A DNA stretch of 64,000 nt from positions 256,001 to 320,000 of the forward strand of contig CAVQEQ010000001.1 in assembly GCA_963711565.1 (NCBI GenBank), in the 5' to 3' direction. Below, in pieces: positions 1 to 64,000 of the stretch. A model generated the notes under the pieces. It had not been told where the DNA came from. It saw only the letters and a program-made list of their open reading frames with translations, and did not search any database. Every line of letters begins with the position of its first letter. Within the stretch, counting starts at the first letter, position 1. The translations under genes and the position numbers were made by a program. Source of the stretch: an uncultured delta proteobacterium. Lineage in GTDB: Bacteria; Desulfobacterota; Binatia; Binatales; Binataceae.

Positions 1-99
1 GCTTGATGAGTCAGTGGTTTGCGCGAATCCGATCGATGCGCAGCCGAACAGGGCCGCAACACCAAAAGACAGGGCTGCAGTTTTGATTGAGTGTTTCAC
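1..99 (-). CDS. 5' end of a secreted protein (runs off window)
   Basis: GTG at 99 after AAGGAG RBS; reads MKHSIKTAALSFGVAALFGCASIGFAQTTDSSS, a signal-peptide-like N-terminus; open to window edge. Confidence 0.6.
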   Translation of the reverse strand, partial: MKHSIKTAALSFGVAALFGCASIGFAQTTDSSS

Positions 100-258
100 A
101 ATTGTGTCTCCTTTAGTTCTCTGATGACTGGTCATGTTCCAGAGTAAGGTCGCCGTCATCTAAAGGACAAGGACGCATGCGGCAGTGATCGCATTATTGC
201 GTGCTGAGAAGAACTCGCAGCGACCATATTGAGATGCGGCGCCGGAGGAGAATTTTCT

Positions 259-318
259 CTAGGTAGTCTTTCCCGGCTTTCTAGGTACTTTTCCCGACGC
301 ATCTAGGTGATTTTCCGA
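259..318. promoter_or_regulatory. Three imperfect direct repeats CTAGGT...TTT(T)CC(C)G at 22-bp period
   Basis: CTAGGT starts at 259, 281 and 303 in the divergent intergenic region. Confidence 0.55.
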
Positions 319-349
319 TTCACCCCGTCGCTCTTTTGCGGCAACGTGG

Positions 350-1246
350 ATGGCAATTGGCTCGCATAGCACGCACCGAAAATCTCCTGCGCAGCGAAGC
401 CACTGTCGAGCGGAAAGGACTGAAAGCGAAAACAGGCGATTGTCGAATCTGGCAAATAATGGTCACGTGCCCGGTGTCTCCGCCCGACCGCCGATGCAGG
501 CGGGTCAATGGGAGCACGGCGTGCACATGGAGGCGCTGGCTAATCTCGCGCACGAACTTCGCTCTCCGGTGCAGGCGATCCTCGGCTATCTCGACATCCT
601 GCGCGACGAGTTGAGCGAAACGGTGGGCGGCCGCCACAAGCAGATTCTCGACCGTCTCAATGCTAACGCGCACGACTTGGCGCAGACGGTCGAGAATGTG
701 ATGGATTTTTCGTTCAAGGACGCAATGGCTGAGGCGGAGGACGCAGAAGAAATCCGACTGCACGATCTGATCGGAGACCTTGCCCCGGTGCTCGAAGCCG
801 CCAACGACTCGAAGGGCCTCGAAATCAGGTTCGATCTGGAAGCCGCGCCCACCGTTTTTCGCTCGCGGCGCCGGCCGATCAAGTCGATACTGCTCAACCT
901 CGCGGTCAACGCAATCAAGTTTACCGACCGGGGTAGCATCACGATCGCCATCCGGCTGGCCGCATCGTCTCAACTCGGCTCAGCGGTTGAACTTGAAGTC
1001 CGCGACACCGGACCCGGAATCGATGCTGCAATGGTCGAGCAGGCATTCGAGACCTGCGCTCAGCTTTCGCACTCCAGCATCCGCAGCCACCGCGGAATGG
1101 GCCTGGGGCTAGCCGTCGTTCAACGCAATGTGCAGGCGCTAGGCGGGAAAATAATCGTCAGGAGCGAACTGCCGCGGGGTTCCGCCTTCGTCGTGATCGT
1201 CCCGATCACGGACCCAGTCGTCGCGAGTCATCGTATCCGCACCTAA
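350..1246 (+). CDS. Soluble sensor histidine kinase (HisKA + HATPase_c); start may be downstream (~527)
   Basis: H-box LAHELRSP, N-box NLAVNAIKFT, G1 DTGPGI, G2 GMGLGL. Confidence 0.85.
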   Translation: MAIGSHSTHRKSPAQRSHCRAERTESENRRLSNLANNGHVPGVSARPPMQAGQWEHGVHMEALANLAHELRSPVQAILGYLDILRDELSETVGGRHKQILDRLNANAHDLAQTVENVMDFSFKDAMAEAEDAEEIRLHDLIGDLAPVLEAANDSKGLEIRFDLEAAPTVFRSRRRPIKSILLNLAVNAIKFTDRGSITIAIRLAASSQLGSAVELEVRDTGPGIDAAMVEQAFETCAQLSHSSIRSHRGMGLGLAVVQRNVQALGGKIIVRSELPRGSAFVVIVPITDPVVASHRIRT

Positions 1247-1274
1247 GCTGGCTGTTTCCCTATCCTGTCTTAAT

Positions 1275-1331
1275 ACTGGGTGCAGGGGTCACCCCTGCCG
1301 AAGGAAGCGTGAAACCCACCGCGGGTTTCAC
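1275..1331 (+). repeat. Repeat family A (double hairpin GCAGGGGTCACCCCTGC + GTGAAACCC..GGGTTTCAC)
   Basis: Near-identical to 25565-25621; related to 5130, 29306, 60990, 63728. Confidence 0.85.
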
Positions 1332-1358
1332 TGCGATCAAGTTCTTCGCTCTTACGCG

Positions 1359-1967
1359 TTACCGATAGTGCCGCATCAACCCGACCACGACGCCGCGAAT
1401 CGCCAGGTCGCCCTCGCCCACCATGATCGGTTGCATCGCGGAGTTCGCCGGCTGCAGGCGGATCTGCCCGCTCGATTCACGGTAGAACTTCTTGACGGTC
1501 GCCTCGTTGCCGATCAGAGCGACCACCGTCTCTCCGTTGTCGGCGCTATCGCGGCCTTCGACGATTATGTAATCGCCGTCGCGGATGCCGTCTTCGATCA
1601 TCGAGTCGCCTTTCACCCGCAAGCAAAAAGTATTGTCGCGCCGGATGAAGTCGTCGGGCACGCTGATCGTTTCGTTGCTCTCGACCGCTTCGATCGGCGC
1701 GCCGGCCGCCACGGTGCCGAGCAATCGAATCGCCTTCGGCGCTTCGTGCTTCTCCGACCGCGCGACTTCGAGCGCCCGGCTATGATTGTGTTGGCGTATG
1801 ATGAACCCCTTCTGCTCGAGGTTGTGCAGATGCTTGTGCACGGTGGCCAGCGACGACAACCCGAAGTATGTGCCGACTTCGGCGAGCGTGGGTGCATAGC
1901 CGTGTTCGCTGATATAGTCGTTCAGGTAATCGATCAACTGCTTCTGCCGCTTGGTCAGCGTCGCCAT
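1359..1967 (-). CDS. lexA: SOS repressor LexA
   Basis: LTKRQ..GYAPT winged HTH, VAAG cleavage site, GDSM Ser and TVKK Lys of peptidase S24. Confidence 0.95.
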   Translation of the reverse strand: MATLTKRQKQLIDYLNDYISEHGYAPTLAEVGTYFGLSSLATVHKHLHNLEQKGFIIRQHNHSRALEVARSEKHEAPKAIRLLGTVAAGAPIEAVESNETISVPDDFIRRDNTFCLRVKGDSMIEDGIRDGDYIIVEGRDSADNGETVVALIGNEATVKKFYRESSGQIRLQPANSAMQPIMVGEGDLAIRGVVVGLMRHYR

Positions 1968-2000
1968 AGGGCTTCTCCCCTCGCTCTTTGGACGATGTCG

Positions 2001-2029
2001 ATCATGGCGAAAATCAGGCGAAGATGCAA
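2001..2029 (-). promoter_or_regulatory. Putative lexA promoter TTGCAT-N17-CATGAT with TTCGCC-N5-TTCGCC direct repeat in the spacer
   Basis: Read directly on the minus strand ~35-60 bp upstream of the lexA ATG. Confidence 0.55.
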
Positions 2030-2106
2030 GCAATGGACGTTACTTTGTTGCGGGGCGGTTTCGCGATCTTGACGGAGCGAATAGTCTCAATGACGACCTG
2101 AGTCCG

Positions 2107-2481
2107 ATGGCGAAACTGCGAATCCAATTCGAGAACGGCGACCCCGAGAAGGTAATCGAGTTCGACCCCGCCAAGGCGCCGTTTCATCACGACGGCAAGC
2201 CCGGCTCGATCCTCGACGTGATGCTGGGTCACGGAATCCATCTCGAGCACGCATGCGGCGGCAATTGCGCATGTACGACCTGCCACGTGATCGTCAAGCA
2301 GGGATTCAACAAGCTAGGCGAGTCGAGCGAACAGGAAGAGGACTTGCTCGACCGGGCGCCGGGACTGACGCCGACGTCGCGGCTCGGATGCCAGGCCGTC
2401 ATCGAGGATCGCGACGCAGAAATCGTCGTCGTCGTCCCGCGCTACACGATTAACCAGGTCAGCGAGGCGGCCGAGGAATGA
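2107..2481 (+). CDS. fdx: 2Fe-2S ferredoxin (adrenodoxin/ISC type)
   Basis: HACGGNCACTTCH and SRLGCQ motifs. Confidence 0.9.
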   Translation: MAKLRIQFENGDPEKVIEFDPAKAPFHHDGKPGSILDVMLGHGIHLEHACGGNCACTTCHVIVKQGFNKLGESSEQEEDLLDRAPGLTPTSRLGCQAVIEDRDAEIVVVVPRYTINQVSEAAEE

Positions 2482-3218
2482 TGCCCGATCCGCCGGCCGC
2501 TGAGGCACCCGCCAGGCGCGGGACGCTGAATGCGCGCGTCGAGAGAATTTTCGATCACGCATCGGACACGCGATCTCTCTTTCTCTCGCTCACCAGCGGC
2601 AAGCATCTGCGATTCCTCCCCGGCCAGTTCATTTCGATAACGATTCCGCTCGGCGACGAGACCCGCTCGCGTCCCTACTCCGTTGCGTCCGATCCCGAAG
2701 ATCGCGGCCCGTTCGAGATTTGCTTCAATCGCGTCGAGGGCGGTCGCGGCGTAGCGTGGCTGTTCGATCGGCGCGTCGGCGACACGCTCGATTTCAGCGG
2801 GCCGTTCGGCGCCTTTACGATCGATCGCGCGCCCGAGGTGGCGGAACTCGGCTTCATCGCCGAGGGCACGGCGATCGCGCCGATACGCTCGATGCTGAAG
2901 CGGGCGCTCGCATCGTCGTCACCGTCGAAGATTCATTTGATTTACGCGGCGCCGGATCGCGAGCACGTCCTGTACGCCGCCGAACTCGACGAGATCGCTC
3001 GGAGCGCGCCGAATTTTTCGTACGAGACGGTGATCGCGCATCCCGAAGAAATTTCCGATCGCCTATTCGAGCTGGCGCAAGCGCGATGGGTGACCGGCGA
3101 CGCCGATCGCATGCGCCACTTCTACGTCTGCGGCGTCGGCAAAGGCGTGATTCGGCTCCGCGACCTGCTGCGGGGCGCCGGCTACGAGCGCCGCTCCGTG
3201 CATTACGAGCAGTGGTGA
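2478..3218 (+). CDS. FAD/NAD(P)-binding ferredoxin reductase-like oxidoreductase
   Basis: PGQF, RPYSVAS, GPFGAF, GTAIAP, YVCG motifs; ATGA overlap with fdx. Confidence 0.85.
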   Translation: MMPDPPAAEAPARRGTLNARVERIFDHASDTRSLFLSLTSGKHLRFLPGQFISITIPLGDETRSRPYSVASDPEDRGPFEICFNRVEGGRGVAWLFDRRVGDTLDFSGPFGAFTIDRAPEVAELGFIAEGTAIAPIRSMLKRALASSSPSKIHLIYAAPDREHVLYAAELDEIARSAPNFSYETVIAHPEEISDRLFELAQARWVTGDADRMRHFYVCGVGKGVIRLRDLLRGAGYERRSVHYEQW

Positions 3219-3227
3219 CGCTCGCCG

Positions 3228-4160
3228 CTACTTCGCGAATGCTTTCCTGAGCGCCGCGGCGGACTCGTCGATTGCGAGCTTGCCCTTGTCGAGCACCTCG
3301 TACATCGAAAAGAATCCGTGGATCATTCCTTCGTAGCGCGTAACGGTCACGGGCACGCCGGCGGCGCGCAGCTTCTCGCCGTAGGTCTCGCCCTCATCGC
3401 GCAGCGGATCGAAATCCGCCGTTATGATCAGCGCGGGCGGCAGCCCCTTGAAGCTCTTCGCCAACGCCGGCGCGATACGCGGGTCTTTGCGATCCGCCGG
3501 GCTGCGCAGGTAATGCTTCCAGAAATAAACTATGTCGTCCTTGGTCAGAAAGTAGTCGGTGAAGGTTTTGTGCGAGTAGGTGTCGAGCTCCGCCTCCGTC
3601 GCGGGGTAGATGAGCAGCTGGAACGCGATTTTCGGGCCGCCCGCGTCGCGCGCGAGCTGTGAAATCACCGCCGACAGGTTACCGCCCGCGCTGTCACCAC
3701 CGACAGCCAACCGGTTCGCATCTGCGTTCAGCTCTTTAGCGTGCGCGGCGACCCACTTGGTCGCGGCAAAGCAATCTTCGACGCCGGCTGGAAATTTATT
3801 CTCGGGCGCAAGCCGGTAATCGACCGACACCGTCACGCATCCGGCCTTGTTAGTGAGCGCGCGGCACGGCCCGTCGTGAGTATCGAGGTCCATAATCACC
3901 CATCCACCGCCGTGGAAAAATACCAACACCGGAAACGGGCCCGTGCCCTCGGGAGTGTAGATGCGAATCGGAATCTCGCCGGCAGGGCCGGGAATTTTGC
4001 GATCCTCGACTTTGGCGATTTTCTCAGCCCGCTCCGGCGGCACTCTGAACATATTGGCGGTCAAGCGGCGCGCTTCGGCCGGCTCCAGCGTATGCAGCTT
4101 GGGGCCGGGCGCGGCGGCGATTTGATCCATCAGGACTTTCACTTGCGGGTCGAGCGGCAT
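3228..4160 (-). CDS. Alpha/beta hydrolase, HSL-family esterase
   Basis: HGGGW, GDSAGG, DPLRDEG, HGF motifs. Confidence 0.92.
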   Translation of the reverse strand: MPLDPQVKVLMDQIAAAPGPKLHTLEPAEARRLTANMFRVPPERAEKIAKVEDRKIPGPAGEIPIRIYTPEGTGPFPVLVFFHGGGWVIMDLDTHDGPCRALTNKAGCVTVSVDYRLAPENKFPAGVEDCFAATKWVAAHAKELNADANRLAVGGDSAGGNLSAVISQLARDAGGPKIAFQLLIYPATEAELDTYSHKTFTDYFLTKDDIVYFWKHYLRSPADRKDPRIAPALAKSFKGLPPALIITADFDPLRDEGETYGEKLRAAGVPVTVTRYEGMIHGFFSMYEVLDKGKLAIDESAAALRKAFAK

Positions 4161-4221
4161 GGTTTTTCCTCCGGGTGATCTTTCTTAGACCGGAACGCCC
4201 GCTGGCGACAAGCGCACCGCA

Positions 4222-5067
4222 CTACGGCGCGAAACTGGATAGCAGACTGATCGCGCCGGGGTGTCCGTCGATTCTAATGCCGCGCGCAATGGCTCCCTCG
4301 CGCTCGAGTCGGCACGCCGCACCCTCGACCAATGCCGCGTCGATCCCCAGCAGCCGCGCGATCGCACGCTCACTGCCGAAGGCCGCCGTCTCGAAATATT
4401 TCGTGACGATCGCGTACGCTGCCTGCTTCCGCGAGAGTTTGCGCGCATCCGCAATCGCGTCGGGCCATCGATGCTCCATCGTGTCCCACACGTAGCTGAA
4501 CGGGTCGGCGCGCTCGTCAACTTTGAGCGCAAGAAATTTTTCCTGCAGCTCCGCCATCGCGCGGTCGAACACCGCGCGCTTCGACGCTTGCGCGTAACCG
4601 CTTGATAGCTTGAGCACGCGCGTCTCAGCCGCGCCGCGCTTGGAGAGTGCGTCCATCACCAGTTTGCCGCAATGCGACAAGCCGCCGCGGAGGTACAGCT
4701 TGCGATAGCCGCCCGGCTCGATGCGCAGCCTGAGGAACGCTCCCAGCATCTTGCGTGCGATGAAGCTCGGGCGTCGCGCGATCACCTTGCCGTAATAGAC
4801 CGCGCGGCGCTGCGGCAATGAGTCCTTGATTCGCCAGGTCATCCCGATCGCGTAGTCATGCTGAATATGCTCGGGCATCGAAGGTTCGCGCGTTCCCGCA
4901 ATCGCCTCGCGCAGGCACGGCACTCCCATCCCGGACGTGAACCCGGTACAGAATCCAACCTCTTCGATAAACTTGAGCGCGCTCTTCTCGCCGGTCACGC
5001 GCCGCGACGCGACGCGCCTGAAATGATGGTCGCGATGCCGCTCGAGCGCGTCGAGAATATTGCTCAT
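4222..5067 (-). CDS. Hypothetical protein, possibly AlkZ-related winged-helix family
   Basis: Long ORF with coding-like composition; resemblance (FIEEVGFC, WRIKD, VYYGK) judged by eye. Confidence 0.5.
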   Translation of the reverse strand: MSNILDALERHRDHHFRRVASRRVTGEKSALKFIEEVGFCTGFTSGMGVPCLREAIAGTREPSMPEHIQHDYAIGMTWRIKDSLPQRRAVYYGKVIARRPSFIARKMLGAFLRLRIEPGGYRKLYLRGGLSHCGKLVMDALSKRGAAETRVLKLSSGYAQASKRAVFDRAMAELQEKFLALKVDERADPFSYVWDTMEHRWPDAIADARKLSRKQAAYAIVTKYFETAAFGSERAIARLLGIDAALVEGAACRLEREGAIARGIRIDGHPGAISLLSSFAP

Positions 5068-5129
5068 GCGGCGCGATGGTAGCTTGAGTACCGAGAGCAA
5101 AGTAGCGTCCTCGCAACTTTGCGATTGAC

Positions 5130-5167
5130 ACTGGGTGCAGGGGTCACCCCTGCCGCCCCGCGCGCAG
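5130..5167 (+). repeat. Repeat family A, short subtype
   Basis: ACTGGGTGCAGGGGTCACCCCTGCCGCC..CGCGCAG; matches reverse complement of 29306-29344. Confidence 0.8.
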
Positions 5168-5196
5168 CGGTTCTGGATCTCCTCCAGGCGCCCCGC

Positions 5197-6519
5197 TCAT
5201 CCCGGAATTCGCTCGACACTTTCCGCAAAGATTCGCCGGTAGTTGGTCTTCACCGCGAGTCCGCGCGTGATTCCTTCCAGCCCGACCAGTGCGCGAATCA
5301 GAAACACGCTGTGCGCGGGCGATTTGTACAGCTGGTTTTGAAGCGCGAGCTCTCCGACCTTGGCCGCCTTGCCGACCGTGTCGTAGTCGCGTGGATCGAC
5401 CGCGTAATTGACCCTCATCGGCTCGAACAGGATGTGAATGATTTTGACCATCGGCGCCGCGTCCTGACTGCGATCGAGATAGCCGAGCTTGACCATCGCC
5501 GCCGCCAGCGATTTGTCGTCGCCGCTCAGAATCGCGCGCGCGACTTGCAGGTTGGCCTTGCGCACCGGTTCGGGGAAGCGCCGTATCGAGCCGAAGTCGA
5601 GGACGCCAAGCCGCGGATGATGGCTCACGAGGTAGTTGCCCGGATGAAAATCGGTGTGCAGCATCCCGAATTCGAGAATCTGCCGCCACGCGAACTCGTG
5701 CATCTTCCTCGTGACCCATTCGCGCAGCTCGGCATCGACCTCCGACCCCATCACGTCCGCCAGCGGATAGCCGTCGACGTACGTCATCGTCAGCACGCGC
5801 TGCGAACTCAACTCCTTGACGTAGCGCGGAATCATGATCTCGCCGTCCGCGCCGAGACGCCGGCCGAACTCGACGATGTTGCGCGCCTCGTTCACGTAGT
5901 CGAGCTCCTCGCGCAGCCGCTGCTCGAGTTCCCTGTACACGGCGCCGGTGTCGATCTGTTGGCGCATCACGTCATGACCGAGCGCCTGCAAGGTCCGCAG
6001 CAGCAGCTTGAGATTCTGCAAGTCCTGCTCGACGGTATCCTCGACGCCCGGATACTGGATCTTCACCGCGACGTCGAGACCATCACGCGTGACCGCGCGA
6101 TGCACCTGGCCGAGCGACGCGGCGGCAAACGCGGTCTGATCGAAACTCCTGAAGATCGCCTCGGGCCGCTTGCCGATCTCCTTGCGAATCTGCTCCGAAA
6201 TAGTCGCGTAGCTCATCGGCGGCACGCTCGATTGCGTCGCGCGCAGCACGTCGAGCGCCTCGCCCGGCAGCAGATCCTTACGAATCGAGAGCATCTGAAT
6301 AAGCTTCATGAACGCGCCGCGAAGCTGCTTCGAGCTCTCGACAATTCGCTGCGCGTTGCGGATGTGAGTCTCGAGCAGGTCGCGCTCGCGCGCGGGCGCG
6401 CTCAGAAAAGGCCGCCGCAATTGATTCCACAGGTAGCTGGAGCCCACCTGCGACGCGAGCTCGCCCATCTTGATCGCGCGGCGCGCGCGCCCGCTGGTGA
6501 TTGACGTGCGTTTCGCCAT
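5197..6519 (-). CDS. ABC1/UbiB/AarF atypical kinase
   Basis: [34 protein letters not shown]. Confidence 0.92.
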
Positions 6520-7289
6520 CAGCGTCCGTCGCGCTCGATTCCGACCCGGTTGATCAACGTGGCCGCCAGCGCCGCGCCGAAACCATTGTCGATATTGACG
6601 ACGGTCACGCCGCTCGCGCACGAATTCAGCATCCCCAGCAGCGCGGCCAGACCGCCCATCGACGCGCCGTAACCGACGCTGGTCGGCACGGCGATCACAG
6701 GCTTGTCGACCAGGCCCGCGACCACCGACGGCAGCGCGCCTTCCATCCCCGCGACGACGATTAGCACGCTAGCTTTGCGAATCGTTTCGAGGTTCGCTGT
6801 GAGGCGATGAATTCCCGCGACGCCGACGTCGTAGACGCGCGCCACGCGATTTCCGAACAGCTCGGCGCACAGCGCCGCTTCCTCGGCGACCGGAATGTCG
6901 GAAGTGCCCGCGCTCAGCACCATCACGACGCCCTGCCCCGACGGCTTGACGCGCTCCTTCACGACCATGCCGATGCGTGCGTCGGGACGATACTCCAGCG
7001 CGCGGATTTTGCGTTTGACGATGCGCGCCTTGTCCGCATCGAGCCGCGTGATTATCAGATTCGTCCCCGACGCAATGACGCGCAGTCCGATCGCCACGAG
7101 CTGATCGGCAGTTTTACCTTCGCCGAAAATCACTTCGGGAATCCCGCGGCGGACGCTCCGGTGATTGTCGAGCTTGGCAAAGCCCAGGTCTTCGAACGGC
7201 AGCTCGCGGATATGCTTGAACCCAGCGCCCGGAGTCATCTTGCCCTCGGCGACGCCGTCGAGGATTTCGCGGATTCGCTTTTCAGTCAT
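6519..7289 (-). CDS. larB: Nickel-pincer cofactor biosynthesis protein LarB
   Basis: PEVIFGEGK, AGTSD, DVGVAG, AGMEGALPS, VPTSVGYG, NIDNGFGAA. Confidence 0.93.
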   Translation of the reverse strand: MTEKRIREILDGVAEGKMTPGAGFKHIRELPFEDLGFAKLDNHRSVRRGIPEVIFGEGKTADQLVAIGLRVIASGTNLIITRLDADKARIVKRKIRALEYRPDARIGMVVKERVKPSGQGVVMVLSAGTSDIPVAEEAALCAELFGNRVARVYDVGVAGIHRLTANLETIRKASVLIVVAGMEGALPSVVAGLVDKPVIAVPTSVGYGASMGGLAALLGMLNSCASGVTVVNIDNGFGAALAATLINRVGIERDGR

Positions 7290-8575
7290 CGCCGTTTGAG
7301 AAGTTCCGGGCGGATCGGATGCGCAAGTGTCAATATCAGTTCGCGCACAGCGCGCGCGTCGCTGCGCGTGACGGTGATCGTCAATTCGCCCTCGATTAAT
7401 TTTTCGCCGGGTTTGGGAATATGCCCGAGTCGTTCGACCACCAATCCGCCGATGGTAGCATACTCGTCGGCCTCCGAAAGCTTGAGGCCGAAGCGCTCGT
7501 TCAGCTCCGTAATCGGTGCGCGTCCGACAATCGACAGCACCCGCGGGCTGACCACTTTGGCCAACTCCTCGCGAAGGTCGTGTTCATCCTCGATATCGCC
7601 GACGATCTCTTCGATCAGATCTTCCAGCGTCAGAATTCCCGCCGAGCCGCCATACTCATCGACGACCACGGCCAGATTTTCTCCGGTGCGCTGCATCGCG
7701 ACCAGCGCCTCGTCGAGCGGCATCGATTCGGGAAAATAGCTGACCGGCCGCATGATGTCGCTCACCGGGCGGCTGAGATCGGGCGCCTGCAAAAGATCGA
7801 AGACATGAACGACGCCGACTATGTCCGTGATTCGACGCCGGAAGACCGGGATGCGGCTGAAGCCTTCGCGGCGGACAGTTTCGATCGCGGCTGCCAGCGA
7901 GGTTTCCTCCGGCACCGCATCGACGCCCACCAGCGGCACCATCGCCTTGCGCGCCTCGGCCTGCGAGAAGCGGAAGATGCGGCTGATCATCAACTGCTCG
8001 GCGGGCAGGATGTCGTCGTACGACGGCGCGGAGGCGTCGCTCGGTCGTCGCCGCATCAAGCGCGCCAGGTCCTCACGGCTCAAGAATACGCTCTCGGCAT
8101 CGGCCGGCACTCCTGCCAATCGACGCAACAATCTACTGAGAACTGTCTCCGCATAGAGCAGCGGCGCGAGCACCGTCGCAAGGAAACGCAACGGCCGCGC
8201 GGCGAACAGCGCGAACGCGTGCGGTCTCATGAGCGTCAGCAGCTTCGGTATCGACTCGCCCAGCACCAGCGTGATGGGAGTCAGAATAAACGGTGCGAGA
8301 TAAACCAGGTGCGGCTTATTGTTGCGGTGCAAGTAGCTGGTGAGCACGACCGCCGCGACCACGGTGGCGAGGTTGGTTCCGGTGAGAGTGAGCGCCAGCA
8401 AGCGGTCGCGATTCGTCAGCAGTTCGCCCAGCACTCGCGAGCGTGCGTGTCCCCCTTCGCTCCCGGCGCGAACCTTCAGTTCGTCGGCTGAAACCAGCGC
8501 GATCTCCGACGCCGCGAAAAACGCCTGCACCACGAGGCATCCGGCCAGCGCGGCGATCAGCCAGATCATCGTCAT
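7286..8575 (-). CDS. Hemolysin/CNNM family protein (DUF21-CBS-CorC)
   Basis: SEIAL, GESIPK, FSRIPV, VVDEYGG, EDLIEEIVGDIEDE. Confidence 0.9.
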   Translation of the reverse strand: MTMIWLIAALAGCLVVQAFFAASEIALVSADELKVRAGSEGGHARSRVLGELLTNRDRLLALTLTGTNLATVVAAVVLTSYLHRNNKPHLVYLAPFILTPITLVLGESIPKLLTLMRPHAFALFAARPLRFLATVLAPLLYAETVLSRLLRRLAGVPADAESVFLSREDLARLMRRRPSDASAPSYDDILPAEQLMISRIFRFSQAEARKAMVPLVGVDAVPEETSLAAAIETVRREGFSRIPVFRRRITDIVGVVHVFDLLQAPDLSRPVSDIMRPVSYFPESMPLDEALVAMQRTGENLAVVVDEYGGSAGILTLEDLIEEIVGDIEDEHDLREELAKVVSPRVLSIVGRAPITELNERFGLKLSEADEYATIGGLVVERLGHIPKPGEKLIEGELTITVTRSDARAVRELILTLAHPIRPELLKRR

Positions 8576-9786
8576 CGATGGAGCCTCACCAGCTCGACCG
8601 CCGCGCCGCGCACGCGCTCGACGGTCGCCTCGAATTCCCCGAGCCTCAATTTTTCTCCCGCGCGCGGTACGCGCCCGAGCCTGCGCAGGATCAGGCTGCT
8701 GAGCGTCTTGCCGCCGCCGTAAACTTCGATGACCCGCGCCGGCGCGAGCGCGTCGGCGAGCTTGCCCAACCCGACTGCGCCGGAGGCTTGCCATTCGTCG
8801 TCGGAAATTTTCGTGAGCTCGGGAACCTCGCTGTCGAACTCGTCGCGAATCTCGCCGAATAATTCTTCGAGCAGGTCTTCGAGCGTCACCAGGCCAAGCA
8901 GACGGCCGTACTCGTTGACCACGAGCGCGATCTGGAAGCGGCCGCGGCGCATCTCGTCAAATAAATCGGCGAGCAGCTTGCCCGGCGGGACAAAATACGC
9001 CGGCCGCACCAGCCGCTCGACGCGCGGCGGCGATGGCTCCAGGCGCCGCGCCGCTAGGTCCTTGGCGTGCAGAATCCCGACGATATTGTCCTGGCTATGG
9101 CGATAGACCGGCACGCGCGAGAAACTTTCGTGCGCGATTTCCGCCACCAGCTGCGCCACCGGCATCTCGATGTCGAGCGAGAAGATCCGGTCCCGCGGTG
9201 TCATCACCTCGGACGCGCGCCGCGCACCAAAGTCGAACACGCGATGAATCATCGCGCGCTCGGCGGGTTCCACCTGTCCCTGGTTTTCGCCGAGCCTGAG
9301 CAGCGTTTTGAACTCCGCTTCGGAAACCGGGCCGGGACTCGGCGCCTGCTCGAGCGGCGTGAAATGGCGCGCGAACGGATGGACCACGTCGGCTAGCACC
9401 GCCAGCGGCCGCGCCGTGAGCCACGCCAGCGCGGACGGAAATCCAAGCGCAAACGTCTTCGGCGTAATGTCGCAGAACAAGAGTACGACCACCAACATCG
9501 CCGGCGCCGCGACGATCGGCCCCCATTTGTCGCCGAGCCACGCCAGCAGAATGATCGTCACGAGGCAGTCGGCAAAAATGTTGCACGCTTCGTTCAGCCC
9601 GATGATCACGATCAACGATTCGAGCGGCCGGCGCATCAGGCGGTCGAGCGCGCGCTGCACCGAGAGGCTCATCTGCTCGCGCGTATGCTCCAGCCGCGCC
9701 ATCGAGAACAGCGCGGTCTCGGACGCCGCCAACGTGGCGCTCAGCACGATGAGGATCAGGACCACGAACGACAACATGGACATCAT
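8572..9786 (-). CDS. Hemolysin/CNNM family protein (DUF21-CBS-CorC)
   Basis: [38 protein letters not shown]. Confidence 0.9.
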
Positions 9787-9795
9787 CGATTCTAT

Positions 9796-10800
9796 CTAGC
9801 CGCGCGACCGCAGCTGATCCCATCCTGCGGCAATCGGCGCGTTGGCACCAATCACGTTCAGCCGCTTGCCCCGAACGATCCGACCGATTCGCCGCACTGC
9901 AACGCGCAACCGACGCGACAGTTCGGCTTCGCTGTGACCGGGCCTCGCGCAGAAGATCAGTTCGTAGTCCTCGCCGCCGGTGAGCGCATGCACCATGTCC
10001 CCGCCCATCAGCGTGCGGTACGCCGGCGAGACCGGGATTCGCGGCGCGTCGATTTCAGCGCCGACTCCGCTTTGTTCGAGGATGTGCCCGAGGTCCTGCA
10101 TGAGTCCGTCGCTAACGTCGATTGCGGCGGGCGCGGGCCGGAGCGCCGCGAGCCGTTGCCCCGCGTACAGCCGCGCATGCGGACTCAGAAATCGCTCGAC
10201 GAGATATTTTTCTGACGCGCGATTCTTTTTCGCATCACCTCGAGTCCTCAGCTTGCCCGCCAGTATCCGCCAGCCCAGCGCTGCGTCGCCGAGCGTGCCG
10301 GTCACGAAGATTTCGTCGCCCGGCCGCGCCGCATCGCGCCGCATCACGCCGCGCCCGGCTTCGCCCAGGATCGCGATCGTGATCGAGAGCTCCCGCGCGC
10401 GGGTAATATTGCCGCCCACGATATCAATCGAGGCTTCGCGCGCCGCATCGCGCAGCCCCGAGTAAATTCGCTCGAGCGTCCGCGACGTAATTCCTTCGCG
10501 CACGCCGAGGTTCACGACGCAGGCCGTCGGCCGCCCACCCATCGCCGCGATGTCGCTCAAATTAACCGCGAGCGCGCGCGCACCGAGCGCTTCCGGCGTT
10601 CCCCATCGCAAATCGAAGTGAACCTTCTCGACGATGCTGTCGATAGTAAACAGCACCTGCCCGCGCGGCCGCGAGACAATCGCGCAATCGTCACCGGCGC
10701 CGAGAATCGTGCGGCGGCTGAGGCTGATTCCCGCGCTGAGTCGCGCGATCAGTTCGAATTCGCTGGGGAGTTTGCCGGACGCGCCAGAGCGTTTCCTCAC
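9796..10800 (-). CDS. thiL: Thiamine-monophosphate kinase
   Basis: EFELI, GDDCA, NLSDIAAMGG, DVSDGL, GGEDYEL. Confidence 0.95.
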   Translation of the reverse strand: MRKRSGASGKLPSEFELIARLSAGISLSRRTILGAGDDCAIVSRPRGQVLFTIDSIVEKVHFDLRWGTPEALGARALAVNLSDIAAMGGRPTACVVNLGVREGITSRTLERIYSGLRDAAREASIDIVGGNITRARELSITIAILGEAGRGVMRRDAARPGDEIFVTGTLGDAALGWRILAGKLRTRGDAKKNRASEKYLVERFLSPHARLYAGQRLAALRPAPAAIDVSDGLMQDLGHILEQSGVGAEIDAPRIPVSPAYRTLMGGDMVHALTGGEDYELIFCARPGHSEAELSRRLRVAVRRIGRIVRGKRLNVIGANAPIAAGWDQLRSRG

Positions 10801-12107
10801 GGCGTGCGCGCTTTCGGCGGTTGTGCCACGATCGGGAATTCCGCAACGAGAATCAGTCCCCGCCTGCCGGCCGCGAATCGCGCCCCCGTCCGTCCGCCAG
10901 CGGCCTCAGCCATCGCGCGTCCGATATACAGGCCGAGTCCGCGCGCGGCGGTGTGATTGCCGTTGCGGTTCGGGCGCTCGAACAGCGCATCGAGTTGCTC
11001 CTGCGAAAGAGTCGGGCCGGTGTCAGTGACCTCGATTGCGATCATCTCGTTTCGCACCCCGGCCCGCAGCGTAACTTCCCCGGTCGCCGTCCTTCCGATC
11101 GAATACGCGAGCATGTTTCTCACGATCCTCTGGAAATGCCGGCCATCGAGTGTGCACGGCGGCAGCCGCGAGATCTCGACCCGCAGATTCAGACGCCGGC
11201 GCCGCGCCTGCAGCCCGCAATCTTCCGCGACCTCGTTCAGCAGTTGATTCGGATCCAGCTCGACCGGCGCCGCGACGATGTCCTCATCCTGCGCCTCGTA
11301 GTAGTCCAGCACGTTGCTGACCACCAGGTCCATGTTCCACGCGGTCGATCCGATTCGCCCGAGCAGGTCCGCGCGCTCTTTGGCACTGATGTCCTCTTCT
11401 TCGAGCAGGTTCACATAGCCGCTCAGCGCCGCGACCGGGCTGCGGATGTCATGTGCCATCGTCGCGATTTGCGTCTGCCGAAACCGCGCCGCTTCCTCCA
11501 GGTCCCGCACCTGTTTCCTGAGACGCCGGCGATATCGCTCGATGAAGACCGACGTGTATTGCGCGAAGATCACCGCCGCGGCAAGCCCCATCCAGCGGTA
11601 CATGCCGTAGGGCGTTTCGATCGGCACGAAATATTCGCCTGCCGCGTAGCCCAGCACCGCTGTGAAAGCCATTAAAAACTGCCAGCCCGTGCCCCAGCTC
11701 ACGAACGCCGCGGTTGCCAGTGGGCACAGCATGATCGCGATGAAGCGCGACTCGGGGTCTCCCGTCTCCCCGCTGATCAGGATGAAGGTCGCAATCAGGA
11801 ACAGGTTGTAGAGCAGGATCCAGAATTTCCAATAACGCTTGAACGCGTCCGTCCATGACAGGCCGAAAAACAGGCAGGTCGCGGCCAGGATCAACCAGTG
11901 CGGCCACATGCCCGGAGCCTGCTTGCCGAACATGTGCTGGTCGTAGGCGAGGTACCCCAGCATGAGGAAGATTCCGAGCGCACCGCCGAGCTTCAGGACC
12001 CGCAGCGATTCCTCGTCATCCTCGGTCCAGCGGAACCCCGCAGTCGCACGGCCGCTCCCGGAATGTGTCAGTCCGGATGCGCCGTTGTATTTGCTGCTCT
12101 CCGCCAA
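10797..12107 (-). CDS. Membrane-bound histidine kinase with degenerate ATPase boxes
   Basis: Several TM helices; H-box AHDIRSP; N-box reads NMLAYSIGRT, G1 DTGPT, G2 ARGLGL. Confidence 0.8.
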   Translation of the reverse strand: MAESSKYNGASGLTHSGSGRATAGFRWTEDDEESLRVLKLGGALGIFLMLGYLAYDQHMFGKQAPGMWPHWLILAATCLFFGLSWTDAFKRYWKFWILLYNLFLIATFILISGETGDPESRFIAIMLCPLATAAFVSWGTGWQFLMAFTAVLGYAAGEYFVPIETPYGMYRWMGLAAAVIFAQYTSVFIERYRRRLRKQVRDLEEAARFRQTQIATMAHDIRSPVAALSGYVNLLEEEDISAKERADLLGRIGSTAWNMDLVVSNVLDYYEAQDEDIVAAPVELDPNQLLNEVAEDCGLQARRRRLNLRVEISRLPPCTLDGRHFQRIVRNMLAYSIGRTATGEVTLRAGVRNEMIAIEVTDTGPTLSQEQLDALFERPNRNGNHTAARGLGLYIGRAMAEAAGGRTGARFAAGRRGLILVAEFPIVAQPPKARTP

Positions 12108-12162
12108 TCAGGCTCCCCCTCCATTTTCATGCGCCCGTCTTCCAGAACCTCTAATGGTGACT

Positions 12163-13362
12163 TTAGCGCCGCGTTTCATCAAGCGCCTTTTTCATCGCGC
12201 TCAATGCAAAATCCACCTCGTCCGGCACGATCGTCAGCACCGGCGCAAGCCGGACGACGTTATCCGCGTTCAGCGTCCAGTTAACGATTACCCCGCGCGC
12301 CAAAGTCGCCGCGACAAACCGATGCGCCACCGCCGCGTCGCGAAATTCGATACCCACGATCATCCCGAGCCCACGCACCGCCGCGATTTCCGGCGCGCGC
12401 ATCGCCAGCAGGCGGCGCACGATCTCCTGGCCCATCGTCGCCGCGCGCTCGCACAAGCGCTCGCGCACGATCACGTTCAGAGCTGCAAGACCGGCCGCGC
12501 ACGAAAGCGGGTGCCCGCCGAAGGTGGTGATGTGTCCAAGCGGCGGATCGTGCGAAAGCGTGCCAAGCAGCTCGTTACGGCTGCATAACGCGCCCAGCGG
12601 CAAACCACCGCCGAGTGCCTTGGCCATCACGACGATGTCCGGCACGACGCCGAAATGCTCGAGCGCGAACATCTTGCCGGTGCGGCCGAAGCCGGTCAGA
12701 ACTTCGTCGAAAATGAGCGTCGCGCCTGCGCGATCGCATTGCTCACGCAGCGCACGGATGAAACCGGCCTCCGGGACGCGCACGCCGCCTTCAGCCTGCA
12801 CCGGCTCGACGACCACCGCCGCGATGGTCGAGTCGATTTTATCGAGCGCGCTTTTGTCGTCGAATAGCAGATGTCGCACCGGTCCGGGCAGGACGCCGAA
12901 CGGCTCGCGCATCGCGCGATTTCCGCACAGCGCGAGCGCGCCCATCGTGTCACCGTGATATGCGCCGTCAAACGCCACGAAGCCCGCGCGTCCGGTAAAC
13001 TTGCGCGCCGCCTTCAGCGCGCATTCGATCGCTTCCGCACCACTGTTCGTGAAATAGACGCGCTCGAGCGGCCGCGGCAGGATCTCGACCAGCCGCCGCG
13101 CCAGCATCACCTGGCTCTCGATCACGTACTCGCCGTAGACCATGACGTGCAGATGGCGTCGCGCCTGCGCTGCAATCGCCTCGAGCACTTCGGGATTCCC
13201 ATGGCCAAGCGCCGACACTCCAATCCCCGCGATAAAATCGAGATAGCGCCGCCCGTCCGACGCGATCAGCCACGAACCTTCGGCACGAGAGATCTCCAGA
13301 CCGATCGGAGCGTCGGAAGTCTGCGCCAGGTTCTGCCGGAACAGTTCGCCGAGTTCGCTCAT
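12163..13362 (-). CDS. Class-III PLP aminotransferase (ArgD-like)
   Basis: NSGAEA, YHGDT, EPVQAEGG, DEVLTGFGRTG, AKALGGG, TTFGG. Confidence 0.92.
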   Translation of the reverse strand: MSELGELFRQNLAQTSDAPIGLEISRAEGSWLIASDGRRYLDFIAGIGVSALGHGNPEVLEAIAAQARRHLHVMVYGEYVIESQVMLARRLVEILPRPLERVYFTNSGAEAIECALKAARKFTGRAGFVAFDGAYHGDTMGALALCGNRAMREPFGVLPGPVRHLLFDDKSALDKIDSTIAAVVVEPVQAEGGVRVPEAGFIRALREQCDRAGATLIFDEVLTGFGRTGKMFALEHFGVVPDIVVMAKALGGGLPLGALCSRNELLGTLSHDPPLGHITTFGGHPLSCAAGLAALNVIVRERLCERAATMGQEIVRRLLAMRAPEIAAVRGLGMIVGIEFRDAAVAHRFVAATLARGVIVNWTLNADNVVRLAPVLTIVPDEVDFALSAMKKALDETRR

Positions 13363-14558
13363 CGCGACCCCACCATCAAATCGAGGAACTTGCCCCCAGC
13401 GTGGCGCCAATCAAGCGGCGGCGATTGCATTTCGCCGGGCGCGCACACGTACGGTATCCCCATCGCCCGTGCCGCGATTTCGCAATCCTCGCCGACGACA
13501 GCCATCGCTTCGATCTGTCCCGAGACGCCCGCGATGCAAGCGCGAAATTCAGCGAGATCGCGCACTCCGGTCACGTGCACAGTCCTGAACCCCGGCGAGA
13601 CCATGAATGAATCGGGACGCGGCTCGAAAACCACCGTCCATTCAAGTCCGCGACCCTCGAACAACTCGACCGGCTCGCCCGCAATCGCACGCCACCGCGC
13701 GCGCTCCCGCACTCCGCGTATTTCGGCAGCATCGCGCAACGGGATGCGCGCCGGCGGCATCGATTCGCCGATACGTTCGAGCGCTCGCGACGTTCGGATT
13801 GCCAGCTCGCGCGCCGCGGCGCCTTCAGCACTCACGACAAACACGTGATGGAGCGACAGGCAGCCGAGTTGTTCGAACAATACGATATCGCGCGCGAGCA
13901 AGTCGGCGACCTCGTCGATTCGCGACGGAGCGATCGCGCCCCGCTCAATCAACGCGCCACTAACCCTGCTGGCGAACCCGATCACTTTGGGCGATTGCAA
14001 CGACTCGATCGTCGCGTCGTCGCCGTACGCGACCACTCGCTCGCATTTCGCAATTAATGCCGCAGTCAGGTCGGTGCGCGCGCGGCTCCAGTTGAGGACC
14101 TCGATACGCGCGCCAACCTCTCGATCGATCTCGGCCAGCGTGCGCGCAAATTCCGCGAAAAATATCGGCTCGGCCGATGCGGTTTTGATCAGCACTCGCG
14201 CGCCCCCAATCAGCGCGATCGCAATCTCATGGATTCCTGCGCCGGCGACGTTGCCGGCGGCAATAAATCCAATCGTCTTTGGCCCGCCAACAGTGGGGCG
14301 GGCCGCCGTGCCCGCCCTCGCCTTCAGCGCGTCGCTGCTGAACGGTTTCAGCAACGCGTCGATCGAGTTCTCGAGCATCGCTACGGAATAGCCCGCCGAC
14401 TGCGCGATTGCCGCGATCGCCTCGCGCCGGCGCGCGTAATCGCGACTCCGCCAGAGCTCGAACGTCCGTGCCAATGCATCGGCCATTTGCTCGCCGCTCG
14501 GGCCTGCGCTTTCCGCTTTGTGCACCTGCGCCGCGCCGGCGATGGACGTCGCACTCAT
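13359..14558 (-). CDS. LuxC-like acyl-CoA/acyl-protein reductase
   Basis: AAGNV, AYGDDATI, DIVLFEQLGCLS catalytic Cys, PGEMQSPPLDWRH tail. Confidence 0.82.
   Translation of the reverse strand: MSATSIAGAAQVHKAESAGPSGEQMADALARTFELWRSRDYARRREAIAAIAQSAGYSVAMLENSIDALLKPFSSDALKARAGTAARPTVGGPKTIGFIAAGNVAGAGIHEIAIALIGGARVLIKTASAEPIFFAEFARTLAEIDREVGARIEVLNWSRARTDLTAALIAKCERVVAYGDDATIESLQSPKVIGFASRVSGALIERGAIAPSRIDEVADLLARDIVLFEQLGCLSLHHVFVVSAEGAAARELAIRTSRALERIGESMPPARIPLRDAAEIRGVRERARWRAIAGEPVELFEGRGLEWTVVFEPRPDSFMVSPGFRTVHVTGVRDLAEFRACIAGVSGQIEAMAVVGEDCEIAARAMGIPYVCAPGEMQSPPLDWRHAGGKFLDLMVGSR
14293..14316 (+). repeat. REP-like 24-mer GTGGGGCGGGCCGCCGTGCCCGCC inside luxC-like CDS
   Basis: Identical to 47325-47348 and to the reverse complement of 35336-35359. 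Confidence 0.85.
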
Positions 14559-15658
14559 GGCAAATGCTCCGACGCTTCAGTCGCGGAGAATTGCCCTATC
14601 CCCAGTGCGCATCCACGAGCTTCTCCTGCCGCCCTGCCGAGCACGCGAACCCGTCCACCTTTGACGAAGCCCAGGTCTTCCGTCATGACGGCCGACACCG
14701 AGCCGACGTTGGCCAGATCAAAAAACGTAAGCAGCCCGATCTCCCCATCCGGCATCGGCCGCAACGTGACCGGATCCCGCGCCGTCACGCGCAGCCACGG
14801 GGGCGGAATCTTGAAGCGCTCTTCCGAGTCGGATCCGCCGGGGCAGTTGAACAACGTCGCGTCATAGAGCTGCGAGCACAATTCCGTCATCCCGTATTCG
14901 TTGATAACCGTCGCCGGCGAGATCGACAGCCATTCGCCTGCCAGCGCGAGCACTTCCAAGGCGTGCATCGGCACCGCCTGCCCCTTCGCTCCGCCGGTGT
15001 CCATCATGCGCGAACCAGCCGCGAGCCGAAGTTTCACGCCGCGACTGCGCAACTCGGAAAACAACGCCGCAAACGCAGCCGTCGTCCCCAACAGGCAAAC
15101 AGGCTCGCGACGTGCCTCGCATTCGGCAAGAAACGCGGTCGCCGCCGCCACATCGACCCGTTCGCGTGAGGCTGCCGCCAGATGCGTGCGCGTCGCGAAT
15201 TCTTCGATGCACCATGTGATCATCGCCGACAGCGACGACTCCGGCATCGCGTCCGCCGTCGGATGCATCGCGAGCATCGCCATTCTGCGAGCATCGGGGA
15301 ACAGCATTGTGCGCAGATGAGCGAGTGCCGACGCGCGATAAATCTCGGGCCGCGCAACAACGTGACGTCCGCGTCGCCCCCGCCCCTGCGTCGTCCCGCT
15401 CGTGAGAAAAACCGCCGCATCGGGCGATAGCGATGTGCCGTCAATCGCAAGGTCGGCGTACTTGAACGCGACATTGCTGACCGCCGGAACCTCCTCAACG
15501 CTACGAACCCCGTCATGCTCGACGCCGCGCCCTTTGCAGTAACGCCGGTACGCGCCAACTGTGTCAAATTGATGGCGAAAGACCGCCAATGCGAGCCGCT
15601 CGAACGACTCAGGCTCGGGCCTGTGGATAAACGTGAGAACCTGCTCGTAGATGGACAT
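14555..15658 (-). CDS. LuxE-like acyl-protein synthetase (ANL family)
   Basis: FLTSGTT, MDTGGAKG, EYGMTELCSQ, DLAN, TEDLG, LGR..EARGC. Confidence 0.85.
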   Translation of the reverse strand: MSIYEQVLTFIHRPEPESFERLALAVFRHQFDTVGAYRRYCKGRGVEHDGVRSVEEVPAVSNVAFKYADLAIDGTSLSPDAAVFLTSGTTQGRGRRGRHVVARPEIYRASALAHLRTMLFPDARRMAMLAMHPTADAMPESSLSAMITWCIEEFATRTHLAAASRERVDVAAATAFLAECEARREPVCLLGTTAAFAALFSELRSRGVKLRLAAGSRMMDTGGAKGQAVPMHALEVLALAGEWLSISPATVINEYGMTELCSQLYDATLFNCPGGSDSEERFKIPPPWLRVTARDPVTLRPMPDGEIGLLTFFDLANVGSVSAVMTEDLGFVKGGRVRVLGRAAGEARGCALGIGQFSATEASEHLP

Positions 15659-15978
15659 CGGCTTCGCGTCACGGGCCGGGCACGGACGATCATGGCATCG
15701 CCGCGCGCGCCCATTCAATCCTGTCCCGGCCCGATCAGCGTCAAAAATAGCCGTATTTACCTTGCTCTCGAAATGTTTTACACTCTGTTTGGTTGTGGGT
15801 GGCGGGGACGCCTCGGTGGCGGCCGTAGGGCCGGGCAAGCGGGGTTCTAAAGGTTACAGAACTATTGCTTAATTACTGCCGTCCTTTGTCACCCCCAAAT
15901 CGGGACGTAACGATTTTGCGCTAGCTTCGTAATTTTGTTAGACAGGATGCCATTGGCTCTGGGGAGAACCATCGCGAA

Positions 15979-16386
15979 ATGAAGAAATTCGCCGCCGGCG
16001 TAATGCTAGGCTTCGTTGCGAGTTGGGCTGTAGCGTTTGCGTCAGCCAACGTGAGCCACAATGGCAGTTTCTGGAACCGTCTCAACGGCGCTGCCAAAGA
16101 CGGCTACGTCAACGGCTATTCAGACGCGATGCGAGTCAGCGTCGGCAAGCTCAACGTCCTCAATTCCGCCGCCGACCTGTTTCACTGGAAGGGCGCCCGC
16201 CGCATCATTCACCAGCTCTCGGGGCAACTCTCGATGGACGACGTGAGTGCGAATCAGGCCGTCAAGCGGCTTGACGATTTGTATGCGAACCAGAAGTACA
16301 GCGAGCTGGATATCGGCGAAGCGTTGCAGACCCTTTCGATTCGTGCGAATGAAACCGCGATGCCCGACGCGCCCGTGAAAAAGTGA
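15979..16386 (+). CDS. Secreted hypothetical protein
   Basis: GGGGAG RBS; MKK-hydrophobic-AFA signal peptide; followed by terminator. Confidence 0.7.
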   Translation: MKKFAAGVMLGFVASWAVAFASANVSHNGSFWNRLNGAAKDGYVNGYSDAMRVSVGKLNVLNSAADLFHWKGARRIIHQLSGQLSMDDVSANQAVKRLDDLYANQKYSELDIGEALQTLSIRANETAMPDAPVKK

Positions 16387-16422
16387 AAAGCGCGAAGTAA
16401 CACCACTCGACTTTTCTCATCT

Positions 16423-16454
16423 GAGGCGGTCTCACAAGAGGCCGCCTCTTTTTT
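16423..16454 (+). terminator. Rho-independent terminator
   Basis: GAGGCGGTCTC-ACAA-GAGGCCGCCTC then T6. Confidence 0.8.
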
Positions 16455-16519
16455 CCCGCTGACGATCGCGCTTGAAACCACGACTGCGCGGTCCTAGCCT
16501 CATTCGCAGGACATCCGCC

Positions 16520-17428
16520 GTGAACGCACCTCCATTCCTGCTCGAAAAAGTTCTGCGCGCCGTCGTCGGCGTTCACTCGCATATCCCTCCGACCCACGTC
16601 TCGACCGCGATTGGCCTCGGCACCGATCGCCGCGGCACCGGCACAGTCGTCAGTCCCGACGGCCTGATCCTCACCGCTCACTACCTGTTGCTCGGCGCCA
16701 AAAACGTGATCGTCACGATGCCCGGCGGCGAGCAGCTCGAGGCGAAAATCGTCGGCAAGGACTACAGCACGGGCATCGGCTTGCTGAAGATCGATCGCAA
16801 AAAGATCCCCTGCGTGGAAGTCGTGTCGTCGGAAAAATGCGTGGTCGGGCAGGAGGCGTTCACCGTCTCGAGTCTCGGCGGCGAAAAGCGATGCGCCGAT
16901 TGCGGCATCATCACCTACCTCGGTCCTTTCGACGCGGTCTGGGAATTCGTGCTCGCGAAATGCGTCTCGGTCACCGCCTCGTCGCTGAACATCGGGATGA
17001 GCGGCGGCCCGATCTGCAACCTGTATGCGCAAGTGATCGGCATCAACTACCTGAACTTCGCCGACCTGAGCCGCGCGATTCTCGGTATCCCGGGCGAGAA
17101 CTTTCTCGCCGTCCGCGACGAACTGATGAAGCATGGCCGTCGCACTACCGCCGTGCCGCGCGCATGGCTCGGCGTGCTCTCGTACACCCTGCGCGAGCAC
17201 GTAGTGATCGCGGGCGTGATGCCGGGCAGTCCCGGCGAAAAGGCCGGCCTACAACAAGGCGATCTCGTCATTTCGATCGACGACACCGACATAAACGACC
17301 GCCGCGTGCTCTACGAGGCGCTCGCCAACCGCCGCCCCGGCGAGAACGTCAATCTCAAGGTGTTGCGCAACAATCGCGTTTACCAGCTCGACATCCCCGC
17401 CATCCGCGCCGAAGACTACTTCGCCTGA
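16520..17428 (+). CDS. S1C/HtrA-like trypsin + PDZ protein
   Basis: GTGTVV, LTAH, GMSGGP, WLGV PDZ, GLQQGD; start taken at GTG 16520. Confidence 0.85.
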   Translation: MNAPPFLLEKVLRAVVGVHSHIPPTHVSTAIGLGTDRRGTGTVVSPDGLILTAHYLLLGAKNVIVTMPGGEQLEAKIVGKDYSTGIGLLKIDRKKIPCVEVVSSEKCVVGQEAFTVSSLGGEKRCADCGIITYLGPFDAVWEFVLAKCVSVTASSLNIGMSGGPICNLYAQVIGINYLNFADLSRAILGIPGENFLAVRDELMKHGRRTTAVPRAWLGVLSYTLREHVVIAGVMPGSPGEKAGLQQGDLVISIDDTDINDRRVLYEALANRRPGENVNLKVLRNNRVYQLDIPAIRAEDYFA

Positions 17429-17447
17429 ATTCACGGAGCGTTCCCCG

Positions 17448-18290
17448 ATGAATGAACAAAGATCGCGGCTGCGCGACTTGCTCGCCGGCCCCGAAATGAT
17501 CGTCGCGCCTTTCGTCTTCGATTGCCTCCAGGCAAAACTGGCCGCCGCCGCCGGCTTCGACGCCATCTACATGACCGGCTTCGGCACGGCAGCCGCGCGC
17601 GGCTATCCCGACCTCGGCCTGCTCACGATGTCCGAGATGGCTGCCAACGCGCGCGCGATCTCGCAGTCGGTAAACGTCCCCGTCATCTGCGACGCCGACA
17701 CCGGCTACGGCAATCCGCTCAACGTTTGGCGCACCGTGCGCGAGTACGAAGACGCGGGAGCGTCCGCGCTGCACATCGAGGACCAGGTATTCCCCAAGCG
17801 ATGCGGCTTCCTCGCAGGCAAGCAGGTCATCGCGATGGAAGCGATGGTGCCGAAGGTACGCGCGGCCTGCGACGCCCGCCGCGATAAAAATTTGGTCATC
17901 ATCGCCCGCACCGACGCCCTCGCCGTCAACGGATGGGACGACGTAGTGCGTCGCGCACACTCCTACCGCAACGCAGGCGCCGACTTGATTTTCGTCGATG
18001 GAATCAAAACGGTCGACGACCTCAAGCATTACGCAGAAAAACTCGGCGACCTCCCGCTGATCTACAACGGCGACCTGCTACCCATTGACGAACTGAAAAA
18101 GTACCCCTTCAAGATCACCATCCACATCGGCACGATGCTGACGATCTACGACGCAATCCGCACGGCGATGACCGACCTGAAACGCACCGGCAAACTAAGC
18201 ATCGGCACCAGCGCAAACGTCTTCGAAGACTTCGTCCGCACAATGGGCGTCGCCGGGTACCAAACGCTGGAGAAGAAGTATGTGGACTAA
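17448..18290 (+). CDS. Isocitrate lyase/PEP mutase family (PrpB-like)
   Basis: DADTGYG, HIEDQ..PKRCG, IIARTDA. Confidence 0.9.
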   Translation: MNEQRSRLRDLLAGPEMIVAPFVFDCLQAKLAAAAGFDAIYMTGFGTAAARGYPDLGLLTMSEMAANARAISQSVNVPVICDADTGYGNPLNVWRTVREYEDAGASALHIEDQVFPKRCGFLAGKQVIAMEAMVPKVRAACDARRDKNLVIIARTDALAVNGWDDVVRRAHSYRNAGADLIFVDGIKTVDDLKHYAEKLGDLPLIYNGDLLPIDELKKYPFKITIHIGTMLTIYDAIRTAMTDLKRTGKLSIGTSANVFEDFVRTMGVAGYQTLEKKYVD

Positions 18291-18310
18291 ACAAGTGCTG
18301 GGAGGGCCCT

Positions 18311-18918
18311 TTCCTAACCTCCCCTTGTCCGAGGGGAGGTCGCCGCGCGCCGAAGGAGCGCGGCGGGCGGGGTGCAACGCGGGCCGACTCACAAAACCGA
18401 ATGGTCTAATCGATACCCACGACACCCGCTCCGCTGTCCGCACGGGCGAACCAAATTGAAAACCGTCTCGCTAACCCAACATCGCGCTCGCCAACTGCGT
18501 CACAACCAGACCGATGCCGAAAAGAAACTCTGGGCGCGTCTTCGATCTGGAGGACTTTCCGATCTCCGTTTCCGCAGACAATTCCCAATCGGCAACTTCA
18601 TCGCGGACTTCGCCTGCCCGAAGGCGCGACTGGTCGTCGAGCTGGACGGCGCTCAGCACCTCGACCGCACCGCGCAAGATGCCCGGCGAACAAAGCTGAT
18701 CGAGCAGCATGGCTACAGAGTGATTCGCTTCTGGGACAGCGAAGTGCTCGACAACGTCGCAGGCGTGCTCGAGAGAATCGAGCGGGCTCTTACGGGAGCA
18801 CCCGTAGCATGAAAGGCGATTAAACGAGTCGGGGTTGTGCAATGTCCGGCGCTGCACCTCTCCCGCCGCGCTCCTTCGGCGCACGGCGACCTCCCCTCGG
18901 ACAAGGGGAGGTTACGAA
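18311..18918. mobile_element. Putative DUF559 element bounded by 75-bp inverted repeats
   Basis: 18311-18385 vs reverse complement of 18844-18918: 68/75 identical by manual alignment. Confidence 0.65.
18456..18812 (+). CDS. DUF559 / Vsr-like endonuclease
   Basis: ARQLR..TDAEKKLW, FRRQFPIG, IADF, VELDGAQH, GYRVIRFW. Confidence 0.9.
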   Translation: MKTVSLTQHRARQLRHNQTDAEKKLWARLRSGGLSDLRFRRQFPIGNFIADFACPKARLVVELDGAQHLDRTAQDARRTKLIEQHGYRVIRFWDSEVLDNVAGVLERIERALTGAPVA

Positions 18919-18942
18919 TTTCCCGCCGCCGCCGCGTGCGCT

Positions 18943-21690
18943 CTACACGTCCTTGAACGCCGCCTTCTTCCCCGACGACTCGATCGCCGCCTGCGCTGCC
19001 GCGAGCCGCGCGACCGGAATCCGGTACGGCGAGCACGACACATAATCGAGTCCCAGCCGATGGCACAACTTGACGCTCGACGGATCCCCGCCATGCTCGC
19101 CGCAAATCCCGATCTTCAATTTCTTGTTCGACTTGCGCCCGCGCTCAATCCCGATTCGCATCAGCTCGCCAACTCCGACCGGGTCGAGTTCCGCGAACGG
19201 GTCCTTCTTATAAACGCCGGTGCGAATGTAGTCCGGCAGAAATTTCCCCGAGTCATCGCGCGAGATCCCGTACGTCATCTGCGTCAGATCGTTGGTCCCG
19301 AATGAAAAGAATTCCGCGACCGCACCGATCTGATCCGCCACCACGCATGCGCGCGGCACTTCGATCATCGTGCCGATCGTATACGCGACCTTGATGCCGC
19401 GTTCCTTGAATACCGCGTCCGCCACCTCGCGAATCTGCGCCGCCAGGATGTCGAATTCGCGCCGCTCGCCGATCAGCGGCAGCATTATTTCCGGCATCGC
19501 CTTGACGCCTTGCTTGCGCAGCTCGCACGCCGCCTCGATAATCGCGCGCGCCTGCGCCTGGTAAATTTCGGGGAAGCTGATTCCCAGCCGCGACCCGCGA
19601 TGCCCCAGCATCGGATTCACCTCGAACAGGCTCTCGCGCACCTGCTTCAGATGCTCGAGCGTGGTGCCGATTTTCCCCGCCAGCTCGCGCAGCTCGTTGT
19701 CCGCATGCGGGATAAATTCGTGCAGCGGCGGATCGAGCAACCGAATCGTGACCGGCAGCCCGGCCATTGCTTTCAGGATCCCGACAAAGTCCTCGCGCTG
19801 CATCGGCAGGATCTTCGCCAGCGCGCGCCCGCGCTGCTGCGGGTTCTCTGCCATGATCATTTCGCGCACCGCCGAGATTCGCTCGGGATCGAAAAACATG
19901 TGCTCCGTCCGGCACAGCCCGATTCCTTCGGCGCCGAAGTCGCGCGCGATTTTCGCGTCGTCGGGAGTATCGGCGTTCGCGCGCACCCCAAGCCTGCGCA
20001 CATCGTCCGCCCACGACAGAAATTTTTTGAAGTACGACGGCATCTCCGGCTCGACCGTCGGCACGCGTCCCTCGATCACTTCGCCCGCCGATCCGTCGAG
20101 CGTGAGGTACTCGCCGCGGCGCACGACCGCGCCATTCGCCGACAGCGTGCCAGCGCCATAATCGATCTCCAGCGCCGACACACCAGCCACGCACGACTTG
20201 CCCATCCCGCGCGCCACTACCGCCGCATGACTCGTCATCCCGCCGCGCGCGGTGAGAATTCCCTCGGCCACCTGCATCCCGTGAATATCTTCCGGCAACG
20301 TCTCGAGCCGCACCAAAATTACTTTGCGCCCCGCTTCCGCGACCGCCACTGCTTCGTCCGCCGAGAACACCACTTCGCCGTTGACCGCACCCGGCGACGC
20401 CGGCAGTCCGCGCGCGATGACGTGCTTCTTGCTCGAAGGGTCAAGCCGCGGATGCAAAAACTGCTCGAGCTGCTCCGGTTCCACGCGCTTCAGCGCCGTC
20501 TTGCGATCGATCAGCTTCTCGTCCGCCATATCCACCGCGATTCGCACCGCGGCCTGCGCGGTCCGCTTGCCGTTGCGCGTCTGCAGCATGAACAGGCGAT
20601 TGCGCTCGATCGTAAATTCCATGTCCTGCGTGTCGCGAAAATGCTTTTCGAGCCGCGCCGCGATTTTCAGGAATTGTTTGTAAACGTCGGGGAAGCTTTC
20701 CTCGAGCGTCGAGTACTGCGCGACGCGCTCAGCCTCGGTGATCCCCTGCCGCGCTGCCCACGCGCGCCCCGCCTTCAGACTGATCTGCCGCCCGGTGCGG
20801 GTCCCCGCGACAACGTCCTCGCCCTGTGCGTTCGGCAGAAACTCGCCGTAGATTCCTTTTTCACCGGTGCCGGGATCGCGCGTGAACGCGACGCCAGTGG
20901 CGCAATCGTCGCCAAGATTTCCGAACACCATCGATTGCACCGTGACCGCGGTGCCCCAGTCGCCCGGAATATTGTTGAAGCGCCGATACGCGATCGCGCG
21001 ATCGTTATGCCACGAGTCGAACACCGCACCGATCGCCATCCACAGTTGCTCGCGCGGGTCCTGCGGGATGTCACTGCCGACGCGCGATCGAATCAGTGCG
21101 CGGAACTCGCTCACCAGTTCGCGCAAATCCTCGACGTTCAGGTCAGTGTCATTCTTGACGCCGCGCGCCGCTTTCTTGTGATCGATAATTTCCTCGAACG
21201 GATCCGGATCGTTCTTGTTCTCCGGCTTCAGCTTGAGCACAACGTCGCCGAACATTTGGCAGAAGCGCCGGTACGAGTCCCACGCAAAGCGCGCGTTGCC
21301 GCTTATCGTTTCGAGCCCCTTCACCGTCTCGTCGGTGAGCCCGAGGTTCAGCACCGTGTCCATCATCCCCGGCATCGAAACGCGCGCGCCCGATCGCACC
21401 GACACCAGCAGCGGATTCTTGGCGTCGCCGAACTTGCGCCCGAGCGCCTTCTCGATTCGCGCGACGCTCTTCGCGACACCCTCGGTCAGGCCCTTCGGAT
21501 ATTTGTGCCCGTGATCGTAAAAGTAATTGCAGACCTGCGTCGAGATCGTGAATCCCGGCGGCACCGGCAGCTTGAGCCGCGCCATCTCCGCCAGGTTCGC
21601 GCCCTTGCCGCCCAGCAGGTTGCGCATCTCCGCGCGTCCTTCCGCCACGCCCGCGCCGAAAAAATAAATCTCAGGATGAATCCGAGCCAT
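18943..21690 (-). CDS. ppdK: Pyruvate, phosphate dikinase
   Basis: LLGGKGANLAEM, SVRSGA, GGMTSHAAVVARG, GLCRTEHMF, GTNDLTQ. Confidence 0.97.
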   Translation of the reverse strand: MARIHPEIYFFGAGVAEGRAEMRNLLGGKGANLAEMARLKLPVPPGFTISTQVCNYFYDHGHKYPKGLTEGVAKSVARIEKALGRKFGDAKNPLLVSVRSGARVSMPGMMDTVLNLGLTDETVKGLETISGNARFAWDSYRRFCQMFGDVVLKLKPENKNDPDPFEEIIDHKKAARGVKNDTDLNVEDLRELVSEFRALIRSRVGSDIPQDPREQLWMAIGAVFDSWHNDRAIAYRRFNNIPGDWGTAVTVQSMVFGNLGDDCATGVAFTRDPGTGEKGIYGEFLPNAQGEDVVAGTRTGRQISLKAGRAWAARQGITEAERVAQYSTLEESFPDVYKQFLKIAARLEKHFRDTQDMEFTIERNRLFMLQTRNGKRTAQAAVRIAVDMADEKLIDRKTALKRVEPEQLEQFLHPRLDPSSKKHVIARGLPASPGAVNGEVVFSADEAVAVAEAGRKVILVRLETLPEDIHGMQVAEGILTARGGMTSHAAVVARGMGKSCVAGVSALEIDYGAGTLSANGAVVRRGEYLTLDGSAGEVIEGRVPTVEPEMPSYFKKFLSWADDVRRLGVRANADTPDDAKIARDFGAEGIGLCRTEHMFFDPERISAVREMIMAENPQQRGRALAKILPMQREDFVGILKAMAGLPVTIRLLDPPLHEFIPHADNELRELAGKIGTTLEHLKQVRESLFEVNPMLGHRGSRLGISFPEIYQAQARAIIEAACELRKQGVKAMPEIMLPLIGERREFDILAAQIREVADAVFKERGIKVAYTIGTMIEVPRACVVADQIGAVAEFFSFGTNDLTQMTYGISRDDSGKFLPDYIRTGVYKKDPFAELDPVGVGELMRIGIERGRKSNKKLKIGICGEHGGDPSSVKLCHRLGLDYVSCSPYRIPVARLAAAQAAIESSGKKAAFKDV

Positions 21691-21744
21691 GTCTAATCGT
21701 TGCTCCCTCGCCGCATCGAAACCGTGCGGAGACAATTTTTGATT

Positions 21745-23091
21745 TTAGCGCGTCCAGCCGATTCGATCCGCGATCACTTCGACCAGCCGCGCGCTTGACA
21801 CCCGCTCCTGCGTCATCGCGTCGCGATCGCGGATTGTCACCGTGTCGTCTTCCATCGTCTGATGATCGATCGTCACGCCGTACGGCGTCCCGACTTCATC
21901 CTGACGCCGATAGCGCCGGCCGATCGATCCCGCCTGATCGTAGGCGACCGTGAAATGCCGCTTCAGCGCGTCGCGAATCGCGATCGCTTTCTCAGGTTGT
22001 CCGGCCTTCCGCAGCAGCGGGTAGACCGCGACCTTGATCGGCGCGAGCCGCGGATCGAGCCGCAACACGATTCGCTCCTCGTTCTCGACCACGTCCTCGT
22101 CGTACGCGTCGAGCATGAACGCGAGCATCGCGCGATCGACGCCCAGCGCCAGCTCGATCACCCACGGCCGAAAGCGCGACTTGGTGTCCTCGTCGAAGTA
22201 CGTAAGATCCTTGCCGCTGAACTTCGCGTGCTGATCGAGATCGAAGCTGCCGCGCTTGGCGACGCCTTCGAGCTCGCCCCATCCGAACGGATAGAGGAAC
22301 TCGATGTCCGTTGTGCCGCTCGAATAATGCGACAACTCATCGGTCGCATGCTCACGCTTGCGCAGATGCTCGGCCTTGATTCCGAACTTGACGTGCCAGT
22401 TGAATCGAAAATCGACCCAGTAGCGATACCACTTCTCTTCTTCCTCGCGGTCGGGCCGCACGAAATACTCCATCTCCATCTGCTCGAACTCGCGCGTGCG
22501 GAAAATGAAATTCTCAGTGGTGATTTCGTTGCGGAACGATTTGCCCTGCTGCGCGACGCCGAACGGCAGCTTGACCCGCTGCGTATCGACGACGTTCTCG
22601 AAATTCGAAAAAATTCCCTGCGCCGTCTCCGGCCGCAGATAGACCACCGCCGCGGTCTCTTCGACCGGGCCCATGAAGGTCTTGAACATCAGGTTGAAAT
22701 TGCGCGCCGGCGTCAGCTCGCCGCCGCACTCGGGACATTTGTCGCCCTGGATATGATCGGCGCGAAAACGATTCTTGCACTCTTTGCAATCGACCAGCGG
22801 GTCGGTGAAATTCTGCAGATGCCCCGACGCTTCCCACGTGCGCGGATGCTGAAATATTGCCGAGTCCAGCCCCAGCACATCACTGCGGTACTGCACCATC
22901 TCGCGCCACCACGCCTCTTTGACGTTGCGCTTGAGCTCGACGCCGAGCGGGCCGTAGTCGAAGGTGGAGCCGAGTCCCCCGTAAATATCGCTCGTCGGAA
23001 AAACAATTCCGCGGCGCTTGCACAGGTTCACAATTTTTTCCATCGTGACCGCGCTTTTGGTCGCGGGCACTGCATTTTCGGCGGACAACAA
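21745..23091 (-). CDS. glyQS: Glycine--tRNA ligase, homodimeric alpha2 type
   Basis: DYGPLG, YLRPETAQG, FRNEI, FRTREFEQME, SIGRRYRRQDE; TTG start after GGAGG. Confidence 0.95.
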   Translation of the reverse strand: MLSAENAVPATKSAVTMEKIVNLCKRRGIVFPTSDIYGGLGSTFDYGPLGVELKRNVKEAWWREMVQYRSDVLGLDSAIFQHPRTWEASGHLQNFTDPLVDCKECKNRFRADHIQGDKCPECGGELTPARNFNLMFKTFMGPVEETAAVVYLRPETAQGIFSNFENVVDTQRVKLPFGVAQQGKSFRNEITTENFIFRTREFEQMEMEYFVRPDREEEEKWYRYWVDFRFNWHVKFGIKAEHLRKREHATDELSHYSSGTTDIEFLYPFGWGELEGVAKRGSFDLDQHAKFSGKDLTYFDEDTKSRFRPWVIELALGVDRAMLAFMLDAYDEDVVENEERIVLRLDPRLAPIKVAVYPLLRKAGQPEKAIAIRDALKRHFTVAYDQAGSIGRRYRRQDEVGTPYGVTIDHQTMEDDTVTIRDRDAMTQERVSSARLVEVIADRIGWTR

Positions 23092-23121
23092 TTCCTCCTG
23101 GATCGTTCGTGACAGCCGGCC

Positions 23122-23661
23122 TCAAGCCAGGCTGATTATTTCGGCGGAAACTTCGCCGCCGTCTCCAATTTCCAGTATCGCGACCGTTCCCGGCACTCCG
23201 ACGAGATTCCGCGGCAGCGTCGCGCTCCCCGGATTGACGACCATCGTCGCGCCGAACCGCGTCACGCCTTCGACGTGGCTATGCCCCTGCACGACCACGT
23301 CCACCGGCCCGCCGAATTGCGTATTCATCGCGCGCGCGAACACTTCCTCCGAGGTCTCGTCCGGCGTCGGAATCGCATGCACCAGCCCGATTCGCACGCC
23401 CGCTATCTCGACCAGATGCGCCTCGCGTACGCGCTCGTCGCCCTGGTCGAGCCGATAGCGATGCCCATCCAAGCCCTCGTCGCCATTCCCCAACGCCGCG
23501 ATCACCGGCGCAATCGCCGACAGCTCGTCGAGCACCCGGTTCACGTAAACGTCGCCCGCATGCATGACGAGATCGATCCCGGCGAACACCTCGAACACTT
23601 TCTCGGGAAGATGCTCGCAGGCTTCTGGAATATGAGTGTCAGAGATCAGACCGATTCGCAT
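23122..23661 (-). CDS. YfcE-like metallophosphoesterase
   Basis: SDTH, HAGD, GNGD, GHSH, NPGS. Confidence 0.9.
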   Translation of the reverse strand: MRIGLISDTHIPEACEHLPEKVFEVFAGIDLVMHAGDVYVNRVLDELSAIAPVIAALGNGDEGLDGHRYRLDQGDERVREAHLVEIAGVRIGLVHAIPTPDETSEEVFARAMNTQFGGPVDVVVQGHSHVEGVTRFGATMVVNPGSATLPRNLVGVPGTVAILEIGDGGEVSAEIISLA

Positions 23662-23803
23662 TACGATCGCTCCGGGCGCTCACGCCCGCCGAGCGCGAAC
23701 CGTGAAGCCTATCACGGCCCCGAATCCCCCGCAATTTTGGTTCGTAGGACGGAATTTATGGCAGTGGGTCGGTTAGAATTTGGCGGGTCGTCCGCCCATA
23801 ACC

Positions 23804-24376
23804 TTAGTTGCGGTCATTTCGCTGAGTCTGGCGGGAATGGCGGGCGTCCATGACCTGGTTGCACTTTTCCAAAATCTCATCCACGACGCGTTCAATCGGC
23901 GCAGTGGCGTCAATGCTCATCGCATTCTTCGGAACATCCTCTTTCGTTGCATACAATCGCGCAATGAGTTCGCGTTCCTCTGGTTTTCCGCCGAAGTCAG
24001 TTGGGTCCAGTGCCACTCGCTCATCAATCCGCCGGTTCATGGTGTCCAGGTCAACCTCCAGGACAAACACGCCGTCAAATATGTCGATGAATTTGGCAAA
24101 ATTCCTCGAGCTACCGCAGAAAAAGGTGATTGCCTCCTCCATGTTGGCGACGAAGTCTTGTACTTTCTCTACATCCCAAATCTGGTGCTCGGACATCCAG
24201 GTGGCCGTCGGTGTACTCGCTTCCGGAGCCGTCGGTAGACCCGTTTCCGGATCACCTCGATAGACCAATTCCCGGTCACCATGAACGGCTTGGTAGCCGC
24301 GCCGCTGCAATTCTGTGCAGACCGCCGTTTTGCCGGCGCCGGAAACGCCTTCGATCAAATAGTTTCTGATGCCCAT
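23804..24376 (-). CDS. P-loop nucleoside/nucleotide kinase-like protein (AAA family)
   Basis: N-terminal Walker A GVSGAGKT. Confidence 0.8.
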   Translation of the reverse strand: MGIRNYLIEGVSGAGKTAVCTELQRRGYQAVHGDRELVYRGDPETGLPTAPEASTPTATWMSEHQIWDVEKVQDFVANMEEAITFFCGSSRNFAKFIDIFDGVFVLEVDLDTMNRRIDERVALDPTDFGGKPEERELIARLYATKEDVPKNAMSIDATAPIERVVDEILEKCNQVMDARHSRQTQRNDRN

Positions 24377-24453
24377 CCTATTTTCTCAAACTGATCCACT
24401 ACCGAATTCTTATTCCGTCAGGCCGCAGATGCGCGAAAGCATCGCCCCGGAGT

Positions 24454-24981
24454 TCAGCCCGATCTCTCGAATTCTTCTCTCCCGATTCTCATCATGTGAT
24501 GCGCTTCCGTCTCGCCGGGATTCGTCACAGTCTTGAAAAACCTGAATCCGGCTTTTTCGTACGCTCGAATCGCGCCGCGATTCGCAACTGAGGGATCGAT
24601 GACGCAACTCTCGACCGCCGGATCGGTGAAAACAACGTCCTTCAGAAACTGCCGAATGATAGGAGCGCCCAAACCACGATGGTAAAACCCGACCTCGCCG
24701 ATAAACAAATCGATACCAACGGCCCGCTCTGCGTCCGCGGTTTCCCGCGAGTATTCAGATCCGGCAACTGGATACTCCTGGATATATCCGATCGGCCCGT
24801 CGTCCTTAACGATGACGAAGCATCGCACGTCTTCCTTGCCGTCGATTCGCGGCGCGTACTTCGCCGCTATCTCGTCGAGGCCGAGCGCTTCGTCGGACCA
24901 CCATTCGACGACGTGCGCAGCGTTCAGCCATCGATGCATCAGCGGCATATCGCCGCGCTCAAGAGCTCGAAAACTAATCAT
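24454..24981 (-). CDS. GNAT acetyltransferase (AAC(6')-like / Acetyltransf_8)
   Basis: WLN..HV..WW, GYIQ, GIDLFIGE, DP..N..AIRAYEKAGF. Confidence 0.85.
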   Translation of the reverse strand: MISFRALERGDMPLMHRWLNAAHVVEWWSDEALGLDEIAAKYAPRIDGKEDVRCFVIVKDDGPIGYIQEYPVAGSEYSRETADAERAVGIDLFIGEVGFYHRGLGAPIIRQFLKDVVFTDPAVESCVIDPSVANRGAIRAYEKAGFRFFKTVTNPGETEAHHMMRIGREEFERSG

Positions 24982-25094
24982 CGGCGAATCCTCAATTACA
25001 AAGTACTCAGGAATTCGCAGTCGACAACTATCTACCAAAGATGTGGCCGTTTTCGCGAAGCTCGTGCTACAAGTCTGGGCGAGGAGAACTCTTG

Positions 25095-25427
25095 ATGCGA
25101 ATCTCGACGGTCGTCATCTGCGCGTTTGTGATCGGAGGCGCGCTTGCGCTCGCCGGATGCGGTCACAAGCTGGTCGCGCACAACGGCGATACCACCGTCT
25201 CCGTCTATCCCGACGAGAACACCTTCACCAAACTCGCCAATTTGAAAAGCCAGGGCGGCGTCGGCGGCATGATCGGCGGCCTCGGCACTGGACTCGCCGC
25301 CAAGCAGGTCAACAACAACACTCCCGTGCGAATCATCAACAGCGACGATCGGGGCTCGCAGGTCGAAGTCCTCGACGGCGCGTTCAAAGGCCTCCAGGGC
25401 TTCGTCCCCAAAGACAACGTGAACTGA
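25095..25427 (+). CDS. Hypothetical lipoprotein
   Basis: GAGGAG RBS, lipobox LAGC. Confidence 0.7.
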   Translation: MRISTVVICAFVIGGALALAGCGHKLVAHNGDTTVSVYPDENTFTKLANLKSQGGVGGMIGGLGTGLAAKQVNNNTPVRIINSDDRGSQVEVLDGAFKGLQGFVPKDNVN

Positions 25428-25465
25428 AGCCGGCGTTTCGCGTTTCGTTCTCCTGAACAAAAGTA

Positions 25466-25481
25466 CGTTTCACGTGAAACG
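25466..25481. promoter_or_regulatory. parS-type ParB binding site
   Basis: Perfect 16-bp palindrome CGTTTCACGTGAAACG containing the GTTTCACGTGAAAC core. Confidence 0.75.
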
Positions 25482-25564
25482 CTTTCGCTTTATATCGCAA
25501 TAAACACGCGCTGTATTTTCGAAAACAGGCGAAACCCCGACGCCATTCGCCACTTTATCCTAAC

Positions 25565-25621
25565 ACTGGGCGCAGGGGTCACCCCTGCCCAAGGAAGCGT
25601 GAAACCCACGGCGGGTTTCAC
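25565..25621 (+). repeat. Repeat family A, full copy
   Basis: Near-identical to 1275-1331. Confidence 0.85.
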
Positions 25622-25683
25622 ATTCAATTAAGTGATCTGCCCTTCCCAACTACCCCGGACTCGAACCGATCACCGCAGCATCG

Positions 25684-26184
25684 TCAGCGCGATCCGCGGT
25701 CGAGCGCCTCGATCATTTGCCGGTAGTTCCGCTCCGCCAGCGGCATGTGCACGACTTCGAACTTCAGGCGATCGGGCCCGAGAAAATAGAAAGCGTAGTA
25801 GCCGCCCGGCCCGAACGGGAACTCGCCGGGACCGTCGAGAATCTCCGCGCCGAGCGAACGAACCAGCTCGAACAATTCATCAACCTGCTCGCGTCGTTGA
25901 ACGTTGAACGCCAGGTGATGCAGCCCGGGCTCATAGACCTCGAACGGATGCTCCGTCTTCGCCTGCCAGATGTTGAACGCGGTCCCGTTGGACTCGTTGA
26001 TATTGACCACAAGACGGCCGCCGGTCCGTGTATCGTCAAAAATTCCACCGACGGTGTAGCCGAGGGATTTCAGCATCGGGCCGAAGAATCTCATCGCCTC
26101 CGGCAAATCGCTGACGGTGATCGAAACGTGATTGATCGAACCATGAAGATCGGGTTTCGGGACTGACGGCTTGGGTTCCGGCAT
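25684..26184 (-). CDS. VOC/glyoxalase family protein
   Basis: INHVSITVSD, GLHHLAF, YYAFYF.GPD..KFE. Confidence 0.88.
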   Translation of the reverse strand: MPEPKPSVPKPDLHGSINHVSITVSDLPEAMRFFGPMLKSLGYTVGGIFDDTRTGGRLVVNINESNGTAFNIWQAKTEHPFEVYEPGLHHLAFNVQRREQVDELFELVRSLGAEILDGPGEFPFGPGGYYAFYFLGPDRLKFEVVHMPLAERNYRQMIEALDRGSR

Positions 26185-26224
26185 CGCTCGAATTCAGCGC
26201 ATCGCGGCGCGCGCTGTCAAACGG

Positions 26225-26848
26225 CTAGACCTTCGGCACTTCCATGCCCTTCTTCACGGCGGGGCGCGCACCGACGGCGGCAATCCATCGCGCGACGTTC
26301 GCGCTCTCGCCAACCACGTCGGGTTTGACGGCTTTGATCGCGGGGAAGCCGACGACGAGCCACGGGTAGGTCGCGATATCCGCGATCGAGTAGTGGCCCG
26401 CCATGTACTCGCTCTTCGCCAGCTGACCGTCGAGTACCTTCATTAGCCGAGCGCACTCGTTCGCGTAGCGATCGATCGCGTATTGGATCTTTTCGGGCGC
26501 CGCGTTGACGAAATGACCGGCCTGTCCGAACATCGGGCCGACATTTGCCATCTGCCAGAAGAGCCATTCGAGCACCTTCGCGCGCCCGGGATTTTTCGCG
26601 GGGAAGAACTCGCCGGTCTTCTCGGCGAGATGCACGAGTATCGCGCCCGACTCGAAGAGCGAGACGCCGGCGTCGTGATCGACGATTGCGGGAATCTTGC
26701 TGTTCGGACAAATCTTCACGTACTCCGGTTTGAACTGATCGCCATTGCGGATGTTGATCGGATGCACGGAGTACTCGAGGCCGCACTCCTCGAGCATGAT
26801 TGCGGGTTTGCGTCCGTTGGGCGTCGTCCAGGTGTAGAGATCGATCAT
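26225..26848 (-). CDS. Glutathione S-transferase (YfcG-like)
   Basis: TPNG, PNSKIPAIVD, FESGAIL, YSIADIA. Confidence 0.92.
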   Translation of the reverse strand: MIDLYTWTTPNGRKPAIMLEECGLEYSVHPINIRNGDQFKPEYVKICPNSKIPAIVDHDAGVSLFESGAILVHLAEKTGEFFPAKNPGRAKVLEWLFWQMANVGPMFGQAGHFVNAAPEKIQYAIDRYANECARLMKVLDGQLAKSEYMAGHYSIADIATYPWLVVGFPAIKAVKPDVVGESANVARWIAAVGARPAVKKGMEVPKV

Positions 26849-26863
26849 CGTAGTACTTCCTTC

Positions 26864-27100
26864 CTAGGCTCTAGTGGTCGCCGCAAATTCGCGGACATCG
26901 ACTTGCACTCCCGCCCGGAGTGCCTCGTCGGCGGTCCCCAGAAGCTGGCGGGTAATGTCTTCATCGACGTAGGCCTCGCCACAATTCTCGCAGATTTGTG
27001 CGGGAACGCTTTTGACTACCAGCGTCACGCCGCTGCGCTCGAGCGTCACTGTGGTTTTGCCGGGCCGGGTTTCGCCGTGCTTACAGATCACGCACTTCAT
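26864..27100 (-). CDS. YgiT-type zinc finger (MqsA N-terminal-like)
   Basis: MKCVIC..VPAQICENCGE. Confidence 0.85.
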   Translation of the reverse strand: MKCVICKHGETRPGKTTVTLERSGVTLVVKSVPAQICENCGEAYVDEDITRQLLGTADEALRAGVQVDVREFAATTRA

Positions 27101-27121
27101 TGCGCCTTTCTCCAATCGCAG

Positions 27122-27331
27122 CTATTCAAGATCGCCTTCCTTCAGCCCCGCTAGCTTAGTTAAATGTGCAAGCAGACCCAGTTTGAGAGGTTGATTCCTA
27201 TGGATGGGAATTGAGAGCCTCACCGTACTACCTTGATTTCCGTAGATGTGATGACTCCCACTAACGCGAAGTAGGTGCCACCCGTGGCGCTCCACCACCT
27301 TAGCGAACGCCTTGCCGGAAAGGACCTTCAC
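27122..27331 (-). CDS. hicA: HicA-family toxin
   Basis: GW...RVSGSHHIY, IPIH, LKLG. Confidence 0.85.
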   Translation of the reverse strand: MKVLSGKAFAKVVERHGWHLLRVSGSHHIYGNQGSTVRLSIPIHRNQPLKLGLLAHLTKLAGLKEGDLE

Positions 27332-27549
27332 TACGCGGCCTCCAAGATCTCGACCTCCTCAACCTCCTGATCTCTGCTGACCGCATTGGGCGAACTATCG
27401 TCTGCCGACAAGCAGCCCACGATCGCTTCGTAGATGTTTCTGAACAATTCCTTTTCTGTCTCGCCTTGGGTTGCACATCCAGGGATGGCCGGGACCTCTG
27501 CCCAAAATCCGCCTTCCTCTGCCTTGTGAACGATGACCTTGATCTTCAT
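27331..27549 (-). CDS. hicB: HicB-family antitoxin (short)
   Basis: EEGGFWAEVPAIPGCATQGET..EL. Confidence 0.88.
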   Translation of the reverse strand: MKIKVIVHKAEEGGFWAEVPAIPGCATQGETEKELFRNIYEAIVGCLSADDSSPNAVSRDQEVEEVEILEAA

Positions 27550-27567
27550 AGAGCCTGACCTCGCTGT

Positions 27568-27900
27568 TTACAGATCGACCTCCAGACGGCCTAATTCGTC
27601 CAACGAGACGCTTTTGTGTTGGTTTAAGAACTCACGCAGAGGTTCCAACACACCGGAATCATCCACCCAAAGCTGAGTCACATATGTGCGCCCTTGATAC
27701 TCGATTTGAACCTCCATATGGTCGGGGAGCCCTCCGTAGCCATGAGTCCGGAAAATCGTTGCCCTCATGAGCGTTCCGCCGCCCACTGGCGGAGACGCCT
27801 TCGAACCATGTGAGTCATAAGCATCGCCAGGCGGTTGCGGCGGCCAACTCGGCGAGCCCATGTACTTCAGCTGTGGATGTTTGACCAGAAGATCCTTCAT
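27568..27900 (-). CDS. Hypothetical protein
   Basis: RBS-like GGAGACAGGAC before ATG; co-oriented with hicBA in an AT-richer patch. Confidence 0.55.
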   Translation of the reverse strand: MKDLLVKHPQLKYMGSPSWPPQPPGDAYDSHGSKASPPVGGGTLMRATIFRTHGYGGLPDHMEVQIEYQGRTYVTQLWVDDSGVLEPLREFLNQHKSVSLDELGRLEVDL

Positions 27901-28077
27901 GTCCTGTCTCCTAGCGGATCACCTTAGTCCTTCAATTCCGCCCATGACTATTCGTTCCTATCATACCATCTGATCTCAGCCCACCATATTTCTGGTGCGC
28001 TTCTGCGCTTGTCAGCGGGATGCGAGGCGCGATAACGATCGGTGTGCGCGCTCTGTCTGCTCACGAGGAGAAGTACC

Positions 28078-29301
28078 ATGCAAAGTGTTGCTGAAATTGA
28101 AGCTAGTCCGGAAGTGCAGAATTTGCGCAATCGCGTGTCCGGTTTCTTGAACGAACTGATCTATCCGAATGAGAAGATTCTTGAGAAAGGCGGCGAGGAA
28201 GCGTCGCGCACCTTCAAAGCGATCCAGGCCGAGGCGAAGAAGCGCGGGCTGTGGGCGCTCGGGCTGCCGAAAGAAATCGGCGGCGGCGGACTCGAGTTCA
28301 TGCCCTACGTGTTCGTCAATGAGATCGTCGGGCGCAGCGAGTATGCGATCGCCGGGCTGGGCACGCATTCCGCGCAGGACGCCACCATGCTGCATCTGTA
28401 CGGTAATCCCGAACAGAAAAAGCGCTGGCTCGCGCCGCTGGTCAACGGCGACATCTATCCGAGCTTCTCGATGACCGAACCCGAAGTCTCCGGCGCCGAC
28501 CCGACCGGGCTGCGCACGCGCGCTGTGCAGGACGGCGACGAATGGGTAATCAACGGGCACAAGTGGTTCACCAGCGGCGCCAACGTCGCGGCGTTCTCGA
28601 CCGTGATGTGCGTGACGGAGCCCGACGCGCCCGCGCACGAGCGCTTCAGCATGATCGTCGTGCCGACGGACACCAAGGGCTACCAGATCGTGCGTATTGT
28701 GCCGGTGATGGGCGAGACGTCGGGCGGGCATTGCGAGATCAAATACACCGACGTGCGCGTGCCGCTGACGAACCTCCTCGGGCCGCGCGGCCAGGCGTTC
28801 ACGATCGCACAGAAGCGGCTCGGCCCCGGCCGTATCTACCATTGCATGCGATGGCTGGGGCAGGCGCAGAGGGCGTTCGAGCTGATGATCGATCGGGCGA
28901 TCAATCGGCAGGCCTTCGGCGGGCCGCTGTCCGACAAGCAGACGATTCAGAACTGGATTGCCGACTCGGCCGCCGAGATCCAGGCCGCGCGCCTGCTGAC
29001 GCTCAACGCGGCGGCGAAGATCGATGCGGGCGACGAGGCGCGCGTCGAGATCTCACTGATCAAATTTTTCGGCGCGAAGGTGCTGCACGACGTGATCGAT
29101 CGCGCCATCCAGGTGCACGGTGCGATGGGCGTGTCGGAGGACACGCCGCTGGCGCGGATGTACCGTCATGCGCGCTTCGCACGGATTTACGACGGTCCCG
29201 ACGAGGTGCATCGGATGGTGGTGTCGCGGCGAATCGTCAGCGAGTTCAAGAAGGGCCGCAAGTGGGACTTCGGCCGCGGCATCAGGAGGAACGGAAGATA
29301 A
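28078..29301 (+). CDS. Acyl-CoA dehydrogenase
   Basis: FSMTEP, INGHKWF, RLGPGRI, IQVHG..G, RIYDGPDEVH. Confidence 0.93.
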   Translation: MQSVAEIEASPEVQNLRNRVSGFLNELIYPNEKILEKGGEEASRTFKAIQAEAKKRGLWALGLPKEIGGGGLEFMPYVFVNEIVGRSEYAIAGLGTHSAQDATMLHLYGNPEQKKRWLAPLVNGDIYPSFSMTEPEVSGADPTGLRTRAVQDGDEWVINGHKWFTSGANVAAFSTVMCVTEPDAPAHERFSMIVVPTDTKGYQIVRIVPVMGETSGGHCEIKYTDVRVPLTNLLGPRGQAFTIAQKRLGPGRIYHCMRWLGQAQRAFELMIDRAINRQAFGGPLSDKQTIQNWIADSAAEIQAARLLTLNAAAKIDAGDEARVEISLIKFFGAKVLHDVIDRAIQVHGAMGVSEDTPLARMYRHARFARIYDGPDEVHRMVVSRRIVSEFKKGRKWDFGRGIRRNGR

Positions 29302-29305
29302 TCAC

Positions 29306-29344
29306 CTGCGCGGTGGGCGGCAGGGGTGACCCCTGCACCCGGTG
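29306..29344 (-). repeat. Repeat family A, short subtype
   Basis: Reverse complement of the 5130 copy. Confidence 0.8.
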
Positions 29345-29440
29345 AAAGAAAAGACGCGAAATCCGCGCAGCGCGGCTTCCGCGAGAGTAATTTTGGCGGC
29401 GACCCCCGTACGGAGGCCTCTGCACAACTGCGCCGCGCAT

Positions 29441-29545
29441 CTTCCCCTCTCCCAGAATGGGAGAGGATCGAAGAGCCTGCCCTGAGCCTGCCGAAGGGTG
29501 AGGATCCTTATTCAGCGCGCTCTTTTGCGCGCGATTCAAGATTCT
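29441..29545. repeat. Repeat family B (CCTCTCCC..GGGAGAGG) with nested CCTGAGCCTGCCGAAGG insert
   Basis: Aligns with reverse complement of 41515-41596 apart from a ~23-bp insert. Confidence 0.75.
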
Positions 29546-29606
29546 GCTTTCTGCCTGGGTGTCTCCACCGAGGTTTTGCAAAGGTCTCGCACGGGGAACA
29601 AAATCG

Positions 29607-30171
<565 letters not shown>

Positions 30172-30297
30172 AAGTCTGCTCCCGGTCGCGCGGGTCACAT
30201 GCCGGCCCGGGCTTCCATCCCCAATAACCATTCTCCCAAGATGGAGAAGGTTCAAGACCCCCAATTCGCGCACGCCGCGGACGGTTCCACTCGGCGC

Positions 30298-30696
30298 CTA
30301 CTTGCTGAAGAAAACCTCGCGCGCGTGATTGGTATCGTTATACTCGCGGACTTCGGCAATCTTGTCGCCGTCGAAGCGGATATCGAAGTGGTAGCGATTG
30401 TTATATTTCTTGCCGTTCGCCGCGACGGTATTCGATTCCGCCTGAACTGCGCATCGATCGCCTTCGCAAATGATGGTCTCGATTTTCAAGCCAAGTCCGC
30501 CGGGCATCATCGCCTTGATGATTTTCGCGAGATTGCGCAGCCCATCATGCCCCTTGACCGGCGGCATGCCTTCCATCCGGGTCATAACCTTCCACTCGAA
30601 GTCATTGGCGACCATTGTGGCGAGCCGCACCGGATCGGGGTCTTCAAACTCGCTGAGAAAATCTGCGGCTAATTCCTTTTTTTCCGCTGATGTCAT
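30298..30696 (-). CDS. SnoaL/NTF2-like protein
   Basis: EGDR, NGKKYNNRYH, GDKI..VREY.DT. Confidence 0.85.
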   Translation of the reverse strand: MTSAEKKELAADFLSEFEDPDPVRLATMVANDFEWKVMTRMEGMPPVKGHDGLRNLAKIIKAMMPGGLGLKIETIICEGDRCAVQAESNTVAANGKKYNNRYHFDIRFDGDKIAEVREYNDTNHAREVFFSK

Positions 30697-30906
30697 GGCG
30701 TCGCTCCTCGCAGGCTACTCTACAGATACCTAATCCATCCCGCAGGATTGCGCCAACCTCCAGCGCCAAGGGTGAACGCAAGCGCGATGCCAACGGGCAC
30801 CGGTCATTGCGATACGCATTGCCGCATCACAATTTTTCAAGGCGACGCCCTGCGGAGCTAACTCGGTGCTTAACTGGCGGGCGTCCGATTAATCGACAGG
30901 CACCTG

Positions 30907-31518
30907 CTAGGATGCCGCGGTCGGGGGGCTGGCGCGCTTGAGCTGGAACGTCGGCTCCTCGCCGCGGGACAGGCGCTGGATATTCTCGCGAAAGCGAAAC
31001 AGCACGAGCGCCGTCATCAGAATCGCGAGCAGCAAATAATGATGGGGCAAACCGAGAATCGCGACTGCGGGCGGCAATACGATCGCCGCGCCGATCGATG
31101 CCAGCGACACGATTCGGCTGATCGCGACGACCACGATAAACGCCGCGAGCGCGCACACGATTACCATCGGCGAGATCGCGAGCCAGATTCCCAGCCCGGC
31201 AGCGATCCCCTTGCCGCCGCGAAAGCCGAGGAACACCGAGCAGATCGCGCCGATAAACGCCGCCAGACCGACCCACGCGATAGCCGCGGCGGGAAGCCCG
31301 GCCGCGCGCGCGATCAGCACGGGAATCGCGCCCTTGAGCGCGTCGCCAACCAGAGTAATTGCGGCAGCGCTCATCCCGCCTGCCCGAACAACGTTGGTCG
31401 CCCCTATGTTGTGGGAGCCGACCGCGCGCGGATCGAAGCCGCGGATGCGGCCGACGATCACGCCAGTCGGAATCGAGCCGATAAGATACGCGACGAGGAT
31501 CAGCAGTACTTCGATCAT
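30907..31518 (-). CDS. plsY: Glycerol-3-phosphate acyltransferase PlsY
   Basis: YLIGSIP, GSHNIGATN, DALKG, FRGGKG, NIQRL..GEE. Confidence 0.93.
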   Translation of the reverse strand: MIEVLLILVAYLIGSIPTGVIVGRIRGFDPRAVGSHNIGATNVVRAGGMSAAAITLVGDALKGAIPVLIARAAGLPAAAIAWVGLAAFIGAICSVFLGFRGGKGIAAGLGIWLAISPMVIVCALAAFIVVVAISRIVSLASIGAAIVLPPAVAILGLPHHYLLLAILMTALVLFRFRENIQRLSRGEEPTFQLKRASPPTAAS

Positions 31519-31543
31519 AGATGGAATCGCTCCGCGGTTACGA

Positions 31544-31622
31544 AACCAGAACCGGCTTCACTGGCGTGAAGCTGTCCGAGATCCTTCCTGCCGCTCGCGG
31601 TGCTCGCTTCGTCAGGATGACA
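31544..31622 (-). repeat. Repeat family C (TGTCATCCTGACG...GGACAGCTTC..GAAGCCGG)
   Basis: Reverse complement aligns with 32688 and 33130 copies. Confidence 0.8.
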
Positions 31623-31665
31623 ACTGGCACCGACGTTTCTGAGGATATTCAATTGAGAGAAAAGA

Positions 31666-31740
31666 TCGGGGTGACTGGATTTGAACCAGCGACTCCTGCG
31701 TCCCGAACGCAGTGCTCTGGCCAGGCTGAGCTACACCCCG
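31666..31740 (-). tRNA. tRNA-Pro(CGG), CCA not encoded
   Basis: CGGGGTG/CACCCCG acceptor stem, CTGCG-TTCGGGA-CGCAG anticodon arm, GGTTCAAATCC T-arm. Confidence 0.95.
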
Positions 31741-31839
31741 TCTCCGGTTGCGAGTGATCGGGAAGGTACAGACGAGTGTTTATAGCATTGGAGGCGATAG
31801 CGCGCGAGTGCGGCGGAATCGGGGGCGTCCGACTCCTAC

Positions 31840-31898
31840 CTCGCCCGTTCCTTTGCGGGAGAGGCGGCCGGCGGGCGCAGCCGCCGGTAGGTGAGGGT
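31840..31898. repeat. Repeat family B copy (two hairpins + GGTGAGGG)
   Basis: CCTCGCCCG..CGGGAGAGG then CCGGCGG..CCGCCGG then GGTGAGGG. Confidence 0.65.
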
Positions 31899-31942
31899 TC
31901 CGCGGATCCACCCGCAGCTCCAGTCGAAGCACCCTTCTCTCT

Positions 31943-32638
31943 TCAAAGTTTCACGGGCGTGCGCGCGAGCACATCGCGCATCTCGCCCATGATTGTCGTG
32001 TAGTCGGGCTTGCCGAAGATTCCTGAACCTGAGACGAAGACGTTGGCGCCCGCGGCCTTTACGTCCGCGATATTGTCGAGCTTCACGCCGCCGTCGATCT
32101 CGACGTCGATGCTGAGGCCGCGACGTTTCAACTCGCGCCGGATGTAGCGCAGCTTGTCGAGCGCGGCAGGGATGAACTCCTGGCCGCCGAAGCCCGGATG
32201 CACGCTCATCACGAGGATCATGTCGAGATGCTCGGCGAAGGGCAGCACCTTGTCAGCGTCGGTCTCGGGATTTATTCCGATCGACGCGCGTGCGCCGAGG
32301 TCACGGATGCGCTTGGCTATCGCGGGGATGTCGGGGCAGACCTCGCAATGCACCGAGATTGAATTCGCGCCGGCCTTCACGAACGCTTCGACGTAGCGCG
32401 CCGGCTCGGAGATCATCAGGTGCGCGTCGAGCGGGAGCCTAGTGACCTTGCGCACCGACTCGAGCACCGGGATTCCAATCGAGAGATTCGGCACGAAGTG
32501 CCCGTCCATCACGTCGAAATGAATCATGTCGGCGCCGGCCTTCTCGACCGCGCGAATCTCGTCGCCGAGCCGGGCGAAGTCGGCGGACAGAATCGAGGGG
32601 GCGATTTTGTCGTGGAGATCTTCGGCCGGAAGAGCCAT
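31943..32638 (-). CDS. rpe: Ribulose-phosphate 3-epimerase
   Basis: IAPSILSADF, HFDVMDGHFVPN, MSVHPGFGGQ, IDGG. Confidence 0.96.
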   Translation of the reverse strand: MALPAEDLHDKIAPSILSADFARLGDEIRAVEKAGADMIHFDVMDGHFVPNLSIGIPVLESVRKVTRLPLDAHLMISEPARYVEAFVKAGANSISVHCEVCPDIPAIAKRIRDLGARASIGINPETDADKVLPFAEHLDMILVMSVHPGFGGQEFIPAALDKLRYIRRELKRRGLSIDVEIDGGVKLDNIADVKAAGANVFVSGSGIFGKPDYTTIMGEMRDVLARTPVKL

Positions 32639-32687
32639 ACGCAGAGAGATTAGCCGCAGCGCGAAACGATTGCGACTCGGTCCTATC

Positions 32688-32796
32688 TGTCACCCTGACG
32701 ACGCGAGCATCGTGAGGGGAGGAACGGGCCTCGGACAGCTTCGCGCGACGCGAAGCCGGTACCGGTCTTCTTAATTAGCGCGTCGCGCGCGCTCCA
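32688..32796 (+). repeat. Repeat family C, left flank of higA
   Basis: Direct repeat of 33130-33233. Confidence 0.8.
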
Positions 32797-32800
32797 CCTT

Positions 32801-33115
32801 CTACGATGCGCGCCGTGCCTGACGCTGCACAGCTCGATGCAGACCCCAATCAGCCTGCAGTCGCATCCACAATTGCGCCGAGGTCTTGAGGAAGCGCCCC
32901 AATCGAAGCGCGGTATCGGCGGTGATAGCGCGTTTGCCGAGGACAATCTCGTTCAAGCGGTTGAGCGAGATGCCAAGGCGGCGGGCAGCCTCGACCTGTC
33001 CGAGGCCGAGCGGCTTGAGATATTCCTCCAGCAGAATCTCGCCGGGCGCAACCGCCGGACCCGGCCAATCCGGCTGTTTAGTGATAGTCTTCGACGCCGA
33101 CTTCTTCATAGGCAT
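32801..33115 (-). CDS. higA: HigA/VapI-family antitoxin (orphan)
   Basis: PGEILLEEYLKPLG, GKRAITADTALRL, W.RLQ. Confidence 0.9.
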   Translation of the reverse strand: MPMKKSASKTITKQPDWPGPAVAPGEILLEEYLKPLGLGQVEAARRLGISLNRLNEIVLGKRAITADTALRLGRFLKTSAQLWMRLQADWGLHRAVQRQARRAS

Positions 33116-33129
33116 ATCCGTTCTGGTTG

Positions 33130-33233
33130 TGTCATCCTGACGACCCGAGCATCGCGAGGGGAGGAAGGACCACGGACAGCTTCGCGCCAGCGAAGCCGGT
33201 ACCGGTTCCTATTCGCGCGTTTCGCGCGCTCCA
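33130..33233 (+). repeat. Repeat family C, right flank of higA
   Basis: Direct repeat of 32688-32796. Confidence 0.8.
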
Positions 33234-33246
33234 TTTGCCGAGAATA

Positions 33247-33789
33247 CTAGCCGATTCTCACCCTATACAGCGCCATCAGGTCGGTCACTCCCGGATCGTG
33301 GCCCAGTTGACTCAGCACCGTCATGATTTGTCCGCGATGGTGCGTCTGATGGTTGAAAAAATGCGTCACTGCAATCCACATCGGCACGCGATAGCGGCCG
33401 ACCGCCGACATCGCGTCGTAGACCAGGTCGCGCGCGAGGAACTCGGCCGTGATTTCGGTCGTCGTCCACGCTTCGATCGTGGCGTCGGTCTTCTCGCGCT
33501 CGCGGCGCAGCGTCACGAAATTCGCGTATAGTTCCTGATCGAGCGAGCGAATCTCGATCAGGCACCCGCTCTCATCGAGGGATTGCGTGCGATCCGCGCC
33601 GACAAACCGTCCCAGCTGCACGCGATCCGTCAGCAGCAGATGGTTCAGCGTGCGATGAATCGAGCCGAAGAACGCGTGGAGGTCGCGCTTGCGCTCCTCG
33701 TCGGTGAGCGAAGCGCAGGTGTCGTAGATGCTGCGGTTCATCCACGTGTTGTACTGGGCCATCGTCTTGAACTGAGTAATCAGGTCCAT
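33247..33789 (-). CDS. DinB/YfiT-family protein
   Basis: YNTWMN, FFGSIHRTLNHL, HFFNHQTHHRGQ. Confidence 0.9.
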   Translation of the reverse strand: MDLITQFKTMAQYNTWMNRSIYDTCASLTDEERKRDLHAFFGSIHRTLNHLLLTDRVQLGRFVGADRTQSLDESGCLIEIRSLDQELYANFVTLRREREKTDATIEAWTTTEITAEFLARDLVYDAMSAVGRYRVPMWIAVTHFFNHQTHHRGQIMTVLSQLGHDPGVTDLMALYRVRIG

Positions 33790-33796
33790 CGCAATC

Positions 33797-35182
33797 TCAT
33801 TTTCGAATAAGGCGCGCGGCAAAGAATCCGTCCAGCCCGCCAACGTCCGGCCGCGTTTTCATGAAGCCGCGCGCGTCGATCACGTCCTTCAATTCGCCGG
33901 CCGCGACGCCGCGATCGATCGCGAAATCGCTGTGACTCGCGAGAAATGAATCGACGACGCCGTCGCCCTCTTCGGGCGCGATACTGCAAACCGAATACAC
34001 GATCGCGCCGCCTCGACGCACGAGCGCCGCGGCATTGTCGAGCATTCGCGATTGTATCGCGGCCATTCGCGCCGGGTCGGCCGGCTTCAGCCGCCACTTT
34101 ATTTCCGGATGCTCGCGCAGTGTGCCGAGTCCCGTGCATGGCGCGTCGAGGAGCACGTACTCGACACTCGACGGCGCAAGCGGCGCGGCATTCGTCAAAT
34201 CGGCGCATACAAACTCGACATTACGATGCCGCAATCTGCGCGCCAGGCCGCGCGCGTTCTTGAGGCCGTTGAAATTGAGGTCCACGGCGATCACGCGTCC
34301 GCGCTCGCCGATCATCTCCGCCAGATGCGTCGTCTTGCCGCCCGGCGCCGACGCACAATCCACGACGGTCGCGCCCGCACGCGGGGCCAGCATGCGCGCG
34401 GCCATCTGCGACGCCTCGGATTGCGCATGGAACAAGCCGTCGCGATACGCGCGCGACTCGAAATGCGGTGCGCCGTTCAGGATGAGCGTCTCGGGTGCGC
34501 GGCCAGGCGCGCCAATCTCGAAACCATCCGCGGTAAGTTTCTCGATTATTTCAGCGCGAGAGCCGTGCGCGAGATTTAGCCTGATGACGTTGGGCGCGGC
34601 GTCGTTGTTCGCTGTCATCAGGCGCTCGGCGTTCGGGACGCCGAACCAATCGACGAATCGCTCGACCATCCAGGGCGGATGCGAATACGCAACGGCGAGA
34701 AGGCTCTTCTCGTTTGGCTCGCGCGGCGGCATCGGCGCCGTCTCGCGCGTCGCACGGCGCATGACGGCGTTGATGAAGCCCGACGCCTTGCGCGCCTCGG
34801 GAATACGCTTGGCAATACTGACCGCGGTATCCACCACCGCATGCTGCGGGATGCGGTCGAGAAATCGAAGCTGAAAAAGCCCCATCCGCATGATCGCTAG
34901 CGCCGCGGACTGAATCCCGTCGAGCTTGCGCCCCGTCAGATGCTTCAACTCGTAATCGACGCGGCCCTGCCACGCGAGAGTTCCCAGCACCAGCCGCGTA
35001 ATGAGCCGGCGGTCGGCAAGCGCGAAATCAGGAAGCCTCACGCCGAGCAGAACGTCAGCGTAGCCGGATTCCTGATCGACGCGATAGAGAATTTCGACCG
35101 CTGCCAGCCGCGACGCGAGGCCTTCGTCGGGCCGCGCGCTCGATCGCGCGGCAAGCTTCACTTTTGCGCGCTCCTCGCTCAT
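33797..35182 (-). CDS. rsmB: 16S rRNA m5C967 methyltransferase
   Basis: NusB-like N-terminus, CASAPGGKT, DAPCTGLG, YSVCS, DGFF. Confidence 0.93.
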   Translation of the reverse strand: MSEERAKVKLAARSSARPDEGLASRLAAVEILYRVDQESGYADVLLGVRLPDFALADRRLITRLVLGTLAWQGRVDYELKHLTGRKLDGIQSAALAIMRMGLFQLRFLDRIPQHAVVDTAVSIAKRIPEARKASGFINAVMRRATRETAPMPPREPNEKSLLAVAYSHPPWMVERFVDWFGVPNAERLMTANNDAAPNVIRLNLAHGSRAEIIEKLTADGFEIGAPGRAPETLILNGAPHFESRAYRDGLFHAQSEASQMAARMLAPRAGATVVDCASAPGGKTTHLAEMIGERGRVIAVDLNFNGLKNARGLARRLRHRNVEFVCADLTNAAPLAPSSVEYVLLDAPCTGLGTLREHPEIKWRLKPADPARMAAIQSRMLDNAAALVRRGGAIVYSVCSIAPEEGDGVVDSFLASHSDFAIDRGVAAGELKDVIDARGFMKTRPDVGGLDGFFAARLIRK

Positions 35183-36147
35183 GGGCCGAATCGCGCTCCG
35201 GCTTCGATGCGTTTACCGCGCAGGAAATCCGCCGCGGACATTCTCTTTCGACCCGGCGCTTGCACTTCGACGAGCCTGAGTCGTCCGGTTCCACACTGGA
35301 CGATGGGATACGGCTTGACGCTCACGATTGCGCCGGGCGGGCACGGCGGCCCGCCCCACTTAGTCTGAGATTCATCTTCGACCGCCGCGCGCCAGATAAG
35401 AACTTCGTCGGCACCGAGGCGCGTGCGCGCCACCGGCCATGGATCGTATGCGCGCGTCATCCGCTCGATCTGCGCGGCGCTCGCGGTCCAGTCGATCACC
35501 GCATCCTTCTTTTCGACTTGCGCGGTGTAGGTCGCGAGCGCTTCGTCCTGCGGCGTTTCGACCAGTGCGCCGCGGGCCGCGAGATCGATCACCTCGAGCG
35601 ATGCGGACGCGCCAAGCTCCGCGAGCTTTTCCTTCAACGTACCCTGCGTGTCGTTCGGCTCAATCGGAAGCTTGCACTGGAAGTACATCGGGCAGGCGTC
35701 CATCCGCTCGACGATCCGCATGATCGTGACGCCGGTCTCGGCGTCGCCCGCGAGGATCGCGCCCTCGATCGGAGCGGCGCCACGATGCCGCGGCAACAAC
35801 GATGCGTGCACGTTTATCGGCGCGATGCGGGGAACGTCGAGAATCCGGGCCGGCAGAATTCGTCCATAAGCCGCCACCAGCAGGATATCGGGATCGAATT
35901 CTTCCATCTCGCTGAGGAACGACCACGTCCGAATTTTGAGCGGCTTCAGCGTCGGTATCCCATGTTTCGCTGCGACTGCTCCGACTTCGCTCGGCTCCAT
36001 TCCGAGTCCGCGACCGCGTGGCTGGTCGGGACGCGTGACGACTCCGACTACGCGGAAATTGGCTCCTGAAGCCGTCACGAGCCTTTCTAAAATATGAGCC
36101 GCCAACGCGGGCGTGCCCATGAAGACGATCTTTAGTGGGTCGGCGAT
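35179..36147 (-). CDS. fmt: Methionyl-tRNA formyltransferase (probable ATC start at 36147; first ATG at 36120)
   Basis: KIVFMGTP, PD.PRGRG, NVHASLLP.HRGAAP, LVEVQAPGRKRM. Confidence 0.93.
   Translation of the reverse strand: MADPLKIVFMGTPALAAHILERLVTASGANFRVVGVVTRPDQPRGRGLGMEPSEVGAVAAKHGIPTLKPLKIRTWSFLSEMEEFDPDILLVAAYGRILPARILDVPRIAPINVHASLLPRHRGAAPIEGAILAGDAETGVTIMRIVERMDACPMYFQCKLPIEPNDTQGTLKEKLAELGASASLEVIDLAARGALVETPQDEALATYTAQVEKKDAVIDWTASAAQIERMTRAYDPWPVARTRLGADEVLIWRAAVEDESQTKWGGPPCPPGAIVSVKPYPIVQCGTGRLRLVEVQAPGRKRMSAADFLRGKRIEAGARFGP
35336..35359 (-). repeat. REP-like 24-mer inside fmt
   Basis: Identical to 14293 and 47325 copies; encodes WGGPPCP. Confidence 0.85.
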
Positions 36148-36148
36148 T

Positions 36149-36691
36149 TTAGATCCGCACCGTGGAGGGTCGCGCCTCGTCGGCTTTGCCCTCCTTGATT
36201 AACTTTTTCAGTTTGCGCTTGTAGAGTTCGCGCTTGATTCGGCTGATACGATCGATGAAGAGCTTGCCGTCGAGGTGATCGATCTCATGCTGCAGCGCGA
36301 CCGCGAGCAGTTCGTCGGCTTCGATCTCGATTTCTTTTTCGTCGGGCGTCCACGCGCGCACCAGCACATGCGCCGCGCGCTCAACGTCGGCAGTGTAATC
36401 AATCACCGACAGACAACCCTCTTCCCAAACGATCTTGCCCTCAGCCTCGACCACCTTCGGATTGATGAGCTTCAGAAGATGCTTGCCGGGATTTTCGTGA
36501 TCGGTGTCGAGCACGATTATCCGCTTCGATTCTCCGACCTGCGGCGCCGCAAGACCAACGCCCGGCGCGGCGTACATCGTCTGCACCATGCTGTCGATCA
36601 ACCCTTCGACGTTGCCGTTAATATCTTTGACCGGCGCGGCCGGCTCCTTGAGCGTGTCGTCGGGAAACTTGCGGATTTTCAGCAGCGCCAT
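36149..36691 (-). CDS. def: Peptide deformylase
   Basis: GVGLAAPQ, EGCLS, QHEIDHL. Confidence 0.96.
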   Translation of the reverse strand: MALLKIRKFPDDTLKEPAAPVKDINGNVEGLIDSMVQTMYAAPGVGLAAPQVGESKRIIVLDTDHENPGKHLLKLINPKVVEAEGKIVWEEGCLSVIDYTADVERAAHVLVRAWTPDEKEIEIEADELLAVALQHEIDHLDGKLFIDRISRIKRELYKRKLKKLIKEGKADEARPSTVRI

Positions 36692-36715
36692 TTCGAATAC
36701 CGATTTAGAAATCTA

Positions 36716-37660
36716 TCAAAGGGTAACTGGCGCGGCGAGTCCGAGCGGGGCGAGAAACGATTCCACCGCGCGGATGCATTCGGCGGGACGCTCGATTTGC
36801 AGAAAATGCGTCGTGCCCGGAATCGCTTCGTACGGGAGCCCAAGCTCCTCGGCCATCGCGCGCCCAATCAGCGCCGGCGGCATTACCTCGTCGAGCGTAG
36901 GATCGCCGCACACGAGTTTCACCGGCACCGGGCAATGAGCCATCTGCGGCCACAGGTCGGGATTCGCGCCACTGGAAAAAACGTGCGCCTCATATTCCCG
37001 CGGACACGCGAGAATCCAGTCGCCGGCCGCGCGGTCGTGCCGCAACGTCGCCCGCGCCATCAGCTCGTACGCGTCGGGCACCCATCGTTTGAAGCGCCGG
37101 CTGAACTGCTTCGCCAGTTCCATCGGGTCCTTGTAGCGCTCGGGACGCCGCGCCGCGCGCGAGGCGAGCGATTCCTTGTCGGATTGCTGAAGGTTGCGGA
37201 CGGGATGTCCTTCGCGCGGATAGACCGGCGGATCGAACAGCACCAGCGCGTCGAATCGCGGCCCGTACTTGAGCGCATGCATCGCGGCCGTGACGCCCGA
37301 CAGCGAATGGAACAGTCCGGCCGCGGGCTTCGCACCGAGCTCGCGATTGATCGCGTGCCATAGGATGTCCATGTCGTCAACGAAGTTTCGCCACGTATGA
37401 CCCTCGGCGGTGTGCAGCGGATTGTGGCCGTGATTGCGGAAGTCGAAGACGACGACTTCGTAGCGATCGCGGATCGGTCCCCAGAATGGAAAGTAACCGT
37501 CGATCGCAAGGCCGTTGCCGTGACTCAGCACTAGGCGCGGCGCGCCGGGGATACCGTGCTGGCGAACGCGGATCGTCGCGCCGTCGTACATCTTCACGTC
37601 GAAGGCATGGCGCGCGCGCGGCACGTGATGCGTCAGGTGATGTTCGTCAGTCTCGTTCAT
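36716..37660 (-). CDS. Alpha/beta hydrolase
   Basis: HGNG, DFRNHG, FHSLSG, HFLQIE. Confidence 0.85.
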   Translation of the reverse strand: MNETDEHHLTHHVPRARHAFDVKMYDGATIRVRQHGIPGAPRLVLSHGNGLAIDGYFPFWGPIRDRYEVVVFDFRNHGHNPLHTAEGHTWRNFVDDMDILWHAINRELGAKPAAGLFHSLSGVTAAMHALKYGPRFDALVLFDPPVYPREGHPVRNLQQSDKESLASRAARRPERYKDPMELAKQFSRRFKRWVPDAYELMARATLRHDRAAGDWILACPREYEAHVFSSGANPDLWPQMAHCPVPVKLVCGDPTLDEVMPPALIGRAMAEELGLPYEAIPGTTHFLQIERPAECIRAVESFLAPLGLAAPVTL

Positions 37661-37664
37661 TGGC

Positions 37665-40142
37665 TCACAGCATTCTTACCGGATCGATATCGATCGCAAG
37701 ATATATGTCGTCGCGCTCTGCCGACGGCTCGACTTCCGCGCGCATAGCGGCAATCGCGGCGCGCATTGGTTTTAATTCGCGCGATTTTAGCATCACCTGC
37801 CATCGGTAGCGCTGCTTGATCCGTTCGATCGGCGCGGGCGCGGGACCCAGCACCCGGAGTCCCTCCGGCGTCGAATCTTTCGCCAGCGACTTTGCGACCG
37901 CCTCCGCCGTCCGCCTGACGAGTTGCGGCTCGACGCCTTCGATTCGCACCATCGCGAGGCGCGCGAACGGCGGATACATAAGATCGCGGCGCAGTTCCAG
38001 CTCGCGGCGCATGAAGCGCGCGTAGTCCTGATCCCTGGCGGCGCGGACGCTGTAATGATTCGGCGCGAAGGTCTGGATGATGACGCGGCCGGGGCGCTCG
38101 CCGCGTCCCGCGCGTCCCGCGATCTGCGTCAGCAACTGGAACGTGCGCTCGGCGGAACGGAAGTCGGGCATGTTCAGCGCGAGGTCGGCGTTGACCACCG
38201 CGGCCAGCGTGACGCCGGGAAAATCGAATCCCTTGGTGATCATCTGTGTGCCGACAAGAATATCGATTTCGCCGGCGCGAAGCTCGGCCAGCATCCGCGC
38301 ACGCGCGCCGCGCAGACTGCTCGTGTCGGAGTCCATCCGTTCGATGCGCGCGGTCGGCATCAGCTCGGCCAGCGTCTGCGTCAGTCGCTCGGTGCCGAAG
38401 CCCTGCCCCTTCAGCCCGTAGCCTTTGCACTCGGGACACGTGTCCGGCGCCGCCGTATGATTGCCGCAGTAGTGGCAGCGGAGCGAGCGGTCGCGCAGAT
38501 GGAACGTCATGCTGACGCTGCAGTTCGGGCACGCGATTACGTTGCCGCAAATGTGGCATTGCAGAAAATTGTGGAAGCCGCGGCGATTGAGAAAGACCAT
38601 GCTCTGGCCGCGCGAGGCGAGATTTTCGCGCAGCGCAGTAACCAGCGCAGTCGAGAGCGGCACCGTCTCAGGAACTTCCGCCGCTTTTGTTTTCGATTCT
38701 GCGGGACTGGCACCGTTGATTGATTTGGCCGACGCGAGCTTGCGCGCATCGGCGACTTCGCGGCGCATATCGACGACTTCGACCGACGCCATCGCGCGAT
38801 CGTTCACACGCCGCAACAAGCGCAGCAGCCGGTAGCGTCCGCGGCGCGCGTTCGCATACGACTCGCTCGAGGGAGTCGCTGAGCCGAGCACAACGGGACA
38901 TTTCGAGAATCCGGCGAGCGCGACTGCGAGATCGCGCGCGTGATAGTAAATCCCCTCCTCATTCTTGTACGACGCGTCGTGCTCCTCATCGACGACAATC
39001 AACCCGATGTCGTGCATCGGCGCGAAGATCACCGAGCGCGGACCGATCATCACTCGCGCCTGTCCGCCGAGCGCCGCCATCCAGCTCGCCCATCGCTCGG
39101 ACACGCTCTGCGCGCTGTGCGCAATGCCGACCAGGGAACCAAAACGCGCGCGAAACGAGCGCACGATTTCGTCGGCCAGCGCGATCTCGGGCACCATGAT
39201 CAAAACGTTGCGGCCGGCCGCGAGCGCGCGCGCGACGAGGTTCAGGTAAATTTCGGTCTTGCCGCTGGCGGTTACGCCCCACAGCAGAAACGCTTCGTAG
39301 CGGCGATGCTCGATCGCGGGCGAGATCGCATCGAGCGCGACTTGTTGTTCATCGGTGAGATCGAAGTCCGCCGCGACGCCATGACTTGCCGTGGTCGGCG
39401 TCGCCTCGAGCGCGATCAATCCCCGACCCGCGAGGCTCTTCAGCGCCGCGCTCGCGCCGTCGATTGCGGTTTTCAGATCCGCGACGCGCACGCCCGTCAC
39501 GCCGGCACTGGCGATCGCATTCAGCACTTCGCGCTGCTTCGTGCCGCGCACGCTCTCGACGTTTGCGCCGGCGACGAGCCGCGCGACCAGGTCCGCCGTC
39601 TCGCGATGCCGCCCCGTGGTAGCGTCGCGGCGCTCGAGGATGCCGTCGGCGACGAAGCGCGCAAGCGTCGCGCGCACCTCGCTGGGCGGACCGATTTTCT
39701 CGAGCTGGCGCGTCGATGCGGCGCGCTTGGCGATCGTCTCGACAATCGCGCGCTCGACTCGCGTGAACGTTGCCCGCGCCAGCGCGTCGGGCGGAGTCGC
39801 AAGCGTGTACGCCGTCCGCGACTCGACCCGCGCGACCGCGGGAATCACACTGCGGTACGCGTCCGCAATCGAGACCATGTAGTAGGTCGCGAGGAACTCC
39901 ATCAGTTGCAGATGTGCGCGATCGAACAGCGGCCGCGGCTCGAGCACTTCGAGGATGGGCTTCAGCTCAGTCGTCGAAAGCCGTTCGCCGACCTCGGTGA
40001 CGACGCCGGTCACCTTGCGTGAGCGGAGCGGCGCGAGGACGCGATGGCCCGGCTGGATGAGGCCGTCGAGGGCGGGCGGAATCGAATACGTCAGCGTTTC
40101 GAATCCGCGCGTCGCCCCGACGATCACAATGTTGGCCTGCAT
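37665..40142 (-). CDS. priA: Primosomal protein N'
   Basis: GVTASGKT, DEEHD, SAT, four CxxC, GTQMITKG, QIAGRAGR, DIDP. Confidence 0.96.
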   Translation of the reverse strand: MQANIVIVGATRGFETLTYSIPPALDGLIQPGHRVLAPLRSRKVTGVVTEVGERLSTTELKPILEVLEPRPLFDRAHLQLMEFLATYYMVSIADAYRSVIPAVARVESRTAYTLATPPDALARATFTRVERAIVETIAKRAASTRQLEKIGPPSEVRATLARFVADGILERRDATTGRHRETADLVARLVAGANVESVRGTKQREVLNAIASAGVTGVRVADLKTAIDGASAALKSLAGRGLIALEATPTTASHGVAADFDLTDEQQVALDAISPAIEHRRYEAFLLWGVTASGKTEIYLNLVARALAAGRNVLIMVPEIALADEIVRSFRARFGSLVGIAHSAQSVSERWASWMAALGGQARVMIGPRSVIFAPMHDIGLIVVDEEHDASYKNEEGIYYHARDLAVALAGFSKCPVVLGSATPSSESYANARRGRYRLLRLLRRVNDRAMASVEVVDMRREVADARKLASAKSINGASPAESKTKAAEVPETVPLSTALVTALRENLASRGQSMVFLNRRGFHNFLQCHICGNVIACPNCSVSMTFHLRDRSLRCHYCGNHTAAPDTCPECKGYGLKGQGFGTERLTQTLAELMPTARIERMDSDTSSLRGARARMLAELRAGEIDILVGTQMITKGFDFPGVTLAAVVNADLALNMPDFRSAERTFQLLTQIAGRAGRGERPGRVIIQTFAPNHYSVRAARDQDYARFMRRELELRRDLMYPPFARLAMVRIEGVEPQLVRRTAEAVAKSLAKDSTPEGLRVLGPAPAPIERIKQRYRWQVMLKSRELKPMRAAIAAMRAEVEPSAERDDIYLAIDIDPVRML

Positions 40143-40303
40143 CTCGACGATCTCTGCGCATGCAATTTACACCGCGCGCGACTGATCCGGCGAGTCACCT
40201 CGCCGAGCGGTGCTGTCCGGAATCGCGAATTAGGACAGTACCCGCCGAGCGGCCGATTTGCCCCCGCTTTCGCAGACGCGTCCAGTCTGGTTGAATCTGG
40301 TTC

Positions 40304-41473
40304 ATGACGCTCCGATTCCTGACTGCCGGCGAATCGCACGGGCCCGAACTGGTCGCGACGGTTGAAGGCGTGCCCGCCGGATTCGACATCGATGTGGACG
40401 CGATCAACGCCGATCTTGCGCGGCGGCAGAAGGGTTACGGCCGCGGCGGGCGCATGCTGATCGAGAAGGACGAAGTGCGGCCGGTTTCCGGCATCCGCTT
40501 CGGCAAGTCGCTCGGCAGTCCGATCACGTTCATCATCGAGAATCGCGACTTCAAGAACTGGGTCAAGAAGATGTCCGCCGATCCGGGCGATCGCGGCGCG
40601 GCGGAGGTCGTCACGCGCGCGCGGCCCGGCCATGCCGACCTGGCGGGCGTGCTGAAATACAATCTCGAAGATATTCGCGACGTGCTCGAACGGGCGTCGG
40701 CGCGCGAAACCACTGCGCGCGTGGCGATTGGCGGGCTCGCGAAGCAGATTCTGCTGCCGTTCGGGATCGACGTGATCGGCTACGTCGCGAGCATCGGCGC
40801 GACCGAAGCGAAGACCCATCCCGAGTTGAGCATCGCCGAGTTGCGCCGAATCACGGAAGCATCGCAGGTGCGCGTCGCCGATCCCGACGCCGAAAGCAAA
40901 ATAATCGCCGAGATCGATGCGTGCAAAAAAACCGGTGATACGCTCGGCGGCATCGTCGAAGTCGTCGCGACCGGATTGCCGGTCGGGCTCGGCAGCCACG
41001 TGCAATGGGATCGCAAACTCGACGGACGGCTGGCGTTCGCGCTGCTCAGCCTGCAGGCCGCCAAGGGCGTCGAGCTGGGGCTTGGATTCACAGCGGGACG
41101 GATTCGCGGATCGGAGCTTCACGACGAAATCGGTTACGACGCCGAGCATCATCGCTTCACGCGTCATTCGAATAATTCGGGCGGCACCGAGGGCGGCATG
41201 AGCACGGGCGAGCCGCTGCGCGTGCGCGTCGCGTTCAAGCCGCTGTCGACGCTGATGCGGCCGCTGCGATCGGTCGATATCAAAACCAAGGCAGAGGCGG
41301 TCGGCGCGATCGAGCGTTCCGACGTATGCGCGATTCCCGCCGCGGCGGTCATCGCGGAAGCGGTGGTCGCGTTTGAACTCGCGGCGGCTTTCCTGGAAAA
41401 GTTCGGCGGCGATTCGCTGACGGAGATTACGCGCAACTTCAAAGGTTTCATCGAACAGGTCCGCAACTACTGA
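40304..41473 (+). CDS. aroC: Chorismate synthase
   Basis: TAGESHG, RPGHAD, RASARET, GGTEGGMS, RSD. Confidence 0.96.
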   Translation: MTLRFLTAGESHGPELVATVEGVPAGFDIDVDAINADLARRQKGYGRGGRMLIEKDEVRPVSGIRFGKSLGSPITFIIENRDFKNWVKKMSADPGDRGAAEVVTRARPGHADLAGVLKYNLEDIRDVLERASARETTARVAIGGLAKQILLPFGIDVIGYVASIGATEAKTHPELSIAELRRITEASQVRVADPDAESKIIAEIDACKKTGDTLGGIVEVVATGLPVGLGSHVQWDRKLDGRLAFALLSLQAAKGVELGLGFTAGRIRGSELHDEIGYDAEHHRFTRHSNNSGGTEGGMSTGEPLRVRVAFKPLSTLMRPLRSVDIKTKAEAVGAIERSDVCAIPAAAVIAEAVVAFELAAAFLEKFGGDSLTEITRNFKGFIEQVRNY

Positions 41474-41514
41474 ACCGCGGGCGCGCCGCATGGCGGACAA
41501 TTCAGGATCAGAGG

Positions 41515-41596
41515 AGAATCTTGAATCGCGCGCGAAAAATGCGCGCTGCAATCGGACCCTCACCTTGATCCTCTCCCTCGCAGGGAGAGGGGAAGA
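41515..41596. repeat. Repeat family B copy between aroC and aroK
   Basis: CCCTCACCTTGATCCTCTCCC..GGGAGAGGGG; matches 29441-29545. Confidence 0.75.
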
Positions 41597-41600
41597 GCTT

Positions 41601-42176
41601 ATGACGCCCAAACTGGTTCTCACCGGATTCATGGCCACCGGAAAAAGTTCGGTCGGGCCGCTCGTCGCGCGCCAACTCGGATGGGAATTCGTGGACGTGG
41701 ATTCAGTGATTGTCGCGCGCGCCGGGAAAACAATCGCAAAAATTTTTACCGACCACGGCGAGGCGCACTTCCGCCGGCTCGAACGCGAAGTTGTGGCGCA
41801 TCTGACCAGCGATCGCCGGTTGTGCCCCAACTGCCACGGGCCGCATCCCGAGGTGATCTCGACCGGGGGCGGCGTGCTGCTTGACGAATCGAATTGCGTC
41901 GCGCTCAAGCGCGTGGGCGTGATCGTATGCCTGACGGGCAGGCCCGAAGTCATCGCCGCGCGCGTCGAGCGATCGAAAACGAAACGCCCGAAACTGACCG
42001 AGGGTGGCAAGGCCACTTTGGAACGAATCAAAGAGCTGATGGCCGAACGCGCGAACGCTTATGCCCGCGCCGACGTCCAGGTCGACAGCTCAGACCTCAC
42101 GGTCGAGCAACTTGCCGATCACGTAATCGCGGCGTTCGGCGTCCACGCCGCGCGACGAATCCTGCCGCCAGCATAG
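41601..42176 (+). CDS. aroK: Shikimate kinase
   Basis: GFMATGKS, D.D, GEAHFRRLE, STGGG, RP. Confidence 0.93.
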   Translation: MTPKLVLTGFMATGKSSVGPLVARQLGWEFVDVDSVIVARAGKTIAKIFTDHGEAHFRRLEREVVAHLTSDRRLCPNCHGPHPEVISTGGGVLLDESNCVALKRVGVIVCLTGRPEVIAARVERSKTKRPKLTEGGKATLERIKELMAERANAYARADVQVDSSDLTVEQLADHVIAAFGVHAARRILPPA

Positions 42177-42178
42177 CG

Positions 42179-43255
42179 ATGCGCACTATACGCATAGAAC
42201 TCGGCCCCGCTTCGCACGATGCTCATGTCGGCGCGAACATCCTCGACCGGATCGGCGAGCTCGCGCGCGGGGCAGGATTGAAGCCGGGCGCTTGCGCGAT
42301 GATCACGGACGCGACTGTCGAAAAGCTTTACGCCGCGCGGGTCGAGGACGCGATTCGCAAGAGCGGTTTCGCGCCCGTCGTGATTTCAGTGCCGGCCGGT
42401 GAAGCCTCGAAATCTCTCCCGACGCTCGAGTTGCTATACGATCGGATGACCGGCGCCGGGCTCGATCGCAACAGCACGGTGTTCGCACTCGGCGGCGGCG
42501 TCGTCGGCGATCTGGCGGGATTCGCGGCTGCGACATTCTTGCGCGGTGTGCCGTTGGTGCAGGTGCCGACGACGGTGGTCGCGCAAGTCGATTCCGCGCT
42601 CGGCGGCAAGACCGCGATCAATCATCGCCACGCGAAGAACCTGATCGGGGCGTTCTACCAGCCGCGGCTGATCGTCGCCGATGTGAGTATGCTCGCGACG
42701 CTGCCCGACCGAGAATTTCGCGAGGGGCTGGCCGAGGTGATCAAGTACGGCGCGATCATGGACGCGCCGATGATTGCGGACCTCGAACGTGACCTCGACT
42801 CGATACTTGCGCGCCACTCGAATCTGCTCGAGCAAGTCGTCGCGCGATCGCTGTCGCACAAAGCCGCCGTCGTCGGCGCGGACGAGCGCGAAAGTGGACT
42901 GCGCAAAACCTTGAACTTCGGCCATACGGTCGGTCACGCGATCGAAGCGAGCGCCGGCTACGGCAGCTACTTTCACGGTGAAGCGGTGGCTATCGGGATG
43001 GTCGCGGCGGCGCGGCTCTCGAGTCAGTATGCCGGCTTTTCGGCGGACGAAGCGTCGCGGCTCCAGCGCCTGATCGAGCGCGCCGGGTTGCCGACTGCGA
43101 TGCCTCCGGGATGGCGCGACGAAAATTTTCTGCGCGCGCTTGGCCTCGACAAGAAGCGCGCCGCGGGCGCCGTCGAGTTCGTGCTGCTCGATCGCCTTGG
43201 TCATTCGTTAACAAAAAGTCTGTCGATTGACGACATCGTGTCATCTCTGGAGTGA
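42179..43255 (+). CDS. aroB: 3-dehydroquinate synthase
   Basis: GGGVVGD, PTT..AQVDS..GGKT, KNLIGAFYQP, LNFGHT, HGEAV, DKK. Confidence 0.96.
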   Translation: MRTIRIELGPASHDAHVGANILDRIGELARGAGLKPGACAMITDATVEKLYAARVEDAIRKSGFAPVVISVPAGEASKSLPTLELLYDRMTGAGLDRNSTVFALGGGVVGDLAGFAAATFLRGVPLVQVPTTVVAQVDSALGGKTAINHRHAKNLIGAFYQPRLIVADVSMLATLPDREFREGLAEVIKYGAIMDAPMIADLERDLDSILARHSNLLEQVVARSLSHKAAVVGADERESGLRKTLNFGHTVGHAIEASAGYGSYFHGEAVAIGMVAAARLSSQYAGFSADEASRLQRLIERAGLPTAMPPGWRDENFLRALGLDKKRAAGAVEFVLLDRLGHSLTKSLSIDDIVSSLE

Positions 43256-43453
43256 GCTTTCCGGAAAAACCCCGGAGGCAACGACTAATTGTGTTCTTTA
43301 CGTGACTTATTGTCACGAAAAAGTAGCCTGGTTGCTTGGCGTGTTCACGACGTGTTTAGTATGTACTGAGTAGCGTACGCGGGGCTGTTTCAAGCCGTAC
43401 ATGGTCAAGGGCCGGGAAGGACAGGTTAGGCACGCGTAACGCGAAGGAGTCAC

Positions 43454-43672
43454 ATGGATCGTTTCGATGAAATGAAGAGCAAGGTCCTGACGGTGCAGGA
43501 TGTGTCTAACTACCTGCGAGTGCATCCGTCCACCATTTACAGGATGCTCAAAAAGAACAAACTGCCGGCGTTCCGGGTCGGCAGCGACTGGCGCTTCACG
43601 GTCGAGGCGATCGACAAGTGGCGCGCGTCGGTGGAGTCCGGCGTCCCCGGCACCGCAAGCGAGAACGGCTGA
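43454..43672 (+). CDS. HTH_17 / excisionase-like DNA-binding protein
   Basis: LTVQDVSNYLRVHPSTIYRM..LPAFRVGSDWRF; AAGGAG RBS. Confidence 0.88.
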   Translation: MDRFDEMKSKVLTVQDVSNYLRVHPSTIYRMLKKNKLPAFRVGSDWRFTVEAIDKWRASVESGVPGTASENG

Positions 43673-43743
43673 GAATCAAAGCGGGCCGGATAGGCCGCGA
43701 TACGGGATTTGGGCCGCTTCGTCGCCCGGGGGGGGAGTAGCAT

Positions 43744-44310
43744 TCAGCCGGCTTGATCCGGCTTGGGCTCGTCGTCGCCGCCGAAGAACGACGCGAGGAT
43801 GATCAGCACAACGCCGATCGAGATTGCGCTGTCGGCGACGTTGAACACCGGGTAGTTCAGGTCGTAGTAATGCGCGCGCATGAAGTCGATCACGCGGCCG
43901 CGAATCGCCCGATCGATCAGGTTTCCCGCGGCGCCGCCGAGGACCATCGCGAATGCCACCGAAGTAATCGAGATGCGATCCGCTCGCACTATCAGCACGC
44001 CCAGCACGATAATCGCCGCACATGCCATCGTCAGCAGGAACGCCTTCCGCACCCACGGCGGCGCGTCGGCCAGCATGCTGAAGGCGGCGCCGGGATTCAG
44101 CGTGTAGGTGATGTCGAGGTAGTTGGGAATCAACGCGATGCTTTCGTACAGCGCCATGTGCGCCTGCACGAACAGCTTGGTGGCCTGGTCGAGGATGATG
44201 ATCGGAATCGTGACTGCGCCGAACAGAAACAGAAACGGCCTGCGCGGTGGCGATTCGACTGAGTCGTTCCCCGCTCCTCCTTCGGGAAGCACACTGGAAA
44301 GAGGCTTCAC
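43744..44310 (-). CDS. lspA: Lipoprotein signal peptidase (start uncertain)
   Basis: DQATK, NPGAAFS, GAAGNLIDR, VIDF, FNVADS. Confidence 0.93.
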   Translation of the reverse strand: MKPLSSVLPEGGAGNDSVESPPRRPFLFLFGAVTIPIIILDQATKLFVQAHMALYESIALIPNYLDITYTLNPGAAFSMLADAPPWVRKAFLLTMACAAIIVLGVLIVRADRISITSVAFAMVLGGAAGNLIDRAIRGRVIDFMRAHYYDLNYPVFNVADSAISIGVVLIILASFFGGDDEPKPDQAG

Positions 44311-44330
44311 GCTCGACTGTTCTTGCAAGG

Positions 44331-47228
44331 CTACGCTCCAACCACCGCGCGGCATCGCGCGTCGAGCGTATCGCCGCCGGCGTCATCGAAGTATTTCCAG
44401 CATCGCGCGCATTTCGCGCCGGACGCATGACGCCCGACCAGCGTGATTGCGGGATATCCGGCGGCGCGCGCGAAGGTGCCGTTGCCGTCGAGGGTGAAAT
44501 CCTCGCGGCCGTTGGCTTGCCTCCTGATTTCCGCCGCTTCCGCATCGCCCAGAACCGCCACGTCGGAGACGATGAACAAATCCTTCAGCTCTTCGCGATA
44601 GCGCTTGAGCGTTTCCGCAAGACCGCTCTCGGAGCCACTGTCAGCGCCAAGGCTGATCGTCGCATCGAGCGGCGCGCCGATCGTTCCCGACTTGCGCATC
44701 GCCTCGAGCAGCTTGAGCGCTTCGTCGCGCACTTTGAGCAGCCGATCCCATCGCGCCTCGAGCTCGTCGTCGCGCCACGACGGATTCGCCGGATGCATCG
44801 TAGTCAGGTGTACGCTCTCGAGCCGCATCCCCGGCAGGTACGAGTAGACTTCCTCGGCCGTGAACGGGATCAGCGGCGCGAGCATCCTGACGAGCGCGTC
44901 GAGGATGTTGAATAGCGCGGTCTGCGCCGAGCGCCGCTCGCGCGAGTTCTCCGCAGAGCAATAGAGGCGGTCGCGCGCAACGTCGATGTAGAGCGAGCTC
45001 AGATCGACGACGATAAAATTCTGCATCACCTGGAACGCGGTCTGGAATTCGAACGCTTCGTAAGCGCTGCGCACTTCGCTCTTGAGTTTCTCGGTGCGCG
45101 CGAGGATGAAGCGGTCGAATTCGAGCATGTCCTTCAATTCGATCGCGTCGCGCGCGGGATCGAAGTCGGCCAGGTTGCCGAGCACGAAGCGGCAGGTGTT
45201 GCGAATCTTGCGATACGATTCTGACACCGCGCCGAATATCGTCTGGCCTAGCGTGATGTCCGCGGTGTAGTCGAGCGACGCGTACACCAGCCGCAGCACG
45301 TCGGCGCCCATCCGTCCGGCCGCATCGACAGCATCCTCCGAGTTGCCGAGCGACTTCGACATCTTGCGGCCCTTCTCGTCGATCGTCAGGCCGTGGTTGA
45401 TGACGTTCCTGAAGGGCGCGGCGCCGCGATCCGACACGGCGCAGAACAGCGACGAGCTGAACCATCCGCGCGCCTGCTCGACGGCCTCGAGATAGGCGTC
45501 CGCCGGCCACTTGAGTTCCGGCCGCACGGCGAGCACGGCGGCTTGCGACGAGCCCGAATCGAACCACACGTCGAGGATGTCTTCTTCCTTGACGAAGACC
45601 GCGCCGCCGCACTTCGCGCATTTGACGCCGTGCGCGACGAAGTCCGCCGCCGGCAGGCTGTACCACGCGTCGGAGCCTTCGCGTGCGAAAATCTCCTCGA
45701 CGCGATCCATCGTCACCATCAGCGGCGCGACCTCGTCGCATTCCGCGCAGCGGACCGCCGGGATCGGCACGCCCCACGCGCGCTGGCGCGAGATAGTCCA
45801 GTCGGGCCGCGTCTCGGTCATGTTGCGGATTCGATCGCGCGACCATGCGGGATACCACTTCGCGTTGTCGATTGCGTCGATCACCTTGCCGCGCAGTCCA
45901 TGATGATCGACGCTCACGAACCATTGCTCGGTGGCGAGAAAAATCAGCGGATTATGGCATCGCCAGCAATGCGGATAGCTGTGTGAGAAATCCTTCGCGT
46001 GCAGCAGCGCGCCGACCGTCCGCAGTTTTCCGACGATCGATCTGTTCGCTTTGAAGACATTCTGCCCTTCCCACTCGCCGCCGTCTCGCGTGAACACTCC
46101 GCTGCCATCGACGGGCGTGAACGGTGTCAGGCCGTACAGTTTACCGACGACGTAGTCCTCGTAGCCGTGTCCGGGCGCGGTATGCACGAGCCCGGTGCCG
46201 GCGTCGGCGGTGACGTGCTCGGCGTACATCAGCTTGCCGTCGCGCGGCAGAAACGGATGCCGGAAAATATCGCGGCCGTCGAGCGCCTTGATTGCCTCGC
46301 GGTCGAGCGCGATTCGTTTCTCGACCGCCAGCCCACACTCTTTCTCGACACTGTCGGCCAGTCGCGCCGCGACCACGTAGTAGCGATCGCCACCTTTGAG
46401 CGCGACATAGTCGAAGGTCTCGTTGAGTGAGATTCCGAGATTCGCGGGGATAGTCCACGGAGTCGTCGTCCAGATTACGGCCGACAGTTTGCCGGCCTTG
46501 TGCGCGGCAGCGAGCTCAGCGCGGTCGTTGGCTTCCGCAGCCAGCGCGCCGGCGTCATGAAGATTGGAGTTGAACGCGAACGCGACGTAGATCGACGGCG
46601 AAACGTGATCGCGATACTCGACTTCCGCCTCCGCCAGCGCCGAGCGGCAGTCGAAGCACCAATGCACCGGGCGCAGGCCGCGATACACGTAGCCGTTCTC
46701 GACCATCTTGCGCAGCACGCGGATTTCCGCGGCGTCGTACTCGGGCGCCATGGTGAGGTACGGCTTGAACCAGTCGCCGATACATCCGAGGCGCCGGAAA
46801 TCCGAGCGCTGTAGATCGACCCACTTCTCGGCTTCGGCGCGGCACAGCTTGCGCAGCTCGAGCTTGGGCGTCGTGCGCGCCTTGTCGCCGCCGAGGTCGC
46901 GCGACACCTTGTATTCGATCGGCATGCCGTGACAGTCCCATCCCGGCACGAACGGCGTCCGATATCCCAGCATCGAGCGCGAGCGCACGACGAAGTCCTT
47001 GAGAATTTTGTTGAGCGCGGTGCCGAGGTGCACGCGCCCGTTGGCATACGGCGGGCCGTCGTGCAGCACCCACGACTCCGCATCCTTGCGCGCTTCCATC
47101 AGGCGCGCGTAGAGGTCGAGAGCGTCCCAATGCTTGAGCATCTCCGGCTCCCGCTTGGGCAGATTCGCCTTCATCGGAAAGTCGGTTTTGGGAAGTTTCA
47201 GGGTCGATTTGTAGTCGGTCTCAGCCAC
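44331..47228 (-). CDS. ileS: Isoleucine--tRNA ligase
   Basis: DGPPYANG..HLG, GWDCHG, SRQRAWG, KMSKS. Confidence 0.97.
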   Translation of the reverse strand: MAETDYKSTLKLPKTDFPMKANLPKREPEMLKHWDALDLYARLMEARKDAESWVLHDGPPYANGRVHLGTALNKILKDFVVRSRSMLGYRTPFVPGWDCHGMPIEYKVSRDLGGDKARTTPKLELRKLCRAEAEKWVDLQRSDFRRLGCIGDWFKPYLTMAPEYDAAEIRVLRKMVENGYVYRGLRPVHWCFDCRSALAEAEVEYRDHVSPSIYVAFAFNSNLHDAGALAAEANDRAELAAAHKAGKLSAVIWTTTPWTIPANLGISLNETFDYVALKGGDRYYVVAARLADSVEKECGLAVEKRIALDREAIKALDGRDIFRHPFLPRDGKLMYAEHVTADAGTGLVHTAPGHGYEDYVVGKLYGLTPFTPVDGSGVFTRDGGEWEGQNVFKANRSIVGKLRTVGALLHAKDFSHSYPHCWRCHNPLIFLATEQWFVSVDHHGLRGKVIDAIDNAKWYPAWSRDRIRNMTETRPDWTISRQRAWGVPIPAVRCAECDEVAPLMVTMDRVEEIFAREGSDAWYSLPAADFVAHGVKCAKCGGAVFVKEEDILDVWFDSGSSQAAVLAVRPELKWPADAYLEAVEQARGWFSSSLFCAVSDRGAAPFRNVINHGLTIDEKGRKMSKSLGNSEDAVDAAGRMGADVLRLVYASLDYTADITLGQTIFGAVSESYRKIRNTCRFVLGNLADFDPARDAIELKDMLEFDRFILARTEKLKSEVRSAYEAFEFQTAFQVMQNFIVVDLSSLYIDVARDRLYCSAENSRERRSAQTALFNILDALVRMLAPLIPFTAEEVYSYLPGMRLESVHLTTMHPANPSWRDDELEARWDRLLKVRDEALKLLEAMRKSGTIGAPLDATISLGADSGSESGLAETLKRYREELKDLFIVSDVAVLGDAEAAEIRRQANGREDFTLDGNGTFARAAGYPAITLVGRHASGAKCARCWKYFDDAGGDTLDARCRAVVGA

Positions 47229-47324
47229 TCGTCATTCTCGGGTATTTTGGTGAATCTGCGTCCGATCAGATTAACGCACGCGGCGTTGCTGCGCGAGTAT
47301 TGGGTAGGAGACCGATGGTTTTCA

Positions 47325-47405
47325 GTGGGGCGGGCCGCCGTGCCCGCCTCTCCTTAAGGTTGAGGCCATATACGCGCGGAGGGCGGGCACGGCGGCCCGC
47401 CTCAC
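47325..47405. repeat. REP doublet (REPIN-like) of the GTGGGGCGGG 24-mer
   Basis: 47325-47348 and inverted 47382-47405 (1 mismatch). Confidence 0.85.
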
Positions 47406-47475
47406 TAGAAATCAAGATCAAGACAATACCGCGCGTCGGCATGCGTTGCCTGCATTCTCGATTTGGTTGTGTTAG

Positions 47476-48048
47476 ATGGGCCTCATGAAAAATCCCGCGA
47501 AGAGACCGCCATTCATAATTGCTGCCGCGTCATGTCCGGAGACTAGCCACAAATATCCCAACAGCAACGAATGCACCGGCCATCAACGAAGCATCGGCAA
47601 AGTTGCGGGACTGCTGAAGATCGGCGTGAACCTGATGCGGCTGGCGCCGGGAGAGCGAAGTTCGTGGCCTCATGCCGAGGAGAAAGAAGAGGAGTTCGTG
47701 TACGTTCTGGAGGGTGAGGTTGACGCCTGGATCGACGGCGTTCTTCACGCGATGCGCCCGGGCGACTTTGCGGCCTTCCCTGCTGGGACCGGTATCTGCC
47801 ATTGCTTCTTGAACAACAGCAAGCACGATGTCCTGCTGCTTGTGGGCGGAGAGGCCTCGAAGCGCGAGAATCGAATCTACTATCCGCTGCATCCTCAGCG
47901 CCGCGATCAGTTGCCGTCGAGCGAATGGTGGGAGGACATTCCGAAACAGCGCATGGGACCGCATGACGGGATGCCCGACGCGCTCCGACGCCGCTCCGCG
48001 AGACGAGTGACCCGCATAGGTGCCAAACGCCGGCAACCTAACCCCTAG
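47476..48048 (+). CDS. Cupin domain protein
   Basis: PGERSSWPHAE..EEEFVYVLEG, FPAGTG..H. Confidence 0.88.
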   Translation: MGLMKNPAKRPPFIIAAASCPETSHKYPNSNECTGHQRSIGKVAGLLKIGVNLMRLAPGERSSWPHAEEKEEEFVYVLEGEVDAWIDGVLHAMRPGDFAAFPAGTGICHCFLNNSKHDVLLLVGGEASKRENRIYYPLHPQRRDQLPSSEWWEDIPKQRMGPHDGMPDALRRRSARRVTRIGAKRRQPNP

Positions 48049-48073
48049 CCCCTTCCCATATATGGGAAGGGGA
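48037..48073. repeat. Repeat family B-like hairpin
   Basis: CCTAACCCCTAGCCCCTTCCC-ATATAT-GGGAAGGGG. Confidence 0.6.
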
Positions 48074-48155
48074 ACCAAAGTGGGCGTTTGAATCCCGACG
48101 CAGGGCTCCATATCATTTCTCGCGCAGTATCAACTCACTCTTCATAGAAAAAATT

Positions 48156-48458
48156 ATGGGACTCAGAAAAGTAACTTTTTTCGACAAGGAAGGGACCACC
48201 CTCGTGCCCGTGGACGAGGACGGTCAGGCGAAACCGGCCGTGATGGGCGTGCGATGGGTCAATCCGGACACGTTCGAGACTATTCGCGTGGTCGGCGGCA
48301 AGCGCACCGGCCCGAAAAACGAAGTGCTGATGGAAATTCCGCCGACGCTCGACACCAGCGCGTTTGCAATCGAGGACCTGCCGCCGCCGAAGGTTAAGCA
48401 AGAGCTAGAACAACTCGAGCCGCCGACTGCCGCGGAAAAATCGACGGAAAAACCATGA
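48156..48458 (+). CDS. Hypothetical protein
   Basis: Coding-like composition; ATGA overlap with CoA-transferase. Confidence 0.65.
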   Translation: MGLRKVTFFDKEGTTLVPVDEDGQAKPAVMGVRWVNPDTFETIRVVGGKRTGPKNEVLMEIPPTLDTSAFAIEDLPPPKVKQELEQLEPPTAAEKSTEKP

Positions 48459-49666
48459 CCGAGCCCGGCCCCGGCGCGCTCGCGGGCCTGCGCGTCCTTG
48501 ATCTCACCGGACATCGCGCACAGCTATCCGCGCGAATCCTTGCCGACATGGGCGCCAACGTCATCAAGATCGAGCCGCCCGCAGGCGACGACGCTCGCCG
48601 CATCGGGCCGTTCGTCAACGACCTGCCGCATCGCGACCGCAGTTTGTTTTTCTGGTTCTACAATCTTAACAAGCGCTCGCTGACGCTTGACCTCAAGCAT
48701 TCAAGCGGCGCCGACATCTTTTTGCAGCTCGTCCGCAGCGCCGACGTTGTCATCGAGAGCTTCGCGCCCGGCACGCTCGACAATCTTGGGCTTGGCTGGG
48801 AGGTTCTCCATCGCGAAAATCCGGCGCTCGTGCTGTGCTCGATCGCGCCGTTCGGCCAGACCGGCCCTTATCGCGACTTTATCGCCGACGACACCGTGCT
48901 CAGCGCGCTCGGCGGGATGCTCTACGTCAACGGTTTCCCGAATCACGCGCCGGTTCGTCCGCTCGGTTTGCAGGCCTATCACTCGTCGGCGTACTTCGGC
49001 GCGATCGCTATCATGCTCGCGCTGCTTGCGCGCGATCGAACTGCCGAGGGTCAGTGGATCGATCTCAGCATGCAGGAGGCCACCGCCGCTGCCGTCGAGC
49101 ACGTTGCCGGCGGATACTTCGAGCGCAACGAAGCGGAGCCGCGCCGCGGGACTTTGCACTGGAGTCGTTTTTTTCGCGTCGGCAAATGCCGCGACGGCTA
49201 CATCATGCATTGCACGCTCGGCGACTGGACCTCGCTTATCGAGTGGGTCAAGTCCGACGGCAAGGCGGCCGACCTCGACGACCCCAACTACCAGGAGCCG
49301 CTCTATCGCTACCTGATGGCCGAGCATGTGTTCGAAGTGCTCGACGATTGGGTCAAGGATTATCCACGCGACGAGCTGCTCGAACGCGCGCAGCTTCTGC
49401 GCCAGCCGTACGCGACCGTGCGTCCGCCGGAAGCGCTGTTCGACGACGAGCAGCTGATCGATCGCGGCTTCTTCGTCGAGGTCGAGCATCCCGAGCTCGG
49501 CCGCAAGTTCCGCTATCCCGGCGCGCCGTATCTTTTCAACGGCACGCCATGGCGCGTCTCACGCAGGCCTCCGCTGACGGGCGAGCACACCGGCGAGATT
49601 TTGCGCGACGACCTCGCGATGGCTCCTGAAGCGCTCGCTGTGCTCGCCGCCGAAGGAGTGATCTGA
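48455..49666 (+). CDS. CaiB/BaiF class III CoA-transferase
   Basis: LAGLRVLDL, LADMGA.VIKIEPP.GD, NKRSL, FGQTGPY. Confidence 0.9.
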   Translation: MTEPGPGALAGLRVLDLTGHRAQLSARILADMGANVIKIEPPAGDDARRIGPFVNDLPHRDRSLFFWFYNLNKRSLTLDLKHSSGADIFLQLVRSADVVIESFAPGTLDNLGLGWEVLHRENPALVLCSIAPFGQTGPYRDFIADDTVLSALGGMLYVNGFPNHAPVRPLGLQAYHSSAYFGAIAIMLALLARDRTAEGQWIDLSMQEATAAAVEHVAGGYFERNEAEPRRGTLHWSRFFRVGKCRDGYIMHCTLGDWTSLIEWVKSDGKAADLDDPNYQEPLYRYLMAEHVFEVLDDWVKDYPRDELLERAQLLRQPYATVRPPEALFDDEQLIDRGFFVEVEHPELGRKFRYPGAPYLFNGTPWRVSRRPPLTGEHTGEILRDDLAMAPEALAVLAAEGVI

Positions 49667-49668
49667 CC

Positions 49669-50870
49669 ATGGCCGCGATGCCGCTGGACGGCGTGCGCAT
49701 CCTCGACTTCACCTGGGTGGTAGCCGGCCCGGTGGCGACGCGGATTCTCGGCGACCACGGCGCGCAGGTCGTCAAGGTCGAGCGCAAAAATCCGCCGCCG
49801 CTCGGCAATCGCAAGCTCGGCCTGCAATGCGACCTGCATCGCGACAAACTTTCAGTCGCGCTCAACATGCAACATCCGCGCGGCGTCGAGCTCGCGCGCC
49901 GGCTCGCCGCGATGAGCAACGTCGTGATGGACAACTTTTCCGCGCGCGTGATGCGGATGTGGGGGATGGATTACGAAAGCCTCACCGCGGTGAAGCCCGA
50001 CATCATCTGCATCAGCATGTCCGGCCTCGGCCACACCGGCCCGCGCTCGAGCTACGTCAGCTACGGGCCGACGCTGCAGGCGCTGACGGGATACACGCAG
50101 CTGATGGCGGAGCCCGACGGGACGCCGGCGGCTACGGCTACTCCTATGCCGACATGGTCGGCGGATACACGGGCGCGCTCGCGGCACTGGTCGCGCTGTG
50201 GCATCGACGGCGCACGGGCCGCGGACAGTTCGTCGATTTGGCGCAGTTCGAAGCAGCGGCTGCGGTAATCGGTCCCGCGCTGCTCGATATCTCAGTCAAC
50301 GGCCGCACGCAGCCGGCGCCCGGCTACAATTCCCAGGAAGGCCCGGCCGCTCCGCACGGGGTTTACAAATGCCGCCCGCTCGACACTGACGACGATCGAT
50401 GGGTCGCGATCAGCGTCGGCACAGGGCCCGAATGGCGGAGATTCGTCACCGCAATCGGCTCGCCGGAATGGGCGAGCGAGACAAAATTCCGCACGCTCTA
50501 CATGCGGATGCAAAACAGCGCCGAGCTGGACGCCAACGTCTCGCGATGGACCATCGAGCACAGCGCCGAAGACGCGATGACGATTCTGCAGCGCGCAAGA
50601 ATCGCCGCTGGCGTCGTCGAAAACGGCATCGATATCTGCGCGCGCGATCCTCAACTGAAGGAGCGCGGCTTCTGGCCCGCAGTCGCGCCCAAAAAAGGCC
50701 CGCCAACTCACGTAACAGGAATTCCATTCAAGCTCTCCGGCGGCTCAGGCGAAGTTCGCACGATCGCCCCTGAAGTCGGCGAGGATTTCGATTACGTCTT
50801 GGGTGAACTACTAGGCCTCGGCAAAGCAGCCCGCGACGAGTTGGTAGCTGAGGGCGCCGTCTGGCCTTGA
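49669..50870 (+). pseudogene. Second CaiB/BaiF CoA-transferase, frameshifted near 50130
   Basis: N-half in ORF 49669, C-half (GYGYSYADMVGG...) in ORF 49827..50870; 1-nt loss at CCGGCGGCTAC. Confidence 0.8.
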
Positions 50871-50879
50871 CGCTGCTTG

Positions 50880-51036
50880 CCTACCCCGTTCGTGGGGGGA
50901 GGCCGACGCTCGTCTGCGAGCGGCGGGTGGGGGACCTTATTATCTTGAAATTCTGCAACTCAGAAATGCCGCGCAACAGACATCCGCGCCGCAAATTGTC
51001 CTCCACCCTAACCCTCCCCCATCGACGGGGGAGGGA
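50880..51036. repeat. Repeat family B inverted pair with short spacer (MITE-like)
   Basis: CCTACCCC..GGGGGGAGG..GGGTGGGGGAC and GTCCTCCACCCTAACCCTCCCCC..GGGGGAGGG. Confidence 0.65.
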
Positions 51037-51070
51037 AACGGAACGAGCGGGGGAAGGGAATCAAGACAGA

Positions 51071-52033
51071 CTACGCGGCGGCTTGCATTTGCGATAGCTC
51101 CGGCTTTGACGCGGCCAGCGCGAGAACTGCCGCGTAGCCGGGCTGAGTCTCCATTCGCGGCCCGTAGCCTTTTGCGAGCAGGATTTTGTGGGCGCGCGGG
51201 AGGTTGTAGCACGGGACTGCCATCAGCAGGTGATGCTCCAGGTGATAGTTCACGAAGTACGGGGCGACGAGTGCGCGCATCAGCCAGTTGGCGTGAGTCG
51301 TGCGCGTGTTGCGCATCGGGTCGTCGTTGTCCGGCGTCATCGAATGCTCGGCGATGCTGCGAATGCGCACGACCAGCTCGTGAAACGTCATGTACGGAAG
51401 CACCCATAGCGCGAAGAAGAGAAACCAGTGGCCCGTCGCCGCGAGGATCGCGAAGATAATTGCATTGGTGACGATCGCACCATGCAGCCGTTTCCATCCC
51501 ATCGCGAGCCGCTGCGACGCCGGCATTGACGCGTTGCCGAACGCCCGGCGAATCAGCGCGGCCTTCTGCTTGTATGCGGTCTGTCCAGTGAGATCGCGAA
51601 TGACCTTGCGCCGCATGCTGCTGCGCGTGATCGGAAACGGCGCCGTCAAGCCCAGGTCGGGATCGTTTTTCTGTTGCGTGAACCGATGGTGCCCCGCGAC
51701 GTGATAGGGGCGGTACGCGTACATGTCGCCGAACAGCGCGTAGTCGGTCAGCCACGTCCCGGCGAAATCGTTCACCTTCATGTTGCTGAACAGCAGGCCG
51801 TGCGAGGCGTCGTGCGACAAGATCGCGAGCCCCAGTTGGCGCGCGCCGATTATCAAGGTTGCGGCTATGAACGTTAGCGGATTCGGCCACAACACGAACA
51901 TCGCCATCGCGCCGAAGATCACCGCCCACGCATGAAATATCATCCATGCCGCGCGCCACTGCGATTTGCGCTTGAGCATCAGCAGTTCGTCGTCGGAGAA
52001 AACGCTACGCGCCTGGAACATGCTATCCTCCAA
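51071..52033 (-). CDS. Fatty acid desaturase family protein
   Basis: His boxes HDASH, HVAGHH, EH, YHLEHH. Confidence 0.9.
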   Translation of the reverse strand: MEDSMFQARSVFSDDELLMLKRKSQWRAAWMIFHAWAVIFGAMAMFVLWPNPLTFIAATLIIGARQLGLAILSHDASHGLLFSNMKVNDFAGTWLTDYALFGDMYAYRPYHVAGHHRFTQQKNDPDLGLTAPFPITRSSMRRKVIRDLTGQTAYKQKAALIRRAFGNASMPASQRLAMGWKRLHGAIVTNAIIFAILAATGHWFLFFALWVLPYMTFHELVVRIRSIAEHSMTPDNDDPMRNTRTTHANWLMRALVAPYFVNYHLEHHLLMAVPCYNLPRAHKILLAKGYGPRMETQPGYAAVLALAASKPELSQMQAAA

Positions 52034-52093
52034 TCTTCCGTCGAAGTATCGGGGCGTTTAATCTTTGTCTCACAAATCTGTATATAACAGAGA

Positions 52094-52921
52094 ATGGCAA
52101 CGGTTGCAAATCCTCGTTATGTACCGCGACACCTCACCGCGCGCGAGCTGGTGATTGATTTTCTGTCGAATCGCTATCCGCGTGAGATGTCCGCGCAGGA
52201 AATTTTGGGCGTCGGGATTGCGCTGGGATTCTCCGAGCAGAGTTTGCGGATGGCGCTGACGCGGCTGGTCGAGGGTTCTATCGCCGCTAACACCGGCCGC
52301 GGTCTCTATCGTTTGAGTCCGTCGGGCGAAGCGATGCGCGACGAAGTCCGCAAGTGGCGTCATCTCGACGACCTCGCCAAGCCGTGGTCGGGGGCGTGGA
52401 TAGGGGTGTTCGACGCGAGGGTGCCGCGCAGCGATCGCGCCGCGCTGCGCCGTCATGAACGTGCGACGCGCCTGCGCGGCTTTCGCGAACTACAGGCCGG
52501 TCTCTGGATCCGTCCAGCCAACCTGCGCGACTCCGTCGCTGAGCTGCGCGATCACCTGCGCGCGCTCGGGCTGCATCCGGCCGCGCTGGTCGTCGGCCTG
52601 AGCGATCTCGACGGCGATTCACGAGCGAAGGCCACCAGACTCTGGGATACAGCCGCGATGCTCGCGACGTACCGAGCGCTGTCCGATGAATTGCTCGCGA
52701 GCAAGAGCAAGCTCGAGCGCTTGCCGCTGGATACCGCCGCGGCGGAATCGATGGTGCTCGGGCGCGACGTGATTCGGCACATCAACCTTGACCCGATCCT
52801 GCCGGAAGAGCTGATGCCGAGTCGCGCGCTGGCGACGCTGGTAGGCACGATGACTGACTACGACGCGCACGCCCGCCAGATCTGGCGGCGCTTCATGCGC
52901 GCGCACGCGCCGGGTGAATAG
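52094..52921 (+). CDS. PaaX-family transcriptional regulator
   Basis: SLRMALTRL wHTH, W.G.W, LRGF, DPILPEEL. Confidence 0.85.
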   Translation: MATVANPRYVPRHLTARELVIDFLSNRYPREMSAQEILGVGIALGFSEQSLRMALTRLVEGSIAANTGRGLYRLSPSGEAMRDEVRKWRHLDDLAKPWSGAWIGVFDARVPRSDRAALRRHERATRLRGFRELQAGLWIRPANLRDSVAELRDHLRALGLHPAALVVGLSDLDGDSRAKATRLWDTAAMLATYRALSDELLASKSKLERLPLDTAAAESMVLGRDVIRHINLDPILPEELMPSRALATLVGTMTDYDAHARQIWRRFMRAHAPGE

Positions 52922-52924
52922 TTG

Positions 52925-53001
52925 GTGGCACAGGCTTTAGCCTGTGATTTTCCGGTCCCTGCAAATCCAGGCTGAGGACCACAGGCTAAAGCCTGTGCCA
53001 C
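52925..53001. repeat. REP doublet GTGGCACAGGCTTTAGCCTGTG / inverted copy
   Basis: 52925-52946 and exact reverse complement 52980-53001. Confidence 0.85.
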
Positions 53002-53101
53002 TGAGTGTTACCGAAGTAACAATGTCTCCCAAGTAACACGCATTCGCTCGCGGCCCTTCGTTGCGCTACTGTCAACTGGCTGTTAGCAGCGAAGGCACTT
53101 T

Positions 53102-54634
53102 TTGCACGCAAGCGTAATATCCAGCGCGCTGGTCGGCGTTGACGCGTTCCCGGTCGAAGTCGAAATCGACATCGGCGCGGGAATCCCGCCGCATCGGCTC
53201 GTCGGCCTGGCCGAAGGCGCGGTCAAGGAGGCGCTCGATCGGGTCAAGTCCGCGCTAAAAAATTCGGGCTTCGATTTCCCGACGCGCAAGATGACGATCA
53301 ATCTCGCGCCCGCCGACACGCGCAAGGAGGGCTCTGCGTTCGACCTGCCGCTCGCGCTCGGAATACTCGCCGCGCAAAACGTGTTGAAGGATCGCGAGCG
53401 ACTGCGCGCCTATCTCATCCTCGGCGAACTCGCGCTCGACGGCCGTATCAAGGGTATCAAGGGTGCGCTGCCGACCGCGTTGCTCGCGCGCTCATCCAAG
53501 TTCGCCGGCGTGATGCTCCCGCGCGAGAATGCCTCCGAGGCGTCGGTCGTCGGCGAGGGCACCGCGGTGCTCGGGGTCGAGAGTCTGCGCGAGGCGTTCG
53601 AATTCTTCGAGGGGCTCCGTCCGCTCCAATCCGCGCCCGCCGATCTCACGGACGCATTCGGCGCGGCAAACGTTTACAACGTCGATTTCAGCGAGGTCAA
53701 AGGACAGGAGCAGGCCAAGCGCGCGCTCGAAGTCGCGGCGGCCGGCGGTCACAACGTCCTGATGATCGGGCCTCCAGGCTCGGGCAAGACGATGCTGGCC
53801 AAGCGCCTGCCGTCGATTCTCCCCACTATGACTTTTGAGGAAGCGATCGAGACCACCAAGGTGCACTCGGTGATGGGCCTGCTCGACGGCCGCGCGCTGA
53901 TCACGACGCGTCCGTTCCGCTCGCCGCATCACACTATTTCCGACGCGGGGCTGATCGGCGGCGGATCGATTCCGCGCCCCGGCGAGGTCAGCCTCGCGCA
54001 TCACGGCGTGCTCTTCCTCGACGAGTTGCCCGAGTTCCGCAAGAACGTGCTCGAGGTGCTGCGCCAGCCGCTCGAGGATGCGCGCATCACGATCTCGCGC
54101 GTGATGGGCACGCTCACCTTCCCGGCCTCGGTGATGCTGGTGGCCGCGATGAATCCGTGCCCGTGCGGCTTCTACACCGACCCGCAGCACGAATGCTCCT
54201 GTTCGCCGATCGCGATTCAGCGCTATCGCTCGCGCATCTCGGGCCCGCTGCTCGACCGCATCGACATCCACATCGAGGTGCCGGCGGTGAAGTACAAGGA
54301 CCTGACCGACCGCGTCGCGCGAGAGCCGTCGCTCGCGATTCGCGAGCGCGTCAATCGCGCGCGCGAGGCGCAGCTCGCGCGCTTCGCCGGGATGCCGTTT
54401 TTCTGCAACGCGCAGATGCGTGCGAGCGATCTCCGGCTCCATTGCCAAATCGAGGCGGGCGGCGAGCGCCTGCTCGAACTCGCGATCAACCGCCTCGGCC
54501 TGAGCGCGCGCGCCTACACGCGCATCCTGAAAGTCTCGCGCACGATTGCCGATCTCGATGGCGCCGCCGCGATCGCCGCGCATCATGTGAGCGAGGCAAT
54601 CCAGTATCGCTCGCTCGATCGCAGCACTCCTTGA
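53102..54634 (+). CDS. comM: YifB/ComM Mg-chelatase-like AAA ATPase
   Basis: [43 protein letters not shown]. Confidence 0.92.
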
Positions 54635-54645
54635 GGCGAAAATGA

Positions 54646-54677
54646 AGCGGGCGGCTCGATCACTCGAGCCGCCCGCT
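54646..54677. terminator. Hairpin between convergent genes
   Basis: AGCGGGCGGCTCGA-TCAC-TCGAGCCGCCCGCT. Confidence 0.65.
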
Positions 54678-54717
54678 GCCAGATCTGCGTTATCTTTATC
54701 TGCGTTATCTTTGGGGC

Positions 54718-55890
54718 CTAGTGGATTTCGTACCCGGCCACGAATTGATCCAGGTCGCCCTCCGACGGGTTCTTCACCACGAACGTGCCCGAGGCAATTA
54801 CGCTCTTGGGGAAGAAGCTCTTCGCACCCGTCTTGGCGTTGCCGAGGGTATTGGTCGGGATCGCGATACCCGTATCTATGTCACCCGAATCGTCGAGCGG
54901 CCGGAACCACAGCTCGTAGTTGGTGCTCGGATTCGCGCCATTCAACGTCACGCTCACTTGGCCGCCTGCCTCGACCTTGTAAGTGCCGTCATTGAGCGGG
55001 TCGCTCCCGCAGTTCTCGAGGGCGCCCGGATAGGTCACGTTTCCACATTGCTGGAGGGTTGACGACGAGACTTTGGGACTCACGAACTTCTCATCAACCT
55101 TGAATCCGGATACGAACTCGTTGGTGCTGCTGCTCTGGAGCACGACTTCGCCCGAGCCGACCGTACCCGCCGCAAATTCAGTGTCCATCACCAGCGTGGC
55201 GCCGCCGGCCTTGTTGGTAGGTCCTACGGTTCCAAGCGCGGTGGACGCTCCGGTGGGAGAAAGCAGGATCGCCGTGTAGCTCGTACTGGGCCGGGCGCCC
55301 GACACATGGATCAACAGGGCACCGTCGGCCTCTTCAACGTCCACACGGCCAATTGCCAGCGAGTCGCTCCCGCAGTTTGAAAGAGTTCCCGGCACAGTCA
55401 CGTCCGTGCATCGCACCAGGCCGGGCTGTGAATCGCGTCGCGACTCGATCCCGTCGTTCGAGACCGACAGCCCCGTGACGAATTCCTCGCCCGCGCCGCT
55501 GGTCAGAACGATGTTGCCGGCGCCGACCGTGCCGAATTTGAAAAAGGCCTCTTTTCGCATCGCGCCGTTTCCGCCGGCGCCGGTCATCAGATTGCCAATC
55601 GAAGTGGTTTGACTGCCGTCGTTCGAGACGAAGCTGACGGCGTAGGTGGTATTGGTTGCCGCACCGAAGAGGGTGACCGTCACGTCGCCTTCATCGCTGA
55701 TCGTTGCGCCGCCAGCGTTGAGCGGATCCTGGCTGGGCGCGCAGGTCGTGAGCGCGGCCGGTGTCGTTACCGCTTTGCATTGCTCGAGCGGCTCGTCGAA
55801 GGTTTGCGCACGCGCCAATCCTGATCCGAGGCAAAGCGCCACTGGCGCGGCAAGCAAAGCGGCCGGCCATTTTCGTAGTGATTGAAACAT
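54718..55890 (-). CDS. Secreted protein with three ~115-aa internal repeats
   Basis: AGGAGG RBS, ARA signal peptide, repeated C..VT.P..L..C...D.L..G..GA...T.Y..FV.G. Confidence 0.75.
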   Translation of the reverse strand: MFQSLRKWPAALLAAPVALCLGSGLARAQTFDEPLEQCKAVTTPAALTTCAPSQDPLNAGGATISDEGDVTVTLFGAATNTTYAVSFVSNDGSQTTSIGNLMTGAGGNGAMRKEAFFKFGTVGAGNIVLTSGAGEEFVTGLSVSNDGIESRRDSQPGLVRCTDVTVPGTLSNCGSDSLAIGRVDVEEADGALLIHVSGARPSTSYTAILLSPTGASTALGTVGPTNKAGGATLVMDTEFAAGTVGSGEVVLQSSSTNEFVSGFKVDEKFVSPKVSSSTLQQCGNVTYPGALENCGSDPLNDGTYKVEAGGQVSVTLNGANPSTNYELWFRPLDDSGDIDTGIAIPTNTLGNAKTGAKSFFPKSVIASGTFVVKNPSEGDLDQFVAGYEIH

Positions 55891-56018
55891 ACAGATATTC
55901 CTCCTGCCTGTACGTCGATTGCCTGTGCAATCGAGTTGAAAAATTTGCGCTACGGAATGTAAGACGCGCGTGGCGGCAAGTCTGTTTACGGATCACTCAA
56001 AAGAATTCGACGGAGTTC

Positions 56019-56594
56019 TTACGGCGTGGGCGCCTGCTCGCGCGGATGCTGACGCCATAATCCCAGACGACGACGTGCTTCGCGGCGCTGCTCCGGCGTC
56101 ATCTGCTGCCATCGATGCCAGTTTGCGAGCATCCGGTCGCGTTGCGCCGGCGGCAGCTGCTCAAATTGCTGGTACCGCTTCATCACGTTCTCGCGTTGAT
56201 CGGCCGGCAGACCGCGGTAGCGCGCATACTCCTGCTGCAATTCATCGCGCCGCGCCTGCGGAAGCTGCCGCCACTTGCGCAATCCTTCGAGCACCCGCCT
56301 GCGCTCCTCAGGCGGCAGATCGCGGAACGTTTCGAAATTCCGCTGCACCCGCTGCCGGTCTTCGGGCGGCATCGATTGCCATCGCCGGTAGTTCTCGAGC
56401 ACGCGCTCACGCTGATCGGGCGTGAGGTTTGCCCATTCCTTCGGATGCTGCGCGACGAGCGCGCGCTCGGCGTCGTTTGACGGCTCCACTGATACGGCAG
56501 GCGACTGCGCATAAGCGGGAACCGCCGACGTAAATCCGCACAGGATCAATCCTGCCAAGATGAACGCGCTCGCGATTCGTCTGCTACGCCTCAT
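56019..56594 (-). CDS. DUF3106-like secreted protein
   Basis: Repeated W/F..LPPE.R motifs; signal peptide. Confidence 0.8.
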   Translation of the reverse strand: MRRSRRIASAFILAGLILCGFTSAVPAYAQSPAVSVEPSNDAERALVAQHPKEWANLTPDQRERVLENYRRWQSMPPEDRQRVQRNFETFRDLPPEERRRVLEGLRKWRQLPQARRDELQQEYARYRGLPADQRENVMKRYQQFEQLPPAQRDRMLANWHRWQQMTPEQRREARRRLGLWRQHPREQAPTP

Positions 56595-57004
56595 TGCTGC
56601 GGCCCCTCAACGTCATTACTTGGATGGCTCGCCGGCGGCGGCGGTTCAGGCGGCTCGCTGACGGCCGAATCCGGCGGAGCGCCTGCTGATTCGGGTGGAG
56701 GCGCTTCCGGTATCTCGCCTGCCGCTCTGGGAGCGGGCGCGCCGTTTCCGTCCGCTTCTCCGTGATTTCCGAGGTAACCCATCTGGTCGAGTGTGCGGAT
56801 CTGCTCGAACATCGAATCGTCCGACGGCGACGCCGCCGGCGCAGCAGCGTACTTCGCGCCGGTGTGACGCGGCTCGAACAAGTCGAGGTTCATCAGCATT
56901 CTCAAGTCCGGTGGCGCGTCCTGCGCCGACGCCCTCCCCTTCTCGGTACCGACCAGCATGGCCGCCAACATTGCGATCGCAGCCACTTTACGACGACGTT
57001 TCAT
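56591..57004 (-). CDS. Hypothetical exported protein
   Basis: Overlaps both neighbours in ECF operon; signal-like N-terminus, Pro-rich tail. Confidence 0.6.
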   Translation of the reverse strand: MKRRRKVAAIAMLAAMLVGTEKGRASAQDAPPDLRMLMNLDLFEPRHTGAKYAAAPAASPSDDSMFEQIRTLDQMGYLGNHGEADGNGAPAPRAAGEIPEAPPPESAGAPPDSAVSEPPEPPPPASHPSNDVEGPQQ

Positions 57005-57551
57005 GGTTCCGGTCGTCCCCGGGCCCCAGCTCATCGAGGTGCTCGATCACGTCATAGTTCTCGAGCAGATCGAGATGCTCGACGACGTGGTAGTTGGCCA
57101 GCAGGCCGACGTCCGCGCTGCTGAGATCCTGTTGCAGCTCGAGCTGATCGACGCCGGGCGCCGGCACCGTTCCCGAGCCGCGATGCATCACGATCGCGAT
57201 CGCGAGCACCGCGACCGCCGCCGCGCCCATCGCCATCGACGGCCAGCCGAAGACCGGCAATCGCAGGTCTGCCCTCCTCCATCGCCATCTTCCGCCGACA
57301 CCGGCGCGCTGGGCCTGGCTCGCGCGCAGCTTGCGTCTCAGCTCGCCGCGGTAATCCGCCCAATCCGGCTCGCGCACAGCATCAACCGCCCGCGCCAGAT
57401 TCGACAGTATCGCCAACGACGCGTCAGCCGACTCGCGGCATTGCGCGCATCCCTCCAGATGCGCACCGACGCGCGCCCGTTCGTCCGCGCTCAATTCGCC
57501 GCGCAGATAAGGTATCAGCTCAGTCTCTGGATGAATGGCAGCCATTTTCAA
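56988..57551 (-). CDS. Zinc-finger (zf-HC2) anti-sigma factor
   Basis: YLRGELS..HLEGCAQC; single TM helix. Confidence 0.85.
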   Translation of the reverse strand: MKMAAIHPETELIPYLRGELSADERARVGAHLEGCAQCRESADASLAILSNLARAVDAVREPDWADYRGELRRKLRASQAQRAGVGGRWRWRRADLRLPVFGWPSMAMGAAAVAVLAIAIVMHRGSGTVPAPGVDQLELQQDLSSADVGLLANYHVVEHLDLLENYDVIEHLDELGPGDDRNHETSS

Positions 57552-57567
57552 TTACTCAGTCGATTAG

Positions 57568-58137
57568 TCAGTCGTTCGCCATCAACTTGCGGAGCTGCGC
57601 GATTCCGCGATGCACATGCACGCGCGCCGTGGCCTCGGAGCACTTGAGCACCTCGCCGATTTCGCGGCTGGTAAATCCCTCCTGCGTCTGCAGCAACACC
57701 GCGGCACGTTGCTGCGGTGAGAGCTTTTCCAGCGCGGGACGAAGCCGACTGATCGATTGCTTCAGCATCGCGTCGTCCTCGGGCCCCGCGTCACTCGACG
57801 GCGGATCGAAAGCGCGTTCGTCTGGATCGTCGCCGCCGGGACTCGCGAGCGGCGCCAGCCGCCGCCACCATCGGTTCTTGCGCTGATGGTCGATGCACAG
57901 GTTGACCAGAATCCGGTAGAACCAGGTCGAAAAGCGCGAGCGCCCGTCGAATTTCGCTGCGGATTCGTACAGCCGGATGAACGCGTCCTGCGAGACGTCG
58001 CGCGCATCGGCCTCGTTGCCGAGGATCGACGACGCGAGCCGGTAGGCGCGACCCTGATGACGGTCCACCATGAGCTCGAATGCGTCCGCATCGCGCTCGG
58101 CGATTCTTTTGCACAGCTCCTCATCGGAAGGATCCAC
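57568..58137 (-). CDS. ECF RNA polymerase sigma factor
   Basis: DVSQDAF, FSTWFYRI..N.CID, LS..QR, EIG..L. Confidence 0.92.
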   Translation of the reverse strand: MDPSDEELCKRIAERDADAFELMVDRHQGRAYRLASSILGNEADARDVSQDAFIRLYESAAKFDGRSRFSTWFYRILVNLCIDHQRKNRWWRRLAPLASPGGDDPDERAFDPPSSDAGPEDDAMLKQSISRLRPALEKLSPQQRAAVLLQTQEGFTSREIGEVLKCSEATARVHVHRGIAQLRKLMAND

Positions 58138-58356
58138 CTTAGTCAGTCCCAGGGCCGGTCATTTCCGCGCGCCCCGGCGACCGATGTTACAATTTCCCGA
58201 CCCATTTGACGAAACAACCTTACAGTTCGTTTACACGATTCATCGCAATATTCGACACGTAAACGAATCCCCAGCCCACCGCGTCCAACCTCCATCGAAG
58301 AAAGAAGCAATGGCGGCGACGCCATCGAACAACTCGTACTCAACAGGAGAACAGTC

Positions 58357-58872
58357 ATGAACAAGTGCATCACAACTCTCGCGGCAATCGCCTTCGTCGG
58401 CGCGATTAGCGCGACCGCCTTCGCCGGTCCCGTCGGCCGCTTCGACAACGGCTACCTCGACGAGCATCCCGAAGTCGCGGAGCAACTCGCCCACGATCCC
58501 CGGTTGGTGGACAACCCGCAGTTCCTGGCGACGCATCCGGGCCTCGACGACTACTTCGATCATCATCCGGAAGTTCGGACGGAATTGCAGAGTCATCCCG
58601 ACCGCTTCATGGCGCGCGAGGGCTACTACGACAACCACCATGAATGGCACTACGGACATCCGCTGGCGACTACCGATCACTACATGGACTCGCATCCCGA
58701 GGTAGCGCAGCAGTTGGAGAAGGATCCGGCGCTGGTCGACAATCGCGGATACGTCAACAGTCATCCAGGCCTGCACGAGTACTTGGAGAATCATCCAATA
58801 GCGCGCCACGACTGGAAGTCGCACCCGTTCCGCTACATGCACGCAGAGAATCGCTATGATCGTAATCACTAA
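58357..58872 (+). CDS. Secreted His/Pro-rich tandem-repeat protein
   Basis: AGGAG RBS, signal peptide, two copies of Y.D.HPEVA.QL..DP.LVDN..HPGL..Y...HP. Confidence 0.75.
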   Translation: MNKCITTLAAIAFVGAISATAFAGPVGRFDNGYLDEHPEVAEQLAHDPRLVDNPQFLATHPGLDDYFDHHPEVRTELQSHPDRFMAREGYYDNHHEWHYGHPLATTDHYMDSHPEVAQQLEKDPALVDNRGYVNSHPGLHEYLENHPIARHDWKSHPFRYMHAENRYDRNH

Positions 58873-58940
58873 GAGATAGGTCGTGGATTGAAGATCGGCG
58901 CCGAGCGATCTCGCGATCACTCGGCGCCACAGTCAGAAAA

Positions 58941-60851
58941 TCAATGTCCGGTGCTGGTAGGAATCGTAATCGACGGCGCGCCCGACACTAACTGCGAGGT
59001 ATTCACCAGAGACATCTGGTAGAGCTTGTACAGGTTGAAGAAGGCGCGCCGGTCTCGGTCGGCGAGCGGGGCCTGTGGGTGTGCCGGCACCCATACGTAC
59101 TCCTTGTCGCTATGAGTATCAGTGAACGACGCCGAAGTATCGGCCCATGAGGGTACGTCCTTGCCTATCCCAAAGTTGCTCCCGGGACACTTGCTCTCAA
59201 TTTCCGTCGGATCGATGGAATGGCAGGCCAGCTCGGCTAGCCGCTTCATAATCTCTAGGAGATTTCCGATTTTGATGAATCCACATACTATGCCGTTGGG
59301 TGGCGTGTCTTTGTCATCATCGCCAAAACATACGCTCTTGGCTACACTGTCGGTAACAACAGGATGCTTATCGTTCCGACGCAGTTCGACATAAAAAAAG
59401 TCTTTGGCAACCGGCCAGACCGCTTTAACCACGTCTTCTCCGTAGGAGAACTCATTGACGTCGCCGACGATGATCCGGCTGTTGCTGCCGGTGCTGGCCG
59501 GGACCGACATTCTGGCAGTCCCTCTATCCAATCGCACATCTGTGATCGTTGCACCCTGCGGTACGCCGTCCCCAGTTATCGAGCTACCGATGTCCTCGGC
59601 AACAAACCCACTAACTCCATGAATGACCGGGTCCCCAGCGGTGCGCAAGCCTCCGGCAAAATGAGGTGACTGATCTGTGGTTTTCTTCAGCATACAGTAT
59701 TGTTGTTTTGCATCACATCTCAATCTCCCGCTAATGTCGCGATCGAGGTCGTAACCATCAGGGATCAGCGCCCACAAGCCGAGGTTTTTCTCGTCGCCTC
59801 TAACAATTCTGTAGGACTTCCATGAATAACCTTTTGGCGTCGAATATACGAGTTCCGTTCCGCTGGGCGCGCGATACTGAATCTTAACGGGGGGGAGATC
59901 GCTCGGCTGCGAGTCAGCTTTGTGCGCGGCGACAAAGATGGGATCGTAGTCAAACCAGGCTGGTATTCGAGTCGGATTCCCTAACTCAAACTTGTCCCCG
60001 TTCTTCGTCCACTCGAAACCCGCCGTCAATGCAGTCGAGAGGTCTGCGGCTGCCGGATCGGTTGCTGCCGTCGAGGGTACCGGGTAGGTGCTGTCTATCA
60101 GTTGATAATTTGTTTTGCTTGTCACGATCTCGTTTACGCAGTCGCCAAACTTTGAGTAATCGCTGCCGTCGAGCTCAGCTTTCGCCACGGGTGGCAAGGC
60201 CCTCAAACCAACGTTGCTTTGAAGCTCGACCGCGCTGCGGTTCTCCTCAGGTTTGATCCTTCTATTGAGGTAGAACCCCTTATGACACATTCCATCTGGC
60301 TTCGTATCCGGGTCGCCGCTCATTATGTAGAGGCTCTGCGCGAACAGTGTAACTATCTCGTCTTGTTCTTCGATCGAGGAGACCCAACGTCGGTCCTCCA
60401 GAAAGAGAGTGAACTTGTCGGTTAGCGTCGATTCAAACCGATTTGCGAAGTCTTGTCCCTGAATAGGAACGAACTGAATGGTAGGGCTTTCAGTACCTGT
60501 TGCCATGAACGGCACGGACCAGGTGGCTGGATTGGCCCATGAAAATCCCGAAGTTCCCGTAAAGGTTCGTGACTGAGATACAGTTGCCAGCATCGTGAAG
60601 TGTGGCGGTTGGTACTGGCTTAAGCGACCGAGATTGAAGAGTAGCATCTTTTGCTCGCTCGCTATTGTCTGTTTGTTGTATTCTTGGATGTCATAGCGCA
60701 TGGTGGGCGGACCGAAGCAGCCCGCGAGAACCATCAACGCCAGTCCCGCAAGTACTTTCAGCCCCCTCCCGCCGGTCGGTGTTCGGACGAGATTCTCTGT
60801 TTGATGTGGCACCGCGGATTCCCCCCAATTGGTCATTGTCTCGCGGCACAT
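58941..60851 (-). CDS. Large hypothetical lipoprotein (AT-richer; start uncertain)
   Basis: 636-aa ORF with lipobox LAGC. Confidence 0.7.
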   Translation of the reverse strand: MCRETMTNWGESAVPHQTENLVRTPTGGRGLKVLAGLALMVLAGCFGPPTMRYDIQEYNKQTIASEQKMLLFNLGRLSQYQPPHFTMLATVSQSRTFTGTSGFSWANPATWSVPFMATGTESPTIQFVPIQGQDFANRFESTLTDKFTLFLEDRRWVSSIEEQDEIVTLFAQSLYIMSGDPDTKPDGMCHKGFYLNRRIKPEENRSAVELQSNVGLRALPPVAKAELDGSDYSKFGDCVNEIVTSKTNYQLIDSTYPVPSTAATDPAAADLSTALTAGFEWTKNGDKFELGNPTRIPAWFDYDPIFVAAHKADSQPSDLPPVKIQYRAPSGTELVYSTPKGYSWKSYRIVRGDEKNLGLWALIPDGYDLDRDISGRLRCDAKQQYCMLKKTTDQSPHFAGGLRTAGDPVIHGVSGFVAEDIGSSITGDGVPQGATITDVRLDRGTARMSVPASTGSNSRIIVGDVNEFSYGEDVVKAVWPVAKDFFYVELRRNDKHPVVTDSVAKSVCFGDDDKDTPPNGIVCGFIKIGNLLEIMKRLAELACHSIDPTEIESKCPGSNFGIGKDVPSWADTSASFTDTHSDKEYVWVPAHPQAPLADRDRRAFFNLYKLYQMSLVNTSQLVSGAPSITIPTSTGH

Positions 60852-60989
60852 AAGCTTTTGCGCGCGCGTAAGTCAACAACGAGTTACATTGGTTATCCAC
60901 TGGTTGCAGTAAACGATGGGATGGTGTTAGCGCGCCACTAGTTCCAACAGAGACGAAGTCGCGCATCTTTGCTTATTACTAAGGAGCAT

Positions 60990-61035
60990 GGGTACCCCTG
61001 CCCAAGGAAGCGTGAAACTCATCAAAGGGTTTCAC
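60990..61035 (+). repeat. Repeat family A, partial
   Basis: ACCCCTGCCCAAGGAAGCGTGAAAC..GGGTTTCAC. Confidence 0.75.
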
Positions 61036-61056
61036 CAACGTCAAATTCCTCGGTCC

Positions 61057-61551
61057 TCACGTCGTGCCCGGCGCTTCGTAGGCCATGTATCGCGATATTT
61101 TCCAACTGCCGTCGGGCTGAAGGCGGAAGATATCCATGCCAGGCTCGTGCGTCGTCTCGTTGGGGGCGCCATTTTTCGAGTGCACCGTCAGGGTCCATAC
61201 GAGCCTTACGACGGCGATGTCGCCCGAGACCATGATCTCCTTGATTTCCAGGTCGTAGTGATAGGTCTTGGCGGGGTCGCTCAACGCCATCTGCAAATTG
61301 GCGCATAAGGAGCTGTAAGAGTCTTGCGGCTGCCCTCGAAAATCTGAAATCAAGTCGGGCGCAAAAATCGAGCAAACCTGCGCGATGTCGCCGGAGTTGA
61401 AGTCCAGCTGCCACTTCTCCAACTCCATGCGGATCTGATTCTGCGCGGCTGCGGGATCGTCATTCGAGGCCGACACAAACTCGGCGAACAACAAAATCGC
61501 CAGTACGCCGGCCACGATCGCTCCAATCCGGATGCGTTTAATTCTCACCAT
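61057..61551 (-). CDS. SnoaL/DUF4440-like exported protein
   Basis: SGDIAVVR, DIFRLQPDGSWKI. Confidence 0.8.
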   Translation of the reverse strand: MVRIKRIRIGAIVAGVLAILLFAEFVSASNDDPAAAQNQIRMELEKWQLDFNSGDIAQVCSIFAPDLISDFRGQPQDSYSSLCANLQMALSDPAKTYHYDLEIKEIMVSGDIAVVRLVWTLTVHSKNGAPNETTHEPGMDIFRLQPDGSWKISRYMAYEAPGTT

Positions 61552-61867
61552 CCGACTTCTCCCCCTTCCTCAATCAACAAGCAAATTCGCGTATCTTTGG
61601 GCAAATTCGCGCCCTGCCATCTCCCGTCGCGCGCCGAGTCGAGGGGGGTCACCTCCGCGTTTCGCGCCGGTGTCTTCTTGTCTATCATGACGGGGCGGGC
61701 ACCTAACGTGAGCAAAGCCCCATGACCAGATTCGGCTGTGCTATGATTGAGGTGCGGACGGTTTGCAGATCGATCTGTCGCGCGCGCTCGCGGACGTCAA
61801 ATGAAACGACGCGCACGATGCAATTTTCCGGCCGCAGTTCGTTCAAAGAGTAAGGAGGGGTGATCAC

Positions 61868-62743
61868 ATGACGCCGCTCGACAAAAATAACGAGCCGCTC
61901 GACGCGATTTTGCGGTGGACGATGAGCGAGCGGCTCGGTCCGGCGACGCCCGAGTGCGCGGACGCGGAATCGCTGGCGGCATACAGCGAGCGCTCGCTGC
62001 CGGTGCCGGAGCGCGACCGTCTCGAAATTCATTTTGCCGACTGCATGCGATGCCGAGTGCTGTTAGCGGACATCGCTCGCGCCGGCGAGAGCGCGCGCGA
62101 GGCGAAGGCCTCGTCTGACGTCCCATGGTATCGAAAATGGCGCGGCGCGATTCCGGCGCTCGCGGCGGTCACCGCAATCGTCGTCTTCGTTTCGATGAGT
62201 CGTCCCGCGAACGCGCAGTCGAGGGCATTGGCGGCGCCACGCGCGGAAGCGATGGTTCCGGGCGCACAAGCGATGATCGCGCAAAACGAGGACAAGACTA
62301 ACGCGATGCAAACTTACGGCGCGGCAGATGCGAGCAGCGCGCCGGTCGCGGGCAGCGCTGCCGCCCCGAATGCTGGATACGCGATGCAGGCGGGAGTGCT
62401 GGCTACAATCCCGTCGTCTGATCGATCTGTTACGTGGATCGCCGGCAAGAACGGCACGATTCGAAGAGTTGACGCGAATGGCGGTAGTCGTTCGCAGCAG
62501 AGCGGCGTGAGCACCGACCTGGATGCGGGCGCGGCGCCGTCGTCGAGCGTGTGTTGGGTGGTAGGGCGCAGCGGAACGATCCTGCGCACCACGGACGGCG
62601 AACATTGGTCACCGGTCCCCGCACCCAGCACGGAAGATCTTGTGGCAGTGTCCGCGAGCAGCGCCAGCGATGCGACAGTCACAACGTCGAGCAGCAAGAC
62701 CTTCGCGACGTTCGACGGCGGCGCGACCTGGCATCAGCAGTGA
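61868..62743 (+). CDS. zf-HC2 anti-sigma-like protein with YCF48/BNR C-terminus
   Basis: HFADCMRC, TM helix, WVVGRSGTILRTTDGEHW, TFDGGATW. Confidence 0.8.
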   Translation: MTPLDKNNEPLDAILRWTMSERLGPATPECADAESLAAYSERSLPVPERDRLEIHFADCMRCRVLLADIARAGESAREAKASSDVPWYRKWRGAIPALAAVTAIVVFVSMSRPANAQSRALAAPRAEAMVPGAQAMIAQNEDKTNAMQTYGAADASSAPVAGSAAAPNAGYAMQAGVLATIPSSDRSVTWIAGKNGTIRRVDANGGSRSQQSGVSTDLDAGAAPSSSVCWVVGRSGTILRTTDGEHWSPVPAPSTEDLVAVSASSASDATVTTSSSKTFATFDGGATWHQQ

Positions 62744-62759
62744 GGCCGGGAACATAACC

Positions 62760-63005
62760 ATGAAGCCGCTCCACGCTGCCGCGCTCGCGCTTGGCGTCAT
62801 GTTGTCGTCATGCGGATACGTCCAGAGGGGACCATCACCGGAAGATGCGCGCTGGTCTGAAATCAAATATGAAGATTGCATGCGCACCTCTGATTACCCA
62901 AGTGAGTGTGCGAACGAGAAACACATCAGCGATTTCTTCACGTACCACCTCGCATTCAACTCCGAAGTCCTATGTCAGCCCGGAGCACGTACTCCAGAAA
63001 ATTAG
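62760..63005 (+). CDS. Small Cys-containing lipoprotein
   Basis: MKPLHAAALALGVMLSSC lipobox. Confidence 0.5.
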   Translation: MKPLHAAALALGVMLSSCGYVQRGPSPEDARWSEIKYEDCMRTSDYPSECANEKHISDFFTYHLAFNSEVLCQPGARTPEN

Positions 63006-63144
63006 AGCAGCGTCATCCCGTCCGCGATAGTTCATCCGCAAAGTAGCGTGTCGCCGGGCGGTCGAGGGTGCGCACACCGATGCTGAATGCCGGCGCCCTC
63101 ACCCGCGCCGGAGGCGCGTCCACTTCCGGGGGAGAGGTATGAGA

Positions 63145-63603
63145 TCACTTTTGCAGGTAGATCGTGTAGCCCTTGTGGCTGTGGGTCATGCCGAAGTTTT
63201 CGTAGAAATTGTGCGCTCGCGGGCGTTTGCGATTCGAGGTCAGCGACAGCTTGTAGCATCCCCGACGGCGCGCGACTTTGAGCGCGGCTTCCATCAGCAG
63301 GTCGCCGACTCCGGCGCCGCGACTCCGCGAATCGACCACCATATTTTCCAGAATCGCGGACGGCCTCAGGGTTCGCGCCAGATGTCTGAAAATCAGAATA
63401 TGATTCGTGCCGACAACGTGACCGTCCCGGACTGCCACGAGCAGGATCTCGTCGGGTCGTAGCAGGAGTGAGCGCATGGCGCGGCGCATCTTTGTGGCGC
63501 CGGGACTTTTGTAGTCGCCTTCGTGCAGCTGCCGATAGAGGTCTTCGATTTCGGATTCGTCACCCAAGCGCGCTCGACGAATCCGAACCTGCTTTCGTTT
63601 CAT
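63145..63603 (-). CDS. GNAT acetyltransferase
   Basis: ENMVV..RGAGVG, GCYKLSLTS...AHNFYE. Confidence 0.88.
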   Translation of the reverse strand: MKRKQVRIRRARLGDESEIEDLYRQLHEGDYKSPGATKMRRAMRSLLLRPDEILLVAVRDGHVVGTNHILIFRHLARTLRPSAILENMVVDSRSRGAGVGDLLMEAALKVARRRGCYKLSLTSNRKRPRAHNFYENFGMTHSHKGYTIYLQK

Positions 63604-63727
63604 CTCTATGACCCCAGGTTGGTCGGTCGATTCGAACTAACTTAACATGGGGCGAGGTAATACCGCGCCGCCGCCCCAAAAAAAGAACCTGAGAGCAAAA
63701 TGGCGTCCCCGCCATTTTGCGATTGAT

Positions 63728-63800
63728 ACTGGGTGCTGGGGTCACCCCCCGCGACGGTGTCGATGCCCAAGGAAGCGTGAAACCCAAGGATGGGTTTCAC
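63728..63800 (+). repeat. Repeat family A with internal insertion
   Basis: ACTGGGTGCTGGGGTCACCCC[insert]TGCCCAAGGAAGCGTGAAACCC..GGGTTTCAC. Confidence 0.75.
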
Positions 63801-64000
63801 GTTGAATATTGTGAGTTCCCTTCTCTCACTGGTGGCCGTGCTGGTTTTGGCTTGGCTGATACCCGTATAATGGTGCGATTCTTGGGTCTCATGGCGGTTT
63901 TATGCTCCATCAGGTGAGCGGTGCAGGCGGGTTGGGGGTGGTGGAACTGGTACTGGGCACCGGCCCGGTAGTCGCGGCAGTATTGTGGCTGCTGGTCGCG

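Follow-up and report, generated by a model that had tools for sequence, protein, structure and literature searches.

A luxE-like gene, a luxC-like gene and a class-III aminotransferase gene, which adjoin each other in the window (the whole stretch of 64,000 nucleotides analyzed here), likely encode a pathway from acid to amine that needs no acyl carrier protein (ACP), converts 7-carboxy-7-deazaguanine (CDG) into preQ1, and thereby replaces QueC and QueF in queuosine synthesis. By analogy with LuxE, the LuxE-like protein would adenylate CDG, the product of QueE, with ATP and carry it as a thioester on C350; while this chemistry is taken from LuxE, the choice of CDG as the substrate derives from genomics. 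As in LuxC, the acyl group would then pass to C233 of the LuxC-like protein, where NAD(P)H would free 7-formyl-7-deazaguanine, and the PLP enzyme would transaminate this aldehyde to preQ1. Downstream, Tgt would put preQ1 into tRNA, while QueA and QueG would complete queuosine. With QueC and QueF both missing, all that the pathway lacks is a link from CDG to preQ1, for which adenylation, reduction, and transamination are an exact fit.

The gene trio and its products

An earlier note on this DNA had described three co-oriented genes with overlapping ends and a window devoid of luxA, luxB, and luxD. Both junctions are indeed ATGA stop/start overlaps (Table 1), the LuxD family (PF02273) has 0 matches in the whole genome, and none of the 57 matches to luciferase-like PF00296 in the genome lies within the window. 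The luxC-like and luxE-like genes are single-copy in the genome. In 5 other loci (L023, L024, L027, L123, and L124), they are fused into one open frame, and in L148, the luxC-like gene is fused to the aminotransferase gene in the same way. Clustering of the neighboring genes did not reveal a fourth gene shared among the trio loci, the Pfam scan of window neighbors found no que genes, a preQ1 riboswitch was found neither in the window nor in the 40 loci scanned, and promoter and terminator signals were at chance level.

Table 1. Positions of the trio genes and their overlaps within the window.
Feature	Position	Strand	Details
luxE-like gene	14555-15658	minus	367 aa; Pfam LuxE PF04443 57.5 bits, cut-off 24.9
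luxC-like gene	13359-14558	minus	399 aa; Pfam LuxC PF05893 140.2 bits
Class-III aminotransferase gene	12163-13362	minus	399 aa; Aminotran_3 PF00202 351 bits
ATGA stop/start overlap, luxE-like to luxC-like	14555-14558	minus	sequence
ATGA stop/start overlap, luxC-like to aminotransferase	13359-13362	minus	sequence

The survey of the LuxE, LuxC, and Aminotran_3 neighborhood, which the earlier note had proposed, revealed a conserved linkage that is not due to chance. Among the best 80 of 585 aminotransferase loci (27 Binataceae-like, 53 other), a luxC-like gene lies upstream of the aminotransferase gene in 25 of the 27 Binataceae-like loci, with L006 lacking upstream DNA and L022 being a genuine exception. 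A luxE-like gene is found upstream in 22 of the 27, and 3 more of these loci stop at a contig edge. The complete trio also occurs in 8 of the remaining 53 loci, whose labels include Nitrospiria, Nitrospirota, and Ca. Zhuqueibacter. Furthermore, a second aminotransferase subfamily occupies the same place beside the luxE-like and luxC-like genes in 6 full-length loci, and the amination step is therefore what is needed.

The residues of a LuxE/LuxC-type thioester reductase are all kept. In the LuxE-like protein, the S87-G88 loop, K225, R342, and C350 are invariant in 23/23 aligned relatives, and the latter three residues align with K238, R355, and C364 of LuxE. In the LuxC-like protein, G102-N103 and G232-C233 are invariant in 26/26 rows, with C233 aligning with the catalytic cysteine of LuxC (catalytic roles of the LuxE and LuxC residues from the available text of PMC9157457). 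Both proteins score far below or below the corresponding NCBIfam equivalogs (62.4 versus a cut-off of 550 for LuxE, and 48.2 versus 750 for LuxC). The AlphaFold model of the LuxE-like protein (pLDDT 83.8) best matches PaaK aryl-acid ligases, and a homologue search with the LuxE profile returned mostly unnamed proteins, the named ones being from Bacteroidota and bearing no functional name. We predict that the LuxE-like protein is an adenylating, self-thioester-forming enzyme that activates CDG and that the LuxC-like protein is an acyl-thioester reductase that frees the aldehyde.

The third protein keeps the hallmarks of class-III PLP enzymes (invariant D219, E220, and the PLP lysine K248), and HVMVYGEY (72-79), K248, and W362 are invariant in 31/31 rows. 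It stays below all 25 NCBIfam cut-offs shown, including that of argD, and its nearest solved relatives, a putrescine aminotransferase and acetylornithine aminotransferases, reach at most 365 bits compared to 480-640 for subfamily members. It belongs to a distinct subfamily, whose predicted role is to convert the aldehyde into preQ1 by amination.

Queuosine genes in trio genomes

We analyzed the distribution of the trio in 251 Bacteroidota genomes (the phylum of G033; completeness filter 97), using our own profiles instead of Pfam LuxE and LuxC, which are too weak in Bacteroidota (18/44 and 32/50 genomes). Exactly the same 110 genomes are matched by the aminotransferase subfamily and by the LuxE-like family, and all 110 also have the LuxC-like protein; 6 more genomes have weak LuxC-like matches only. 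The three genes occur jointly in 110 of the 251 genomes, where they are mostly unlinked, and are jointly absent from the other 141. QueC exceeds its cut-off in 0/110 trio genomes versus 124/141 others, counts that include related and therefore not independent genomes, and there may have been few separate switches. The three QueC matches that trio genomes do show are below the cut-off, are devoid of most canonical motifs (YxQxHxxE, VPxRN, YPDC, and CY), and adjoin ATPase, PfkB, or OGG genes. Outside Bacteroidota, QueC was tested in 3 trio genomes. Among 47 trio genomes tested, which include 8 from beyond the Bacteroidota sample, 0 have a strong QueF, compared to 16/16 QueC genomes; a weak QueF-family match in the trio genome G178 (29.9 bits) resembles the weak second matches in non-trio genomes. 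In the genomes tested, the trio and QueC/QueF are mutually exclusive.

At a threshold of E 1e-18, near which the scores of the trio-genome matches lie, QueE is matched in 87/110 trio genomes, 112/124 QueC genomes, and 1/17 genomes with neither, and 199 of the 200 QueE-match genomes carry exactly one of the trio or QueC. The 23/110 trio genomes with no QueE match at this threshold have a counterpart in 12/124 QueC genomes likewise missed. Moreover, the trio family is linked to three different que genes, queD, queE, and queG. Writing E, C, and AT for the luxE-like, luxC-like, and aminotransferase genes, the gene orders are queD-queE-E-C (L223), queD..E-C (L226), queE-E (L224), queD-x-E (L225 and L120), queG-AT-E-C (L128 and L140), and E-C-AT-x-x-queE (L081), and in other trio genomes, genes of the CxxxHGH type adjoin E.

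The genome under study carries folE, queE, tgt, queA, and queG, with Tgt and QueA scoring over their cut-offs, QueE reaching 284 versus 300, and FolE and QueG being found by motif only; all four GUN tRNAs are present, and QueF was not found in the genome. A gene for EF-P, whose modification was considered as a role for the trio in view of the Riemerella phenotype described below, was located as well. Tgt has C158 and V233, which are preQ1-type pocket residues according to the available text of PMC3660597. The sole QueD-family protein (G000:C1:1245108) has ExxHGH, which the accessible part of PMC5041015 assigns to folate-type PTPS-III, QueD having CxxxHGH; CDG would therefore have to be supplied by a promiscuous enzyme or by a gene that the 94.9% complete assembly lacks. 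A divergent QueC-family gene (C3:631600; PF06508 107 bits) stays under the QueC cut-off (83.8 versus 150.3) and keeps R99, the SGGxDS loop, and the zinc cysteines, while lacking Y35 and Y189, two tyrosines that are essential in E. coli QueC (PMC13329287). With this gene under its cut-off, no QueF, and a trio that is unrelated to both proteins, the canonical QueC/QueF route was not found here.

Other readings of the trio

It is hardly credible that the aminotransferase is an ArgD or a polyamine transaminase that merely adjoins a luxCE remnant, even though acetylornithine transaminases match it best in NCBIfam and the putrescine aminotransferase is its best solved match. The earlier note had raised the possibility that it might be the only ArgD of the genome. 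However, a separate argD, located within an argB-argD-argF-argG-argH run, scores 476.3 bits against the TIGR00707 cut-off of 410.05, compared to 351.6 for the trio enzyme. The arginine of the HGRT motif, which we take to be functional in ArgD, is replaced by D, S, N, or A in 31/31 rows of the trio aminotransferase, whose co-inheritance with the LuxE-like protein is exact across the 251 genomes. ArgD identity was rejected in view of the separate argD, and that reading is largely refuted. Bioluminescence was likewise rejected, given equivalog scores that are far too low, the genome-wide absence of PF02273, and the absence of PF00296 from the window. These results bear out the earlier view of an acid-to-aldehyde-to-amine module serving neither luminescence nor arginine synthesis, and that the three genes form one such module is supported. 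The product suggested as an example, a fatty amine such as the tambjamine enzymes make, destined for an amino-lipid or a natural product, was not supported and is quite unlikely. While LuxE and LuxC use myristate (PMC9157457, in its available text) and dodecylamine is known to be made from an acid by way of an aldehyde (10.1101/2025.08.11.669332, likewise), a fatty amine would leave both the exclusion of QueC/QueF and the linkage to queD, queE, and queG unexplained. Furthermore, no acyl carrier or acyltransferase family occurs among the recurring neighbors scanned, both proteins fall far short of the equivalog cut-offs for LuxE and LuxC, and distribution and neighborhoods point to CDG. A literature search on the alkylamine lipids of Deinococcus and Thermus gave no link to trio genes. 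A fatty substrate is unlikely.

The LuxE/LuxC family does not have a single function, as thiamine-linked and biosynthetic-cluster branches occur. A sister E/C clade, characterized by a TPP riboswitch, a ThiY-like importer, and an SDR or ADH, lies behind TPP riboswitches in 5/5 loci, one of them within a thi operon. Together with the aryl-acid-ligase-like fold, these riboswitches suggest that E and C act on small ring acids, and the substrate of the trio is probably a heteroaromatic acid. The sister clade, along with thiL two genes downstream of the trio in the window and TenA-family genes in the genome, also favors salvage of an oxidized thiamine fragment, in which the pyrimidine acid (PCA) would be converted via the aldehyde to the aminomethyl-pyrimidine and then by TenA to HMP; such acids are orphan products according to the available text of PMC11223231. 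However, TenA is present in just 5/110 trio genomes and ThiE in 19/62 tested, the window contains no TPP riboswitch (the single one of the genome is on another contig), and the thiamine-clade loci contain no aminotransferase. The LuxE-like protein of the window falls into a different, fully supported clade in a tree that was built by a quick method without an outgroup, keeping 6 of the 27 Binataceae-like loci and dropping two duplicate loci and matches of <260 residues. It therefore does not belong to the riboswitch-linked LuxE/LuxC/SDR clade, and this lead, which came from L139, was rejected for the trio on account of the tree and of how few genomes have TenA or ThiE; we regard it as very improbable. 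Less remote, but still unlikely, is a role in 7-deazaguanine metabolism with another intermediate, with tRNA-bound CDG, with a different amine, or as the partner of a divergent QueC-like protein. Profiles and neighborhoods place the trio in the pathway but leave several substrates possible, and in this genome the QueC-like gene is present while the canonical QueD motif is not. Nevertheless, a QueC-like gene is absent from two other trio-bearing Binatia, Tgt has its usual preQ1 pocket, and conversion of CDG to preQ1 remains the reading that the trio chemistry fits exactly.

Known systems and implications

The LuxC-LuxE complex of Photobacterium phosphoreum (PDB 7XC6; PMC9157457, available text) is homologous to the trio proteins (profile E 1.9e-35 and 3.9e-22) and shares with them the catalytic Lys, Arg, and both Cys as well as the coupled gene pair. 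It differs in that the genome studied here has no luxD, the window no luciferase, the LuxC-like protein is shorter, and an aminotransferase gene lies next to it. The tambjamine enzymes TamA/TamH and TabQ/TabE/TabA, as described in the available text of 10.1101/2025.08.11.669332, likewise proceed from acid through thioester and aldehyde to a primary amine with a PLP transaminase. However, they use an acyl carrier protein, a C12 chain, and a natural-product cluster, while no carrier accompanies the trio, whose distribution resembles that of a housekeeping pathway; neither an ACP nor a natural-product cluster was found among the window neighbors or recurring neighbors scanned. Judging from its stated relatives, the luxE homologue AS87_03730 of Riemerella anatipestifer is probably a member of the LuxE-like family. 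Its deletion resulted in slower growth and increased ribosomal-protein transcripts (PMC4772473), a phenotype that fits a translation defect and lends weak support to the proposed role of the trio. The authors read the gene as part of fatty-acid metabolism, naming no substrate, in a text that lacks the word "complement" and contains no tRNA assay. QueC (preQ0 synthase) and QueF (nitrile reductase) are predicted to share with the trio the substrate CDG and the product preQ1, the upstream enzymes FolE, QueD, and QueE, and the downstream enzymes Tgt, QueA, and QueG. In both routes, as predicted for the trio, ATP activates the carboxylate and NAD(P)H reduces it. The two are not homologous, though: The trio would use a thioester and an aldehyde instead of an amide and a nitrile, its nitrogen would come from an amino donor via PLP, and no preQ0 would be made. 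A literature search found no description of such a nitrile-free trio route to preQ1.

QueC and QueF are regarded as required for queuosine synthesis. One published survey scores every genome that has tgt, queA, and queG/H but lacks queF as a preQ1 salvager, and it names Bacteroidetes as one of the main groups of "Q sinks" (PMC10570037, in its available text). We lean towards a wider reading, in which a second de novo preQ1 route without a nitrile step would be in use in most Bacteroidota of the Bacteroidia and Balneola types as well as in Binatia, Nitrospirota, KSB1, and others. Many bacteria now scored as preQ1 scavengers would then be producers, and the LuxE/LuxC family would have begun as a carrier-free reductase acting on heteroaromatic acids, from which luminescence and thiamine salvage branched off. 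If the trio makes preQ1, this would explain the retention of queE in trio genomes, add a new intermediate together with a carrier-free reductase for heteroaromatic acids, and assign a concrete function to three gene families that are widespread but carry the wrong names ("acyl transferase", "acyl-CoA reductase", and ArgD-like aminotransferase). Moreover, 110 of the 251 sampled Bacteroidota genomes would shift from sink to source, and salvager assignments as well as maps of queuine suppliers in soils, waters, and hosts would need to be redone.

Gene content and conservation of the trio

The source genome (4.84 Mb, 94.9% complete) encodes the LuxE-like gene (E), the LuxC-like gene (C) and the class-III aminotransferase gene (AT) in one run, with the ATGA overlaps reported in the earlier note present at both junctions, followed on the same strand by a histidine kinase gene and then thiL. 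By aminotransferase, the nearest relatives among the best 80 of 585 loci are labelled Ca. Binatus or Binataceae. The window indeed lacks luciferase and luxD, as had been noticed: none of the 57 luciferase-like matches (PF00296) of the genome lies inside it, and LuxD has no match genome-wide. Within the same 4.8 Mb genome, these 57 matches are accompanied by four TenA-family matches. Furthermore, a separate argD is present within an argB-argD-argF-argG-argH run (476 bits against a cut-off of 410), and the trio AT reaches 351.6 bits on the same model.

Coordinates of genes and loci discussed (G000, source genome; window, G000:C1:256001-320000; other G-numbers, other genomes; L-numbers, fetched loci of relatives; C1, C3 and C4 in locations, contigs)
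Feature	Location	Strand	Content or score
LuxE-like E	window 14555-15658	minus	Pfam LuxE, 57.5 bits
LuxC-like C	window 13359-14558	minus	Pfam LuxC, 140.2 bits
Aminotransferase AT	window 12163-13362	minus	Pfam Aminotran_3, 351 bits
Region downstream of trio	window 3228-12107	minus	membrane histidine kinase, thiL, two tandem CNNM/CBS/CorC genes, AIR-carboxylase-like gene, ABC1 kinase, AlkZ-related gene, esterase; gene order found again in Binataceae-like loci, not outside them
QueC-like gene	G000:C3:631600 (L215:5571-6215)		83.8 against cut-off 150.3; upstream of BMP-family binding protein gene
QueD-family (PTPS) protein	G000:C1:1245108 (L217:3112-3615)		ExxHGH
EF-P-like protein	G000:C4:235652-236245		PGNW at loop tip
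Eisenbacteria-labelled locus	L032:370-5911 and G004:C3:886955		lantibiotic-dehydratase pair and methyltransferase between E and C-AT
TPP-riboswitch E-C loci	L139:2363-14633, L154:97-5840, L151:1581-5099, L193:4133-10201, L146:2084-4551		ABC importer in most, ThiY-like binding protein in two, SDR or Zn-ADH
E-C pairs without AT	L201:7420-17650, L202:3370-12846, L203:2910-12412		homocitrate-synthase-like, aconitase, B12 radical SAM and flavin oxidoreductase genes
QueC-like genes in trio-bearing Bacteroidota	L219:4848-5486, L220:4466-5089, L221:4572-5183		PfkB-kinase, OGG or AAA-ATPase genes nearby, resembling defence modules

By residue conservation, the three enzymes look intact. LuxE is described as using K238 and R355 for adenylation and C364 as acyl carrier, and LuxC as having a single catalytic cysteine (PMC9157457); their counterparts are invariant in E (K225, R342 and C350; 23 relatives aligned) and C (C233; 26 relatives aligned). 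AT has the PLP lysine and, in 31/31 rows, the subfamily signature HVMVYGEY and W362; on its profile, members score 480-640 bits compared to 357 for the ArgD of the source genome. For E, the closest structural matches of an AlphaFold model (pLDDT 83.8) are PaaK aryl-acid ligases, followed by one aminohydroxybenzoate and one phenazine-acid adenylating enzyme, a weak pointer to the substrate.

The linkage of the three genes, on which the earlier note had built its proposal, is conserved, and the trio is one conserved unit. Among the best 80 of 585 AT-centred loci, C lies upstream of AT in 25 of the 27 Binataceae-like ones, and the complete trio occurs in 8 of the 53 others; in one more, L032, E is approximately 7 kb away from C-AT, and in the remaining 44 neither E nor C was found within up to 6 kb. 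E-centred metagenome loci contain C in 56/80 and a class-III aminotransferase in 27/80, in the orders E-C-AT and AT-E-C. Across the loci of both sets, E and C are fused in five and C and AT in one. In the E-C fusions (L023, L024, L027, L123, L124), the cysteine motif that carries the acyl group, found at the C-terminus of free LuxE, opens an internal linker, a layout that would suit a one-chain, carrier-free acid reductase. E, C or AT is broken across frames in L004, L013 and L028, probably through assembly frameshifts. Six full-length loci carry a second aminotransferase subfamily in the AT slot, before E (L161, L173, L176, L181) or after C (L182, L188); it scores 236-278 bits on the main AT profile and lacks HVMVYGEY, and the E genes beside it belong to two distinct branches of the E tree.

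Distribution of the trio, QueC and QueF

In 251 evenly drawn Bacteroidota genomes, the AT and E profiles match the identical 110; C is present in all 110, with weak C-like matches in just 6 others. Since the three genes mostly lie at separate chromosomal places in this sample, their shared occurrence reflects function rather than a common cassette. Near the luxC-like gene, 12 of 16 Bacteroidota luxC loci (L082-L098) have a YfhL-type 4Fe-4S dicluster ferredoxin gene. Within the window's own phylum, 4/121 genomes have AT, each of them from the same class as the window, and 10/121 have E; the six E genes without AT all belong to another branch of the E tree. Three of these are E-C pairs (L201-L203) whose clusters suggest a different acid-reduction pathway.

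QueC (TIGR00364 above cut-off) was found in 0/110 trio genomes and 124/141 others, with neither in 17. In these counts kin are not independent, as the genomes were sampled in taxonomic blocks, and lineages may have changed from one route to the other only a few times. QueE, which makes 7-carboxy-7-deazaguanine (CDG), matches in 87/110 trio genomes, 112/124 QueC genomes and only 1/17 with neither, and exactly one of trio or QueC is present in 199 of the 200 QueE genomes. The 23 trio genomes without a QueE match are probably a threshold effect, because relatives score 1e-18 to 1e-26 on the model, which also failed to match in 12 QueC genomes. The QueF search covered 65 selected genomes: 47 with the trio (39 from the sample, and 8 others that include Binatia and genomes labelled Nitrospirota, KSB1 or Eisenbacteria), 16 with QueC and 2 with neither. 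Strong matches were found in 16/16 QueC genomes, in none of the 47 trio genomes (one weak match, 29.9 bits) and in neither of the other 2.

The neighbourhoods agree with this distribution: queD-queE-E-C (L223), queD..E-C (L226), queE-E (L224), queD-x-E (L225, L120), queG-AT-E-C (L128, L140) and queE three genes past the trio (L081). Of the acyl-amine pathway proposed in the earlier note, the acid-aldehyde-amine logic holds and the fatty-type substrate is probably wrong, as the exclusion and the que neighbours point to CDG.

Thiamine salvage and the queuosine genes of the source genome

A thiamine role was suggested by L139, where E and C lie within a thi operon (thiM-thiE-thiD-thiG-thiH), and by the TPP riboswitch in 5/5 loci of this E/C clade (two above the gathering score, three slightly below). 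The four annotated loci of the clade have an ABC importer, three of these also an SDR or alcohol dehydrogenase. This clade is a candidate for reductive salvage of oxidised thiamine fragments, a route predicted in PMC11223231. For the trio, thiamine salvage was rejected: TenA occurs in 5/110 and ThiE in 19/62 trio genomes, the window's E belongs to another clade, and no aminotransferase was seen in the thiamine-clade loci.

The source genome carries folE, queE, tgt, queA and queG as well as all four GUN tRNAs, and its Tgt has C158 and V233, residues of preQ1-using enzymes (PMC3660597). QueF was not found in it. The presence of a QueC-family gene counts against a preQ1 route; this gene retains the ATP loop and zinc cysteines, and most substrate motifs are gone: the canonical signature residues Y35, Q37, H39, C134 and Y189 are all missing, and two of them, Y35 and Y189, are reported as essential in Escherichia coli QueC (PMC13329287). 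We read it as a paralogue; it is absent from two other trio-bearing Binatia, and an active QueC without QueF would yield only preQ0. The QueC-like proteins of L219-L221 could draw on host CDG. Also counting against a preQ1 route, the sole QueD-family protein, despite queE, has the folate-type ExxHGH rather than the CxxxHGH of QueD (PMC5041015). This PTPS may be promiscuous, queD may lie in the 5% of the genome that the assembly lacks, or the source genome may have only part of the pathway. The sole EF-P-like protein found has neither Lys nor Arg at the usual modified position.

A proposed route from CDG to preQ1

In the route we propose, E would convert the CDG produced by QueE to CDG-AMP and then to a thioester on C350, C would take the acyl group onto C233 and, using NAD(P)H, release it as 7-formyl-7-deazaguanine, and AT would transaminate this aldehyde to preQ1, with translational coupling and fusions keeping the reactive intermediate between neighbours. 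Tambjamine alkylamine synthesis offers a precedent for the chemistry, but with an ACP (10.1101/2025.08.11.669332). Among titles and abstract starts, with few subscription journals, no LuxE+LuxC+aminotransferase route or LuxE/LuxC-queuosine link was found, and abstracts of the same scope gave no 7-formyl-7-deazaguanine (aldehyde) route and no preQ1 route for missing QueC/QueF; at abstract level, the literature on LuxE in Bacteroidetes and on thiamine salvage with LuxE likewise did not contain the trio route. In Riemerella, deletion of a gene that is probably a member of the E family is reported to slow growth and to raise transcript levels of ribosomal proteins, in a study that names no substrate (PMC4772473), and a survey scored queF-less genomes as preQ1 salvagers, with Bacteroidetes as main sinks (PMC10570037). 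Judged from genome sequences, the trio quite probably leads from CDG through 7-formyl-7-deazaguanine to preQ1, known enzyme families being assembled into a variant of the known queuosine pathway.

Follow-up and report, generated by a model that had tools for sequence, protein, structure and literature searches.

Results

A DUF559 gene enclosed by structured inverted repeats

The window, a 64,000-nucleotide stretch of the genome of an uncultured delta proteobacterium of the Binataceae (assembly GCA_963711565.1, contig CAVQEQ010000001.1, positions 256,001 to 320,000), contains at 18311-18918 a small gene of the DUF559 family enclosed by two inward-reading repeat arms, the whole unit lying between a PEP-mutase/ICL-family (prpB-like) gene and ppdK, which are convergent. 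This layout had been proposed in a sequence-only reading of the window and its anatomy was recovered here: 68 of the 75 positions agree between 18311-18385 and 18844-18918 read as its reverse complement, a core of 53 bp that starts at 18315 is the longest stretch with a single mismatch, each arm forms two hairpins when its inward-reading strand is folded, and the enclosed reading frame of about 118 amino acids belongs to DUF559 (Pfam E 8e-40). The inverted repeat stretches to 102 nucleotides at 84% (18311-18412 and 18817-18918). The features are the following:

17448..18290, + strand: PEP-mutase/ICL-family (prpB-like) gene, context outside the element
18311..18412 (core 18311-18385), + strand: left arm, TM/BoxC variant reading inward (inverted-repeat alignment, fold, family copies), with an outer TCCTA tail outside hairpin 1
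18317-18340, + strand: left arm hairpin 1
18341-18365, + strand: left arm hairpin 2
about 18365-18373, + strand: left arm G-rich third tract, followed by a weaker inner extension
18456..18812, + strand: DUF559 gene, 118 aa, TTG start, predicted Vsr fold (Pfam, structure model, alignment)
18817..18918 (core 18844-18918), - strand: right arm, reading inward (inverted-repeat alignment, fold)
about 18856-18864, - strand: right arm third tract
18864-18888, - strand: right arm hairpin 2
18889-18912, - strand: right arm hairpin 1
18943..21735, - strand: ppdK, context outside the element

Folded as DNA, the inward-reading strands of the two arms reach z = -3.5 and -3.2, with 1 of 200 shuffles equally good, whereas the opposite strands fold more weakly (z = -2.5 and -1.75). 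In each arm a G-rich third tract, with one mismatched position, comes after hairpin 2. A search of the element against Rfam returned no match better than E 0.15, a chance match below the gathering score, and a scan for promoters and terminators found none. Elsewhere in the window, a 135-aa reading frame at 15979-16386 is hydrophobic near its N-terminus and matches no Pfam family.

A variant of the BoxC/triplex motif forms the arms

The repeat itself is not new, since its arms represent a variant form of BoxC/TM, a published motif. Repeats of this type came to light in the 1990s and are found in over 260 genomes, without a known origin; TM_ECO/BoxC consists of a hairpin and a mirrored G tract, is intergenic and forms an inward pair in five cases (PMC4666352). 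Holder et al. (2015) observed the triplex only in single strands, not in stable form within duplexes or in vivo, and describe TM_ECO as having no link to transposons, phages or plasmids; their main text names no partner enzyme for it and does not mention ycjD (PMC4666352). The arms described here share with BoxC/PIT/TM_ECO the C-rich/G-rich hairpin with a mirrored G-rich tract behind it, the intergenic position, the inward-facing inverted pairs of two arm types and the unstable sites, which vary among relatives, but their second loop is a hairpin-containing insert of 23-31 nt (rarely 55 nt) instead of 3 nt (PMC4666352). In the element at 18311-18918 this insert measures 24 nt in both arms. The purine tract mirroring the stem is present in 52 of the 57 arms of the family in this genome, and only 3 of these 52 show the 3-nt second loop of the strict TM_ECO consensus; because the hairpin insert replaces that loop, we regard the arms as a TM variant.

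Pairing in hairpin 1 is maintained by two-sided change (T-A in 40 arms, C-G in 16 and one mismatch) and the third tract covaries with the stem. A G appears in the third tract only together with a C-G stem, in 5/16 against 0/29 cases in this genome, where related copies inflate the statistics, and in 6/9 against 0/14 in other genomes, where the copies are likewise related. Among 56 homolog loci with asymmetric stems, the third tract fits the stem only as a mirror repeat in 21, only as a direct repeat in 1 and as both in 29, although this mirror signal requires that T be allowed for A (12 versus 11 without it). The DUF559-tied TM families of this genome carry distinct arm sequences.

The enclosed gene encodes a predicted Vsr-fold nuclease

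The DUF559 reading frame most likely starts with the TTG at 18456 and comprises 118 aa; relatives G007, G046 and G056 share this start. A longer in-frame GTG frame (146 aa) was rejected, as it is not conserved and the open frames reach 134 aa in G007 and 122 aa in G046. Residues E22, D51, D64, H68 and D75 are invariant across 44 aligned sequences (alignment A1), and the spacing of the first four (E-29-D-13-D-4-H) is that of the catalytic residues listed for Caulobacter VsrA. The predicted structure (pLDDT 83.7) matches 3HRL and the catalytic domain of I-Bth0305I in Foldseek searches (the latter with HMM E 5e-5 and Foldseek E 1e-4) and, more weakly, Vsr (1vsr, 1cw0). The gene is predicted to encode a Vsr-fold nuclease with intact putative catalytic residues. 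It is under purifying selection, with a median dN/dS of 0.09 over the 34 of 55 pairs that are not saturated. The family is large, 11,846 representatives at 50% identity reaching E 1e-10, and this genome alone has eight stand-alone paralogs and a ninth, weak match inside a long reading frame.

Gene-less pairs share the ends of the gene-bearing unit

A motif scan of this genome recovered 57 arm copies, arranged as 25 inward-facing pairs and 7 unpaired arms. One pair is the element at 18311-18918; the other 24 are gene-less and have the same ends as the gene-bearing unit. They are 166-256 bp long, compared with 596 bp between hairpin ends for the gene-bearing pair, and 20 of them consist of two expanded arms, while 4 short pairs combine an expanded arm with a near-canonical triplex-motif arm that has a TTA-type second loop. 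All 25 pairs lie between predicted genes, as delimited by an ad hoc gene caller. Identity among gene-less pairs has a median of 77% and a maximum of 89.7%, which excludes a recent burst, and the genome holds no identical copy of the element.

None of the 24 gene-less pairs contains a coding remnant, so that we rejected their origin as internal deletions of the gene-bearing unit that left such remnants; in 16 of the 24, resemblance to gene-bearing units is confined to the non-coding flanks of the latter. Judged from sequence, their interiors are mosaics of non-coding parts. The fixed-length target-site duplication and sharp ends of DDE insertion sequences and MITEs were not found. Outer conservation tails off over about 7 nt across the 25 elements, and the absence of a target duplication, already noticed at this single locus, extends to the whole set: the mean flank match is 4.32 versus 4.26 in shuffled controls, 203 of 500 shuffles score as high, and we discarded a fixed target duplication. 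Long flanking duplications are likewise absent from all 25 elements in this genome.

Several further observations concern TM-type repeats more generally. A duplication spanning flank DNA was seen, anecdotally, in 2 of 14 other loci, and near-identical direct duplications of 208, 273 and 74 bp lie beside TM-type elements in G050 and G003 (L060:1779-1985 and 2488-2695; L171:2004-2276 and 2301-2573; L057:2027-2100 and 2531-2604), which may have arisen by repair or through faulty assembly. At G000:C3:874238 (G000 being this genome), a solo hairpin flanked on either side by an outer tail resembles collapsed forms in G043 and G055. At least three further TM-type families, tied to other DUF559 clades, are present in this genome (examples at C4:441801-442103, C3:393423-393728 and C1:1088554-1088889); one of them, distinguished by a GGGGTTAGGGGTTAGG-like tail, is matched about 82 times.

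DUF559 genes are associated with inverted repeats across genomes

The sequence-only reading had made its proposal depend on whether DUF559 homologs are generally flanked by inverted repeats, and the enrichment turned out to be strong. A bracket being defined as an inverted repeat that scores 30 bits or more, brackets enclose each of the 8 stand-alone DUF559 genes of this genome versus 1 of 250 short predicted control genes. Several of the 8 paralogs sit in other arm families, which have gene-less copies of their own. A survey of 80 GTDB homolog loci, 72 of them with full flanks, found brackets at 55/72 versus 0/133 shifted windows, with an ad hoc TM pattern and gene caller; the matched control of 250 genes was used because the shifted windows are probably mostly coding DNA. 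The proportion is 41/58 once 14 Binataceae-type loci, recognised by their record titles, are left out, and the bracket is missing at 17 of the 72. In a separate family draw around a Phenylobacterium record, 26 of 30 DUF559 loci are bracketed. Such bracketing crosses phyla. In E. coli K-12, ycjD is a 52%-identical homolog located about 170 bp from TM no. 9 of Table 1 in PMC4666352. It has no clean bracket, because the one full TM points outward with respect to ycjD and the inward-facing hairpin has degenerated.

The listings of openly accessible literature that we searched, which for bioRxiv comprised the main texts, yielded no published statement of a link between DUF559 and TM. The nearest printed hint that we found is a single table row in which DUF559 genes are enriched 14-fold among predicted programmed-inversion targets (PMC9881135).

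Nuclease clades match repeat families. On a protein tree of 39 rows, a 13-row clade (SH-aLRT 98) carries the hairpin-1 sequence of the present element, no other clade does, and the other clades carry other hairpin sequences; the arm of one clade member, G012, was taken from the 80-locus survey. The number of arms also follows the presence of the gene, the 11 genomes that carry the clade's gene having a median of 21 and the other 35 a median of 5 (p = 2.5e-4, among kin that are not independent), and 30 arms or more being present in 5/11 of the former versus 1/35 of the latter. Exceptions exist in both directions: three genomes hold the gene but no more than 5-10 arms, and G057 combines 59 arms with just the 5' half of the element.

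These counts bear on the simplest alternative, namely that an abundant gene-end repeat, located after the stop codons of convergent genes, happens to enclose an unrelated small gene. Ten of the 25 elements do lie between convergent genes, versus about 16% expected (p about 0.003), as such a coincidence would have it, but the other 15 inward-facing pairs occupy tandem or divergent contexts, and both arms are kept beside a different left neighbour in G046 and G056 and at other sites. The bracket counts in this genome, in the GTDB set and in the family draw largely refute a fortuitous enclosure, which we consider highly improbable.

An old element at variable sites

The junction at the 3' end of ppdK differs among 47 genomes of the genus, which bears out the expectation of the sequence-only reading that the locus is not fixed. 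Four of them have the whole unit (frameshifted in G056), and G057 keeps its 5' half; these five genomes are scattered on the ppdK tree (5 changes, 36 rows). In other relatives the junction is occupied by other TM-type repeats (at least 10 of 30, classed by eye) or by a spacer of 5-27 bp (five genomes). In G046 and G056, where both arms persist, the prpB-like gene is missing between degP and the element; this gene (17448-18290) is variably inserted between degP and ppdK, and at least 8 relatives lack it. In G057 (L037 / L061) the left arm and leader are kept and another reading frame, presumably acetyltransferase-like, replaces the DUF559 gene; the same frame alone fills the junction in G001.

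Fourfold-site divergence of the DUF559 gene equals or exceeds that of ppdK, and the element is as old as its flanks at this site. Because the gene's divergence is no lower than that of ppdK, one old insertion followed by repeated loss or replacement fits best, and recent horizontal or homing transfer at this site is unsupported.

The clade's gene occurs in 11 of 46 relatives, two of these copies being broken, and occupies six sites across the genus, the ppdK junction and five more; clade members group largely by site on the protein tree. At a second orthologous site, beside a gene that we take to be acs, 31 genomes classed by eye display a range of states: gene-bearing in 2, gene-bearing and inverted in 1, a gene-less pair in 2, a solo hairpin in 2, pairs of other TM families in 11, single TMs in 2, an unrelated repeat in 7 and nothing evident in 4. 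The gene-less pair of G038 and the solo hairpin of G055 share both flanks, which indicates that site states interconvert. A different repeat family, with palindromic core GGTGCAGGGGTCACCCCTGC, occupies in other relatives both the ppdK junction (L025, L028, L031, L035, L046, L050) and the acs junction (L168, L173, L184, L189, L190, L194), so that these gene ends appear to be hot spots for unrelated repeats.

Among the listed matches in conspecific metagenome contigs, we found no clean empty allele at the element site, nor in a 17.6-kb region with three gene-less pairs. Contigs in metagenome runs X1 and X2 stop matching the window at 18262, in the last codons of the prpB-like gene, and of these an X1 contig takes up the match again at 18944, across a run of unknown letters.

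That one and the same orthologous site holds the gene in part of the relatives and a gene-less form elsewhere could also mean that the DUF559 gene is a passenger, that is, cargo of pairs whose movement depends on replication slippage or on some other enzyme, and that it perhaps homes into gene-less pairs by cutting. Of the characterised enzymes, the closest is indeed a homing endonuclease, I-Bth0305I, and the mosaic, non-coding interiors of the doublets would fit such a role. Against it, all 24 gene-less pairs are too short for other cargo, arm copy number tracks the gene, this site gives no sign of recent allelic transfer, and the two HUH (Y1_Tnp) genes of the genome are unlinked to the arms. 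All in all, we judge a mere passenger role quite unlikely. An HUH transposase was discarded as the mobiliser, both Y1_Tnp genes carrying different repeats with no arm of this family nearby. These RAYT/IS200-like genes (L225:1100-2200, L226:1100-2200; G000:C1:341305, G000:C3:1344719) each seem to lie between short palindromic repeats of their own, which are not related to the TM arms.

The long residence of the gene and the purifying selection acting on it agree as well with a domesticated function, in which the nuclease would serve the cell, by mismatch repair like Vsr or by resolving triplexes or hairpins, the arms would be binding or regulatory sites, and the repeats would spread by host recombination without the nuclease. 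Plasmids and phages seldom carry DUF559 homologs (35 of 72,556 plasmid records, many of them chromosome-sized, and 3 of 50,697 phage records), and deletion of vsrA, a DUF559-domain gene of Caulobacter, removes the SOS response of a methylase mutant, from which its authors hypothesise that VsrA acts in T:G repair (PMC12907096). A host function accounts poorly, however, for eight paralogs in one genome, each within inverted repeats of several families, for a clade so patchily distributed and present at several sites, and for the lack of a methyltransferase among the immediate neighbours, and we hold it to be unlikely.

Discussion

Comparison with known systems

Among the known systems close to this element is RAYT/REPIN, which it resembles in its presumed operation without belonging to it. 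Both have extragenic inverted doublets with conserved arms and a variable spacer (here 24 gene-less pairs and 1 gene-bearing pair), an enzyme gene flanked by its cognate repeats, a match between enzyme clade and repeat, and a long chromosomal residence under purifying selection (10.1101/2021.07.10.451892). The enzyme differs, being here of Vsr fold without the HUH motif or catalytic tyrosine domain of a Y1 transposase, and RAYTs are described as single-copy, non-moving genes, whereas here there are eight paralogs, one clade of which occupies six sites (10.1101/2021.07.10.451892). The analogy drawn in the sequence-only reading stands for anatomy and evolution.

The EDxHD homing endonuclease I-Bth0305I is alike in its Vsr-like catalytic domain with E, D, H and D residues, and its selfish spread by cut-and-repair would match in logic, but the protein described here lacks an N-terminal NUMOD region (118 versus 266 aa), and its gene is intergenic, framed by structured repeats and without an intron or intein host (PMC3239194). 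E. coli Vsr and Caulobacter VsrA resemble it in fold (Foldseek 1vsr, 1cw0), and VsrA, which is proposed to act in T:G repair, has a DUF559 domain, but the immediate neighbours of the present element include no methyltransferase (PMC12907096). The element falls short of the tested defining features of DDE insertion sequences and MITEs, of EDxHD homing endonucleases, of classical Vsr and of the CIR repeats of Caulobacter. In the last of these families, pairs may enclose an ORF. CIR repeats are also intergenic, two-armed and structured, of about 110 bp (PMC2229807), but GANTC, a site conserved in them, is not enriched in our arm family (0.0031 per base versus 0.0052 genome-wide; a site in 14/25 elements), and we rejected CIR membership.

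A nuclease that may spread triplex-motif repeats

Our best reading of the genomic comparisons is a REPIN/RAYT-like system run by a Vsr-fold nuclease, with cutting and mobilisation as its presumed activities. The unit at 18311-18918 would be the gene-bearing member of a two-part system in which the nuclease recognises its own arms and drives rare copying, with gene-less pairs as passengers, an interpretation that we favour by a modest measure. The earlier suggestion of an autonomous element is supported by the presence of the unit at six sites in the genus, but the element is as old as its flanks here and has neither a target duplication nor identical copies.

In such a system, the arms would fold transiently as single-stranded hairpins or triplexes during replication or transcription, and the nuclease may bind the folded arm and nick there. 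For nucleases of the Vsr type, cutting is known but strand joining is not; joining would for that reason fall to host recombination and repair, which would also explain the ragged ends and the lack of a fixed target duplication. Host repair would then copy the pair into new intergenic sites. These sites might subsequently decay, either through inversion between the arms or, where a deletion takes place between the 9-bp stem halves, to a solo hairpin.

Implications

The nuclease is likely to be the enzyme by which the BoxC/triplex motif repeats, long unexplained, are spread. Going further, DUF559 genes and triplex-motif arms might constitute their own class of prokaryotic mobile element, in which a 118-aa Vsr-fold nuclease without strand-transfer chemistry reads three-stranded ends and mobilises both itself and gene-less pairs, providing the missing BoxC/TM enzyme across phyla, with families that coexist and overwrite shared sites; we see the arguments for and against this broader view as evenly balanced. 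What this genome contributes is a matched set of nuclease and arm families, a copy-number association, a mirror test and a range of states at one site. Linking DUF559, a large family with little assigned function, to the BoxC/TM repeats would let a single small protein and short oligonucleotides address both the role of the family and the origin of the repeats, and the several nuclease clades, each with its own arm sequence, offer built-in specificity controls within this genome. Should mobilisation be demonstrated, it would amount to transposition by a route independent of DDE, HUH, tyrosine and serine chemistry as known so far, perhaps with an enzyme able to read triplex DNA, which would be categorically new.
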